Positions 1 through 52,509 of a stretch of DNA of 52,509 bases are shown here, piece by piece. Each line of letters begins with the position of its first letter. Position 1 is the stretch's first letter. The position numbers and the translations under genes were made by a program. The notes beneath the pieces are model-generated. The model made no database searches, was not told where the DNA came from, and worked only from the letters and a program-made list of their open reading frames with translations. This DNA comes from Bacilli bacterium (GTDB lineage: Bacteria > Bacillota_I > Bacilli_A > RF39 > UBA660): assembly GCA_017617435.1 (NCBI GenBank), contig JAFZWF010000021.1:1-52509 (forward strand), read 5' to 3'.

Positions 1-257
1 CGACCTTGACGGTCAAACTCACACTCAGCAGCTCCTGAGAAAAATGATCTGATGAAAGTACGTGCGTCTTTCTTAGTAAATGGTAATTTTTTTAGTTTAT
101 CAACGATATTATTCCACTCAGAAATTGAGTAAGCATATAAACACTTCTCAAGACCACGTGTAATAATGAAACGTTCACCAAGTTCAAGTCTGAACTTGTT
201 TGGTATAACTAATCTGCCTTTTTCATCAATATTATGATGAAACTCGCCCATGAACAT
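1..257 (-). CDS. mraZ: MraZ division/cell-wall cluster transcriptional regulator (5' part, runs off the window)
   Basis: Manual translation from ATG at 257: [23 protein letters not shown]...[12 protein letters not shown]...ECEFDRQGR, with two DxxGR motifs; not in the ORF track. Confidence 0.95.
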
Positions 258-266
258 TGAAATCCC

Positions 267-300
267 CCACTTTCTTCCACTATCTGCCACTGTCTACCAC
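267..300 (-). promoter_or_regulatory. MraZ binding repeats (four GTGG at 10-bp spacing)
   Basis: Plus strand CCAC ends at 270, 280, 290 and 300; minus strand reads GTGG-N6 x4, directly upstream of mraZ. Confidence 0.85.
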
Positions 301-301
301 T

Positions 302-330
302 ATATTACTAAAATTCATGTTGGTTGTCTA
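302..330 (-). promoter_or_regulatory. sigma-A-type promoter of mraZ
   Basis: Minus strand TAGACA-17 nt-TAATAT, immediately upstream of the GTGG repeats. Confidence 0.65.
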
Positions 331-353
331 TAGAAAAATGTTAATTTCTTTAC

Positions 354-387
354 AAAATAAAAAAACTTTACACATGTTGTAAAGTTT
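354..387 (-). terminator. Intrinsic terminator after the CptN-like gene
   Basis: Inverted repeat AAACTTTACA/TGTAAAGTTT with a T-rich tail on the minus strand. Confidence 0.7.
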
Positions 388-392
388 ATATA

Positions 393-874
393 TTAACTAG
401 TTGTTGATAACTTTTCATTCTTTATATTCTTTAGAATTTTATTTATATCAACTAAAAAAAGATTTTTACCCTTCTTCCTCATTGCAAACATTAGCACTAA
501 TTTATCTTCAATTTCTTTAGCAGTTTTACTTATAACTTTAGCAGGAATACCATTATTCATTAAATGTTGATGGTCTATAAAATCTATAGTACATGGGAAA
601 GCATTTTGAAGTAAAATTGCTGTTTCCTTTCCAAGAACTTTTCTAATCAAAATTGTATCGCATAATCCATACTTATATATTTTATTATTTATAATTTTTT
701 TGTACTTATCAATTTTACTACTTAGAGGAACAAACCATAAAATACTCCCATCTACAATTGCTAAATAAAGAGGTCTTTTACCTTTTCCTTTATGATTTCG
801 CATTAAACTTTTGTCATCATACAATTAAAAAAATCATCTTTTATATGGTACAAGAATCCATTAGAAACGTTCAT
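393..874 (-). pseudogene. Type III toxin-antitoxin CptN-family endoribonuclease toxin, frameshifted near codon 17
   Basis: ORF 393..824 has RPLY...LWFVPLSSKIDKYKKI...CDTI...AILLQNAFP, matching CptN motifs. The family-like N-terminus MNVSNGFLYHIKDDFF starts at ATG 874 behind RBS GAGGTG but lies in another frame, 1 nt short at 824-826. Confidence 0.8.
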
Positions 875-898
875 AATAACACCTCAAGTTGCTATTAT

Positions 899-942
899 AA
901 AAAACAAAAAAGGAAAATTCTGTCGCATTTTAGAATTTTCCT
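899..942 (-). terminator. Intrinsic terminator between the putative antitoxin RNA and the toxin gene
   Basis: Stem AGGAAAATTCT (911-921) / AGAATTTTCCT (932-942) followed by a long U tract on the minus strand. Confidence 0.85.
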
Positions 943-969
943 CTCTTTGTTGAAAAAAATTTCAACATA

Positions 970-1023
970 TCCTCGTCCGGAATAATTTATTACTCGCACC
1001 ATCCGGGAGCGAGATAATTTATT
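970..1023 (-). ncRNA. Putative CptI-like pseudoknot antitoxin RNA (single unit)
   Basis: GC-rich patch. Minus strand stem 1 CUCGC(1013-1009)/GCGAG(997-993); loop CCGGA(1006-1002) pairs with UCCGG(981-977); A-rich linker UAAUAAAU; lies upstream of a terminator and a CptN-like gene. Confidence 0.65.
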
Positions 1024-1033
1024 TTATAAAGAA

Positions 1034-1222
1034 TTATTTTTCTTCTTTTTCAACTTTAACTACTTCTACGTTTTTGTAATATCCACATTTTGGACATGCT
1101 CTATGAGGTCTTACAGTTGCACCACATTTAGGGCAAGTTGTTAAAGCTCCTACTTCTTTCTTTAAATGAGTACGACGCATTCTCTTTTTAGTTTTACTAG
1201 TTCTTCTAAAAGGTACTGCCAT
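1034..1222 (-). CDS. rpmF: 50S ribosomal protein L32 (zinc-ribbon form)
   Basis: MAVPFRRTSKTKKRMRRTH...CPKCG...HRACPKCGYY; start moved to ATG 1222 behind RBS AAGGAG. Confidence 0.97.
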   Translation of the reverse strand: MAVPFRRTSKTKKRMRRTHLKKEVGALTTCPKCGATVRPHRACPKCGYYKNVEVVKVEKEEK

Positions 1223-1226
1223 GATA

Positions 1227-1709
1227 TCACTCCTTCCCTTCATCAAGTAGCTTACTAAGTTCAGCTAATCTTGGATCTATCTTATTTTCTTCTTCATTAT
1301 TAAGCTCCCAACCTTCACCGGAAAGATGAGCATCTTTTTCTTTCGTAATTGAAATCGGAACTTCCAATACAATATTTTGCCATAAAATCGGCATAATATC
1401 AAGTATATTTTTGCTATTTTGATAATATTCCTTAATATCTTCATTAGATTCGCTAATTATTTCATTAATGTTGATAGAATATGGGTAATCTATTGGATCA
1501 AGCGTAATACTATCTTCAAGCACCATAATACCTTCTACATCTAAATCAAGTTCTATTTCATCCGATACATTATAGAATATCTTTCCATCAACTTTTATAG
1601 GTTTTAGTTCTTTTATAGATGTATTTTTATATAGTTCTTCATCAATTGTTAATAACTCATTAATATTAATAGTTCCATTTATATTAAGTTTATTTAAATC
1701 TATCTGCAT
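1227..1709 (-). CDS. YceD/DUF177 (YlbN-like) protein
   Basis: C-terminal IDPRLAEL and ILWQNIVLEVP motifs; conserved position upstream of rpmF. Confidence 0.9.
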   Translation of the reverse strand: MQIDLNKLNINGTININELLTIDEELYKNTSIKELKPIKVDGKIFYNVSDEIELDLDVEGIMVLEDSITLDPIDYPYSININEIISESNEDIKEYYQNSKNILDIMPILWQNIVLEVPISITKEKDAHLSGEGWELNNEEENKIDPRLAELSKLLDEGKE

Positions 1710-1803
1710 ATCATTTCACCATAAAAAGTATATCATAAAACATTAATTAATTACCACTTTAACTTCTTAAAGTGGTAAAATGAATGTAAGAAGGTAGATA
1801 TAA

Positions 1804-2907
1804 ATGGAAGTTATCGGCGTTATTGCAGAATATAATCCTTTTCATAATGGACATAAGTATCATCTTGATGAAATTAAAAAAAGGTATCCTAAAAGTATAA
1901 TAGTTCTTGCACTTAATGGTTACTTTTCTGAACGTGGTGATATTTCACTTTTAACAAAAGAAGATAAAACTAAGTTAGCTCTTGATTATGGTGTTGATAT
2001 AGTTGTTGAACTTCCAACACTATTTGGTACTCAAAGTGCTGATATTTTTGCTGAGGCATCTATAAAAATATTAAATAATTTTAAAGTAAATAAAATAATT
2101 TTTGGAAGTGAATCAAATAATATATCTATTCTAGATGAAATAGCAAGAACACAACTTTATGATCCTGAATTTAATAATCGAGTAAAAGAATATTTAAGTG
2201 AAGGTGTTAATTATCCAACTGCAATGGCAAAAGCCCTAAACATTGAATTTGATTTTAATCCTAATGATTTACTTGGCGTTTCATATATTAAAGCCGCACT
2301 TAAAAATAATTTTGAAATAGAATTTGAAACAATCAAAAGAACCAATCAATATCACGATATAGTTTTAGATGAAGATATTGTTAGTGCATCAAACATAAGA
2401 GAAAAAATAGAGCAAAATCTTAACATTGAAAAATATGTACCGTATAATCCAGAAGATTATATTGTTGATATTAATCCCAAAAAATTCTTTGATTTACTAA
2501 GATATGAAATCATAACTAATAATCATCTAGAAAACTACTTAACGGTTGATGAAGGAATTGAAAACAAATTAAAAAAAGAAGTCTTAAGAGCATTTAATCG
2601 TGAAGACTTAATTTATTTAATTAAATCAAAAAGATACACTTATAATAAAATATCAAGAATGTTTATTCATATACTTTTAAATGTTGAGAAAAAAAGCTAT
2701 ACTCTTGACTATACTAAGGTTTTAGGTTTTACCCAAAATGGGCAAAAATATTTAAGTAATATTAGAGATGATTTAATTTTACCTATTAATCCCGACATAA
2801 ATAGTGAAATGTTTAAATATGAAATCAAAGCATCATACATATACGATTTATTAACAAATACTAAAACACTAGCTTTTGAAACAAGAAATAAACCTATAAT
2901 GAAGTAA
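1804..2907 (+). CDS. tmcAL: tRNA(Met) cytidine acetate ligase (YlbM, HIGH nucleotidyltransferase)
   Basis: AEYNPFHNGH, FGSE, PNDLLG, SASNIR and KSKRYTYNKISR motifs; divergent from ylbN-rpmF. Confidence 0.92.
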   Translation: MEVIGVIAEYNPFHNGHKYHLDEIKKRYPKSIIVLALNGYFSERGDISLLTKEDKTKLALDYGVDIVVELPTLFGTQSADIFAEASIKILNNFKVNKIIFGSESNNISILDEIARTQLYDPEFNNRVKEYLSEGVNYPTAMAKALNIEFDFNPNDLLGVSYIKAALKNNFEIEFETIKRTNQYHDIVLDEDIVSASNIREKIEQNLNIEKYVPYNPEDYIVDINPKKFFDLLRYEIITNNHLENYLTVDEGIENKLKKEVLRAFNREDLIYLIKSKRYTYNKISRMFIHILLNVEKKSYTLDYTKVLGFTQNGQKYLSNIRDDLILPINPDINSEMFKYEIKASYIYDLLTNTKTLAFETRNKPIMK

Positions 2908-2941
2908 AAAATCAGTTTAGTTTCGACTAAACTGATTTTTT
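2906..2941. terminator. Bidirectional terminator
   Basis: AAAAATCAGTTTAG / CTAAACTGATTTTT inverted repeat between convergent genes. Confidence 0.8.
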
Positions 2942-3474
2942 ATTTCTTCATATACACTTACAAATTCATCATATGTATTAACGATTTTATAACATGAAAA
3001 TAGTTCATTATCAATAAAATTTTTCTCATATAAATCAATTAAAGTATCGTTGATTTTATCAAACCATCCTTCTATGTTATATATAATTAATTTTTTCGAA
3101 CTACTATTGCTTCTTATTTCTTCAATAAATGATAATGGCTCAGAAACACTTCCAATACCACCTGGTAAACAAATTAACAAATCAGAATCATAAAATAATT
3201 GTTTTTTTAATTCAAAAGTGTCATCTAAAATAACATGATCAGCATTAGGTAAATCAGCTAGTTCATAAATGTATTTTTTTGTAGTATAACCATATATTTT
3301 GTTACCATGCTTATTAAATTCTTCATAACATATACCCATTATGCAGTATTCACCAGATCCCCAGTTTAATTCACATCCTTGATTTGCTAAATACTTTATA
3401 ACTTCTCTTGATTTATCTAAATAAATCTTATCAACATCTACACGAGACGCACCACATGTAATTGCTACTCTCAT
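2917..3474 (-). CDS. LOG-family (SLOG) nucleotide phosphoribohydrolase-like protein, divergent
   Basis: CGAS, WGSG and LPGGIGSVSE (variant of PGGxGTxxE), YNIEGWFD. Confidence 0.8.
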   Translation of the reverse strand: MRVAITCGASRVDVDKIYLDKSREVIKYLANQGCELNWGSGEYCIMGICYEEFNKHGNKIYGYTTKKYIYELADLPNADHVILDDTFELKKQLFYDSDLLICLPGGIGSVSEPLSFIEEIRSNSSSKKLIIYNIEGWFDKINDTLIDLYEKNFIDNELFSCYKIVNTYDEFVSVYEEIKNQFSRN

Positions 3475-3486
3475 AATATATACTCC

Positions 3487-4305
3487 TTAATCTTTTTGAC
3501 AATTAGGGCAGTAGTAAGCACTACGCCCATTTATTTGTTCACACTTAATTATATTGCCACAATTATAACACTTTTCATTTTCTCTTTTGTGAACTTTTAA
3601 ATCATACTGGAATCTACCTGTTACACCAAGGGATGATGTATAACTTCTAATTGTAGTTCCACCAGCTTCTTCAGCTCTTTTTAAAATGTCTCTAGAGTTA
3701 TCAATTATTTTTTGACACTCTTCTGAACTTACTTTATTTGCAGGTCTATAAGGATTAATATTTGATGCAAATAAAACCTCATTTGCATAAATATTACCAA
3801 GACCTGTAAATATTGTTTGATCTAAAAGTACAGTTTTAATATATTTTTTTGTATGAGAATATTTTTCATGTAAATATTCTTTTGTTAGTCTTTCATCACA
3901 TGGATCATAACCCATTTTTCTAATTGCAGGATATTCATAAAGTTTATCTTTATCAACAAGTGCAAGAATACCAAATCTTCTTGTGTCATTATATATTAAG
4001 TCTGTATTGTGATCTAAATGAAAATATACCATATCATGAAATCCTGGTTTACTTCCTTTTTCTTTAATAAAATATTTACCTTCCATTCTTAAATGAGAAA
4101 GCATATAAATATCTCCTAGATCAAAAATTAGCCATTTACCTATTTGTAAAATATCTTTAATGGTTTTATCAGATAATTTTTTAAATTCATCTAAATTAGT
4201 TTCAATAACTTTAGGATAATAAACATCAACCGATTCAATTTTATATCCTCTTAATTTATGAAGCAAAGTTTTTCTAACTGTTGCTACTTCTGGCATCTCT
4301 GGCAT
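3487..4305 (-). CDS. mutM: Formamidopyrimidine-DNA glycosylase
   Basis: MPEMPEV, HLRMEG, GLGNIYANE and C-terminal zinc finger CYNC...CPNCQ. Confidence 0.97.
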   Translation of the reverse strand: MPEMPEVATVRKTLLHKLRGYKIESVDVYYPKVIETNLDEFKKLSDKTIKDILQIGKWLIFDLGDIYMLSHLRMEGKYFIKEKGSKPGFHDMVYFHLDHNTDLIYNDTRRFGILALVDKDKLYEYPAIRKMGYDPCDERLTKEYLHEKYSHTKKYIKTVLLDQTIFTGLGNIYANEVLFASNINPYRPANKVSSEECQKIIDNSRDILKRAEEAGGTTIRSYTSSLGVTGRFQYDLKVHKRENEKCYNCGNIIKCEQINGRSAYYCPNCQKD

Positions 4306-5203
4306 TTATATTACTCCTTTTTCTTGCATGACTATGCATGCTTTCAATTATCCCTTTATAATTTGCTTCTACATATTCACACATTTCTTTAAATATATGA
4401 TTTTTTTCATCATAATTTGAAGCATTATTTATAAGTTCAAAAGTTTTAAAATATACTTCATCAGAAAAATCTTGAAGTTTATAAAATCCTATTCCTAACT
4501 TTTTATCTATTAAAGTATTATCATGATAGATTTGTGCCTTAATAATAATATCTTGAATATTTTCACTAGGAAACATCATTAATGATTTTGCCATTTCATA
4601 AACAATTAAATATTCATCTTCGACTTCTCTATATATTCCAAGTTTTTCACATAATAATTTTTCTGTATAAACATTTAATCCTTCTTCTAATCCCATACCA
4701 TTTGAAAATGAACTTTCATCAGAACAATAACCTTCTTCTTTTTTAATTATTGATATTGTTCTTAAAAAACCACTTCTATGCGTTAAAACATCATTTCTTA
4801 CTTCAAATTCATGATTATAAGATTTTATTAAGTGACATATTTCATGAACTAGGACGGCTTTTACTTCATCATAATATAAATCACTACCATTTATTAAAAT
4901 GCTTCTATCTATATAATCGACTTTAAAAGTACGACTTTTTTTATCATATTTAACAAATGGTTCACTTACATATACACCACATAAATCAATGTTATCTGAA
5001 AGTGAAAGTGATTCATATAAACTAGGATCTTTTCTAGCATACTCTGATATATCACCACACATGATAATTTCACAATTATCAAGAGCATTATATATTAGAT
5101 TTTCATCTTTAAAAAAATCAACTAATAATGGATATAGTCTTTTTAAAAAAGAAGATAGTTCTTTATTATATTTATATTTTTTGATAATACTTTTAATCTC
5201 CAT
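4274..5203 (-). CDS. Hypothetical HExxH zinc-metalloprotease-like protein
   Basis: VLVHEICH plus downstream GLEEGLN; RBS AAGGGG directly after the polA stop; overlaps the mutM start. Confidence 0.65.
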   Translation of the reverse strand: MEIKSIIKKYKYNKELSSFLKRLYPLLVDFFKDENLIYNALDNCEIIMCGDISEYARKDPSLYESLSLSDNIDLCGVYVSEPFVKYDKKSRTFKVDYIDRSILINGSDLYYDEVKAVLVHEICHLIKSYNHEFEVRNDVLTHRSGFLRTISIIKKEEGYCSDESSFSNGMGLEEGLNVYTEKLLCEKLGIYREVEDEYLIVYEMAKSLMMFPSENIQDIIIKAQIYHDNTLIDKKLGIGFYKLQDFSDEVYFKTFELINNASNYDEKNHIFKEMCEYVEANYKGIIESMHSHARKRSNINARDARSSNS

Positions 5204-5211
5204 AAATCCCC

Positions 5212-7758
5212 TTACTTAGCTTCGTACCAATTCTTTCCTGTATCTGCACTCACAACAAGTGGTACGCTAATTTTATATATATTTTCCATAGCATCTTTTG
5301 CTACTTTTATTAATTCATCAAGTTCATCATTAAAACAATCAAAGATTAATTCGTCATGTACTTGCATAACAATTTTACTTTTAAAGTTATGATTTTTCAT
5401 TTCATCATAAACTTTAATCATTGCCATTTTCATAATATCTGATGCTGTTCCTTGAATAGGTGTGTTAAGTGCTATTCTTTCACCTGCTTGTCTAATCATA
5501 TAATTAGTATTTTTTAATTCTTCAATTACTCTTTTTCGATTAAATAATGTTTTAACATATCCATTTTCATAAGCATATGAAATGTTATGTTTCATATATT
5601 CATCTACTTTAGGATAAAGTGATAAATATTTATCAATATATTTTTTAGCTTCACTGGGTTTTAGTTCTAGGTTTTCACCAAGACCATAACCACTAATACC
5701 ATACACAATACCAAAGATAACTGCTTTTGCTGTTCTTCTTTGATTTTTAGTAACTTGTTCTTCAGATATATCAAAAATATCTGCGGCAACTTTAGTATGA
5801 ATATCTTGACCATTATTAAAGGCTTTAATTAATTCTTCATCACCTGATAGATGTGCTAAAATTCTAAGTTCTATTTGTGAGTAATCAATACTTAAGAAAG
5901 TATCATTTTGAGGTAGAAATGCTTTTCTTACTTTTCTTCCTTCTTCATTTCTAACAGGTATGTTTTGTAAATTTGGTTCAACGGAAGAAAGTCTTCCAGT
6001 TCTAGTTAAAGTTTGTTTATAAATTGTATGAACTAAACCATCTTCGTGAATATAATCTTTTAAACCATCTAAATAAGTAGATGCTATTTTAGCTAGATTT
6101 CGATAGCTTAGTATTTGCTCGATAATTGGATGATAATCTGAAAGTCTTTGAAGAACTTTAACATCAGTTTTAAATCCAGTTTTATTTGATTTAGGAGCTG
6201 GAAGCCCTAAATCAACAAATAAGACATCACCAAGTTGTTTAGGTGAATTAATGTTAAATTCTTTACCAGCTAGTTCATAGATTTTTTTCGTAATTAAATC
6301 CATTCTAACTTCGATATCTTCTTTCATATCATCAATTATTTTTGTATCAACATATACTCCAGTTTTTTCCATATCTGATAAAACTTTAACAAGAGGAAGT
6401 TCTATTTTTAAAAATAAATCTTCCATTTCTTCATCAATTAGTTTTTGATACATCTTATCATAATAATCTAAAATAAATCTTGCTTTTCTTGATGCATTTT
6501 CAAAGATAACATTTTCATCAACTTTTTTAAGTTCATTTAAAAGTTTAACTTTTTCTTTATTTTCTAGAATCAAATAACCAAAATCTTCTTTGTGCATTGG
6601 ATTAACTAAATAATCAATTAGCATTAAATCTCCATCTACATTAATAGATAAATTTGATAAAAGTTTTTTATAATCATATGTATAAACCTTTTTATTTTTA
6701 AAATCCAATTTTTCAACAACATCTTGTTTAACAAAATAGTTATTATCACCTGATGATATACCATAACCAATAACATTTGATCTATAGTAATTTTCCGTTT
6801 CATAACATGCATAAATAGCTACTTTATCAGATAATATTACATCATCAACACTATTAACTACACTATATTCAAATTCATCTTTTTCTTCTTCGATAGGACT
6901 ATCTATTTTTTTAAGAAGTGAATAAAATTCTAGTTCATTATAAATATCTGTTAGTTTACTTGGATTTATTCCTTTATATTTCATTTCTTCATAGTTTGTA
7001 TTAAGAGGAACATCTCTATAAATTGTTGCTATTTCTTTACTTTGAAATGCCGAATCTTTATCATTTTCTAACTTCTCTTTAAGTTTACCTTTAATCTCAT
7101 CAATATGTTCATATATACCTTCAACAGAACCATAGTCTTGTAAAAGCTTTAATGCAGTTTTGTCACCTACACCAGCTACTCCAGGTATATTATCAGATGG
7201 ATCACCAGATAAACCTTTTAAATCTATAATTCTTATTGGTTCTATACCATACTCTTCTTTAAACGAAGATCTAACATATCTTATATAATCTTTTTGTTTT
7301 AAAAGTTTCATTTCAGTTTCATCAGATACTAATTGAAGTAAATCCTTATCAGATGAAACTATTAATGTATATGCATCAGGATCTTCTTCAGTCATTTTAG
7401 AAATAGTTCCAATTATGTCATCTGCTTCATAAGGCTCAAGTTCAAAGTATTTGATGCCCATGGCATCAAGCACTTCTCTAGCCTTTGGCATTTGCATAAT
7501 TAATTCTTCTGGAGTTTTATTTCTACCTTCTTTATAAAAAGAATATTTTTGCTTTCTAAAGTTTGTACCTATATCAAAAGCAACAGCCATATATTCAGGT
7601 TTTTCTTCTTCAACTATTTTATTAATCATATTAATAAAACCATATAGAGCATTAGTTGGAAAACCTTTAGAGTTTTTCATAATATTACCTGTATAAGCAG
7701 TTGCAAAATAAGATCTAAATAATAAATTATTTCCATCAACCAAAACTATCTTTTTCAT
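5212..7758 (-). CDS. polA: DNA polymerase I
   Basis: 5' nuclease motifs (DGN, YEADDIIGT, GDPSDNIPGV) and polymerase motifs TGRLSS, DYSQIELR, QVHDEL. Confidence 0.98.
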   Translation of the reverse strand: MKKIVLVDGNNLLFRSYFATAYTGNIMKNSKGFPTNALYGFINMINKIVEEEKPEYMAVAFDIGTNFRKQKYSFYKEGRNKTPEELIMQMPKAREVLDAMGIKYFELEPYEADDIIGTISKMTEEDPDAYTLIVSSDKDLLQLVSDETEMKLLKQKDYIRYVRSSFKEEYGIEPIRIIDLKGLSGDPSDNIPGVAGVGDKTALKLLQDYGSVEGIYEHIDEIKGKLKEKLENDKDSAFQSKEIATIYRDVPLNTNYEEMKYKGINPSKLTDIYNELEFYSLLKKIDSPIEEEKDEFEYSVVNSVDDVILSDKVAIYACYETENYYRSNVIGYGISSGDNNYFVKQDVVEKLDFKNKKVYTYDYKKLLSNLSINVDGDLMLIDYLVNPMHKEDFGYLILENKEKVKLLNELKKVDENVIFENASRKARFILDYYDKMYQKLIDEEMEDLFLKIELPLVKVLSDMEKTGVYVDTKIIDDMKEDIEVRMDLITKKIYELAGKEFNINSPKQLGDVLFVDLGLPAPKSNKTGFKTDVKVLQRLSDYHPIIEQILSYRNLAKIASTYLDGLKDYIHEDGLVHTIYKQTLTRTGRLSSVEPNLQNIPVRNEEGRKVRKAFLPQNDTFLSIDYSQIELRILAHLSGDEELIKAFNNGQDIHTKVAADIFDISEEQVTKNQRRTAKAVIFGIVYGISGYGLGENLELKPSEAKKYIDKYLSLYPKVDEYMKHNISYAYENGYVKTLFNRKRVIEELKNTNYMIRQAGERIALNTPIQGTASDIMKMAMIKVYDEMKNHNFKSKIVMQVHDELIFDCFNDELDELIKVAKDAMENIYKISVPLVVSADTGKNWYEAK

Positions 7759-7820
7759 ATACTTTCACCCTATAAATATTATACCATCTTTTATATGATA
7801 TTTTTTATAAATATTTAATT

Positions 7821-7856
7821 AAAAAAAGAAATAGTTTAATTAACTATTTCTTTTTT
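7821..7856 (-). terminator. Intrinsic terminator
   Basis: AAAAAAGAAATAGTT / AACTATTTCTTTTTT inverted repeat after the orphan gene. Confidence 0.75.
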
Positions 7857-7872
7857 AATACAATACAATTGT

Positions 7873-8694
7873 CTATTTTTTTGTGCGTCCTCTACCATTA
7901 GAATTTTCTATAGCTATATTATATAATTTTTTATATTCTTTGTACCAACCTGTGTCAAATGATTCAAGATTATCAAGAAAAGTAACATAACTCATACTTG
8001 GACTAAAAAGTATTTTCCCACAATAAGTAACGATTGCACTATCATATTGTTTTCGTCCATAATCATTATCACAATCTTCCCATACTTCTTTAGTATCAAA
8101 AGTAATATTATTTGCATGATTTAAATTACTTTTTGAAACATAAATAAATCTTGCCTTAAGAAGACCCATTTTTTTATAAAAAAAGTTATCAGGATCATTT
8201 TGATATTCCTTTTTTAAATTATAAACAAATTCCTTATCTTCAACTCGTTCATACCATGCTATTAATCTTTTACAATTTCTTTCTCGTTCATCAGCATATT
8301 TTTTAACTTTAAAATATTCCTGTACAATAAGATCTATTCCTTTAATTAATTCATCATAATAATAATTATTAAAAACAAAAGTATTATCTTTTCTTTCAAA
8401 CAAATCTACTCTGTCATAAACATAATCACTACCACATGCATGGCTTATAAGAGTACATATTTCATAAGTCATTTTTTTATCTTTATTTTTATTGTAATAA
8501 AATTGAAAATCATTTTTCAATTTATATGTACCATATATACTAGATTTATACTTATTAGCAAGATAATTAACACAAATATCAATATTTTCTAATATTTTAC
8601 ATAAATATTCATAATGCTCTTTATATAATTTTTCCTCTTTTTTTCTTTCTTCTTCTAGTTCTTTATTAAGTCTTCTGTTTTCAAAAAAACCCAT
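7873..8694 (-). CDS. Hypothetical protein (Tyr/Lys-rich, basic C-terminus)
   Basis: Long ORF; likely start MGFFENRR at 8694 behind AAGGTGG; own terminator. Confidence 0.7.
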   Translation of the reverse strand: MGFFENRRLNKELEEERKKEEKLYKEHYEYLCKILENIDICVNYLANKYKSSIYGTYKLKNDFQFYYNKNKDKKMTYEICTLISHACGSDYVYDRVDLFERKDNTFVFNNYYYDELIKGIDLIVQEYFKVKKYADERERNCKRLIAWYERVEDKEFVYNLKKEYQNDPDNFFYKKMGLLKARFIYVSKSNLNHANNITFDTKEVWEDCDNDYGRKQYDSAIVTYCGKILFSPSMSYVTFLDNLESFDTGWYKEYKKLYNIAIENSNGRGRTKK

Positions 8695-8796
8695 AACAAT
8701 CCCACCTTTACACATAATATAATATCATCATATATTTCATATTATATATACCATTTTTTTATACCTTATATAAAATATAATCATATGTAAATAATT

Positions 8797-8826
8797 AAAA
8801 AAATAAGATTATTCATCTTATTTTTT
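8797..8826 (-). terminator. polC terminator
   Basis: AAAAAATAAGAT / ATCTTATTTTTT inverted repeat at the polC stop. Confidence 0.7.
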
Positions 8827-11800
8827 AAAATAAACTAAGTTGTGAAGATTCAGGCATGTCTTTAAATATACCCATTCCTGTCATTTTATCAATTAATGTT
8901 TGAGAAACTTTGCATCTAGTTTGAAAATCTTCAATTGATATAAACGGAGCTTTAGCTGCTTCTTTTTCTATATTCATTGCAACAGTTTCTCCTAGTCCAT
9001 CAATTGTAACAAATGCAGGTATTAAAGTTTTTTCATCTTCAACACCAAATGTTAAACCTTTAGATTTATATAAATCAAATGGAGCAACTTTTATACCTCT
9101 TGCAGCCATTTCTAAGGCAACATTAAGTGATTCTGATGCGCCAACTTCTTTATTAGTTGCGTCATAACCCTTATTTTTAATCTCAGTTAATTTGTTTTTA
9201 ATTGCATCATATCCACCAATCATAGCATCAATTTCAAAAGCAGTTGCTTTTGTTGAGAACCATGATGCATAAAAATATGCAGGCATATGAACTTTATACC
9301 AAGCTATTCTAAATGCACTCATAACATAAGCCGCAGCATGAGCTTTTGGGAACATGTACTTAATCTTTTCACATGAATTAATAAACCAATCAGGTATATT
9401 AGCATCAAGCATAGTTTGTTTATGTTCTGCCCAAGTTGCAGGGTCTTTACTTGCTTTTCCTTTACGAACAAATTCCATAATTTTAAATGCTTTTATTGGA
9501 ACAACACCATGATAAATTAAATAAACCATGATATCATCACGACATCCTATAACTTCACTAAATGGAACAACATTATTTTTAATTAATTCTTGAGCATTTC
9601 CAAGCCATACATCTGTACCATGTGATAAACCTGCAATTTTAACAAGTTCAGCAAAATGAGTTGGTTTAATTTCATCAACCATTCCAATTGTAAATGACGT
9701 ACCAAACTCAGGTATACCAAGTGTTCCAGTTGGACACATGATTTCTTCATTAGTTACACCTAAAGCATCAGTTGATGAGAAAATGCTCATTGTTTCCTTA
9801 TCATCAAATGGAACCAAACTTACATCTGTTTTAGATAAATCTTGAATTAATTTAAGCTGTGTTGGATCTGAGTGACCTAAAATATCTAGTTTAAGTAAGT
9901 CTTCTTCAATTGAGTGATAATCAAAGTGTGTTGTCCTCCAAGCTGATGTTGGATCATCAGCTGGAAACTGATAAGGAGTAAAATCATATACTTCTTTATA
10001 GTCAGGTACAACAACTATTCCACCTGGGTGTTGACCTGTAGTTCTTTTTACACCTGTACAACCAAGTGCAAGTCTTTCAACTTCAATATTTCTTGTAGAT
10101 AAAATCCCTTTATCTTCATAGTAACCTTTAACAAAACCAAATGCCGTTTTATCAGCAACAGTACCAATAGTACCGGCCCTATAAACATTATCAACACCAA
10201 ATAAAACTTTTGTATATTCATGAGCTGATGCTTGATTTAAATCTGAGAAGTTAAGGTCAATATCTGGAACTTTATCAGCATTAAATCCAAGGAAAGTTGC
10301 AAATGGCATATCTTGACCATCTTTTTTAAGAACTTCACCACATTTAGGACATACTCTATCCGGTAAATCGTATCCTGAAGGATAATTTTTACCAAAAGGA
10401 GTTCCATCATCATCATTAAAAATACTATGTTGACATTTTGTACATCTATAATGTGCAGGAAGTGGATTAACTTCAGTTATTCCCATGAGTGTTGCAACAA
10501 ATGATGAACCAACAGAACCACGGGAACCTACAATATATCCATCATCATTTGAATGCTTAACAAGTCTTTGAGCAATTAAGTAAATTGGATCGAATCCTCC
10601 ACCGATAATTCCACCTAAACTCTTTTTTATTTTCTTTTCTACAGCTTCGTGTGTTTGCTCACCGTCTTCAGTAATCCAGTGATTAATAACAAACTCTTCA
10701 ACTAATTTATGTACTTCATCAAAACCAGATATAATAGTATTATGAACATTTTCAAAAGTAAGAGCTTCAAGTTCTTCATTTGATTTATCAGGATTCATTT
10801 TATCTAGTTTTTCATGCCAGCAATTATATACAACATCACCATAAAGTTCTTTTGCAATTCTTTCCTCAATATTATATGGAAGAGGATCACCATACATTGA
10901 CTTAGCTTTTTCAAAAACTAAATCAGTAACAACTCTTTTACAATCAAGATAACTTTCTCCATCATCACTTCTAACTCTTGGTGAAAAAGGTACACCATGA
11001 GTTTCAATAATAACTTCTATTTCTTGAACCATATCTAAAATCTTATTAGGATTATCAATAACAATTTCATTAATTAAGGCATCATTATTTAAGAAAGCAA
11101 AATCTTCAAGCATTTCTTCTGTAGTTCTAAAATGTTGAGATGGAATTGATGTAATTTCCTTTTTAGCAAGTGGGTGTCTTCCACCACCTGGAACTTTTTG
11201 ATTAACAATAATTTCACGATAAATCTTATCTTCACGATCAAAATGATGCACATCACCAGTTGCGACAATTAATTTACCATTTTTCTTTGTTTCATCAATA
11301 ATTTTTCTTATATGATTTTGAAGTTCATAAACATCTTTAAAATCACCCGTTTGAAGCAAATGAGAATAAACTTCAGGTGGTTGGACTTCTACATAATCAT
11401 AAAATTTAATTATATTTGCAAGGTCTGATGAATCTTTACTTCTAGCTTCAATAAACACTTCAGATTCATAACAACCAGAACCAATAATTAAACCATCCCT
11501 AAGTTCATTTAATACACTTCTTGGAATTCTTGGAGATCTATAAAAATATTTCGTATTAGCAAGAGATATAATTTTAAATAAATTCTTAAGGCCAGTTCTA
11601 TTAAGTGCGATGGCATTAAAATGAAGTGTTCTACCAAATTTATGTATTTCTTCTTTAGGAACTAGTTTAGTATCAATTTCACTTATAGTTTCAATATTTT
11701 GCTGAATTAATTTTTTTAACATTTTATCAAAAACTAAAGCTGTTCCTTCAGCATCATAATCAGCTCTATGGTGAGACTCTTCATCAAAAGGAACATTATA

Positions 11801-13441
11801 TCTTTTAACTAAAGCAGATAAACTATGTCTTGCAAATCCTTGATCAAGTTGTCTTGATAACTCTAAGGTATCAATAACAGTATTAGTAAATGGACCCATA
11901 TCATATTTATTCATAGCCATTTGAACAAATGATATATCAAATTTCGCATTGTGAGCAACCATAGGACAGTTTTCTGACCAATCTAAGAATTCTTGTGTAA
12001 CAGTTTTTTCATCATCTGCATCTTTAACCATATCATCTGTAATCTCAGTTAACTGAGTTATATTATCAGGAATATGACAACCAGGATTAATAAATTTATC
12101 AAATCTATCTATGATAGCTCCATCTTTGATTTTAACAGCACCAATTTCAATCATTTGATCTCCACCAGCAGCATTAAAACCTGTTGTTTCAGTATCGAAT
12201 ACAACAAATGTATTACCTTCTAATTTTTCATCAGTTGCATCCTTAACAATTGATGTTGTATCATCAACTAAAGTAAGTTCTGTACCATACAAACCTTTAA
12301 ATTTTTTAGATGGATCTTCTTGCTTTTTATTATAACCACTAATTATTTGGTAAGCTATAGGAAATGCCTGACAACCATTATGATCAGTTATAGCAACGCC
12401 TTTATAACCCATATCAATACATCTAGATACAAGTTCACAAGTATGCTTTCCTAAATCTATTTTAGTTAAACCATCCATTTGACTCATCATTGTATGAGCA
12501 TGAAGTTCTACTCTTTTTATAGGTGCATTATCAACTCTAGATTCATCTTTACTTTTAATTTTTTCTATACCTTTAATATTAAAAACTAAATCTTTTAAAT
12601 ATAAATCATCTTCTATATCACCATAAAATCTATACCATGAACCTTCTTTAATATTTTTTGATATATACTTAAACTCTTCTTCATCAAATCTTAAAAGTTT
12701 AGCCATAATACTATTAGTTTTGTCACTAATTTTTATATTTATTATATAAATAGGTCCTTTTTTACCTTGTCTTTCAACAAAATCAGTTCCAAAAACATAA
12801 GCTTCAAGTATTATATTTTTTCCCTCAGTTACAAGTGAACCAAGTTCACTTACATCACCATCCATATGTTTACCATAAATAACATCAGACTCAGGTTCAT
12901 GTACTTCTTTAATTTTTACTTCTTCTTTACTTTTATTAATTTCACCTATTATTTCTTCTCTTTTAGTTTCATTAAGTCTTGTTGTTATTATAAGTTCTGG
13001 GAACCCAAAACTAAGAAGTTCACTTGTTATTTTTTTTGTTTCTTTGTTTATTTCATTTTCCTCAATTTTACTTGAAACCTCGACAATAATAATTTCTCCA
13101 TCTTTTTCAATTAAAGTATTACTTAAACTAATTAAAGAAGGTCTTTTTTTAGCAAGTTCATTAATTATATCATTAACATACGAATTAATCTGTTCATCAG
13201 TTAAATTCTCATAATCAAAGTGAAGAACACACTTTTTTTCTCCATTAATACCTTTATTTGCACATGTCAAAAGTTTTCTTATATCTTTCAAATTTATAAG
13301 CTTTTTAAGTTTTAAATACACGTTAAAACATTCATCTTTTCGATTAAGAACAACTTTATCTATTTCTAAATCATTAAAGTCATCTAAAACTGTAGGAGTA
13401 AAATTAATGCTGTTAAAAAAACGTGATACTGCTTCATTCAT
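8825..13441 (-). CDS. polC: DNA polymerase III PolC-type alpha subunit
   Basis: PHP domain ELHAHT, DEDD exonuclease FDTETTG, GSRGSVGSS, VPDIDLNFS, FPKAHAAAY, C-terminal clamp motif QLSLF. Confidence 0.98.
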   Translation of the reverse strand: MNEAVSRFFNSINFTPTVLDDFNDLEIDKVVLNRKDECFNVYLKLKKLINLKDIRKLLTCANKGINGEKKCVLHFDYENLTDEQINSYVNDIINELAKKRPSLISLSNTLIEKDGEIIIVEVSSKIEENEINKETKKITSELLSFGFPELIITTRLNETKREEIIGEINKSKEEVKIKEVHEPESDVIYGKHMDGDVSELGSLVTEGKNIILEAYVFGTDFVERQGKKGPIYIINIKISDKTNSIMAKLLRFDEEEFKYISKNIKEGSWYRFYGDIEDDLYLKDLVFNIKGIEKIKSKDESRVDNAPIKRVELHAHTMMSQMDGLTKIDLGKHTCELVSRCIDMGYKGVAITDHNGCQAFPIAYQIISGYNKKQEDPSKKFKGLYGTELTLVDDTTSIVKDATDEKLEGNTFVVFDTETTGFNAAGGDQMIEIGAVKIKDGAIIDRFDKFINPGCHIPDNITQLTEITDDMVKDADDEKTVTQEFLDWSENCPMVAHNAKFDISFVQMAMNKYDMGPFTNTVIDTLELSRQLDQGFARHSLSALVKRYNVPFDEESHHRADYDAEGTALVFDKMLKKLIQQNIETISEIDTKLVPKEEIHKFGRTLHFNAIALNRTGLKNLFKIISLANTKYFYRSPRIPRSVLNELRDGLIIGSGCYESEVFIEARSKDSSDLANIIKFYDYVEVQPPEVYSHLLQTGDFKDVYELQNHIRKIIDETKKNGKLIVATGDVHHFDREDKIYREIIVNQKVPGGGRHPLAKKEITSIPSQHFRTTEEMLEDFAFLNNDALINEIVIDNPNKILDMVQEIEVIIETHGVPFSPRVRSDDGESYLDCKRVVTDLVFEKAKSMYGDPLPYNIEERIAKELYGDVVYNCWHEKLDKMNPDKSNEELEALTFENVHNTIISGFDEVHKLVEEFVINHWITEDGEQTHEAVEKKIKKSLGGIIGGGFDPIYLIAQRLVKHSNDDGYIVGSRGSVGSSFVATLMGITEVNPLPAHYRCTKCQHSIFNDDDGTPFGKNYPSGYDLPDRVCPKCGEVLKKDGQDMPFATFLGFNADKVPDIDLNFSDLNQASAHEYTKVLFGVDNVYRAGTIGTVADKTAFGFVKGYYEDKGILSTRNIEVERLALGCTGVKRTTGQHPGGIVVVPDYKEVYDFTPYQFPADDPTSAWRTTHFDYHSIEEDLLKLDILGHSDPTQLKLIQDLSKTDVSLVPFDDKETMSIFSSTDALGVTNEEIMCPTGTLGIPEFGTSFTIGMVDEIKPTHFAELVKIAGLSHGTDVWLGNAQELIKNNVVPFSEVIGCRDDIMVYLIYHGVVPIKAFKIMEFVRKGKASKDPATWAEHKQTMLDANIPDWFINSCEKIKYMFPKAHAAAYVMSAFRIAWYKVHMPAYFYASWFSTKATAFEIDAMIGGYDAIKNKLTEIKNKGYDATNKEVGASESLNVALEMAARGIKVAPFDLYKSKGLTFGVEDEKTLIPAFVTIDGLGETVAMNIEKEAAKAPFISIEDFQTRCKVSQTLIDKMTGMGIFKDMPESSQLSLF

Positions 13442-13571
13442 TTGAAAAACCCTCCTACATTTTAAAACTATAGTTATTATAACATATCTAAACTTAAAAT
13501 TGATATTAAAAGTATCATAGTTTTCATAAAAAAAATCTCTACTTTTTTAAGTAGAGAGTTTATTTTATAGA

Positions 13572-14249
13572 TTATAAGCCAGCTTGATTAATACCATACT
13601 CTGCTTGCTCTTGTGTAAACCCATCAAATAACAATTGATTTAATAATTCTTCTCTTGATAATTTAGATGATTCCAGATAAATTTTGGCTTTTTTAGAAGC
13701 TTGTTCACTCCAATTTGCACCTGAATTTTCAACACCATATTTAGCTTGTTCTATAGTAAATTTATCGAATTTTAATTGTTCAACTAATGAGTTATAAGAA
13801 AAAGGTAAAACTTGTAAATAAGATTGTGCTTTTTTAACAGCATTTAGATTCCAATCTATAGTTAAAGTATTTATTCCCTTTACAGATTCATCATTTGTAT
13901 ATCCTTCAATCATAAGAAGTTCAACTATTCCATCATATGAAAGTGGATATAAATCTAAGTATTGTTTTGCTCTTTGTGCTGCTGTAAGTTTTTCACCATT
14001 AGTTGGAACATTGTAAACAGCTGTTGGATCATTTTCTACACTTTTATTATTATTTGGAGCAACATTCTTTTTATTATCTTCTTTACTTTTTTTATTTCCA
14101 TCTTTGTGGAAAATAACAATAATTCCAATAATTAAGCAAATAAGAACTAATGCAGAAATTACATAAATAATAATGGTTCTTTTATTACTAACTTTATTAT
14201 CACCGCTATTTTGAGCAGGTATATTATTAAAACTAATATCTTGATTCAT
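13572..14249 (-). CDS. Membrane-anchored Ltp-family repeat protein
   Basis: One N-terminal TM helix, then three ~45-aa repeats of the form A..YL....(F/L)S...L..QL.FD.FT.EQA.YG. Confidence 0.8.
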   Translation of the reverse strand: MNQDISFNNIPAQNSGDNKVSNKRTIIIYVISALVLICLIIGIIVIFHKDGNKKSKEDNKKNVAPNNNKSVENDPTAVYNVPTNGEKLTAAQRAKQYLDLYPLSYDGIVELLMIEGYTNDESVKGINTLTIDWNLNAVKKAQSYLQVLPFSYNSLVEQLKFDKFTIEQAKYGVENSGANWSEQASKKAKIYLESSKLSREELLNQLLFDGFTQEQAEYGINQAGL

Positions 14250-14343
14250 TTATATCATCCCTTTTAATAATTATAATATTTAAAATAACAATCATCAATA
14301 AAGTAAATATTAAAAAGATGTAAAGCGTTGTGAATAAATATCA

Positions 14344-17235
14344 TTATTTATTTTTTTTCTTTATGTTATTAACTAATATTTGATAATCATTATATCTTTT
14401 ACCGACATTTCCATTAACTAGGATAATATCTCCTTCAATTAAATTATTTATTAAACTAATATTTCTTGGAAATATAACTAACTCTATTTCTCCTGTTTCA
14501 TCAGAAGCAATAATTGAAGCCATGTTTTCATTTTTCTTAGTTTTAAAAGTTCTTATTAGTTCAATACATAGAACCATATTAACAGCCTTATCAAAATGTT
14601 TAGATATATTTTCGATTTTTACTACATTTTGATGATATGAAGACGAAGGATGATTACTTACATAAAAACCATATGAGCTTTTTTCATTTAATCTTAATTC
14701 ATTTTCTGTATAATCATTTTCAATAATTAAGTATGGTACTTCAACTTCATTTTCATTCATACCTTCAGCAATCTCAGCAAAATTTATAATACTATCTATA
14801 TTTACTATATAAGTTTTTTGATTATATGAAAAATCTCTAAACACATCTGCCTTTATTAATTTTTCTATATTTTGTTTATTAATATATTTATTAGGTATTC
14901 TTCTAACAAAATCAAAAATACTTTTATAGTCGGCATTTTTTCTCTCTTCAACTATAACCTTACTAAATTCCTCAGATATTCCAATAATTTGATTAAATGG
15001 AAGTAGAATGTTTATTCCTTTAATAATAAATTCGTTAGTACTTTTATTTATTAATGGCTTAAATATTTTTAAATGAAATTTTTGTGCTTCATTTAAATAT
15101 TCCTTACATTTAACTTGTGCTTTACCAAATATATTTAAACTAGTTGTTATAAATATATCCGGATAATTAGCTTTCAAATAAGCCATTTTGTAACCTATTA
15201 AAGCATATGAAACACTATGTGCTTTATTAAATCCATAGTTAGCAAATTTTAAAATTAAATTATATACATCTTCTGCAATCTTTCTTGTATATCCTTTATT
15301 TATAGATCTATTTATAAAAATATCTTTTTCTTTTAGTAATATTTCTTCTTTCTTTTTACTCATCGCTCGTCTTATATTATCCGCCTCAGCATAATCATAA
15401 TCAGCCATAATACTTAAAATTTGCATTATTTGTTCTTGATAAACTATTATTCCATAAGTTTCCTTTAAAACACTCTTTAAACTCTCATGAGGATATTTAA
15501 TTCTATCAGGATTTTGTTTATTTTTAATATATAAATCAATATTATCTATAGGTCCAGGTCTAAAAAGAGCAACAGCAGCAATTAAGTCTTCAAAACATGA
15601 TGGCTTTAATTTAGGAAGTAAGTTTTGCATACCGCTTGTTTCAAATTGAAATATTCCGAGTGTATTTCCACTTTTTAAAAGTCTATATGTTTTTTCATCA
15701 TCAAGAGGAATATTATTAAAATCTATTTTTTCTTTTTTTGAAACGTTATTCACTATTTCTTTAATTGTTGATATATTTTTAAGACCTAAAAAATCCATTT
15801 TTAATAAACCATTTTCTTCAAGTTCATTCATAGTTAAACCAACAACTAATTCATTATCTGTTTTTAAAACAGGAACAATGTCTTTTAAATTTTCATTTGA
15901 TATAACAACACCAGCAGCATGAGTAGATGTGTGTCTTTTAAGTCCATATATTTTACTTGCTATTTTATAACAAAGTTTAAGTTCATTATCACCATTTAAA
16001 ATATTTTCAACATCTTTATTATAGTTATCTTTTAAACTTAAATCTGCAGAAATAAATTTCATAAGTTTAGAAATTCTCTCATCATCTATTTTCAAAACTC
16101 TAGCAACATCGCGAAGCGCTTGTTTTGACCCTAAAGTTCCATAAGTTATAATTAAACCTACTTTATCTTGTGTATATTTATCTTTAACATATTTTATAAC
16201 GTCATATCTTTTTTCATCTTCAAAATCAATGTCAATATCAGGCATTGTAACTCTTTTTGGATTTAAAAATCTTTCAAATAATAAATTATATTTAAGTGGA
16301 TCTATATCAGTTATTCCAAGACAATAGCTAACTAAAGAACCAGCTGCACTTCCTCTTCCAGGACCAACACCAATATTATTTTTTTTTGCATACAAAACAT
16401 AATCATATACAATTAAAAAATAATCCACAAATCCCATTTTATTAATGACATCAAGTTCATAATTTAATCTTTGCTTATACTCATTATCTACTTCACCATG
16501 AAACCTTTTTTCAAGACCTTTTATACATAAACTTATTAGTAGCTTATATTGATCTTTATCAGTTTGGTATTTAGGTAAATAATTAGGTTTTACAGGAAAC
16601 TCAATATTAATTAGATCTACAAAATACTTATTATTATCATCTATAATTTTGTTATTTAAAAAATCTTCCAAAGAATAATTTTCACAAATAACTTTATCAT
16701 CAACTGTTTCTCCATTTTTAATTAGTGATAAATAATTTAAATAATCATTATCACGACTTTCTATTAATTTAATATCTTGAATAAATAAAGATTTATAACT
16801 AGTTACATCAATATTTGCTTTTTCTTTTTCATTTTCATATGAAACAAACATTATATAATCTTTGAATTCTTTAGCTATAGTTCTTGATCTATATGGAATA
16901 ACAAAAATAATATTTGATGCATATAAATTCAAATCAAGAAGAGATACTTCTCTTTCTTGAGATATATAATTTATATTTAAAAGAGCTTTATAGCCATCAT
17001 AATTTTTAGCGTATAAATAAACAGAGTTATCTAATATTTTAATTTCTAAACCAATTATAGGTTTTATATTGTTTTCCCTACACTTTTTATAAAATAAATA
17101 TGAACCAAAAAGATTAGTATCACAAATACCACATGAAGATATATGTTTATCTTTAAGACAAGATATAAGTTTATCAAGTGTAATTAAACTTGATAGTAGT
17201 GTATAATCCGTTGTAATTTTAATAGGTATATTCAT
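14344..17235 (-). CDS. dnaE: DNA polymerase III DnaE alpha subunit
   Basis: GPGRGSAAGSLV, MPDIDIDF, STHAAGVVI, KMDFLGL, YGFNKAHS; C-terminal OB fold. Confidence 0.97.
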   Translation of the reverse strand: MNIPIKITTDYTLLSSLITLDKLISCLKDKHISSCGICDTNLFGSYLFYKKCRENNIKPIIGLEIKILDNSVYLYAKNYDGYKALLNINYISQEREVSLLDLNLYASNIIFVIPYRSRTIAKEFKDYIMFVSYENEKEKANIDVTSYKSLFIQDIKLIESRDNDYLNYLSLIKNGETVDDKVICENYSLEDFLNNKIIDDNNKYFVDLINIEFPVKPNYLPKYQTDKDQYKLLISLCIKGLEKRFHGEVDNEYKQRLNYELDVINKMGFVDYFLIVYDYVLYAKKNNIGVGPGRGSAAGSLVSYCLGITDIDPLKYNLLFERFLNPKRVTMPDIDIDFEDEKRYDVIKYVKDKYTQDKVGLIITYGTLGSKQALRDVARVLKIDDERISKLMKFISADLSLKDNYNKDVENILNGDNELKLCYKIASKIYGLKRHTSTHAAGVVISNENLKDIVPVLKTDNELVVGLTMNELEENGLLKMDFLGLKNISTIKEIVNNVSKKEKIDFNNIPLDDEKTYRLLKSGNTLGIFQFETSGMQNLLPKLKPSCFEDLIAAVALFRPGPIDNIDLYIKNKQNPDRIKYPHESLKSVLKETYGIIVYQEQIMQILSIMADYDYAEADNIRRAMSKKKEEILLKEKDIFINRSINKGYTRKIAEDVYNLILKFANYGFNKAHSVSYALIGYKMAYLKANYPDIFITTSLNIFGKAQVKCKEYLNEAQKFHLKIFKPLINKSTNEFIIKGINILLPFNQIIGISEEFSKVIVEERKNADYKSIFDFVRRIPNKYINKQNIEKLIKADVFRDFSYNQKTYIVNIDSIINFAEIAEGMNENEVEVPYLIIENDYTENELRLNEKSSYGFYVSNHPSSSYHQNVVKIENISKHFDKAVNMVLCIELIRTFKTKKNENMASIIASDETGEIELVIFPRNISLINNLIEGDIILVNGNVGKRYNDYQILVNNIKKKNK

Positions 17236-17362
17236 AAATTATCACCACGCTATCTTTATATATAAAAAGTATATCACTTATTTACATTCTTTTTTATTAA
17301 ATATTATTCTAACAAATAGATATTGTTATATCAATTAAAAAAAGGCATCACTGCCTTTTAAT

Positions 17363-17821
17363 TTAACAAGAAGTTTTTGAAAGATTACTCCCTTTTTCAA
17401 CATCGCTAGTGCTTATAGGTTTTGTTTTTCCATTAATAGTGTAAGTTCCATTTGTTAAATAAATCTTCCAATTTCCATCTTTTGTTTTTAAAATAATTCC
17501 ACTATAATCTAAAGCATATGATACATCTATATATTCACCAATAAGTTCATTTATATTAAAACAAAGTTCTTCTGATTCATCACCTAGTAATGCATTATCA
17601 ATAACTTCTTTTTCCTCAGCTGCTTTCATAAAGGCATATGCTTCATCAATAAAAGCATTTATTTTCCCTTTTTCAACCCTTTGATAAGAATCAATATCAT
17701 CATCCTTATTTTTTTTATCTTCACCTACTGAACAAGCGGCTGAAACATACATAAAAATTATTAGTAAGATACATAAAATAATTCTTGTTAATATATTATT
17801 ATTTTTCACACATAAACACAC
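17363..17821 (-). CDS. Putative lipoprotein with a pilin-like globular region
   Basis: Hydrophobic signal ending VSAAC (lipobox-like); the start may be GTG at 17809; terminator AAAAGGCA/TGCCTTTT follows. Confidence 0.55.
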   Translation of the reverse strand: MCLCVKNNNILTRIILCILLIIFMYVSAACSVGEDKKNKDDDIDSYQRVEKGKINAFIDEAYAFMKAAEEKEVIDNALLGDESEELCFNINELIGEYIDVSYALDYSGIILKTKDGNWKIYLTNGTYTINGKTKPISTSDVEKGSNLSKTSC

Positions 17822-17957
17822 CTTTTCTAAAATTATAAAATAAACTAATAATATGTAAAATATTAATTTATTTATATTTTACATACCATGTACATTATAA
17901 ATATCAAATAAACGTTAAATGAATATATTCAAAATTTCATGTTTTTCCCATATTTAT

Positions 17958-17986
17958 TTGACTTTAATACGATATTTTGGTATAGT
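17958..17986 (+). promoter_or_regulatory. sigma-A promoter of rpmB
   Basis: TTGACT-17 nt-TATAGT with a TG extension. Confidence 0.75.
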
Positions 17987-18017
17987 TTTTAAGTAATTAA
18001 TTGGAGGTGGCTAATTT

Positions 18018-18179
18018 ATGGCAACAAAAGTAACAAAGAAAAAACCATTAACTGGTAACTTAAGAAGTCACGCATGTAATGCAACAAAAACTAAACAAAA
18101 ACCTAATCTTCAAAAAAAGACTATTAATGGACAAAAAGTAATCATTAGTGCAAGAGAAGCAAAAACAATGAATAAATAA
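18018..18179 (+). CDS. rpmB: 50S ribosomal protein L28 (53 aa)
   Basis: Manual translation MATKVTKKKPLTGNLRSHACNATKTKQKPNLQKKTINGQKVIISAREAKTMNK; RBS GGAGG; below the ORF-track cutoff. Confidence 0.93.
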   Translation: MATKVTKKKPLTGNLRSHACNATKTKQKPNLQKKTINGQKVIISAREAKTMNK

Positions 18180-18194
18180 TTATTCATTGTTTTT

Positions 18195-18965
18195 TTATTT
18201 TCTAATTAATTTATGTTTTTTATTATTTTCTAATGTTAGATACTGTTCATCTGCAATTAAAGTTATATACCTAAAAATCGTTTTTTCATCCTCAACAAGT
18301 TCATTAAATATATCCTTTGATATATTTAATTTTTTCATGTTTGCTATTCTTTCAGAAACAAAATTTAAAACTGCATCTTGAGACATTGTTTTAATTTTTA
18401 GTATATATGCATATCTATCAGAAATGTTGATTAAATTAAGTTCTTCAACTATTTGATTATAAATATAGTTTTCAATCATATTTTCATCAACATCAAAATC
18501 TAAATTATTAAACTTTACTATATTTCCATTCATAAAATATACTTTTATAGGTTTAGATAAAAATCCATTAAGAACTTTCTTTATCTTTTTGGTATTTTTA
18601 TTTTCTTCAAATAATCTTTTTACAGATTCATAATACTTATCTTTAAAACTTCTTTTTTGATTTAAAAAACATTCAATATATATTTCAATAAATGAAGGAT
18701 ATATCTGCTTTGCGCACATACTAATTTCTTTACTGAATGAATCAGAATAGTTTTCTAGTTTACTGATTAAAGATGGATATTTAAATAAAATATAGTACAT
18801 AAAATATATAGGCATTTTTTCATTATCTAAGTATACTTCATCAATATCTTTTACAAGTTTTTTTAATTTATGAAATTCCTTATTAACTATCTTAGTTGTT
18901 CCTCTTTTATTTAAAAAATCTAAGGTTGGTAAATTAATTTTAGTTAGTTCTTCTATATTTTTCAT
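18195..18965 (-). CDS. Hypothetical protein, probable paralogue of the upstream ORF
   Basis: Long ORF; likely ATG 18965 behind GAGGG, overlapping the end of the upstream gene. Confidence 0.7.
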   Translation of the reverse strand: MKNIEELTKINLPTLDFLNKRGTTKIVNKEFHKLKKLVKDIDEVYLDNEKMPIYFMYYILFKYPSLISKLENYSDSFSKEISMCAKQIYPSFIEIYIECFLNQKRSFKDKYYESVKRLFEENKNTKKIKKVLNGFLSKPIKVYFMNGNIVKFNNLDFDVDENMIENYIYNQIVEELNLINISDRYAYILKIKTMSQDAVLNFVSERIANMKKLNISKDIFNELVEDEKTIFRYITLIADEQYLTLENNKKHKLIRK

Positions 18966-19797
18966 TAAAATAACCCTCATTTTTTAATTCATTATATTGA
19001 CTTTTAGATAGATCAATAACTTGTTTTATATTTTCTTTCATATCAGATATAATTTCATAAAACTCTTCTTTAGTAAATAAACTTTCGTTTAATTCCTCAA
19101 GCTTACTAACTATGAAATATGTAGCTTGATTTAAATCCATATGTCTAAATTCCATTTTAAATCTTAATTTTCCAAATGGTGATTTATAATACTTTGTATA
19201 AATATTATATAAACATGAATATATATAATATTCAGCTTCTTTTATTGCTTCTTCGTCAGTAATGTCAGAAAATATCTTCTCAAGTTCTAATTTATGACCA
19301 CCTAGAAAATACTTTTGAACTGCCTTTCTAACAGAAACAATATAATTATTTTTCATAAATTCATCAATATCAGGTTTATGAGATAAATCACTCATTATAG
19401 CAATTAGATATTCATCATATTTCTTTTTATGTTCATTTTCATATTTTAAAGTGTAATAAACTGAGTCTTTTTCAAATTGTTTTACTGAACCATTTAAAAA
19501 ATCAATTAAAATCTTTTCATCATATTTGCTGCTGTTATATTTAATAATATCATTAATATCAAGTGAAGGAAGACAATTTAAAAAAACGCTAATTGAATAA
19601 TAAGCAATAGATATAATTTTCTCTTCTTCAGATAAATTATCAATATTGTTTATTTTATTAACAGCTTTATAGTTATAGTAAGCATTTCTAACTCTATCTA
19701 TATAACCAGATTCATATAGCTCGCTTAACTTAGGAACATCACATAAAGTTATATCTTCATCATTAGAAACATTTGTATTAACATTTTTATCAGGCAT
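18940..19797 (-). CDS. Hypothetical protein with an internal two-fold repeat
   Basis: 285-aa ORF with a purine-rich RBS (AGGGATG) and an upstream consensus promoter. Confidence 0.75.
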   Translation of the reverse strand: MPDKNVNTNVSNDEDITLCDVPKLSELYESGYIDRVRNAYYNYKAVNKINNIDNLSEEEKIISIAYYSISVFLNCLPSLDINDIIKYNSSKYDEKILIDFLNGSVKQFEKDSVYYTLKYENEHKKKYDEYLIAIMSDLSHKPDIDEFMKNNYIVSVRKAVQKYFLGGHKLELEKIFSDITDEEAIKEAEYYIYSCLYNIYTKYYKSPFGKLRFKMEFRHMDLNQATYFIVSKLEELNESLFTKEEFYEIISDMKENIKQVIDLSKSQYNELKNEGYFNEKYRRTN

Positions 19798-19835
19798 CTA
19801 TCATCCCTTATTTCATAAAAAATATTTTAATGTTT

Positions 19836-19864
19836 ATTTTAAGAAAAATATAATATTTTGTCAA
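19836..19864 (-). promoter_or_regulatory. sigma-A promoter for the orphan gene pair
   Basis: Minus strand TTGACA-17 nt-TAAAAT just downstream of the rpe terminator. Confidence 0.7.
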
Positions 19865-19866
19865 AT

Positions 19867-19892
19867 AAAAAGGCTTTTATAAAAAAGCCTTA
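19867..19892 (-). terminator. Terminator of the rlmN-rpe operon
   Basis: AAGGCTTTT / AAAAGCCTT inverted repeat. Confidence 0.65.
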
Positions 19893-19896
19893 ATTA

Positions 19897-20532
19897 TTAA
19901 TTTAATAATTTTTTTATAGGTCTATTAAAGTTTTCATTAGTACATATGTAAGCACCAACAACAAATATATCAATAGGATATTTAACTAATCTGTGATATA
20001 CTTCATCATTGATTCCACCATCAATTTCTAATATAAACTCTTCACCATCATCTTTTAAATTAGTAAAATATTCAATTTTAGATAAAACATCTTTTTGAAA
20101 TTCCTGACCACCATAGCCAGCTTGAACGCTCATAACTAAAATTAGATCAGATAAACTATATAAATTTTCATATTCTTCAACATCAACATCATAATTTATA
20201 GCAATTCCAACTTTTATACCTAAATCTTTTATTTTATTAACAACTTTAATTGGATCATCTACAGCATCTGGATGAAAAGTTATAAATTCTGGATGAATTT
20301 GTTCAAGTTCATTTATATATTTTAAAGGATCTCTAACCATCAAATGAATGTCTTTCTTCTTATTTATATCTTCAAAATTATTTAAAATTTCTTTAATGTT
20401 TATGTTATTATTTTCAACATATTTTCCATCCATTAAATCTAAATGAATAAAGTCAACATCACTTATTTTATCAAGCAAATGGACAGTTTTATTCATATCA
20501 TAAACACTTTTTAAATAAGAAACACTAATCAT
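19897..20532 (-). CDS. rpe: Ribulose-phosphate 3-epimerase
   Basis: HLDLMDG, DIHLMV, LVMSV.AGYGGQ, EIDGGIN. Confidence 0.95.
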   Translation of the reverse strand: MISVSYLKSVYDMNKTVHLLDKISDVDFIHLDLMDGKYVENNNINIKEILNNFEDINKKKDIHLMVRDPLKYINELEQIHPEFITFHPDAVDDPIKVVNKIKDLGIKVGIAINYDVDVEEYENLYSLSDLILVMSVQAGYGGQEFQKDVLSKIEYFTNLKDDGEEFILEIDGGINDEVYHRLVKYPIDIFVVGAYICTNENFNRPIKKLLN

Positions 20533-21368
20533 TTTTTTATCTCCTTATAAAATGATACATAGCTATCATATCTAGATTTCATAATTCTATTTAACTTAAC
20601 AGCGTTTTTAACGCTACAGTTTTTCTCATCAACATGAGAGCAATCTTTAAAATCACACTCATAATTATTAAATTCGGGAAAGCCCATCATTATATTATCT
20701 TTATTAATATCAACTAAATCAAGTGATGAAAATCCAGGTGTATCTGCAAAATATATGTTATCAATTTCATGAATCTCAGTATGTCTTGTTGTATGAACAC
20801 CTCTACCTAATGCATCAGAAATTGGTTTGGTTTCTAAATTAAGATTAACATCAAGTTTATTAAGTAAAGTTGATTTTCCTGCACCAGTTTGACCAGTTAA
20901 AACAACTACTTTACCTTTCAAATATTTCTTTAAAAGTGCTAAATTATTATTATAAAAAACTTTAATTCCAATGTTTTCATAATATTTTAATATCTTTTTA
21001 TATTTTCCCCTTTTAAAGAAACCAACTAGATCGAGTTTAGTTATACAAATTACAGGTTCTATATTTTTCTCTTTAATAACTAATATTAATTTATCAAGTA
21101 AGTTATATGATATATCAGGTTTTTTAATACTTGTTACGATAAGAGCAATATCAACATTACTTATTTGAGGTCGATTTAAATAATTTTTTCTTTCTAAAAT
21201 CTTAATGATATAGTTATCATTTAAATCAACTTCAACAAAATCACCAACAAGAGGTGTTTCCTTAGCAAAGCGAAACTTACCTCTTGCTCTACATTCATAA
21301 AATTTATCATCAACTTTAACAGTATAAAGATTACTAATAATTTTTACAATTTGCCCATTACTTACCAT
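20529..21368 (-). CDS. rsgA: Ribosome small subunit-dependent GTPase A
   Basis: TKLDL, GQTGAGKST, GVHTTRH, DTPGFS and zinc site CDFKDCSH...C. Confidence 0.96.
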   Translation of the reverse strand: MVSNGQIVKIISNLYTVKVDDKFYECRARGKFRFAKETPLVGDFVEVDLNDNYIIKILERKNYLNRPQISNVDIALIVTSIKKPDISYNLLDKLILVIKEKNIEPVICITKLDLVGFFKRGKYKKILKYYENIGIKVFYNNNLALLKKYLKGKVVVLTGQTGAGKSTLLNKLDVNLNLETKPISDALGRGVHTTRHTEIHEIDNIYFADTPGFSSLDLVDINKDNIMMGFPEFNNYECDFKDCSHVDEKNCSVKNAVKLNRIMKSRYDSYVSFYKEIKK

Positions 21369-21374
21369 AATTTA

Positions 21375-23138
21375 TTAATACCATGTAGTATCATCATCAG
21401 GATTATCTGGTTGATCAACAGGGTTTTCAACAACACTGATTCTGAACTTTTGTCCTTCTCTAATAGTATAACCTTCTTGTGGATTTTGACTAACAATTGT
21501 TCCATCATCTTTAGTAGAATCAGCTACTTTATTTACCTCAACTTCTAAGCCATTTTCATCAGCAAAAGCTTTTACTTTAGCTTCAGTCCAATCACCTGTA
21601 ACAAAGTTAGGGTACTTTTTAGATGTATCAGCAACATACAATGTTATAGTATCACCTGCAGATAATTTTTGACCTACTTCAACAGATTGACCTATTATTT
21701 CGTTTTCATCAGCTACATCTCCACCCTCAAGTTCTTGTTCCTCTTTTAAAACGTGAATTTTTTGAGCCTCAAGGGCACCTTTAACTTCAGAAAAATTCTT
21801 ACCAGTATAGTTATCTACAGTTATCTTTGCATCTCCTAAAGATACATATAAAACAACCTCATATCCTTTTTTCCTTCTTGTTCCTGCAACAGGATTTGTT
21901 CTAATAACATTCCCTTCAGGAATAGTTTCAGAAGCTTGCTCTACTTGTTCTTCACTAATTTGGAATCCTTTATCTTGAATAATTTTTGTAGCTTCTTTTA
22001 AAGTTTTATTTGTTACATCAGGTATTTCTATTTGTGACTTAGATGTAACAATTGGAATTAAAATTACAATTGACGTAATTATAATAACTAAGCCAGTAAA
22101 TATAGATGCTAGAACAATTAATAATTTATTTTGCTTCTTTGATTCAGAAGAATCATCTTTTTTCTTTTCTTTTACTTTTTTTATTTTTTTACCATTTTTC
22201 TTTGCATCTTCATTTGCTGATTCTTTTTCCTTTTCTTTAATAACTTTTAACATTTTAGTTTCGTCATAATCATTTTCAGGATATTTAAAAGTATATTTTT
22301 CTTCATTTAATCTTTCTTCATCTAAACATGTTTTTAAATCTTCATACATTTCTTTAGCATCAGCATATCTATTTTTAGGATTCTTAGCTGTTGCCTTAAT
22401 AATGATATTTTCAACACTTTGAGGAATAGATGGAAGTTGTTCCCTAATTGATGGAAGTGGTTCTTTTAAATGTTTTAAAGCTATTTCAACAGCGTTATCT
22501 CCATGATACGGAAGTTTACCTGTTAATAGTTCATACATTAAAATTCCCATAGAGTATATATCTGATTGAAGTGATGCTCCTTTACCACTTGCTTGTTCAG
22601 GTGGTAAATAGTGTACACTTCCCATAACAGAGTTTGTTTGAGTTAATTGTGTAGAATTCATTGCCATTGCAATACCAAAGTCTGTTATTTTAACTAAACC
22701 ATTTTCCAAAATCATAATATTTTGAGGTTTAATATCTCTATGTATTAAATATTGGTCATGAGCAACAGATAAACCAGATGCTATTTGCATCATAATATCA
22801 ATTGCTTCAGAAACGGTAAGTTTACCTCTTTTTTTAAGAAGAGTTTTTAAATGTTTACCATCAATATATTCCATAACAATATAGTACATGCCATTATCTT
22901 CACCAACATCATATACTTCAACTATATTTTGATTGTAAAGCGAACTAGCTGCTAGAGCTTCTCTTTGAAAACGCCTTACAAATTTTTCATCACTTGCTAA
23001 GTCTCCCCTTAAAATCTTAACAGCAACATTACGATCTAATATAGTGTCATAAGCTAGATAAACATTAGCCATTCCGCCTTCACCAATGCTTTTAATTATT
23101 TGGTAACGATCAGAAATTTTTTGACCCTTCACGATCAT
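21375..23138 (-). CDS. pknB: PASTA-domain Ser/Thr protein kinase (PrkC/PknB)
   Basis: GEGGMA, HRDIKPQN, TDFG, TM helix, about three PASTA repeats. Confidence 0.96.
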   Translation of the reverse strand: MIVKGQKISDRYQIIKSIGEGGMANVYLAYDTILDRNVAVKILRGDLASDEKFVRRFQREALAASSLYNQNIVEVYDVGEDNGMYYIVMEYIDGKHLKTLLKKRGKLTVSEAIDIMMQIASGLSVAHDQYLIHRDIKPQNIMILENGLVKITDFGIAMAMNSTQLTQTNSVMGSVHYLPPEQASGKGASLQSDIYSMGILMYELLTGKLPYHGDNAVEIALKHLKEPLPSIREQLPSIPQSVENIIIKATAKNPKNRYADAKEMYEDLKTCLDEERLNEEKYTFKYPENDYDETKMLKVIKEKEKESANEDAKKNGKKIKKVKEKKKDDSSESKKQNKLLIVLASIFTGLVIIITSIVILIPIVTSKSQIEIPDVTNKTLKEATKIIQDKGFQISEEQVEQASETIPEGNVIRTNPVAGTRRKKGYEVVLYVSLGDAKITVDNYTGKNFSEVKGALEAQKIHVLKEEQELEGGDVADENEIIGQSVEVGQKLSAGDTITLYVADTSKKYPNFVTGDWTEAKVKAFADENGLEVEVNKVADSTKDDGTIVSQNPQEGYTIREGQKFRISVVENPVDQPDNPDDDTTWY

Positions 23139-23881
23139 AATGTTTCACTTCCTTTCCTTTCAAGATAAGCAATTGAGATGTTATCAACTCCACCTCTTGC
23201 ATTTGCTTTTCTTACGAGTTTAATTATTTTTTCTTCAAGCTCTAAAGTATCATCAAGTAAAACTTTTTCTATTTGTTCATCAGTAAGCATATTAGTTAAA
23301 CCATCACTACAAAGTAGTACAGCATCAGAATCATTATCAACATCAAGAATATCTGGTTCAGCTTTTTCTCCAGATCCAAGTGCTTTTAATAAAACATTTT
23401 TCTTTGGATGATTTCTTGCTTCTTCTTCAGTAATGTCTCCAGATTCAACTAGTAAATTAACCAAAGTATGAGGTTTAGTTACTTTATGAAGTTTATTACT
23501 TTTCATAACGTAACCTGATGAATCACCTACATTACCTATAAGTAAATATTCATTTGTAATTATAGATAAAACAACAGTAGTTCCAAGACCACTAGAATCA
23601 ATATGGGTTGCTCCATAATCAATTATTAAATCATTCATTTCATCTAAAACAGTTTTAAGCCATGCTATTGCGCTAGCTTTATCGCCAACTGTATTAGTTT
23701 CAACAAATTTTTTGGCTAAATAATTAACTACTAGCTGAGATGCAACTTCACCTTTTCTATGACCGCCCATACCATCAGCAACAACCATTAAATATTCATT
23801 TGAATTATTTTTTAAAATTGTAACACTATCTTCGTTATGACTTCTTACTTTACCAACATCAGTTAAATAAAATGATTTCAT
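23135..23881 (-). CDS. stp: PP2C Ser/Thr phosphatase (Stp1/PrpC)
   Basis: RSHNED, VADGMGGH, LCSDGL, DNIS; coupled to the kinase gene. Confidence 0.95.
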   Translation of the reverse strand: MKSFYLTDVGKVRSHNEDSVTILKNNSNEYLMVVADGMGGHRKGEVASQLVVNYLAKKFVETNTVGDKASAIAWLKTVLDEMNDLIIDYGATHIDSSGLGTTVVLSIITNEYLLIGNVGDSSGYVMKSNKLHKVTKPHTLVNLLVESGDITEEEARNHPKKNVLLKALGSGEKAEPDILDVDNDSDAVLLCSDGLTNMLTDEQIEKVLLDDTLELEEKIIKLVRKANARGGVDNISIAYLERKGSETL

Positions 23882-24901
23882 TTATTTCACCTCTTTACTT
23901 CTTAGTTGACCACACGCAGCTGAAATCTTCGAACCAAATTCTTTTCTTATAGTTACATTGATTCCACCCTTTTTTAATATATCGTAAAATTTAAGTATTT
24001 TATCCTTTGGACTTTTTTTATAAATAATATGACTGGTTTCATTATACGGAATTAAATTAACATAAACATTTTTCCCTTTTAAAAGATTAATTAATTCCTT
24101 AGCATTAACTTCATTATCATTTACATCATTAAGCATAACATATTCTATAGTCACTCGTCTATTAGTATGTTCAATATATTTGTCAATTGCACTAATTAGT
24201 TCATCCAAAGAATATGCTTTATTAATTGGCATAAGTTTACTTCTAAGTTCATTATTTGATGCATGAAGTGATATTGCCAAATTAATTTGTAGTGGTAATT
24301 CTTGAAGCAATTTTATCTTTGGAACCAAACCACAAGTTGATAGTGTTATATGTCTTGCACCAATTGCAAGCCCTTTATCATCATTTATTATTTTAATAAA
24401 TTCTAAAACATTATCGTAATTATCAAGAGGTTCACCAATACCCATAATAACAACACTTGATATTCTTTTATTAATATCATTTTCAATTAATAAAATTTGT
24501 TCTACCATTTCATATGTTTCAAGATTTCTTACCTTCTTAAGTCTACCACTTTCACAAAAACTGCATCCCATATTGCAACCTACTTGACTTGATATACAAA
24601 CAGATAAACCATAATCATGTTCCATCAAAACAGCTTCAATATGATTATTATCTTCTAGTTCAAATAGATACTTCTTAGTTAAATTATCTTCTTCCTTCTT
24701 TTTAATTTTAATCATAAAATGATTAAAAGAAGAAACCAATTTTTCTCTTGTATCATTTTTAAAATTTGACCAATTTATAGGATCATAACTTTTTTTATCA
24801 TAAAGCCATTCAATTGCTTGACTAGCTTTAAAAGATTTTTCACCTATTTCTTCAAAATATTTAATAAATGATTCTCTTGATAAATCCATTATATGTTTCA
24901 T
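23882..24901 (-). CDS. rlmN: Dual-specificity RNA methyltransferase (radical SAM)
   Basis: CISSQVGCNMGCSFC, MGIGEP, AACGQL; likely ATG 24901 (ORF extends to 24916). Confidence 0.96.
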   Translation of the reverse strand: MKHIMDLSRESFIKYFEEIGEKSFKASQAIEWLYDKKSYDPINWSNFKNDTREKLVSSFNHFMIKIKKKEEDNLTKKYLFELEDNNHIEAVLMEHDYGLSVCISSQVGCNMGCSFCESGRLKKVRNLETYEMVEQILLIENDINKRISSVVIMGIGEPLDNYDNVLEFIKIINDDKGLAIGARHITLSTCGLVPKIKLLQELPLQINLAISLHASNNELRSKLMPINKAYSLDELISAIDKYIEHTNRRVTIEYVMLNDVNDNEVNAKELINLLKGKNVYVNLIPYNETSHIIYKKSPKDKILKFYDILKKGGINVTIRKEFGSKISAACGQLRSKEVK

Positions 24902-24957
24902 CTTATCCACCATCATAAAATATTATATCACAGCAATAAAAAAATGGGCAATTTTAT

Positions 24958-25626
24958 TTAGTTATTCCCATCTTTATATATATGTGATATTAATCCTTTT
25001 TGATCCTTATATTGTTCATAAAATTCAGGATCAAATAACATTTTTTTAATATCTTTAAATTTTTTATATTTTGGTTTAGTTTTTGTTATTTTAAATTTAA
25101 GTTTAAGAGTTTTAAAGGTGTAATCAATTAAAGTTATAAGTTCTGCAATAATCGCAGGAACTGCAATTAGAAAATTTATTAATGATCTATGTGGTTTTGA
25201 TAAAAAGAAACCAAGAATTACACTAAGTGATAAAAACCACATTTTTGTTTTACCAATCTGACTAGATTTAACATTACCATTTTTCATTAATGCAAACGTA
25301 TTAACAATAAATATTAATAATTCTAAAGCAATTGAAACAATCATAAAAGGATTTAAATAACATAGTATCAAACAGGAAATAATTGCCATGACTTTATCAC
25401 AAACGCCATCCATAATGCTTCCAAAAAAAGTACAAACATTATGTTTTCTTGCAAGATATCCGTCAATCCAATCAGTTGCAAATAACACTGATAAAATAAT
25501 TCCAATTACATTTTGACCATAATAAAAAAAGATAGGAAATAATAATGCAGATCCTAGTATTCTTGATAACGTAATTGCATTAACAATTATAAAATATTTC
25601 TTTCTTTTTTTATCCATTTTAATCAC
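24958..25626 (-). CDS. CDP-alcohol phosphatidyltransferase family protein
   Basis: NAITLSR and TDWIDGYLARK...FGSIMDGVCDK signature. Confidence 0.9.
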   Translation of the reverse strand: MIKMDKKRKKYFIIVNAITLSRILGSALLFPIFFYYGQNVIGIILSVLFATDWIDGYLARKHNVCTFFGSIMDGVCDKVMAIISCLILCYLNPFMIVSIALELLIFIVNTFALMKNGNVKSSQIGKTKMWFLSLSVILGFFLSKPHRSLINFLIAVPAIIAELITLIDYTFKTLKLKFKITKTKPKYKKFKDIKKMLFDPEFYEQYKDQKGLISHIYKDGNN

Positions 25627-25637
25627 TAATTTCTTTT

Positions 25638-26336
25638 TTAAATATTTTCTTCTTCAGAAGTAATATCGTCATTTCCTTCTTCAGTTACAACTTCTTCTTT
25701 AACTCCTAAAGTTAATGTGTATGTATCATTACTATCTTTTATTTCTATTTTATTTATTTTTTCTTTATCAAAGTAGAATTTATAAGAATAATTATTTGTT
25801 AAAACAAAATTATATCTATCTTTTAAACTTGATGATGTTGTTTTAAGGCTTTCAATAACGGTATAAATATATGTTATATCAAAATAATTATATTCAATAT
25901 CACTTGGACAAGTTTCATCTTCAACTTGAATATACTCTCCATTTTCTTCACGAACAATTTTACATAAACCAGCAGAAACATAAATATTTTTAGATTCACC
26001 ATCACTTAAAAGTGTACCATAAATGTCGTTATCAGCAATTTTTACTCCTGAAAAATAATATGTTTTACTTGGTTTATTAATAACAAAATTATATGTTGTA
26101 TTTTTATCTAAATAATAATCAAATAATTTTTTTGTATCTTTTCCTAAAACAGGTTTATTAACATCTGTTGTTTTAGATCCAATATTTATAACAAGTAGTA
26201 TAACTAAAAAGAAAACTAAATATGCACCTAAAACCATTAAAGCATGAGTTCTTGGATTATACCAAAGTTTAATAAAAAGACTATCATCTTCTTTTATTTC
26301 TCTAGGTTCTTTTTTCTTTGTAGTAAATAATCCCAT
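25638..26336 (-). CDS. Hypothetical single-pass membrane protein
   Basis: One N-terminal TM segment; start overlaps the fmt stop. Confidence 0.7.
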   Translation of the reverse strand: MGLFTTKKKEPREIKEDDSLFIKLWYNPRTHALMVLGAYLVFFLVILLVINIGSKTTDVNKPVLGKDTKKLFDYYLDKNTTYNFVINKPSKTYYFSGVKIADNDIYGTLLSDGESKNIYVSAGLCKIVREENGEYIQVEDETCPSDIEYNYFDITYIYTVIESLKTTSSSLKDRYNFVLTNNYSYKFYFDKEKINKIEIKDSNDTYTLTLGVKEEVVTEEGNDDITSEEENI

Positions 26337-27259
26337 TATTTAACACTCCATTTCGTTATATCTTCATGTAAACCATTCAAAAAATCCTTAACTAGCATTT
26401 TCTTTTTACCAAATGGTTTAATCTCATCAAAATAAATTATACCGTTACTACATGTAACGCCAAATTTATCTTTTTCTTTAACTACCCTTTTAGTTTTATC
26501 AACATTAGTTTCATAAAAATGAGCGGATAATATTTTATATTCAACATCATTTAAAATGGTATTTGCAGTAGGCCATGGATTAAGACCTCGAATTAAATTT
26601 ATAATTTCTTGACCTTTTTTATCAAAATCTATGTGTTCTTCTTCCCTTTTAATATTGTATGCAAAAGTAACTTTGCTTTCGTCTTGCTTAAATCTGTCAT
26701 TTGTTCCATTAATTATTAAAGGTAATGTTCTTCTAAGTAAAAAAGCTCCCATAGTAGATAAGCGATCATGTAAAGATCCAACATTATCAGATGAATCAAT
26801 AATAGTTTCTTCCTGAGAAATTATATCCCCATCATCCATTCCTTTAGCCATGTACATAATAGTAATACCAGTTTTATCATATCCATCAATAATTGCATGA
26901 TGAATTGGTGCTCCACCTCTTAAATATGGTAAAAGTGAAGCATGAACGTTTATTGATGCTATCTTTGGATGATTCAAAATTACTTCTGGTAAAATTTGAC
27001 CATATGCACAAGTAACAATTAAGTCAACTTCAGTTTCCAGTATTCGTAATGTTTCATCTCTTAATTTTTCTGGTTGAAAAACCGGAATATTATTTTTAAC
27101 AGCAAGTTCTTTTATAGGTGAGAAAACAAGTTCTTGTTTTCTACCCACTAATTTATCTGGTTGTGTAACAACCAAAACAACATCAGTTAGCTCTATTAAA
27201 GTTTCTAAAATGGGAACAGCAAAAGAAGGCGTCCCCATAAAAATTACTTTTGGTTTCAT
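26336..27259 (-). CDS. fmt: Methionyl-tRNA formyltransferase
   Basis: FMGTP, VTQPD, NVHASLLP.LRGGAPI, GLNPWP. Confidence 0.97.
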   Translation of the reverse strand: MKPKVIFMGTPSFAVPILETLIELTDVVLVVTQPDKLVGRKQELVFSPIKELAVKNNIPVFQPEKLRDETLRILETEVDLIVTCAYGQILPEVILNHPKIASINVHASLLPYLRGGAPIHHAIIDGYDKTGITIMYMAKGMDDGDIISQEETIIDSSDNVGSLHDRLSTMGAFLLRRTLPLIINGTNDRFKQDESKVTFAYNIKREEEHIDFDKKGQEIINLIRGLNPWPTANTILNDVEYKILSAHFYETNVDKTKRVVKEKDKFGVTCSNGIIYFDEIKPFGKKKMLVKDFLNGLHEDITKWSVK

Positions 27260-27272
27260 TTAAAATTCACCT

Positions 27273-27692
27273 CTAGTCAAAATTATTAAGTACAGCGTAC
27301 ACAACTCCATTTTTTATATAGATTGTTATAGTTTTTGTTAACAAACTTGTATCATTTCTTGGGTCTTTTATATCATCAACAGTAAGTCCATTATCTTTTA
27401 CAAGATAACCATTTTGTAAAAGGGTTGATACTGTAACATCATTCATAGATGGATAGGATCTACCTGATGAAGGTTCTACATATGTTTGTGTTGATTGATA
27501 TAAAATATATTCTCTATTATCTTCACCATATTCTTCAGCAGCCGTTTTTATAAGGCTCTTCTTAGTTTCATAGTTCTTATTATTAATTTTATTTTGAGCA
27601 TATTTTATTGATGGAACTGCAATTAATGTAATTATTGTTATTAAGACTATTATTGTTAAAAGTTCAATTAATGTAAAACCTCTTTTATTCAT
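27273..27692 (-). CDS. Type IV prepilin-like protein
   Basis: MNKRG^FTLIELL class III signal followed by a hydrophobic helix. Confidence 0.9.
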   Translation of the reverse strand: MNKRGFTLIELLTIIVLITIITLIAVPSIKYAQNKINNKNYETKKSLIKTAAEEYGEDNREYILYQSTQTYVEPSSGRSYPSMNDVTVSTLLQNGYLVKDNGLTVDDIKDPRNDTSLLTKTITIYIKNGVVYAVLNNFD

Positions 27693-27747
27693 ATCCTATC
27701 ACCATATATTATTATAACATAAAAAAAATGATTTCAAAAAGAAATCA

Positions 27748-27993
27748 TTAAAAAGAATCAATATTTAATTTAATTTTTTTATTATCATGTAAGTATGCAT
27801 AAGCTTGTACAATTGTTCTTAGAGAATTAGCCATACGACCATTTTTTCCAATTACTGCACCTTTATCTGAATCAGCAACAATAATTTCTAAGATTTGAGA
27901 ATCTTCTTCCCCTCCAAAACTTTGTACTTTAACCATATCCGGTTCTTTAACAATACTTTTAATTAAATTTTCAGTAAATTCTACAATTTCCAT
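27748..27993 (-). CDS. khpA: KH-domain RNA-binding protein
   Basis: DKGAVIGKNGR; directly downstream of rpsP. Confidence 0.93.
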   Translation of the reverse strand: MEIVEFTENLIKSIVKEPDMVKVQSFGGEEDSQILEIIVADSDKGAVIGKNGRMANSLRTIVQAYAYLHDNKKIKLNIDSF

Positions 27994-27995
27994 AA

Positions 27996-28277
27996 TTATT
28001 TACCTGCTTTTTTATTTTTTTGTGCAGCAAATTTTGCCATAATACCTTTTTTAGATAAAATACTTTTTACAGTATCAGTTGGTTGTGCACCATTATTTAA
28101 CCATTTTAATGCTTTTTCTTCATCAACAGTAACGTCAGCATCTTTTTTAATTGGATCATAAGTTCCTACAGTTTCAATAAAGCGTCCATCTCTTGGAAAT
28201 CTTGAATCAGCAGCAACAATACGATAAAAAGGTTTTTGTTTAGAACCCATTCTTTTTAATCTTAATTTAACAGCCAT
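27996..28277 (-). CDS. rpsP: 30S ribosomal protein S16
   Basis: [11 protein letters not shown]...PFYRIV...PRDGRFIE...GAQPTDTV. Confidence 0.98.
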
Positions 28278-28302
28278 GAATATACCTCCTTAATTGCATC
28301 TT

Positions 28303-28331
28303 ATTTTACTCCATACTAAGTTATATGTCAA
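28303..28331 (-). promoter_or_regulatory. sigma-A promoter of rpsP
   Basis: Minus strand TTGACA-17 nt-TAAAAT. Confidence 0.75.
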
Positions 28332-28349
28332 CTATTTTTGGTTAACAGT

Positions 28350-28874
28350 TTAATTTAAATATTCTGGTTCTATTTGTGAAATAATATTATCAACCTCTCC
28401 ATCATCAATTATTTCTTCATAATCATCTTCATCATCTTCAATATTTACACGAATTTTTGCTTCACCAACAACTTCTACACCTAGTTCTTTTTCAATAACA
28501 AGTTTTATATCTCCATCAACTGTTTTTACATCAATAACATTAGGTTGTTTTAAACTTTTAACAATTATTTCAGACGAATCGGTAATTACATCAGTATTTT
28601 TTATCGGTACATTCATAATCTCTTCATAATTAAAAGTTTTATTTATAACAGCAGTTTTATGATTACTATCATATGAATACCATACGTTTATATCATATGA
28701 ACCATTTACTTTAACACGTCCAACATCATTATTTCCTTTAAAAGTATGGTTAATAACCCAACATCCTAAAACAGTACTTGGTGTTTGTTCAGTTTTAATT
28801 AAAACTTCATTCTTACTTGTTTTTTTAGCTTTACCAATAACTGTTTTAGTTACAATTTCTTTATAACTTGCCAA
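28350..28874 (-). CDS. cotE: Outer spore coat morphogenetic protein CotE
   Basis: YKEIVTKTVIGK, PSTVLGCWVINH, GSYDINVWYSY, VEVVGE and acidic tail; TTG start. Confidence 0.9.
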   Translation of the reverse strand: MASYKEIVTKTVIGKAKKTSKNEVLIKTEQTPSTVLGCWVINHTFKGNNDVGRVKVNGSYDINVWYSYDSNHKTAVINKTFNYEEIMNVPIKNTDVITDSSEIIVKSLKQPNVIDVKTVDGDIKLVIEKELGVEVVGEAKIRVNIEDDEDDYEEIIDDGEVDNIISQIEPEYLN

Positions 28875-28975
28875 CTTAGTAGCCCCCTTTTAATATAATC
28901 TATGCTAACACCTATAAAAAAGTACCTAAATCAAATTTTATTTGTTATAATGATTAAAGGATAGGAGTTATAAAT

Positions 28976-29341
28976 ATGGATTGTATATTTTGTAAAATTA
29001 TAAACGGAGAAATACCATCAAAAAAAATCTATGAAGATGATTTAGTAATTGGTATTTTAGATATTGAACCAAATGGTGACGGACACACTTTAATTATTCC
29101 TAAAAAACACTATACAGATTATAAGGAACTACCTGATGATTTAGTACTACATATTAACAAAGTAACTAAAATAATAGCCGATAAACTAGAAAGTAAACTT
29201 CATAAAAATAGTGTTACTTTCTTTGTAAATTATTTGGATGCTCAAGTAGTAAAACATTTTCATAAACATATAGTTCCTGGATACCGTCAAGGATTAAAAT
29301 ATACTGTTGATGAAGCATATAAAATAATTATGGAGGACTAG
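28976..29341 (+). CDS. HIT family hydrolase
   Basis: MDCIFCKII.GEIP, GHTLIIPKKH, HFHKH. Confidence 0.93.
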   Translation: MDCIFCKIINGEIPSKKIYEDDLVIGILDIEPNGDGHTLIIPKKHYTDYKELPDDLVLHINKVTKIIADKLESKLHKNSVTFFVNYLDAQVVKHFHKHIVPGYRQGLKYTVDEAYKIIMED

Positions 29342-29347
29342 CAAAAA

Positions 29348-30559
29348 ATGAGAAGGAAAACTAAAATAAAACCTTGGGTTAAAACTTTCTTCTTTTTAGT
29401 TGTTATTGGTTTACTTTCTGGCCTTTTATATTTTAAAGTATTTAATAACGGATCAGAAAAAGGTAAATCAAATGGTAAAGCAAATAATAATAATAATAAT
29501 AAAGAAGTAAAAGAAACAAAAAAAGTATATAAATTATCGATGATTATGGCAGGAGATGCTCTAATACATAGTAATGTTTATAGAGATGCTCAAAACTCTG
29601 ATGGTACATTTAATTTTGATAAACAATTAAGATTTGTAAAAGACTATATCAATCAGTTTGATTTAAGATATTACAATCAAGAAACTATATTAGGTGGCGA
29701 TAACAGAGGATACTCTGGTTATCCTAGATTTAATACACCATCTGCATTTGGAGATACAATGGTTAATAACATAGGTTTTAACATTGTATCACTTGCAAAT
29801 AACCATGCCATGGACCAAGGTGAAACCGGAATTTTAAATTCTGTTAATTACTGGAAAAACAAAAATGTTGTATGGAATGGTCAAGCAGAAAGCGAAGAAA
29901 CAAGAAATAACTATGTCATAGGTGAAAAAAATAACATATCATACGCTATGTTATCTTATACAGAGCATACTAATGGTCTTCCTCTACCAAGCGGAAAATC
30001 ATATTTAGTAAATGTATGGGATGATGATAAAGTTAAAGCTGATATTGAAGCTTTAAAAGGAAAAGTAGATGTTATAATTGTTGCTGTTCACTGGGGTGAA
30101 GAATATACTCACACTCCAACTAATTCAGAAAGACAAAAAGCACAATTTCTTGCTGATTTAGGCGTTGATATAGTAATTGGTTGTCATCCACATGTTGTTC
30201 AACCAATAGAAAAAATAAATAATACAATTGTTTACTACTCTTTAGGTAATTTTATATCTAATCAAATAGAAGATTATAAAAGAATTGGTCTATTTGGAAC
30301 ACTAGATATTACCAAAACAGTGGAAAATGGTGAATCTAAAATTACAATAGATAATGTTGGTGGAACTTTAAACTTCACATGGAGAAATACATCAACTTAT
30401 TCTGGACACATAGTAATGACATTTAGTGATCCTCAAGTTGCAAATTATTTAAAAGATTATAAATCTTATTATACAAAAATGAAAAACATCGTTACTGGAG
30501 GAAATGAAGAATTTAAAATAACTCCTTTATTTGATGAACAAGAAAGCACTGAAGAATAA
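29348..30559 (+). CDS. CapA-family metallophosphoesterase, membrane anchored
   Basis: AGD, NQET, LANNHAMD, HWGEEY, GCHPHV, YSLGNF; N-terminal TM helix. Confidence 0.9.
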   Translation: MRRKTKIKPWVKTFFFLVVIGLLSGLLYFKVFNNGSEKGKSNGKANNNNNNKEVKETKKVYKLSMIMAGDALIHSNVYRDAQNSDGTFNFDKQLRFVKDYINQFDLRYYNQETILGGDNRGYSGYPRFNTPSAFGDTMVNNIGFNIVSLANNHAMDQGETGILNSVNYWKNKNVVWNGQAESEETRNNYVIGEKNNISYAMLSYTEHTNGLPLPSGKSYLVNVWDDDKVKADIEALKGKVDVIIVAVHWGEEYTHTPTNSERQKAQFLADLGVDIVIGCHPHVVQPIEKINNTIVYYSLGNFISNQIEDYKRIGLFGTLDITKTVENGESKITIDNVGGTLNFTWRNTSTYSGHIVMTFSDPQVANYLKDYKSYYTKMKNIVTGGNEEFKITPLFDEQESTEE

Positions 30560-30575
30560 AACTTCAGTGCTTTTT
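30543..30575. terminator. Bidirectional terminator
   Basis: AAAGCACTGAAG / CTTCAGTGCTTT between convergent genes. Confidence 0.8.
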
Positions 30576-30699
30576 AATTAAATCTTCCACCAACGATAAT
30601 GGCCATTAAGATAAACAAAATTAATACAACAAAGGCTGTATTTCCCCCACTACATATTGATGGCTTATTATTGCAACATTCTTTATTATTTGTGCCCAT
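30574..30699 (-). CDS. YjcZ/SscA-like small sporulation membrane peptide (41 aa)
   Basis: Manual translation MGTNNKECCNNKPSICSGGNTAFVVLILFILMAIIVGGRFN; RBS GGGAGG. Confidence 0.75.
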   Translation of the reverse strand: MGTNNKECCNNKPSICSGGNTAFVVLILFILMAIIVGGRFN

Positions 30700-30728
30700 A
30701 TATTATAGACCTCCCTTACTATAAAAGA

Positions 30729-30818
30729 CTAAATAGCAGCTCCTAATATGATTATTAGTAAAATAAATAGTACTAAGATGATAGCTGCACCAAGACCTCC
30801 GCCACAATTAACGTTCAT
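30729..30818 (-). CDS. YjcZ/SscA-family small sporulation peptide (29 aa)
   Basis: Manual translation MNVNCGGGLGAAIILVLFILLIIILGAAI containing VLFILLIII; RBS AAGGAGG. Confidence 0.82.
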   Translation of the reverse strand: MNVNCGGGLGAAIILVLFILLIIILGAAI

Positions 30819-30947
30819 ATCGATTCCTCCTTTATTTTGTCTTTTCATTTATATTTTATACAAAACTTAAAAATTTGTGCTTACTTATAAGCCCAATCAA
30901 TATCTACAAATACTTATTTTTGTAGTATAATTATTATGGTGAATAGT

Positions 30948-32300
30948 ATGGACAAATTTTATGAACTTCGAAATAAATATAGTGAATTTATTTACGATAG
31001 CTACACTATTAAAGAAGAAAATAACAAGTATGTTATTACATATGAATTTGTAACAACAAATTTATGTAGTTTTCATCCTGAAACAAAAATAGATAAATCG
31101 ATAATTAAAAATAATAATATTGATAAAAATTTATTTGAATATATTGTTTTTCATATTGGTTTAATAGAATTAATTAGTTATTATAAAGCCACTCTTTCAC
31201 CTAACATAATCATTAAATGTGGATATTTAGATGAAGAGCAAATAAAATGGTATAAAAATATTATTTTTAATGGTTTAGGTGAACTTTTATATAAAAATGA
31301 AATAAGTATAACTATTGATGAATTAGTTAATATTAAATCACTAATAAATTCCAAACCATCATTTAACTTAACTTATAATGGTGAAGGAAACTTGATTCCA
31401 GTTGGTGGTGGTAAAGATTCATGCGTATCATTAGAAATACTTAAAAATGAAAAATGTAACTCATGTTTCATAATTAATCCAAAAGATCCATCAATAAATT
31501 GTGCTCGCATTGCTGGCTATAGTAATGAAGATATTATTACGGTAGAAAGAATAATTGATAAAAAAATAATAGAACTAAATGAAAAAGGATTTATAAATGG
31601 ACACACACCATTTTCTGCTATCGTGGCTTTTATAAGTTACCTATGTGCATACTTATCAAACAAAAAAAATATAGTTCTATCAAACGAATCTAGTGCCAAT
31701 CAAGCAACAGTTATAGGTTCAAGTGTAAATCATCAGTATTCAAAATCTTTTGAATTTGAAAATGATTTTAATGAATATATTAATAAATATTTTAAAATAA
31801 ATATCAAATATTTTAGCTTATTAAGAGGTTTAAGTGAATATCAAATTGGATTGTTATTTTCTAAATATCAAAAATATCACGAAGTATTTAAAAGTTGTAA
31901 TTTAGGAAGTAAAACAACTCCATGGAAATGGTGTTGTAATTGCCCTAAATGTCTATTTGTATTCATCATATTAAGTCCTCACCTATATAAAGATGAATTA
32001 ATTAATATATTTGGTGAAGATTTATATGAAAGAACTGATTTACTTAATACTTTCCTTGAAATAATTGGCGAATCAAAAATTAAACCATTTGAGTGTGTAG
32101 GAACAATAGAAGAAGCTAAATTTGCAGTTAGTACACTTATAAATAAACTTGATAAAGATAAATTACCATATTTATTAAAGTATTATCTCGATAACTATCA
32201 ACTTTATACGAATGCAAAAAGTATACTAACCTATAACGAAGAAAATAACATTGATGAATACTTTAATAATTTAGTAAAGGCGGAACTAAATAATGATTAA
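30948..32300 (+). CDS. murL: UDP-MurNAc-L-Ala-L-Glu epimerase (MurL-like PP-loop protein)
   Basis: VGGGKDS, NGHTPFSA, SNESSAN, VNHQYSKS, SCN...WCCNCPKC, KPFECVG; overlaps a MurD-family gene (ORF extends to 30936). Confidence 0.82.
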   Translation: MDKFYELRNKYSEFIYDSYTIKEENNKYVITYEFVTTNLCSFHPETKIDKSIIKNNNIDKNLFEYIVFHIGLIELISYYKATLSPNIIIKCGYLDEEQIKWYKNIIFNGLGELLYKNEISITIDELVNIKSLINSKPSFNLTYNGEGNLIPVGGGKDSCVSLEILKNEKCNSCFIINPKDPSINCARIAGYSNEDIITVERIIDKKIIELNEKGFINGHTPFSAIVAFISYLCAYLSNKKNIVLSNESSANQATVIGSSVNHQYSKSFEFENDFNEYINKYFKINIKYFSLLRGLSEYQIGLLFSKYQKYHEVFKSCNLGSKTTPWKWCCNCPKCLFVFIILSPHLYKDELINIFGEDLYERTDLLNTFLEIIGESKIKPFECVGTIEEAKFAVSTLINKLDKDKLPYLLKYYLDNYQLYTNAKSILTYNEENNIDEYFNNLVKAELNND

Positions 32301-33699
32301 TGAAATAATAAATAAACTTAAAAATAAAAATATTGTTATTTTAGGATTTGGTAAAGAAGGTCAATCAACATTTAGATTTTTAAGAGAGCATTTAGGTAAC
32401 GTTAATATAACTATTAATGATAAATTTGATATATCTAATAATTCTCTTCTTACAAATGATGAAAATGTAACACTAAACTGTGGACCAAACTACCTAGAAA
32501 ATTTAGATAATTTTGATATTATTATGAAGTCTCCAGGAATTTCCCTAAACTATCTAGATGAAGAATATCAAAATAAAATCATAAATAAAATATCTTCACA
32601 ACTAGAATTACTTTTAGAAGTAAATCGAAAAAATATTATTGGTATTACCGGAACTAAGGGAAAATCTACTACTTCTTCCCTACTATATAATGTTATCAAA
32701 GATCAAGGAAAGGATGTTATCCTAGCAGGTAATATTGGAATTCCAGTACTAGATGAAATCAAAAACTATAAAAATGATACTATTTTAGTCATTGAAATGT
32801 CATCTCATCAACTTGAATATATAAAAAAATCACCACACATTGGCATAGTTTTAAACCTATTTCAAGACCATCTAGATCACGCAAAAACTTTAGAGCATTA
32901 TCATGAAAATAAAATGCATATGTTTAAATATCAAACTAATGAAGACTATGCACTATACTCTTCAGATAACAAATACACTCTTGATAACATAACTGTTTTA
33001 GAAAATAATAATTGTTTTAAATCAAATAAAATAGGAATTAGTTTTAAAGAAACATCAAATAGTTTAAGTAAAGTTGTTATTGATGAAGGAAAAATATATT
33101 TTGATAATAGTATAATTTATGAAGATAAAGATCGGTTTTTAATTGGTGACCATAATCTTAAAAATATTGCATTTGTCATGGTCGTGGCTAAATTATTAAA
33201 CTTAAATCTACAAAAAGCATCAGAAACAATATATAATTTTAAACCACTCGAGTATCGTATGGAAGATTTAGGAACTCATAATAATATCCACTTTTATGTT
33301 GATACGATAGCTACAATTCCTGAAGCTACGATAAATGCAACATCTTCACTAAAAAATATTAGCACTCTAATATTTGGTGGTGAAAACAGAAATACAGATT
33401 ATACTGAATTTATTAATTATTTAAATAGTTCTAATATTGAAAACTTAATATGTATGTATGATACAGGTTTTCTTATAAAACCAAAGCTTGATACATCAAA
33501 AAAGAATATCTTCTTCACAAGAGATATGAGAGAAGCTTATAAAATTGCGTTAAAGGTGACAAAACCTGGTTCAATATGTATACTATCACCTGCTGCATCA
33601 AGTAAAGATGTTTTTATTGATTATCAAGAAAAGGGTGCATTATTTAAAGCACTAGTAAATGGTAATGAATCAGACATTATCGAACACGAGAAAAAGTAA
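32293..33699 (+). CDS. murD: MurD-family ligase, likely MurD2 (adds L-Glu)
   Basis: GFGKEG, KSPGI, GITGTKGKSTT, GNIG.P, EMSSHQL, DHLD, LSPAASS; lacks the D-S-K-x-TN of canonical MurD (here DTIATIP). Confidence 0.88.
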   Translation: MINEIINKLKNKNIVILGFGKEGQSTFRFLREHLGNVNITINDKFDISNNSLLTNDENVTLNCGPNYLENLDNFDIIMKSPGISLNYLDEEYQNKIINKISSQLELLLEVNRKNIIGITGTKGKSTTSSLLYNVIKDQGKDVILAGNIGIPVLDEIKNYKNDTILVIEMSSHQLEYIKKSPHIGIVLNLFQDHLDHAKTLEHYHENKMHMFKYQTNEDYALYSSDNKYTLDNITVLENNNCFKSNKIGISFKETSNSLSKVVIDEGKIYFDNSIIYEDKDRFLIGDHNLKNIAFVMVVAKLLNLNLQKASETIYNFKPLEYRMEDLGTHNNIHFYVDTIATIPEATINATSSLKNISTLIFGGENRNTDYTEFINYLNSSNIENLICMYDTGFLIKPKLDTSKKNIFFTRDMREAYKIALKVTKPGSICILSPAASSKDVFIDYQEKGALFKALVNGNESDIIEHEKK

Positions 33700-33711
33700 A
33701 TATAATGTTAC

Positions 33712-33740
33712 TTGAATTTAAAAATTGATATTGCTATAAT
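33712..33740 (+). promoter_or_regulatory. sigma-A promoter of prsA
   Basis: TTGAAT-17 nt-TATAAT with extended -10 TG. Confidence 0.75.
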
Positions 33741-33760
33741 AAATAATGTTGGAGGAATAT

Positions 33761-34786
33761 ATGAAAAAGAAATTATTTTTACTTACACTATCACTATTCT
33801 TATTAGCAGGTTGCGGTAAAGTACCTAAACTAAAAAATGGTGAAGAAGCTGTAATTACGTTTAAAAACGGGGATAAAATTAGTGCTGATGAACTTTATAG
33901 TACTTTAAAGAAAGATTATGCTTTAGAAGCTACTATCAATATCATTGATAAAAAAATATTAGAAGATGAATTCAAAAAAGATATTAAAGATGCTGAAAAA
34001 TATGCTGATTCTACAATTAAATCAATGAAAGAAACATACGGTAGTGATGAAGAATTATTAAGTGCAATTCAGTATTACACTAATTATTCAACTATAGAAG
34101 CATATAAAAATTATATCTACATCAATTATCTAGAAAACAAAGCTGCCGAAGTTTACGTTAAAGAAGAAGTTGATGAAAAAGATGTTAAAAATTATTACGA
34201 AAACGTTTACTTTGGTGATGTATCAATAAATCATATTTTAATTACACCAGATGTAAAATCAAACGCATCAACAGATGAAATTAAAAAAGCTGAAGAAAAT
34301 GCTAAAAAGAAAGCTGAAGAAGTTATATCTAAACTTGATAAAGCTAAAAAAGAAGGAAAAGATATTAAAGAAACATTCTCTACATTAGCTAAGGAATATT
34401 CTGATGATGATGCAACTAAAAAATCTGGCGGAGCACTTGGATTTATAAATCTTAACTCACTAGATAGTAAATATGATGAATTAGTAAATAGTGCTATTAA
34501 ACTAAAAGATGGCGAATATTCAAAAGATGTTATTACTACAAGTCTTGGTTATCATGTAATTTTAAAAGTTGAACAAAAGAAAAAAGATTCTCTAGAAAAG
34601 GCTGAAGATAGTATCAGAACTATCCTTTCTAAAGAAGTACTTTCAACTGATCAAACAATTATTATAAAAGCAATGCAATCATATAGAAAGAAATATGGTG
34701 TAAATATTGTTGATAGTGATATTTCATCACAATATTCTAGATATATGAATGCAGCATTAAATCAAAAAACTAATACTAATAATTAA
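33761..34786 (+). CDS. prsA: PrsA-like parvulin foldase lipoprotein
   Basis: Lipobox LAGC; HILI, LAKEYSDD...GGALG, GYHVI; ATG 33761 behind GGAGG. Confidence 0.9.
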   Translation: MKKKLFLLTLSLFLLAGCGKVPKLKNGEEAVITFKNGDKISADELYSTLKKDYALEATINIIDKKILEDEFKKDIKDAEKYADSTIKSMKETYGSDEELLSAIQYYTNYSTIEAYKNYIYINYLENKAAEVYVKEEVDEKDVKNYYENVYFGDVSINHILITPDVKSNASTDEIKKAEENAKKKAEEVISKLDKAKKEGKDIKETFSTLAKEYSDDDATKKSGGALGFINLNSLDSKYDELVNSAIKLKDGEYSKDVITTSLGYHVILKVEQKKKDSLEKAEDSIRTILSKEVLSTDQTIIIKAMQSYRKKYGVNIVDSDISSQYSRYMNAALNQKTNTNN

Positions 34787-34789
34787 TTA

Positions 34790-34820
34790 AAAAAACAAGT
34801 CAATATATGACTTGTTTTTT
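34790..34820. terminator. Bidirectional terminator
   Basis: AAAAAACAAGTCA / TGACTTGTTTTTT. Confidence 0.8.
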
Positions 34821-35218
34821 TATTCTATTTCATAGCCTTTTTTTTGAAGATAATAATCAATATATTTTTCTTCTTTACCTTCACTTAGAAGTTCTTTAAT
34901 TATGTATTCTTTATTCAGTTTAAAAATATCAGTTCCAAATAAATCAAGACAGTATAGCACAAGATTCATTGATACATTCTTTTTTGAAAAATAATTAAGA
35001 ATATATTTTCTTCCATACTTTTTTGAAATAGCTAGATTACTTATTTTTAAATATATTAATTTTTCATCATTGATGAAATCCATATTAACTAAATCTTTTA
35101 TTACAGAACAAACATCTTTTTGATTAAATCCTTTTTCAACAAGTTTATCATATAGATCTTTTATAAAATAATCTTGTCTTTTAAGAAGTTTAAGAGCATA
35201 TTTCATTGCTTCATTCAT
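34820..35218 (-). CDS. recX: RecX-like regulator
   Basis: ALKLLKRQD, KL..KGF, FIND, KKYG, YLQKKGY pattern. Confidence 0.75.
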   Translation of the reverse strand: MNEAMKYALKLLKRQDYFIKDLYDKLVEKGFNQKDVCSVIKDLVNMDFINDEKLIYLKISNLAISKKYGRKYILNYFSKKNVSMNLVLYCLDLFGTDIFKLNKEYIIKELLSEGKEEKYIDYYLQKKGYEIE

Positions 35219-35266
35219 GTTGCTAATCTCTCCTTTCTTAAAAAGATTATAAATAAAAAAGGTTAG

Positions 35267-36250
35267 TTATTCACTAACCTTTTCTGTCGAAATATATTCA
35301 ACTGCGGCGTTTTTTAGTTCTTCTAGTAGTTTATTTACTTCTTCATCAGTTTTAGGTCTGCATCCAGATGCAAGTTTATGTCCACCACCATTATATTTAT
35401 TAGCTATTACATTTACAATAGGTCCTCTACTTCTAATAGAAACCTTTATTTGATTATTTTTAACATCGTTAACTACAAAACACCAAACAACAAAGTCATC
35501 AATAAAATTAAAATTATTAATCATATTTGTAACCGTTGCGGCATCAACATTATATTCTTTTAAAATATCATCATTTATCTTGATATAAGCAAACGCATTA
35601 TCAATAATAGTTAAATTATTTATAATATATGCTTGGAATTTAATTTCACTAAACGGTCTTATATAAAGTTTATCATATAAAACAGGAAAATCTAATTCAC
35701 TTTCTCTAATTAATCTTGCTGCAACTTCAAAAGTATGAGCTGTTGTATTTTTAAGTAAAAATCGGTCACTATCTGATACCATTCCTAAGAATAAATTAGC
35801 AGCTACCTTTTTATTTAAAACAAGTCTAGTATCCATAATAAGTTCAGCAACCATTTGGCATGTACTTGAACAAGTAACATCGTTCCACTCAACTACAGCT
35901 TTAATATCTTCCTTTGGATGATGATCAATATTAACAATTTCTTTATAATTTAAATTTTCTATTCCATCAACTCTACTCATATTTGGAACATCAAGCGTAA
36001 TAAGTAAAGCATCTTTAATATTACTATAATCCTGTTTATCTAAAACACCGTAGCTTTTAAACTTAGCAACACCAACACCAACAGCCAATACCTTCTTTTC
36101 TGGAAAAGTTTCGGCAATAGAATCTCTTAAAGCTAGCTGTGATGCTATTGCATCAGGATCAGGACTAACATGCCTTGCAATAATAATACTGTTATATTTT
36201 TTAATCTTTTTAAAAATTTGATTAATAACTGGTTTTGTGATAAAAACCAC
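35267..36250 (-). CDS. nrnA: DHH/DHHA1 oligoribonuclease / pAp phosphatase
   Basis: HVSPDPDA, IDHH, SIRS, GGGHKLASG. Confidence 0.92.
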   Translation of the reverse strand: MVFITKPVINQIFKKIKKYNSIIIARHVSPDPDAIASQLALRDSIAETFPEKKVLAVGVGVAKFKSYGVLDKQDYSNIKDALLITLDVPNMSRVDGIENLNYKEIVNIDHHPKEDIKAVVEWNDVTCSSTCQMVAELIMDTRLVLNKKVAANLFLGMVSDSDRFLLKNTTAHTFEVAARLIRESELDFPVLYDKLYIRPFSEIKFQAYIINNLTIIDNAFAYIKINDDILKEYNVDAATVTNMINNFNFIDDFVVWCFVVNDVKNNQIKVSIRSRGPIVNVIANKYNGGGHKLASGCRPKTDEEVNKLLEELKNAAVEYISTEKVSE

Positions 36251-36263
36251 ATCCTTCTACATC

Positions 36264-37457
36264 TTATTTTACAAATTTGTATGTATCACGAATTATCATT
36301 AATTCTTCATTTGTAGGAACTACCCAAACTTCAACTTTTGAATCTTTTGATGAAATAATTCCTTCATGAATATCTTTATATGAAGCTATTTTACTATTTT
36401 CTTCTTCATTTAATTTAATACCAATACAATTTAATTTTTTAATAATTTCACTTCTAGCGTCAGTACCATTTTCACCAACACCTGCAGTGAAAATAATAGC
36501 ATCTACATTACCTTCAAGTTCAATATAATAATCTGCAATATATTTAGCAACTCGATTATTATACATTTGAAGTGCAAGGATAGCTCTTTCATCATTTGCT
36601 GCAGCTGCATTTTCTACATCACGGCTATCAGAAAACCCTGAAATACCAAGTAGTCCACTCTTCTTATTTAATTCGTTTGTAATATCTGATATAGATTTAC
36701 CAGATTCTTTACAAACATACTCTAAGATAGATGGATCAATTGATCCTGAACGAGTTCCCATCATAAGTCCATCAAGTGGAGTTATACCCATAGTTGTATC
36801 ATAACATTTACCATCTTTAACTGCAGAAATACTTGCACCACTACCAATGTGGCAAATAATCAAATTAACATTATCTTTACCAAGTTTTTCTTTCATAGTT
36901 TCAGTAATATATTTATGACTAGTTCCATGGAAACCATATTTTCTTACTCCATAGTTTAAATACCATTCATATGGAACTGGATACATAAAGTTTTCTTTTG
37001 GCATTGTTTGATGAAATGCAGTATCATATACTGCTACCATTGGAACATTTGGTAAAACTTCTTTTAAACTTTCAATTCCAGCAAGATTTCCTGGATGATG
37101 AAGAGGTCCAAGTTTTGTCAAAGATTTAATATCTTCAATTACTTCATCAGTAATTAAAACTGAATCACTATATTTTTCACCACCATGTAAAACTCTGTGG
37201 CCTACAGCTTTAATTTCATCTAAAGACTTAACAACTTCATTATCAATAAGTTCATCAAGAAGTACTTCAACAGCATCTTTATGATTCTTTAAAAACTTAG
37301 CTCCTTTAATTTTTTCTCCGTTTACTTTAGTAGTCCAGAAACTATCCTCTAGACCTATTTTTTCAAAATAACCACTTATTAACACTTTTTCTTCAGGCAT
37401 TTCAAATAATTGATATTTAAGTGATGAAGAACCAGCATTTACAGATAATATTTTCAT
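36264..37457 (-). CDS. ackA: Acetate kinase
   Basis: NAGSSSLK, GHRVLHGG, DTAFHQT, YGFHGTSH, FTAGVGEN, PTNEE; ATG 37457 behind GAGGTG. Confidence 0.97.
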   Translation of the reverse strand: MKILSVNAGSSSLKYQLFEMPEEKVLISGYFEKIGLEDSFWTTKVNGEKIKGAKFLKNHKDAVEVLLDELIDNEVVKSLDEIKAVGHRVLHGGEKYSDSVLITDEVIEDIKSLTKLGPLHHPGNLAGIESLKEVLPNVPMVAVYDTAFHQTMPKENFMYPVPYEWYLNYGVRKYGFHGTSHKYITETMKEKLGKDNVNLIICHIGSGASISAVKDGKCYDTTMGITPLDGLMMGTRSGSIDPSILEYVCKESGKSISDITNELNKKSGLLGISGFSDSRDVENAAAANDERAILALQMYNNRVAKYIADYYIELEGNVDAIIFTAGVGENGTDARSEIIKKLNCIGIKLNEEENSKIASYKDIHEGIISSKDSKVEVWVVPTNEELMIIRDTYKFVK

Positions 37458-37502
37458 TTTGTTCACCTCACTATTCATTATACAAAAAAAAGGAAAAGAA
37501 TA

Positions 37503-37673
37503 CTATCTTTTTCCTTTTAAAATCGTCATTTTGATGTCATATTTACTATTTTTTTCATCAATGTATTTTTCATCATTATTCATAATATCAATATTTGACG
37601 AAAAATTACAATTACACTTAACATCACTTAAGTTAGAAATATAACTTATAGGTTTTTTAATATCTATCACCAT
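37503..37673 (-). CDS. Possible small protein (56 aa)
   Basis: Open frame fills the thiI-ackA gap and stops inside a terminator hairpin (37485-37518); no clear RBS. Confidence 0.35.
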   Translation of the reverse strand: MVIDIKKPISYISNLSDVKCNCNFSSNIDIMNNDEKYIDEKNSKYDIKMTILKGKR

Positions 37674-37700
37674 TTATTATAATTAACAAAAAAACATAAA

Positions 37701-38885
37701 TTATAATAAATCTTGATATTTATTTCCTTCACCTATTTTAATTACTTCGTGATTTTTAACAGCTTCGTTTATTAAACTTTCATAATCGATTAATTTTTCA
37801 TATTCCACACACTTTTCAAGTTGAGGATTAATAACTGGATGATCAGGAACAAATATTGTGCAGCAATCCTCATATGGTAAAATACTTGTTTCATAAGTAT
37901 CTATTTTTTTTGCTACATCAATTATTTCAAGTTTATCAAAACAAGCAACAGGTCTTATAACCGGAATAGTAGTTACCTCATTTATAACTTCCATACTTGT
38001 TAAAGTTTGACTTGCTACTTGACCGACTGATTCACCATTAATTAAAACATGTGCATTAATTCTGTGAGCAATTTTTGTTGATATTCGATACATCATTCTT
38101 CTCATAATTGTAATTAAATATTCATGTGGAATATTTTTATAAATTTCTTCTTGGATATTTGTAAAATTTATAACATGAACTTTAATGCTTCCTCCGTAGC
38201 GTGATAAGATATTTGCAAGTTCTAACACTTTATTTTTCGCATTTAAACTAGTGTGAGGAGGGCTTTCAAAGTAAAGAGTTTCAATTTTTATACCTCTTTT
38301 CATTGCCAAATAACCAGCGACTGGAGAATCTATTCCTCCACTAAGCATTAAAAGACCTTTACCTAAAGTTCCAACAGGATATCCACCAATTCCTTTAATC
38401 TTCTCAAAATATATATATACATCATTTTTTCTTATCTCAATATATATTTCTTGCTCCGGTTGATGAACATCAACTTTTACATCTTTAATATTTTTTAAAA
38501 TATAGCCACCTATTTTTCTTGAAACTTCCATACTATCAAGTTCATAAGTTTTATCACTTCTTTTAGTAATAACTTTGAAAGTATCAAAAGAAATATTCTT
38601 TAGAAGATCAACAACATTATTTCCAATAATATCAATGTTTCGATTGTTTAATTTATAACCAACCATTATTTCATGAATACCAAAAACTTTTGTTAGTTTT
38701 GATACTATTTGATCGAAATTACCATCATTGCTTTCAATAAACATTCGACCTTTATCATAAACAATTGAAACGTTAAAAAGTGATAATGCTTTTTTAACAT
38801 TATCATTTAGAATTCTAATAAAATAATTAATATTATCTTTTTTTGTCGTTAATTCACCATACTTAATTATTATGATTTTTTCCAT
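37701..38885 (-). CDS. thiI: tRNA 4-thiouridine synthase
   Basis: KYGEL, THUMP domain, LSGGIDSPVA, GESVGQVASQT, PYEDCC. Confidence 0.96.
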   Translation of the reverse strand: MEKIIIIKYGELTTKKDNINYFIRILNDNVKKALSLFNVSIVYDKGRMFIESNDGNFDQIVSKLTKVFGIHEIMVGYKLNNRNIDIIGNNVVDLLKNISFDTFKVITKRSDKTYELDSMEVSRKIGGYILKNIKDVKVDVHQPEQEIYIEIRKNDVYIYFEKIKGIGGYPVGTLGKGLLMLSGGIDSPVAGYLAMKRGIKIETLYFESPPHTSLNAKNKVLELANILSRYGGSIKVHVINFTNIQEEIYKNIPHEYLITIMRRMMYRISTKIAHRINAHVLINGESVGQVASQTLTSMEVINEVTTIPVIRPVACFDKLEIIDVAKKIDTYETSILPYEDCCTIFVPDHPVINPQLEKCVEYEKLIDYESLINEAVKNHEVIKIGEGNKYQDLL

Positions 38886-38886
38886 A

Positions 38887-40026
38887 TTATCCCTCTTTTG
38901 TTGTTAAATTATTTAAGTCTTGATAAACAACATTAAACACATTTATAAATTGATTTATTTCATCACTTGTAGTTAAATGAGAAATACTAATTCTAATTGT
39001 TGATGTTGCACGTTTTTTATCATTATAAATTGCCATAACAGAAGTTGATAAATCTCCTGATGCACAGGCTGTGTTTGTTCCAACATAAATATCTTTTTCT
39101 TCAAGAGCATGAATAAAAGTTTCTGGTTTAATATTATTTAAACTTATATTTAAAATATGAGGAATTGAATATTTTGTTTGATTTATTTGAATATCTTTAT
39201 GAATACTAAATTCTTTAACAAGTTTTTCATTAAGTCTTGTAACAAATCTTTCTCTTTTTTCAATATCTGTTAAAGCAATTCTTAAAGCTTTAGCAAAAGA
39301 TGCTATTAAAGCAACAGATGGTGTTCCCGGATGAAGTTCATTGGTCTTTCCAGAACCATATATTAAGGGTTTAATTTTAACTTTATCGTTTCTATAAAGC
39401 ATACCTATACCTTTTGGACAGAAAAATTTGTGTCCAGAAAGGGATGCTAAATCAACATCATTAAAATTAACTGGAACTTTACCAATTGCTTGTGTAAAAT
39501 CAGAATGAAGTAAAGTATTATTATTTTCTTTTTTTATAATTTGTCTAATCATTTTAAGAGGTTGTCTTACTCCAGTTTCGCTATTTACAGAACAAATAGA
39601 TACTAAAACTGTATCATCTCTAACTAATTTTTTTAAATGATCAAAATCAATTAAACCATCTTGATCATTATCAACATAACTAACTTCAAAACCAATGCTA
39701 GTTAAATAATCACATATTTTATAAATACTAGGATGTTCAAGTTTAGATGTTATTAAATGTTTACCTTGATGATGATTAGCAAGCATTACACCAATTAAAG
39801 CTAAGTTATTAGCTTCAGTGGCACTATATGTATAAATTATTTCTCTAGGCATAACATTACATATATCAGCTATTTGTTTTGTAGCTGAAGTTATTAAATC
39901 TAAAGATTTAACACCTAATTTATGAAGTGAATTAGGATTTCCGATAAAGTCTTTAGTAGTTCTATTAAAAGTATCAAGTACTTCAAATGACACAGGTGTT
40001 GTTGCGCTATAATCTAAATATATCAT
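38887..40026 (-). CDS. Cysteine desulfurase (NifZ/IscS-like)
   Basis: IYLDYSATTP, GNPNSLH, SGHKF, TACASG; upstream of thiI. Confidence 0.92.
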   Translation of the reverse strand: MIYLDYSATTPVSFEVLDTFNRTTKDFIGNPNSLHKLGVKSLDLITSATKQIADICNVMPREIIYTYSATEANNLALIGVMLANHHQGKHLITSKLEHPSIYKICDYLTSIGFEVSYVDNDQDGLIDFDHLKKLVRDDTVLVSICSVNSETGVRQPLKMIRQIIKKENNNTLLHSDFTQAIGKVPVNFNDVDLASLSGHKFFCPKGIGMLYRNDKVKIKPLIYGSGKTNELHPGTPSVALIASFAKALRIALTDIEKRERFVTRLNEKLVKEFSIHKDIQINQTKYSIPHILNISLNNIKPETFIHALEEKDIYVGTNTACASGDLSTSVMAIYNDKKRATSTIRISISHLTTSDEINQFINVFNVVYQDLNNLTTKEG

Positions 40027-40087
40027 TTAATCACATCCCTTAATTAATATAATTATACACTATATTTATTATTAAAAAAAGAAGAGA

Positions 40088-41644
40088 TTAAATATCTCTT
40101 CTTGTCATAGTTCTTTGGAAAGAATTATCTTTTTCTTGAATGTATCTAGAAATAACATCTTCATCATTTAATGTATCTGTTGGTTTAATATAAAGCCCAT
40201 TTCTTTCAAAAACTGATCCATCATTAATATACTCTGGATGTTTTCTTGAAAGTAGTTCTATAAGTGTACAACCGTTATATACTTGGTAGTATTGTTTATC
40301 AAGTTCTATTTTTATTCGTTTTGCGGATATTTTCTTTTCAAGACCTTGATATAATTCTTCTTCAATTAGTTTTTGATCTTTTTTCTTAGACATAGTATCA
40401 TTATCATATTTATTACATAATTCAAGCAAATCTTCATAAAACGGTAGTTTATATAAAAATTCTTTCATTTTAGTAGTAGCATCATTATGGTCATAATTCC
40501 AACAAGATGCAATACCATTAATTGCTTTATTTCTCATCTGGAAAGTTCTATATTCAAATTGAACTATAATATTAAGTGATTTTACTTTATATCTAACGTG
40601 TATTGATTGATATCCATTAAAAGCAGGTTTAGAAATATAATCTTTATAATAAAATGGCTTACCAAAAAATAGTGTATTTGTTCCTTCTTGTTTATATGAC
40701 TCTATTGCCCTCATGGCTCTGTAACAATCTTCAACACTATTAGTATTTATTCTTATTTTAATTAAATCATGGATCTCATTCATACTTTCAAGTTTAAGAT
40801 TTTTCATTTTTTCATTTATTTGTGAAAAAGATTTAAATTTAAACTCAACATGTTTTGATGCATTACTTGATACAAGTTTAAACTTTGGATCATAATCTTT
40901 TAATATTTTTGGAATAATGTCAGTTTGAGTAATCTTACCAATAAACCCCATTACTTTATCATTATCTTCATATTTTTCCTTACGTTCTTTTTTTAACGTT
41001 TCGTATTCTAATAATCCCTTATCCTTTTGAATAACTTCAAATGCTTTTTCTTCGAGATCTTCTTTTATAGCGTACATACTTAACATACCAGCAAGTGGAA
41101 CATAGAATTTTAATGTTTGTTCTGCTATCATAATTCTCTTTTGAGGATCCTTGTGACCATAAATAGTCCTCATATTATCAAGTCTATCAGCAAGTTTAAT
41201 ACATATTGAACTTGGATCTTTTAAAATTGATCTAACAGCCTTATTAATTGTTCGAATTAATTCATCTTCTTTAGTTGCTCCATTAAGTGAAAATTTTGTA
41301 ACATCATCAACCCTATTTGCAACATCAGTTCCAAACTCAGTTGCAATTAAATCATATGTTACACCTTCTACATCCTCTATAGTATCATGTAAAAGCGCTG
41401 CACATATATTTTTATAATCAGACTTCATTTCATCAAGAATTTTTGCAACTCTTATTGGATGCATAACATAGTCTTCTCCGCTTTTTCTTTTAACTCCTTC
41501 ATGAGCTTTTACTGCGAATTTAAAGGCTTTAGTAATCATGGTTTTATAGTGGCTAAATTCAGAATGATGTAAAAGAAGTTCGTCAAGAGCTTCTTGTAAT
41601 TCAGAAGTAAGTTCAACGTTCATGAAATCCTTCACATACATCAC
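40088..41644 (-). CDS. Short RelA/SpoT homologue (HD hydrolase, degenerate synthetase, TGS-like tail)
   Basis: AHEG..RKSGEDY.MHP, LLHDTIED, IKLADRLDNMRT, HDL..IRI, KDYISKP..NGYQSIH; only 518 aa. Confidence 0.88.
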   Translation of the reverse strand: MMYVKDFMNVELTSELQEALDELLLHHSEFSHYKTMITKAFKFAVKAHEGVKRKSGEDYVMHPIRVAKILDEMKSDYKNICAALLHDTIEDVEGVTYDLIATEFGTDVANRVDDVTKFSLNGATKEDELIRTINKAVRSILKDPSSICIKLADRLDNMRTIYGHKDPQKRIMIAEQTLKFYVPLAGMLSMYAIKEDLEEKAFEVIQKDKGLLEYETLKKERKEKYEDNDKVMGFIGKITQTDIIPKILKDYDPKFKLVSSNASKHVEFKFKSFSQINEKMKNLKLESMNEIHDLIKIRINTNSVEDCYRAMRAIESYKQEGTNTLFFGKPFYYKDYISKPAFNGYQSIHVRYKVKSLNIIVQFEYRTFQMRNKAINGIASCWNYDHNDATTKMKEFLYKLPFYEDLLELCNKYDNDTMSKKKDQKLIEEELYQGLEKKISAKRIKIELDKQYYQVYNGCTLIELLSRKHPEYINDGSVFERNGLYIKPTDTLNDEDVISRYIQEKDNSFQRTMTRRDI

Positions 41645-41705
41645 CTCAATTTTTCACATATTTTATTACTTTTTATCGAAAAAAGCAATATTTTAATAAA
41701 AAATT

Positions 41706-41731
41706 AAAAAAGCATCAATTTGATGCTTTTT
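41706..41731 (-). terminator. ezrA terminator
   Basis: AAAAAGCATCAA / TTGATGCTTTTT. Confidence 0.75.
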
Positions 41732-43445
41732 AATTATACTCGCTTATTAACTTTTCACGAATACCAGGTTCGACTATATTAATTGCTATCATTGCCTGTT
41801 CTAAACTACTTTTAAAACTTCCCTTTTCAAACAAGCTTTCTGCTTTAGCAAGTCCAAAAGCTACGTCTTTATTTATAGGTCTATATCTATTTCCGTATAC
41901 AATAGCTTGTTCAGCCATTTTTGCAGTTTTAACTGTTTCATTAATAGTATTATATACTTTAAGTACTAAATCCCTTGCAGTATCAACTCTCATATTAAGT
42001 ACTTTAATAGAAATAGGTCTTTTTTCTAATTCTTTAATCATTTCATTTATAGCCATCTGAGCTTCAGACATTTCAACATAATAATTCTTAGGCGTAATAG
42101 GAAGCTTATAACTTCTTGATTTTGTTTTTGCCTTATTTAAAATATCTTTTATCTCATCAAGTTGTTCTCTAGCTCTAAGTTCATCATCTTTTAAACTACT
42201 TAAAGTTTTTAATGTAATTTCTAGTTTTTCTTCAGTTTTTGATAATCTTGAATTAATTATTTCCATTTCTTTATTAAGCCTAGAAAAAGCAAATGTATGA
42301 TTTCGATGCATACTAATAGTTCTATCGTAGCTTGATCTTATATCAATAAGTTCTGCTTTAATACCTTCAATAATAGATACTTCTGATTCATTTAAATCAT
42401 AACTATATTTAATATCATCAAGTTTTCTATAAATATCATTACTTATTTTTTCAAGTTTAGTTACTTTTAACAAAATAGATCTAATATAACCTTCAAACAA
42501 TTTCCTTGATGTTCTTTCTTTATCAAAATCAAAATATAAAGAATCAAAATAATCAAGCATTGTTTTAAGTTCAAATACAGAATCTTCAATGTTTAAAACA
42601 TTAAGTCTTTGAAATATATCTGATATTTTTTTGTTAGTCTCTGTAACATTATGATTTATATTTAAATAATCAATATTATATCCTTCTTTAGTAAGCTTAT
42701 CTGCTATTGCAACGATATCTTCTATTTTCTTAGGAATAGCATTTTTACCAAGCATTACTATAACTGGAGCTTCTTCAATTACCTCTTTTAAATTACCAAC
42801 TGTACTTGAAATAGCTTTTACAATCTTACCAACTTCAGTATATGCGTTTTGATCCATAGCAATCTCAAATGTTTGAAATAATTTATCGACATTTTCGAAC
42901 TGAAGTTCAAGTGGTTTTCCAACTAGTTCATAATCATTTTTATTTTTATCATACTTATTTTTTACTTCACGATATTCAGTTTTAAGTTTAATTATAGCTT
43001 CTCTGTTACGCTCTTCACTTGAAGTTATTTCTTTAATTTCATCAAGTAAAAAATTAGTTTTAGTTTTTAAATATGTAATTTCAAGTTCAATATTAGTTAT
43101 TCCATCATTTAAAGCATTATAATCTTTCTTTTGGAATAATTCTTCTAATTTAATTAAACCATCAGTTATTTTAGGTAAATCCTTATTTTTAATTTTATTA
43201 AATCTTTCTTGCCAGTTTTCAAATTTTTCTCTTAAAGCATCATTATTAATTAAACCTTCAACTTTATTAAGTTCAGCGAGAATTTGGGCAGAAATAATTA
43301 AATTCTTATCTCTTTCAAGATTTGATAGTTCTTCACTATATTTTTTCTTTTTAGATTTGTTTATTAATACAAGTACAGTGATTATTATGATTAAACCAAC
43401 AATTATATAAGAACTAAAGATTAAGACATTTGTTCCGCTTCCCAT
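41730..43445 (-). CDS. ezrA: Septation ring formation regulator EzrA
   Basis: N-terminal TM helix, long coiled coil, AEQAIVYGNRYR patch; divergent from rpsD. Confidence 0.92.
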   Translation of the reverse strand: MGSGTNVLIFSSYIIVGLIIIITVLVLINKSKKKKYSEELSNLERDKNLIISAQILAELNKVEGLINNDALREKFENWQERFNKIKNKDLPKITDGLIKLEELFQKKDYNALNDGITNIELEITYLKTKTNFLLDEIKEITSSEERNREAIIKLKTEYREVKNKYDKNKNDYELVGKPLELQFENVDKLFQTFEIAMDQNAYTEVGKIVKAISSTVGNLKEVIEEAPVIVMLGKNAIPKKIEDIVAIADKLTKEGYNIDYLNINHNVTETNKKISDIFQRLNVLNIEDSVFELKTMLDYFDSLYFDFDKERTSRKLFEGYIRSILLKVTKLEKISNDIYRKLDDIKYSYDLNESEVSIIEGIKAELIDIRSSYDRTISMHRNHTFAFSRLNKEMEIINSRLSKTEEKLEITLKTLSSLKDDELRAREQLDEIKDILNKAKTKSRSYKLPITPKNYYVEMSEAQMAINEMIKELEKRPISIKVLNMRVDTARDLVLKVYNTINETVKTAKMAEQAIVYGNRYRPINKDVAFGLAKAESLFEKGSFKSSLEQAMIAINIVEPGIREKLISEYN

Positions 43446-43564
43446 ATATAATCCCTTACCTTCTAATTTATTTTAACACAAAGACATAAAATTTACCACA
43501 CATTAATATATTTTTTATATATTTTTTATTAGAGAATAAAATACCTTAATTTACCTTAATTTAT

Positions 43565-43592
43565 TTGACTTTTAAAGAATATATTGTATAAT
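43565..43592 (+). promoter_or_regulatory. sigma-A promoter of rpsD
   Basis: TTGACT-16 nt-TATAAT. Confidence 0.7.
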
Positions 43593-43596
43593 ATTA

Positions 43597-43745
43597 GTGC
43601 AATTACATTTGGCAGCGTTATGTTATTTAAATTAATGTGTTTATGTCCATTTAATTGTAACTTAGTAATTAGGGCTGCCCTAAGGAAAAGTTAATAATAA
43701 ACTCCCTATTTTAAATACTTAACAAACCCTTAAGTTATGTGCAAA
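43597..43745 (+). promoter_or_regulatory. Putative S4 autoregulatory leader RNA
   Basis: ~170-nt 5' UTR with GGCAGC/GCTGCC pairing flanking a GTAAC motif, as in Bacilli rpsD leaders. Confidence 0.65.
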
Positions 43746-43770
43746 TATAATGAAAGGAGAATATTAAACT

Positions 43771-44373
43771 ATGGCAAGATATACAGGACCTGCTTATAAA
43801 AAAGCACGTCATTTAAATTTTTCACTTCTTGAAAATGGTAAAGAAACAGCTAAAAGACCTTATGCTCCAGGACAACACGGAACTGATCGTCGTCATAAAC
43901 TATCAGAATATGGTATCCAATTACAAGAAAAACAAAAAGTTAGATTAATGTATGGTTTAAATGAAAAGCAATTCAGAAGAACTTTTGAAAAAGCTCAAAA
44001 AATGAGTGGTATTGCTGGTGAAAATTTACTTCGTTTACTTGAAAGTCGTTTAGATAACATTGTTTATCGTATGGGACTTGCAAATACTCGTAGAGCTGCT
44101 CGTCAAGTAGTTAACCATGGACATATCCTTGTTAATGGAATTAAAGTTGATATTCCATCATATTTAGTAAAACCTGGAGATGTTGTTAGTGTTAAAGAAA
44201 ACTCTCTTGAACATCCAGCAATTAAAGCATCACTAGAAAAAAATAATACATTACCTGCTTTTGTTGAATTCGATGCTAAAAAAATGTCTGGTACTTATGT
44301 TAGATATCCAGATAGATCTGAACTAAATCAAGAAATTAATGAATCACTTATCGTTGAGTTCTACAACAGATAA
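43771..44373 (+). CDS. rpsD: 30S ribosomal protein S4
   Basis: [33 protein letters not shown]. Confidence 0.98.
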
Positions 44374-44388
44374 TAGATTAAAGCAAAT

Positions 44389-44418
44389 AAAAAAGAAGCT
44401 ATTTAGCTTCTTTTTTTT
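44389..44418. terminator. Bidirectional terminator
   Basis: AAAAAGAAGCTA / TAGCTTCTTTTT. Confidence 0.8.
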
Positions 44419-45682
44419 CAGGTTTTAATGTACCTATCATATAGTTGTTTAAATCAACATGACTATATATTTCGTTTATTTTTTCTACAGTAAGATTCTT
44501 AATAATTTGATTTGTTTTAGAAACTGGATCATTATTTTCAATTAAAGAAGTAATCATTGAAGCAGCAACGTTATATATATTATCAAACTTCATAATAAAA
44601 TTAGCATCAGATACAGTTTGAATACGTTTTAACTCCTCTTTAGTTATTTTAATATCTTTTAATTCTTTTAGAATTAACTTTTTAACCTTATCAACTTCTT
44701 CAGTTTGAAAACAAAAATCAATACCAACAGCTCCATCATCATATAAAACACTATCATAAAAATAAGTCGCAAAATTATTTTGGAGTAAATGTTCATTAAA
44801 ATCACTTGTTGAACCAAACTTAGCACTTAATATACATCTAAGTGCTGTTAAAATAGTATCTTTATCTTTACACTTAAATTCTTTTAACATTGTTTTAAAA
44901 GATAACCTTGCCGTTGTATTAATGCAAGCTTTTGATTTAATCGAATATTTTTTTGTATTAAGATCCTTTTTTTCAATTTTTTCAATTACTTTTACCGTTT
45001 TAATAGGTTTAAATTCCCTATTTTTTTCGTTATCACATATAATTTCTTCCATTTTTTTAGGATCAAAATTACCTGTAATAACCATAAACATATTTTCTGG
45101 TCGATAAAAAGAATTATATATTAACTGAATATCACCTAAAGTAATTTGTTTTATATCTTTTTCAGTTCCAATAACTGGATTCCTAACATTACTATTAACT
45201 AAATAGTTTTTAAGATATTCCATATAAAATACATAAGATGGATTATCTTTAGAAGAATTAGCTTCTTCTAAAATTATTCCTCTCTCATCTTCAATCATTT
45301 TCTTTGTAAAATATTCTTCATAAACAAAATTAAGTAATAGCCTTGTAGCATCATATATATTATTATTAGCAAATACTTCAAATACCGTTTCTCTTAAAGA
45401 AGTATAAGCATTTGTATCACAACCTAAATCTAAGAATTGATCAGAAATTTCACCATCTTTTACATGAAACTTAATATGTTCTAAGTAATGAGCAACACCT
45501 GTTGGAACATTATATGTTACATTACCTATTTTAAAATCAGTTCCTGTTGAACCATATCTTACAACAAGTGAAATATAAGTATTTTCCTTTTTATCATTTA
45601 CCCACATATATACAGGAAGTTTAGTAGGAGCATTAAATGTATAAATTTTTTCATCTGAATTATTAATCTTGATTTCTTTCAT
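44399..45682 (-). CDS. M16 family zinc peptidase (YmfH-like catalytic subunit)
   Basis: GVAHYLEHIKF (HxxEH), NAYTS, ERGIILEE, FYRPENM. Confidence 0.9.
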   Translation of the reverse strand: MKEIKINNSDEKIYTFNAPTKLPVYMWVNDKKENTYISLVVRYGSTGTDFKIGNVTYNVPTGVAHYLEHIKFHVKDGEISDQFLDLGCDTNAYTSLRETVFEVFANNNIYDATRLLLNFVYEEYFTKKMIEDERGIILEEANSSKDNPSYVFYMEYLKNYLVNSNVRNPVIGTEKDIKQITLGDIQLIYNSFYRPENMFMVITGNFDPKKMEEIICDNEKNREFKPIKTVKVIEKIEKKDLNTKKYSIKSKACINTTARLSFKTMLKEFKCKDKDTILTALRCILSAKFGSTSDFNEHLLQNNFATYFYDSVLYDDGAVGIDFCFQTEEVDKVKKLILKELKDIKITKEELKRIQTVSDANFIMKFDNIYNVAASMITSLIENNDPVSKTNQIIKNLTVEKINEIYSHVDLNNYMIGTLKPEKKEAK

Positions 45683-46940
45683 TAATATCACCCTTCAAAA
45701 CATAAACTGTATTAAGACGTAATTTATTAGCAAGCTTATAAACATCAGAAAGTGTAACTTTTTTAAAACTCTTTAGTTTTGTGTTGTAGTCACTAAATCC
45801 GCCATAATAAATATTAAAATACAATCTCGATATTGCAGATAAACTATCAAGCATTCCTTTTAAAGAACTTTGGTAATTATAATATGCACCAACAAATTCT
45901 TTATCTGTTATATTATTTTTCATATCTTTAACAGCTTTTTTAACAAGTCTTATAGCCTTTCTTTCTTTACCTACATTAAGTGTACTTTTAATAACTAAAT
46001 AGTTACCACTATTAAAATATGTGGTGTTTACGTTATAACAAAGAGAATTTTTCTCTCTTAAGTTTTGATACAACTTAGATGATAAACCATTATTATTTAT
46101 TATGTTTAAATAATACGGCATAACAAATTCTCTTTCAAACATTGTTAAACAATTAACATTGTATATCATAACTAATGAACTTTGTTTAAAACTTGACTTT
46201 TTAAACTTAGTTTTTGGAATAAAACGATTTTTTGCATATGTTAAATGATTATATTTAACATAATTAGAATTATTAATAGAATAATATTTTTTAATAATTT
46301 CATTTACTTTTATAGCATCAGTTGAACCACTAACAAAAATATCAACAGATGATTCTTTAATTAAGTCCTGATAATATGAATAAAGTTCTTCTTTAGTTAA
46401 ATTATTTATAAAATCAATCATGTCATGCAAATGAAATCTTATAGCAGGATTTTTTGTAAAATTCTTTTGTGCATTATCCGAACTTAAAAATCTATTATTA
46501 CCATCTAGACCCATTAAACTTTTAATATGTCTTTCTTTTATCATTTTAAACGTTTTTTCATCAAATCCATTATCAGTAACTATTGGATTAGTAATAACGT
46601 CAAAAACAAACTCTACTGTTTTTTCTAAATAATTCTTATCCTTTATATATTTAGGGTCCACGTAATCACAAACTATACTAGTTGACATTACCTTACCATT
46701 AATATTAAAAGATCCGTAAAAATCAAGAATATATGATTCTTCCATATGTCTAGATATGTACTTTCTTGTTGGATATTTTTTACATTGATCTGTTAATATA
46801 TCACAAAGAAGTGAATACGCAGCAGCTTTTTTAGAATCAAATAAAGAACGGAAGATTATTTCAATTCCGCAACTTCTAAATGTATCTACTTCTATAACAT
46901 GTAAATTGTACTTTCCATGATCATATTTTTTAAACTTCAT
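45663..46940 (-). CDS. M16 family non-catalytic partner (YmfF-like)
   Basis: SKLYQNLREKNSLCY motif, no HxxEH; overlaps the YmfH-like gene. Confidence 0.85.
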   Translation of the reverse strand: MKFKKYDHGKYNLHVIEVDTFRSCGIEIIFRSLFDSKKAAAYSLLCDILTDQCKKYPTRKYISRHMEESYILDFYGSFNINGKVMSTSIVCDYVDPKYIKDKNYLEKTVEFVFDVITNPIVTDNGFDEKTFKMIKERHIKSLMGLDGNNRFLSSDNAQKNFTKNPAIRFHLHDMIDFINNLTKEELYSYYQDLIKESSVDIFVSGSTDAIKVNEIIKKYYSINNSNYVKYNHLTYAKNRFIPKTKFKKSSFKQSSLVMIYNVNCLTMFEREFVMPYYLNIINNNGLSSKLYQNLREKNSLCYNVNTTYFNSGNYLVIKSTLNVGKERKAIRLVKKAVKDMKNNITDKEFVGAYYNYQSSLKGMLDSLSAISRLYFNIYYGGFSDYNTKLKSFKKVTLSDVYKLANKLRLNTVYVLKGDINERNQD

Positions 46941-46958
46941 TTATATCACCAGATCTAT

Positions 46959-48062
46959 TTATTGTAAATTTTTATACTCGTTAATAAAATAATCATCAGT
47001 CATACCAGCAATATAGTCAATTACTATTCTTGCATTTGAATTGTTTGTATATTCAGTATTTTTAAATAATAGAAAGTTTTGATAAATTGATGAAGATAAG
47101 TTTTGATTTTCTAAATCTTTCATATAAGAATCAAAAAGTTCATTAAACATTTTTTTGTATCTTGCAACATCTTCTTTAGTATTAGCTTTTTCATATATAT
47201 TTTTATAATTAAATGTTTTTAATGCTTTTATAGCATTATAAACATCATCACTTAACTTAATATATGGTTTATCAAAACTATTATTTATTATATCTAAAAT
47301 TATTGTATTAACAATTTGACTATTTGTTTTACCTAAAACATTAGTTATCTCTTCTGGAACGCTATCATCTTTGATTAAACCAAGTCTTAAAGCATCTTCG
47401 ATGTCTCTTCCAATATATGCAATTAAATCGCTAACACGAACAACGCAGCCTTCTAAAGTCATAGGTATAAGTTCTACATCTTTTTTATAACTATCATTAA
47501 GTTCAGTTAAAAAATCTTCTTTAGTTTTCTTCTTTGGATAATATTTATCCATAACAAATTCTCCATTATGGCACATTATTGCATCAAGAACTTGAAGGGA
47601 AATATTTTTCCCTTTTCCACCATTTTCAATATTCATAAGTGTTCTAACACTTTGAATATTATGGTTAAAATAACCTTCATTATTTTTTAAACTAATTTCA
47701 TTTAAAATATGTTCACCAACATGACCAAATGGAACATGACCTAAATCATGTCCAAGTGCAGCAGCCTCTATTAAATCCTCATTTAACCCAAGTGCTCTAC
47801 CTATTGTTCTTGCAATTTTACTTACAAACTGAACATGAATCATTCTTTTACATATATGGTCATTATCATTAAATGAAAAAACTTGAGTTTTATCCATATA
47901 TCTCGTGTATGAAAGTGAATATATAATCCTATCAATATCTCGAAAGAAAGCAGTCCTAATATCAGAACTTTCTTCATTTTTTAAATATATTACATCTTTG
48001 TCCTTAGTAGCGTATTTAGATAAATTAATGTTATGTCTTAACATATTTTCTTCAATACTCAT
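46959..48062 (-). CDS. dNTP triphosphohydrolase-like HD protein
   Basis: FFRDIDRI, KTQVF, GHDLGHVPFGHVGE, DLIAY, DYIAGMTD. Confidence 0.92.
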   Translation of the reverse strand: MSIEENMLRHNINLSKYATKDKDVIYLKNEESSDIRTAFFRDIDRIIYSLSYTRYMDKTQVFSFNDNDHICKRMIHVQFVSKIARTIGRALGLNEDLIEAAALGHDLGHVPFGHVGEHILNEISLKNNEGYFNHNIQSVRTLMNIENGGKGKNISLQVLDAIMCHNGEFVMDKYYPKKKTKEDFLTELNDSYKKDVELIPMTLEGCVVRVSDLIAYIGRDIEDALRLGLIKDDSVPEEITNVLGKTNSQIVNTIILDIINNSFDKPYIKLSDDVYNAIKALKTFNYKNIYEKANTKEDVARYKKMFNELFDSYMKDLENQNLSSSIYQNFLLFKNTEYTNNSNARIVIDYIAGMTDDYFINEYKNLQ

Positions 48063-48104
48063 AAACAAATCACCTACTTATTTATTATATCAAATAATTA
48101 TGTG

Positions 48105-48986
48105 TTATTTATCACTTTTATTAACTTTTATGGGATTAACATGTATAACTGCTAAGTAAATATTATCAATACTATTTACAATTTCTTTTTCAAGTTTATC
48201 AGCTATGTCATGAGATTCAAATGTTGATAAATTTCCATCAACAAAAATAGATATTGATATTTGATATTCGTAACCTATTGGTGTTGCATTAAAATGATTA
48301 TATTTAATTATTTCGGGATATTTTTTTAATATATTTATTACTTCTTCTTTGGAATCACTAGAAATAGTTCTATCCATTAAAACATGATAACTTTCAACAA
48401 AAATTTTAATATAAGTATATATTATCCAAAGAGAAATAAATATACCCGCTATTGAATCAATATAATTGATATTTAAAGATGATAAAAATATTGCAATTAA
48501 ATTAAATGTTGTTATAAAAACATCATTTAAATGGTCTTTTGAATTAGCTTTAATTAAGATATTATGAAACTTTTTTGATAAATAATTTGTATAAACAAAA
48601 AGTAAGGCTTTAACAATGATAGTTACAGCGCACACAACTATTAGCCAGTAAGAAAAGTTCATTGTATCATTATGAATAATTTTTAAAACAGAATTTTTTA
48701 TTAAAATTAATCCTGTAAAAATCATAATAATACTTATTACAAGTGAAAAAATATACTCAGCTTTACCATGACCAAGGTCATGATCATTATCAGATGGTTT
48801 ACTTGATATTTTATTACCTATAAATGTCATTACAGATGAAAAAATATCTCCAGCACTATTAAATGTATCGGCTAACATAGCATTACTTTTAAAAATAATT
48901 GCAACTAATGATTTAATTATTAATAAAAATAAGTTACCTATAACTCCAAGTAAACTTGCTTTTCTAATACTTTTATATTTATTCAT
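48105..48986 (-). CDS. Cation diffusion facilitator family transporter
   Basis: AD..NS..D, HDLGHGKAEY, DHLND, SHDIAD, IHVNP; about six TM segments. Confidence 0.92.
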   Translation of the reverse strand: MNKYKSIRKASLLGVIGNLFLLIIKSLVAIIFKSNAMLADTFNSAGDIFSSVMTFIGNKISSKPSDNDHDLGHGKAEYIFSLVISIIMIFTGLILIKNSVLKIIHNDTMNFSYWLIVVCAVTIIVKALLFVYTNYLSKKFHNILIKANSKDHLNDVFITTFNLIAIFLSSLNINYIDSIAGIFISLWIIYTYIKIFVESYHVLMDRTISSDSKEEVINILKKYPEIIKYNHFNATPIGYEYQISISIFVDGNLSTFESHDIADKLEKEIVNSIDNIYLAVIHVNPIKVNKSDK

Positions 48987-49088
48987 ATTATCAGATTCCT
49001 TTGTATAAGAATAAGTATATAATTATATAATGTTTAATGCAATAAAAAAGCATTATTATTTATATAATAATGCTTAATAAATTATAAA

Positions 49089-49835
49089 TTATTCATATAA
49101 AGTACAGTCAACTGTTTCACCATTATCTTGTCTTTGTTTTAAATATTCACCAGCTGTAATTGACTGTATAGTTTTAATGTTAGAAAATTTGCCTTTACCC
49201 TTATATTCCATCTCATATTCAGCAGCAAATACACTTTCACTTTCTGCAAGACATGCTGACCATATAGGATCTTGATAATAAATACTAGTTACTATAGATA
49301 TTTTATTATTTTCTATTTTAAATGGATATTCACTATATCCAAACATACTAGAATTAGATACACCATTTAAACCTATACAAAGGTCACTACCTATAGTTTC
49401 ACACTGTGATTTATCACTTGTAAACCATAGTACATTTGCATCTTTATCTACAGCATATAAAATATTATCATATGTTTCCATTTGATCATTATAAATTGCA
49501 GATAAAGAAATTATATATGCATCTTTATCAAGTTTATATACTTTTTCAACGATTGCTGAATAATATGATGTTTTATAATCAACTTGTTTACCATTTATAC
49601 TAATTACTTGAACTAATGGATAAGAACTTGCTTCAAACACTTCATATTCATCACCAGGAGCTTCAAGTAAACGAAGTGTTTCTTTAGTGTTATCTTCTGT
49701 AACTTTCTTCTTTTTCTTTCCTCCATCTTTATTATTAAAAATAATAAATAAAAGAGCAATAATTAATAAAACAGATAATACACCTATAATTATATACAAA
49801 ATAAGATTAGATTTTGCTTTTTCATTTTTTTTCAT
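49089..49835 (-). CDS. Hypothetical single-pass membrane protein
   Basis: N-terminal TM helix, Lys-rich linker, outer domain with four Cys; terminator at 49044-49075. Confidence 0.7.
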   Translation of the reverse strand: MKKNEKAKSNLILYIIIGVLSVLLIIALLFIIFNNKDGGKKKKKVTEDNTKETLRLLEAPGDEYEVFEASSYPLVQVISINGKQVDYKTSYYSAIVEKVYKLDKDAYIISLSAIYNDQMETYDNILYAVDKDANVLWFTSDKSQCETIGSDLCIGLNGVSNSSMFGYSEYPFKIENNKISIVTSIYYQDPIWSACLAESESVFAAEYEMEYKGKGKFSNIKTIQSITAGEYLKQRQDNGETVDCTLYE

Positions 49836-49857
49836 ATGTTATCACCTAAAAAGACTA

Positions 49858-50028
49858 CTAAATACCAGAATTTGATAGATAAAAGAATATTAAAGTAATT
49901 ACTACTATAATCATAATAAGTAATAACCAAATACTATTTTTATCAACATTTGATAAAGCACTTTTCTTTGCTGCTACTTTTTTTGATGCAGATTTTTTAG
50001 TTGTCGTTTTCTTTTTCACATTAGCCAT
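49858..50028 (-). CDS. Small basic membrane protein (56 aa)
   Basis: Manual translation MANVKKKTTTKKSASKKVAAKKSALSNVDKNSIWLLLIMIIVVITLIFFYLSNSGI; RBS-like AGGT. Confidence 0.7.
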   Translation of the reverse strand: MANVKKKTTTKKSASKKVAAKKSALSNVDKNSIWLLLIMIIVVITLIFFYLSNSGI

Positions 50029-50125
50029 ACTAAATACCTACTTTCTTATTATTTACTACAATAAGAATATCATAAATAACTACTAATTAAAAGATTTTTT
50101 ATTTAAAAGTATACTTTATTAGTGT

Positions 50126-50157
50126 AAAAAAAACACTTATCAATAAGATAAGTGTTT
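50126..50157 (-). terminator. rpoC terminator
   Basis: AAACACTTATC / GATAAGTGTTT with a U tract. Confidence 0.8.
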
Positions 50158-50165
50158 AAAAATCA

Positions 50166-52509
50166 CTAAGCTTCAACTACTTCTTCAGAAACGGAAGTTT
50201 GCTCTTCTTCTTCAAAAATAGCATCGTCACCCATTAATTTTTCTTCTAGTTTTTCACTAGGATCATCATCTAAGAATTCTTTTTCTAATAGTAAGTCAAT
50301 ATCAGCATATTGTCTTGCTCCAGTACCAGCAGGGATTAATTTACCAATGATAACATTTTCTTTTAATCCTTGTAGGTAGTCAACTTTTCCACGAATAGCA
50401 GCATCAGTTAAAACACGAGTTGTTTCTTGGAATGATGCAGCAGATAAGAATGAATCTGTTTCAAGAGCAGATTTAGTAATACCAAGCATTATTGGTCTAC
50501 CTGTTGCAGGAACTCCACCATTTAAGATAACTGATTTATTTCCATCAGCAAATTCTCTTAATGATACAGTTAAACCTTCAACAAATTCACTATCTCCACC
50601 ATTAACAATTTTAATCTTGTTAATCATACGTTTAGCTAATATTTCAACGTGTTTATCAGAAATATCAACACCTTGAAGTTTATATACAGATTGAATTTCT
50701 TTAATGATATATTCTTGTGCAGTAAGTGGGTCAGTTACAGCAAGTAACTCTTTAGGTGAAATAACACCTTGAGTAAGTTTTTGACCTGCAACAACCTCAT
50801 CACCAACTTCAACAATAACTTTTTGATTATATAAAGTTGTTTGCTCGGTTACTCCAGCTTCGTTTTCTATCATAATCTTGTGTTTTCCACCAGATTCTTC
50901 AACAGAAATAACTTTACCAGCAACCTCAGCAATTGTAGCTTTACCTTTTGGTGTACGTGCTTCGAATAATTCTTCAACTCTTGGAAGACCTTGAGTAATA
51001 TCCGCATCACCACCATGGGCAACACCACCAGAGTGGAATGTACGCATTGTTAATTGTGTACCTGGTTCACCAATTGATTGTGCAGCCATAACACCAACAG
51101 CTTCACCAGTTTCAACTAAGTTACCTGTTGCAAGGTTACGTCCGTAACATTTTTGACATACACCATTAATTGTACGACATGATAGTACACTTCTTATTTC
51201 AACAGCTTTAATTCCAGCCTTTTTAATTTTAGATACGATTGTTTCAGTAATCATTTCATTCTTGTCTAAAATTACTTCCTTAGTTTCAGGATTAATAATT
51301 TTTTGAGCTGAGAAACGACCTAAAATACGTTCTTCTAAAGGTTCAATAACAGAACCATCTTTATCATTAATAATATCAGTTACAACAACACCATGATTAG
51401 ATCCACAGTCTTCTTCTTTAACTAAAATATCTTGAGCAACGTCAACTAAACGACGAGTTAAGTATCCTGAGTCTGCAGTTTTTAAGGCTGTATCGGCATC
51501 TCCTTTTCTGGAACCATGTGTTGATAAGAAGAACTCAGATACATGTAGTCCTTCGAAGAAGTTTGATAGAATCGGAATTTCTACTGATTCTCCGTTTGGT
51601 TTAGCCATAAGACCACGCATACCAGCAAGTTGTCTAAAGTTACCAATATTACCACGAGCTCCTGAATTCATCATCATGAAGATTGGGTTATATGGATTTT
51701 CTTCTGAAATACGTTTTAGATCATCAGCAACTTCGTCTGATGCTTTATTCCATACAGCACAAATAGATTCATGACGTTCTTCATCAGTTATTAAACCTCT
51801 TTGATATTGTTTAGTAATTTTATCAACAACTTCTTGTGCACGTTCAACAATTTCATGTTTCTTATCAGTTGTTATAACATCAGCAGCTGAAACAGTAATA
51901 CCAGCGATTGTTGAATATTTAAATCCTAAATCTTTTAATTTATCTAGCATGATAGATGTTTCAGTTGTTTTATATCTTTTAAATACTTGAGCAATGATTT
52001 GACCAAATGTTTTTTTAGCAAATGGTGCAACAGGTTTCATTTCCTTGATTGCAACAGGAATATCTGTTCCCATTTCAAGTAAATACTTATCTGGTGTAAA
52101 TCCTTCAATGTTATCCTTAGTTCCTTCATTTAAGAATGGGAATGTATCTGGAAGTATTTCATTAAAGATAATTTTACCAACAGTAGTTACTAAATATTTA
52201 TCTTTTTGATCATCCATAAATAATTTATGTCTAAATGAATTAACTGGAAGAGCAATTCTTGTATGAAGTGTAATTTCTCTTCTTTCGTAAGCCATTAAAA
52301 CATCATTAGGACTCTTGTATACTTTACCTTCGTTTGGTTCACCTGCTTTTTCCATAGTTAGATAGTAGTTACCTAAAACCATGTCTTGTGAAGGTGTAAC
52401 GATTGGTTTTCCATCTTTTGGAGATAGAATGTTATTAGCACCAAGCATTAAAAGTCTTGCTTCAGCTTTTGCTTCTTCAGAAAGAGGTACGTGAACAGCC
52501 ATCTGGTCA
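50166..52509 (-). CDS. rpoC: RNA polymerase beta' subunit (3' part; starts outside the window)
   Basis: Begins at [10 protein letters not shown] (end of the NADFDGD motif); [37 protein letters not shown]. Confidence 0.98.

Follow-up and report, generated by a model that had tools for sequence, protein, structure and literature searches.

The locus lies in the window, the 52,509-nt stretch of DNA that was analysed, which comes from an assembly of 24 contigs (927 kb, 71% complete). All features of the locus are on the minus strand (Table 1). The host gene pair ylbN-rpmF is followed by a single RNA unit of the CptI type, a small hairpin, an intrinsic terminator and a broken gene for a CptN toxin; beyond the toxin gene lie a second terminator and the host gene mraZ.

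Table 1. Features of the rpmF-cptIN locus, listed in minus-strand order apart from the inserted fragment, which encloses the entries that follow it.
Feature	Position	Strand	Basis
ylbN/yceD (DUF177), leading gene of the ylbN-rpmF pair	1709-1227	-	Pfam YceD PF02620, E 6.3e-11
rpmF (ribosomal protein L32), TAA stop 1036-1034	1222-1034	-	Pfam Ribosomal_L32p, E 6.6e-23
Inserted cptIN fragment, 623 bp	409-1031	-	Joint 408->1032 in X3/X4 contigs; uninterrupted site in 4/4 same-genus genomes
Single CptI unit, H-type pseudoknot (predicted ends)	1020-970	-	Model R1 match 1022-961; covariation of both stems
Small AU-rich hairpin between CptI unit and terminator	967-948	-	8-nt arms, 100% complementary; fold
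Intrinsic terminator between cptI and cptN	947-894	-	16-bp stem (arms 947-932, 921-906) and U-run
GAGGTG ribosome-binding site of cptN	885-880	-	Sequence
cptN 5' piece: ATG 874, 23 codons (MNVSNGFLYHIKDDFF, then out of frame)	874-803	-	Stop 805-803
Frameshift site in cptN, codon following the FF motif	826-824	-	One base short compared with relatives
cptN main frame, 143 codons, open	824-393	-	NF047359 125 bits; 4RMO E 2.6e-14
Ancestral rpmF terminator (AAACTTTACA...TGTAAAGTTT and T-run)	about 386-356	-	Identical hairpin directly 3' of rpmF in 4/4 same-genus genomes
mraZ, next host gene, runs off the window start	290-3	-	Pfam MraZ, E 1e-22

The gene downstream of the cassette terminator belongs to the CptN family. 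Its 143-residue frame matched the NCBIfam profile NF047359 (type III toxin-antitoxin system CptIN family toxin), an equivalog with a curated cut-off of 90 bits, with a score of 125 bits (E 2.1e-36), and it also matched the CptN of PDB entry 4RMO, its only relative with a solved structure (E 2.6e-14). When the whole genome was searched, the NF047359 match read through the break in the gene; it covered model positions 7-149, contained stops and scored 130.6 bits. At E values up to 1, the 143-residue frame matched no Pfam family, not even ToxN_toxin, and it was matched by no PADLOC model. All 21 nearly invariant columns of the CptN family are kept, 19 of them within the main frame and two in the N-terminal block, which aligns with the GYLYHIKDxFF of the relatives. 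The Ser-Ser-basic triad is kept as well, PLSSK in the window corresponding to PLSSR in 4RMO, and the chance of a 143-codon open frame in random sequence of the same composition is about 1e-5 (P).

The toxin gene is interrupted by a frameshift. The frame that begins at ATG 874 ends after 23 codons at 805-803, and the homologous frame opens at 824, directly after TAA 827-825. One base has been lost at codon 18, where the window reads K-D-D-F-F-N and the relatives read K-D-D/E-F-F-D-I/V-V-N-D, and a tblastn search with an intact relative returned a match containing an in-frame stop. Two further samples, runs X3 and X4, yielded contigs of 756 nt that are identical to positions 345-1100 of the window, with 0 differences and 0 gaps, and an indel at 824-826 is listed in none of the runs compared. 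Both runs come from the study to which the likely source sample also belongs, and are therefore not fully independent of that sample. Because these separately assembled contigs carry the identical sequence, assembly error can be excluded for the frameshift.

Several routes to a CptN product were considered. Programmed frameshifting or transcriptional slippage in the U7 run was rejected, as the -1 frame hits TAA 827-825 at once. A -1 slip of tRNA-Lys on A-AAA-G (812-808) could regain the correct frame ahead of the stop. The in-frame start codons TTG 824 and ATG 803 are not preceded by a Shine-Dalgarno sequence, and a product initiated at either would miss the conserved N-terminal block. The reading frames thus suggest that no full-length toxin is made and that toxicity has been lost. 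One missing base apart, cptN looks healthier than a relic might be expected to (21 columns kept, 143-codon frame open), and since the rest of the gene is healthy in this way, either the break is recent or the frame is still selected.

The RNA that follows rpmF is a genuine CptI pseudoknot unit. Its first stem begins at 1013, 20 nt past the rpmF stop. Stem S1 pairs CUCGC (1013-1009) with GCGAG (997-993), stem S2 pairs CCGGA (1006-1002) with UCCGG (981-977), and loop L2 (992-982) is A-rich. The ends of the unit, 1020 and 970, are predicted from E. rectale CptI; they are anchored by analogy, because the published E. rectale unit (primer table of Rao 2015, PMC4627078) is present letter for letter in one of the related loci, L016. 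A covariance model built from 28 relatives' units (model R1) matched the window at 1022-961 with 66.3 bits (E 5e-15); this was its only match across the 927-kb assembly, and the window unit aligned readily with the units of the relatives.

The pairing scheme was examined across the relatives. In 26 distinct units, 93.5% of the cells of both stems are paired, and in a control in which the 3' partners were slid by 1-3 columns pairing dropped to 30-47.5%. Two-sided changes occur in eight of the ten stem pairs, including all five of S2, and none of 500 shuffles gave a covariation score as high as that of the stems. The fold of 1033-895 had a z-score of -5.47 relative to shuffled sequences. A nested fold in which CUCG pairs with a 3' CGAG was rejected because pairing in the outer helix (67.3%) is below that in S1 (90%) and because U-to-C changes in column 11 are uncompensated there. 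In Rfam, the terminator hairpin gave sub-threshold, microRNA-like matches and nothing else was found.

The core of the unit is identical over 38 of 38 consecutive nucleotides to repeat 1 of locus L001, despite the toxins of the two loci being just 51% identical; conservation as perfect as this is not a feature that a relic would call for. The flanks of the window unit are off the clade consensus, with AAAUUAU in place of AAAUGUU on the 5' side and GAUAUGUU in place of AAAAUGUU on the 3' side. A second unit was not detected: Tandem Repeats Finder reported none in the window, and model R1, run with its filters off, gave no second minus-strand match within 850-1250. A direct repeat of 23 nt (74%) was rejected as a second unit, as it corresponds to AAUAAAUUAU in the 5' flank and in loop L2 and model R1 finds one unit. 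The 967-948 hairpin, in which ATGTT-GAAA is akin to the sequence after the last unit in L006, L015 and L020, is not claimed as a decayed second repeat, for which a weak pairwise alignment would be the sole basis. One unit alone does not amount to decay: on overexpression, one E. rectale CptI repeat flanked by its processing sequences gave full antitoxicity (Rao 2015, PMC4627078).

These results agree with a preliminary description of the locus, which had recognised a type III locus of the cptIN kind with a CptN-motif gene, a single H-type pseudoknot about 20 nt past the rpmF stop with S1 and S2 as given here, and a small hairpin (948-967) followed by a strong terminator, the last two of which were recovered by both repeat and fold analysis. 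It had spoken of a 'frame-repaired' protein, and the break in cptN that this implied is real. Of the checks that it suggested, comparison with CptN/ToxN profiles returned a CptN match, and covariation is present in both stems.

The arrangement of the locus was compared with a related set made up of 18 loci from species genomes and more from the same bacterial family. Upstream of cptN, the relatives have two tandem units of 45-52 nt with a promoter ahead of them and a terminator behind. Two-unit arrays were found in 21 of the 22 relatives' arrays, the exception being the single unit of L026. A strict promoter pattern (TTGAC[AT]-N16-18-TAnnnT) and a looser form of it were scanned for before the first unit of 28 arrays; the strict pattern stands ahead of 20 arrays and the loose form ahead of five more. 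Neither form precedes the array of the window, nor those of L026 and L039, which are degenerate loci with one unit each. In the window, where the insert starts 18 nt before S1, no match to the relatives' pattern is present, and a general consensus scan of the minus strand found no promoter-like site between 1374 and 956.

The placement of cptIN behind rpmF is a one-off capture of a fragment rather than a conserved arrangement; L32 is encoded near none of the 36 related loci (some of these loci overlap). No closer relative or donor was found. The species genomes gave at best 51% identity and metagenome contigs at best 50% (full length), a search of phages gave no match, and plasmids gave four weak matches that were 37-42% identical.

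The history of the insertion could be followed in closer host relatives. In four genomes of the same genus, whose L32 proteins are 95-98% identical to that of the window, the rpmF stop is followed by 20-30 nt, a terminator hairpin and mraZ, with nothing else between. None of the four contains cptN, and a model search found a CptI unit in none of them. Among same-family genomes, cptN is present in 4 of 36. An empty site was also seen in contigs of X3 and X4 that join 408 to 1032 and skip 623 nt, at a depth of 10.9 in X3 and 3.4 in X4, the X4 contig extending 64 nt to one side of the joint and 69 nt to the other. The empty-site contigs differ from the window at 9/64 and 2/69 positions, and therefore come from a related organism and not from the same population. 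Six other joints (315->1032, 518->1278, 740->825, 1057->1271, 1126->1204 and 1237->1353), aligned at 85% likeness, were rejected for their short sides or an unknown middle and were taken as other organisms.

The 623-bp insert comprises an 18-nt leader, one CptI unit, the hairpin, the terminator, the ribosome-binding site and cptN minus its last codons. Its GC content is 26.5%, compared with 26.4% for the window, and its junction has a 2-nt ambiguity (TT). Read along the minus strand, it begins 18 nt ahead of S1, past the point at which the promoter and leader of the relatives lie. It ends inside the last codons of cptN, the stop of which is missing; the final LSTTS-stop (408-393, the last five codons and the stop) is the host spacer between rpmF and its terminator, recognisable in the genome G002. 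The original rpmF terminator is now found behind cptN, 623 bp further downstream, and no terminator separates rpmF from the CptI RNA. Because nothing stops them earlier, rpmF transcripts would have to cross the CptI unit, and the first terminator in their path is now that of the cassette. Transcription of CptI by read-through from rpmF would thus follow from the architecture. The RNA runs X19 and X20 yielded contigs of relatives' rpmF and of tandem cptI-like arrays, with none bridging rpmF and cptI as arranged here; they leave the locus uncovered and are silent on its expression.

The preliminary description had pointed out that the RNA has no convincing dedicated promoter, and both the general scan and the clade patterns are indeed empty. 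It had also observed that no terminator lies between rpmF and the RNA; the ancestral one is now behind cptN. A further check that it named was whether the RNA also follows rpmF in relatives that lack the toxin; the RNA was found there in none of the four same-genus genomes, all of which are without the toxin. The proposal that toxin neutralisation is tied to L32 transcription is not supported, the insert being truncated at both ends and unique to this genome and cptN being frameshifted. With the toxin broken, the tie to L32 would be an accident of the insertion, one of architecture and not of working function.

The reading that best accommodates these observations, to which we assign a probability of roughly 0.6, is that the locus is a promoterless cptIN fragment in the rpmF 3' UTR in which the toxin was recently inactivated, and that it is a relic rather than a working pair. 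It is considered a disabled relic because it has no promoter, because cptN is reached by read-through only, and because the frameshift stops translation after 23 residues. Illegitimate recombination would have put a 623-bp piece of a cptIN locus 2 nt past the rpmF stop, between rpmF and its original terminator, and this piece would have carried one CptI unit, the terminator between cptI and cptN, and cptN minus its last codons, with no promoter of its own. The CptI unit would then be made solely as the 3' UTR of the ylbN-rpmF mRNA, ending at the cassette terminator, and cptN, reached solely by terminator read-through, would yield a 23-residue peptide. The toxin was probably inactivated under selection, since antitoxin supplied from one unit without a promoter could not balance it. 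The sequence comparisons show the identity of the two parts, the insertion and its ends, the missing promoter motif and the frameshift, and we infer read-through transcription, the loss of toxicity and the order of events; that a weak antitoxin supply is the reason why loss of the toxin was tolerated or selected is plausible.

An alternative is that the toxin is dead and the CptI RNA is kept since it is useful. As a constant tail of the rpmF mRNA, the RNA would neutralise matching CptN toxins, either those of incoming mobile elements or that of a copy that the assembly has missed, and would have an anti-addiction or immunity role. The state of other loci bears on this possibility, and also on the relic reading, which is supported by the frequency of decay in this group. 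Of 24 loci scored for cptN, 18 have a full-length gene with no stops, contig ends cut the gene in two, and it is broken in the other four (the window, L001, L021 and L026); further broken genes were found in L044 and L052. The cptN of L001 has a nonsense codon at position 29, and that of its close relative L044 has a different nonsense codon. One in-frame TAA is found in L021, the C-terminal part is replaced in L052, and in L026 the pieces of the gene lie in different frames beside the single CptI unit. In addition, five of the 36 same-family genomes (G007, G015, G023, G027 and G031) carry cptI arrays without a toxin, being matched by the RNA model but having no cptN match. A promoter match accompanies four of these five arrays (two strict, two loose) and a terminator all five. 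The genes next to them are unrelated, one being ddl; three other proteins downstream belong to no Pfam family, so that a different partner is possible. Since toxin-less and toxin-broken arrays recur, the reading that the RNA is kept for its own sake stays alive.

We nevertheless consider retention of the RNA for its own use unlikely at this locus. In its favour are the intact CptI core (38 nt the same as in L001 repeat 1, alongside toxins that are just 51% identical), the mostly well-promotered toxin-less arrays in 5/36 same-family genomes, one of them beside the housekeeping gene ddl, the persistence of cptI arrays by independently broken toxins in L001, L021, L044 and L052, and the report that a single repeat suffices for antitoxicity in E. 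coli (Rao 2015, PMC4627078). However, such persistence may mean only that the breaks are young, the unit would stay uncut from the mRNA without an active CptN, and its flanks depart from the clade consensus. CptI-CptN pairs have also been reported as cognate-specific (Rao 2015, PMC4627078), and the assembly contains a single cptN match. A second cptN may sit in the part that is missing from this 71% complete assembly. A more far-reaching version, in which the CptI pseudoknot, without a toxin, now serves as an immunity RNA within the L32 mRNA 3' UTR, as one case of a wider, undescribed orphan-antitoxin habit of small-genome gut Bacilli that disarms the CptN of incoming mobile elements or phages, strikes us as quite improbable. 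The literature searched held no mention of orphan type III RNA antitoxins on chromosomes; the word 'orphan' is absent from the 2016 review of type III systems, and elsewhere 'orphan antitoxin' was met beside 'type III toxin-antitoxin' only outside titles and abstracts.

It could also be supposed that CptI has a weak promoter of its own, a -10-only element (TATAAAAT) at 1028-1021. This proposal concerns transcription only and would fit any functional reading. Small-genome, AT-rich Bacilli can use -10-dominated promoters, and in an AT-rich organism this element could be a weak one; it lies 8-15 nt upstream of S1 and is akin to the -10 region of L001 (CATAAAAT). Nevertheless, it lacks both a -35 at a distance of 16-18 nt and a TG extension, the consensus scan is empty at this position, and the strict and loose clade patterns both fail there. 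A start at this site would leave almost no 5' flank for processing, and A/T strings of this kind are common in DNA of 26% GC. A dedicated promoter therefore seems distinctly unlikely.

A working toxin-antitoxin pair is harder still to sustain, and we judge it very doubtful. It would require some CptN to be made, by the -1 slip at 812-808 or in a shortened form from TTG 824 or ATG 803; CptI cut from the L32 mRNA would restrain this CptN, and a drop in ribosomal-protein transcription would free the toxin. The 143 open codons with every nearly invariant residue kept and an architecture that forces co-transcription with rpmF are consistent with such a pair. The internal terminator, which sets the antitoxin-to-toxin ratio, is intact, and the toxicity of partial CptN proteins is left undecided in Blower 2012 (PMC3401426), which is also the source for the role of the terminator. 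Against this, TTG 824 and ATG 803 have no Shine-Dalgarno sequence, and a shortened product would be without the GYLYHIKDxFF block, which holds two nearly invariant columns. A slip in the U7 run meets TAA 827-825, and a slip on A-AAA-G, for which no stimulator is evident, would exchange five residues. The arrangement itself has the character of a one-off accident, truncated at both ends. Finally, although the genome is a 24-contig assembly that is 71% complete, a chimeric metagenome join or false indel is scarcely credible, as the 756-nt contigs of X3 and X4 (again, from the study of the likely source) cover the sequences beside both junctions, the unit and the frameshift without a single difference, and no run lists an indel at 824-826.

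As a relic, the locus can be placed beside the known CptIN systems. E. rectale CptIN (4RMO; family in Blower 2012, structure in Rao 2015) has a toxin of the same family, the same order of RNA, terminator and toxin, and a two-stem H-type pseudoknot with a long A-rich L2 carrying an AUAAAU motif. Its CptI is a 45-nt pseudoknot of this type, derived from two genetic repeats (Rao 2015, PMC4627078), whereas the unit period in the Bacilli clade is 49-52 nt. Unlike the E. rectale system, the window has no promoter, lies inside the rpmF transcription unit and carries a frameshifted toxin. The specificity residues D81, S85 and Y104 of 4RMO correspond to a gap, T and H in the window, the H being found throughout the Bacilli clade.

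The window also differs from the wider family in its repeat number. A screen that required a tandem array listed 33 cptIN loci with 1.9-3.4 repeats of 40-48 nt, compared with the one unit found here, and described a promoter with its own -35 and -10 as lying 'preferentially' upstream of the repeats (Blower 2012, PMC3401426). Table 3 of the same paper gives two cptIN loci tested in E. coli, with no phage resistance. Loci with partial toxins were already listed there (Bryantella formatexigens and others), and they resemble the window in having a degenerate or short cptN with the RNA and terminator kept; unlike the window, with its single unit and no promoter, they are given with full tandem repeats. 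In the window the cause is visible, namely a one-base deletion and a truncated insertion.

Systems of other types offer further points of comparison. The array of ToxIN (Pectobacterium atrosepticum pECA1039) holds 5.5 repeats. As in CptIN, its toxin is an endoribonuclease: it cleaves its own repeat RNA and is blocked by the units so produced, and the ratio of RNA to toxin is set by the terminator that separates the RNA from the toxin gene (Blower 2012; Goeders 2016). It differs from CptIN in toxin family and RNA fold, with a unit of 36 nt (Rao 2015, PMC4627078), and from the window in its hexameric complex and proven abortive-infection activity. Phage TE escapes ToxIN by means of ToxI-like repeats, according to the review of Goeders (2016). 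Such a phage pseudo-ToxI, like other orphan antitoxins, resembles the window RNA in that an antitoxin without a toxin could neutralise a matching toxin in trans; the orphan antitoxins of type II systems are proteins, unlike the RNA of the window. Small RNAs derived from 3' UTRs, such as CpxQ, are cut from mRNAs by RNase E and act by base-pairing. A working pair in the window would resemble them in freeing a structured RNA from the tail of a protein-coding transcript, but release here would need CptN itself, which is broken.

The locus is a degenerate variant of a known system, and the orphan cptI arrays of the family are worth a separate look. A cptN pseudogene with one CptI unit would be a fitting annotation, and a new regulatory circuit would not. 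The locus offers a natural example of a type III cassette in which the supply of antitoxin has been reduced, to one unit and borrowed transcription, and in which the toxin has broken. The wider pattern may matter more: toxins have been knocked out repeatedly and independently with the RNA kept, and toxin-less arrays that bear promoters occur in the family. Screens that require a tandem array beside a toxin gene miss single-unit and toxin-less loci of this kind. If it is true that selection keeps orphan RNAs, type III antitoxins would be immunity elements in their own right.

To judge from the sequences, the toxin gene cptN has been inactivated independently at five related loci that retain their cptI antitoxin arrays, the lesion differing from one locus to the next (see table). 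Arrays are also found where the toxin is missing altogether: among the 36 same-family genomes compared, five carry cptI arrays and no toxin, and four carry cptN. Most of these five orphan arrays possess both a promoter and a terminator, and the one in L037, which consists of a single CptI unit, is preceded by a consensus promoter. The array in L038 adjoins ddl; the proteins encoded downstream of those in L035, L036 and L037 (304, 383 and 191 aa, respectively) matched no Pfam family.

Broken cptN genes, orphan cptI arrays and a second array beside an intact cptN among the related loci
Feature	Position	Genome	State
L001 cptN	3028-3030		nonsense codon
L044 cptN	about 1540		nonsense codon, other than that of its close relative L001
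L021 cptN			single in-frame TAA
L026 cptN			in pieces; one CptI unit only
L052 cptN			C-terminal part swapped for unrelated sequence
L035 orphan cptI array		G015	cptN absent from genome
L036 orphan cptI array		G027	cptN absent from genome
L037 orphan cptI array		G023	cptN absent from genome
L038 orphan cptI array		G007	cptN absent from genome
L039 orphan cptI array		G031	cptN absent from genome
L020 second cptI array	1282-1393 (minus strand)	G020, contig 22	two units, directly 3' of intact cptN

The intact cptN of L020 also has its own upstream array, and the promoter of the second array fits only the relaxed form of the pattern TTGAC[AT]-N16-18-TAnnnT. The same genome holds two more cptN matches, one intact (L025) and one broken (L026). 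At L026, as at L007 and L008, a further consensus-like promoter (TTGACT...TATAAT) lies between the cptI terminator and cptN; because this second promoter precedes the gene, the toxin at these three loci may be independent of read-through of the terminator.

Contigs with tandem cptI-like units, whose joints go back 42 nt at window positions 1014-973, were present in two RNA libraries from different studies (X19 and X20); these derive from loci other than that of the window. Gut RNA libraries may hold related CptI arrays, with carry-over of DNA possible.

Within the CptI units, the CG of stem 1 is complementary to a CG of the 3' tail (columns 12-13 with 51-52 of the unit alignment; window 1011-1010 with 975-974), the possible pairs occurring in 26 of 26 and in 24 of 26 distinct units, respectively; these could represent an alternative or intermolecular contact, or merely conserved sequence. 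Repeat 1 of L001 (2756-2793) is identical to window 1014-977 over 38 consecutive nucleotides of the CptI core, despite the two CptN proteins being only 51% identical; repeat 2 of L001 differs from repeat 1. On the sequence comparison, this core identity suggests either that the RNA is under strong constraint or that the RNA part has recently been exchanged.
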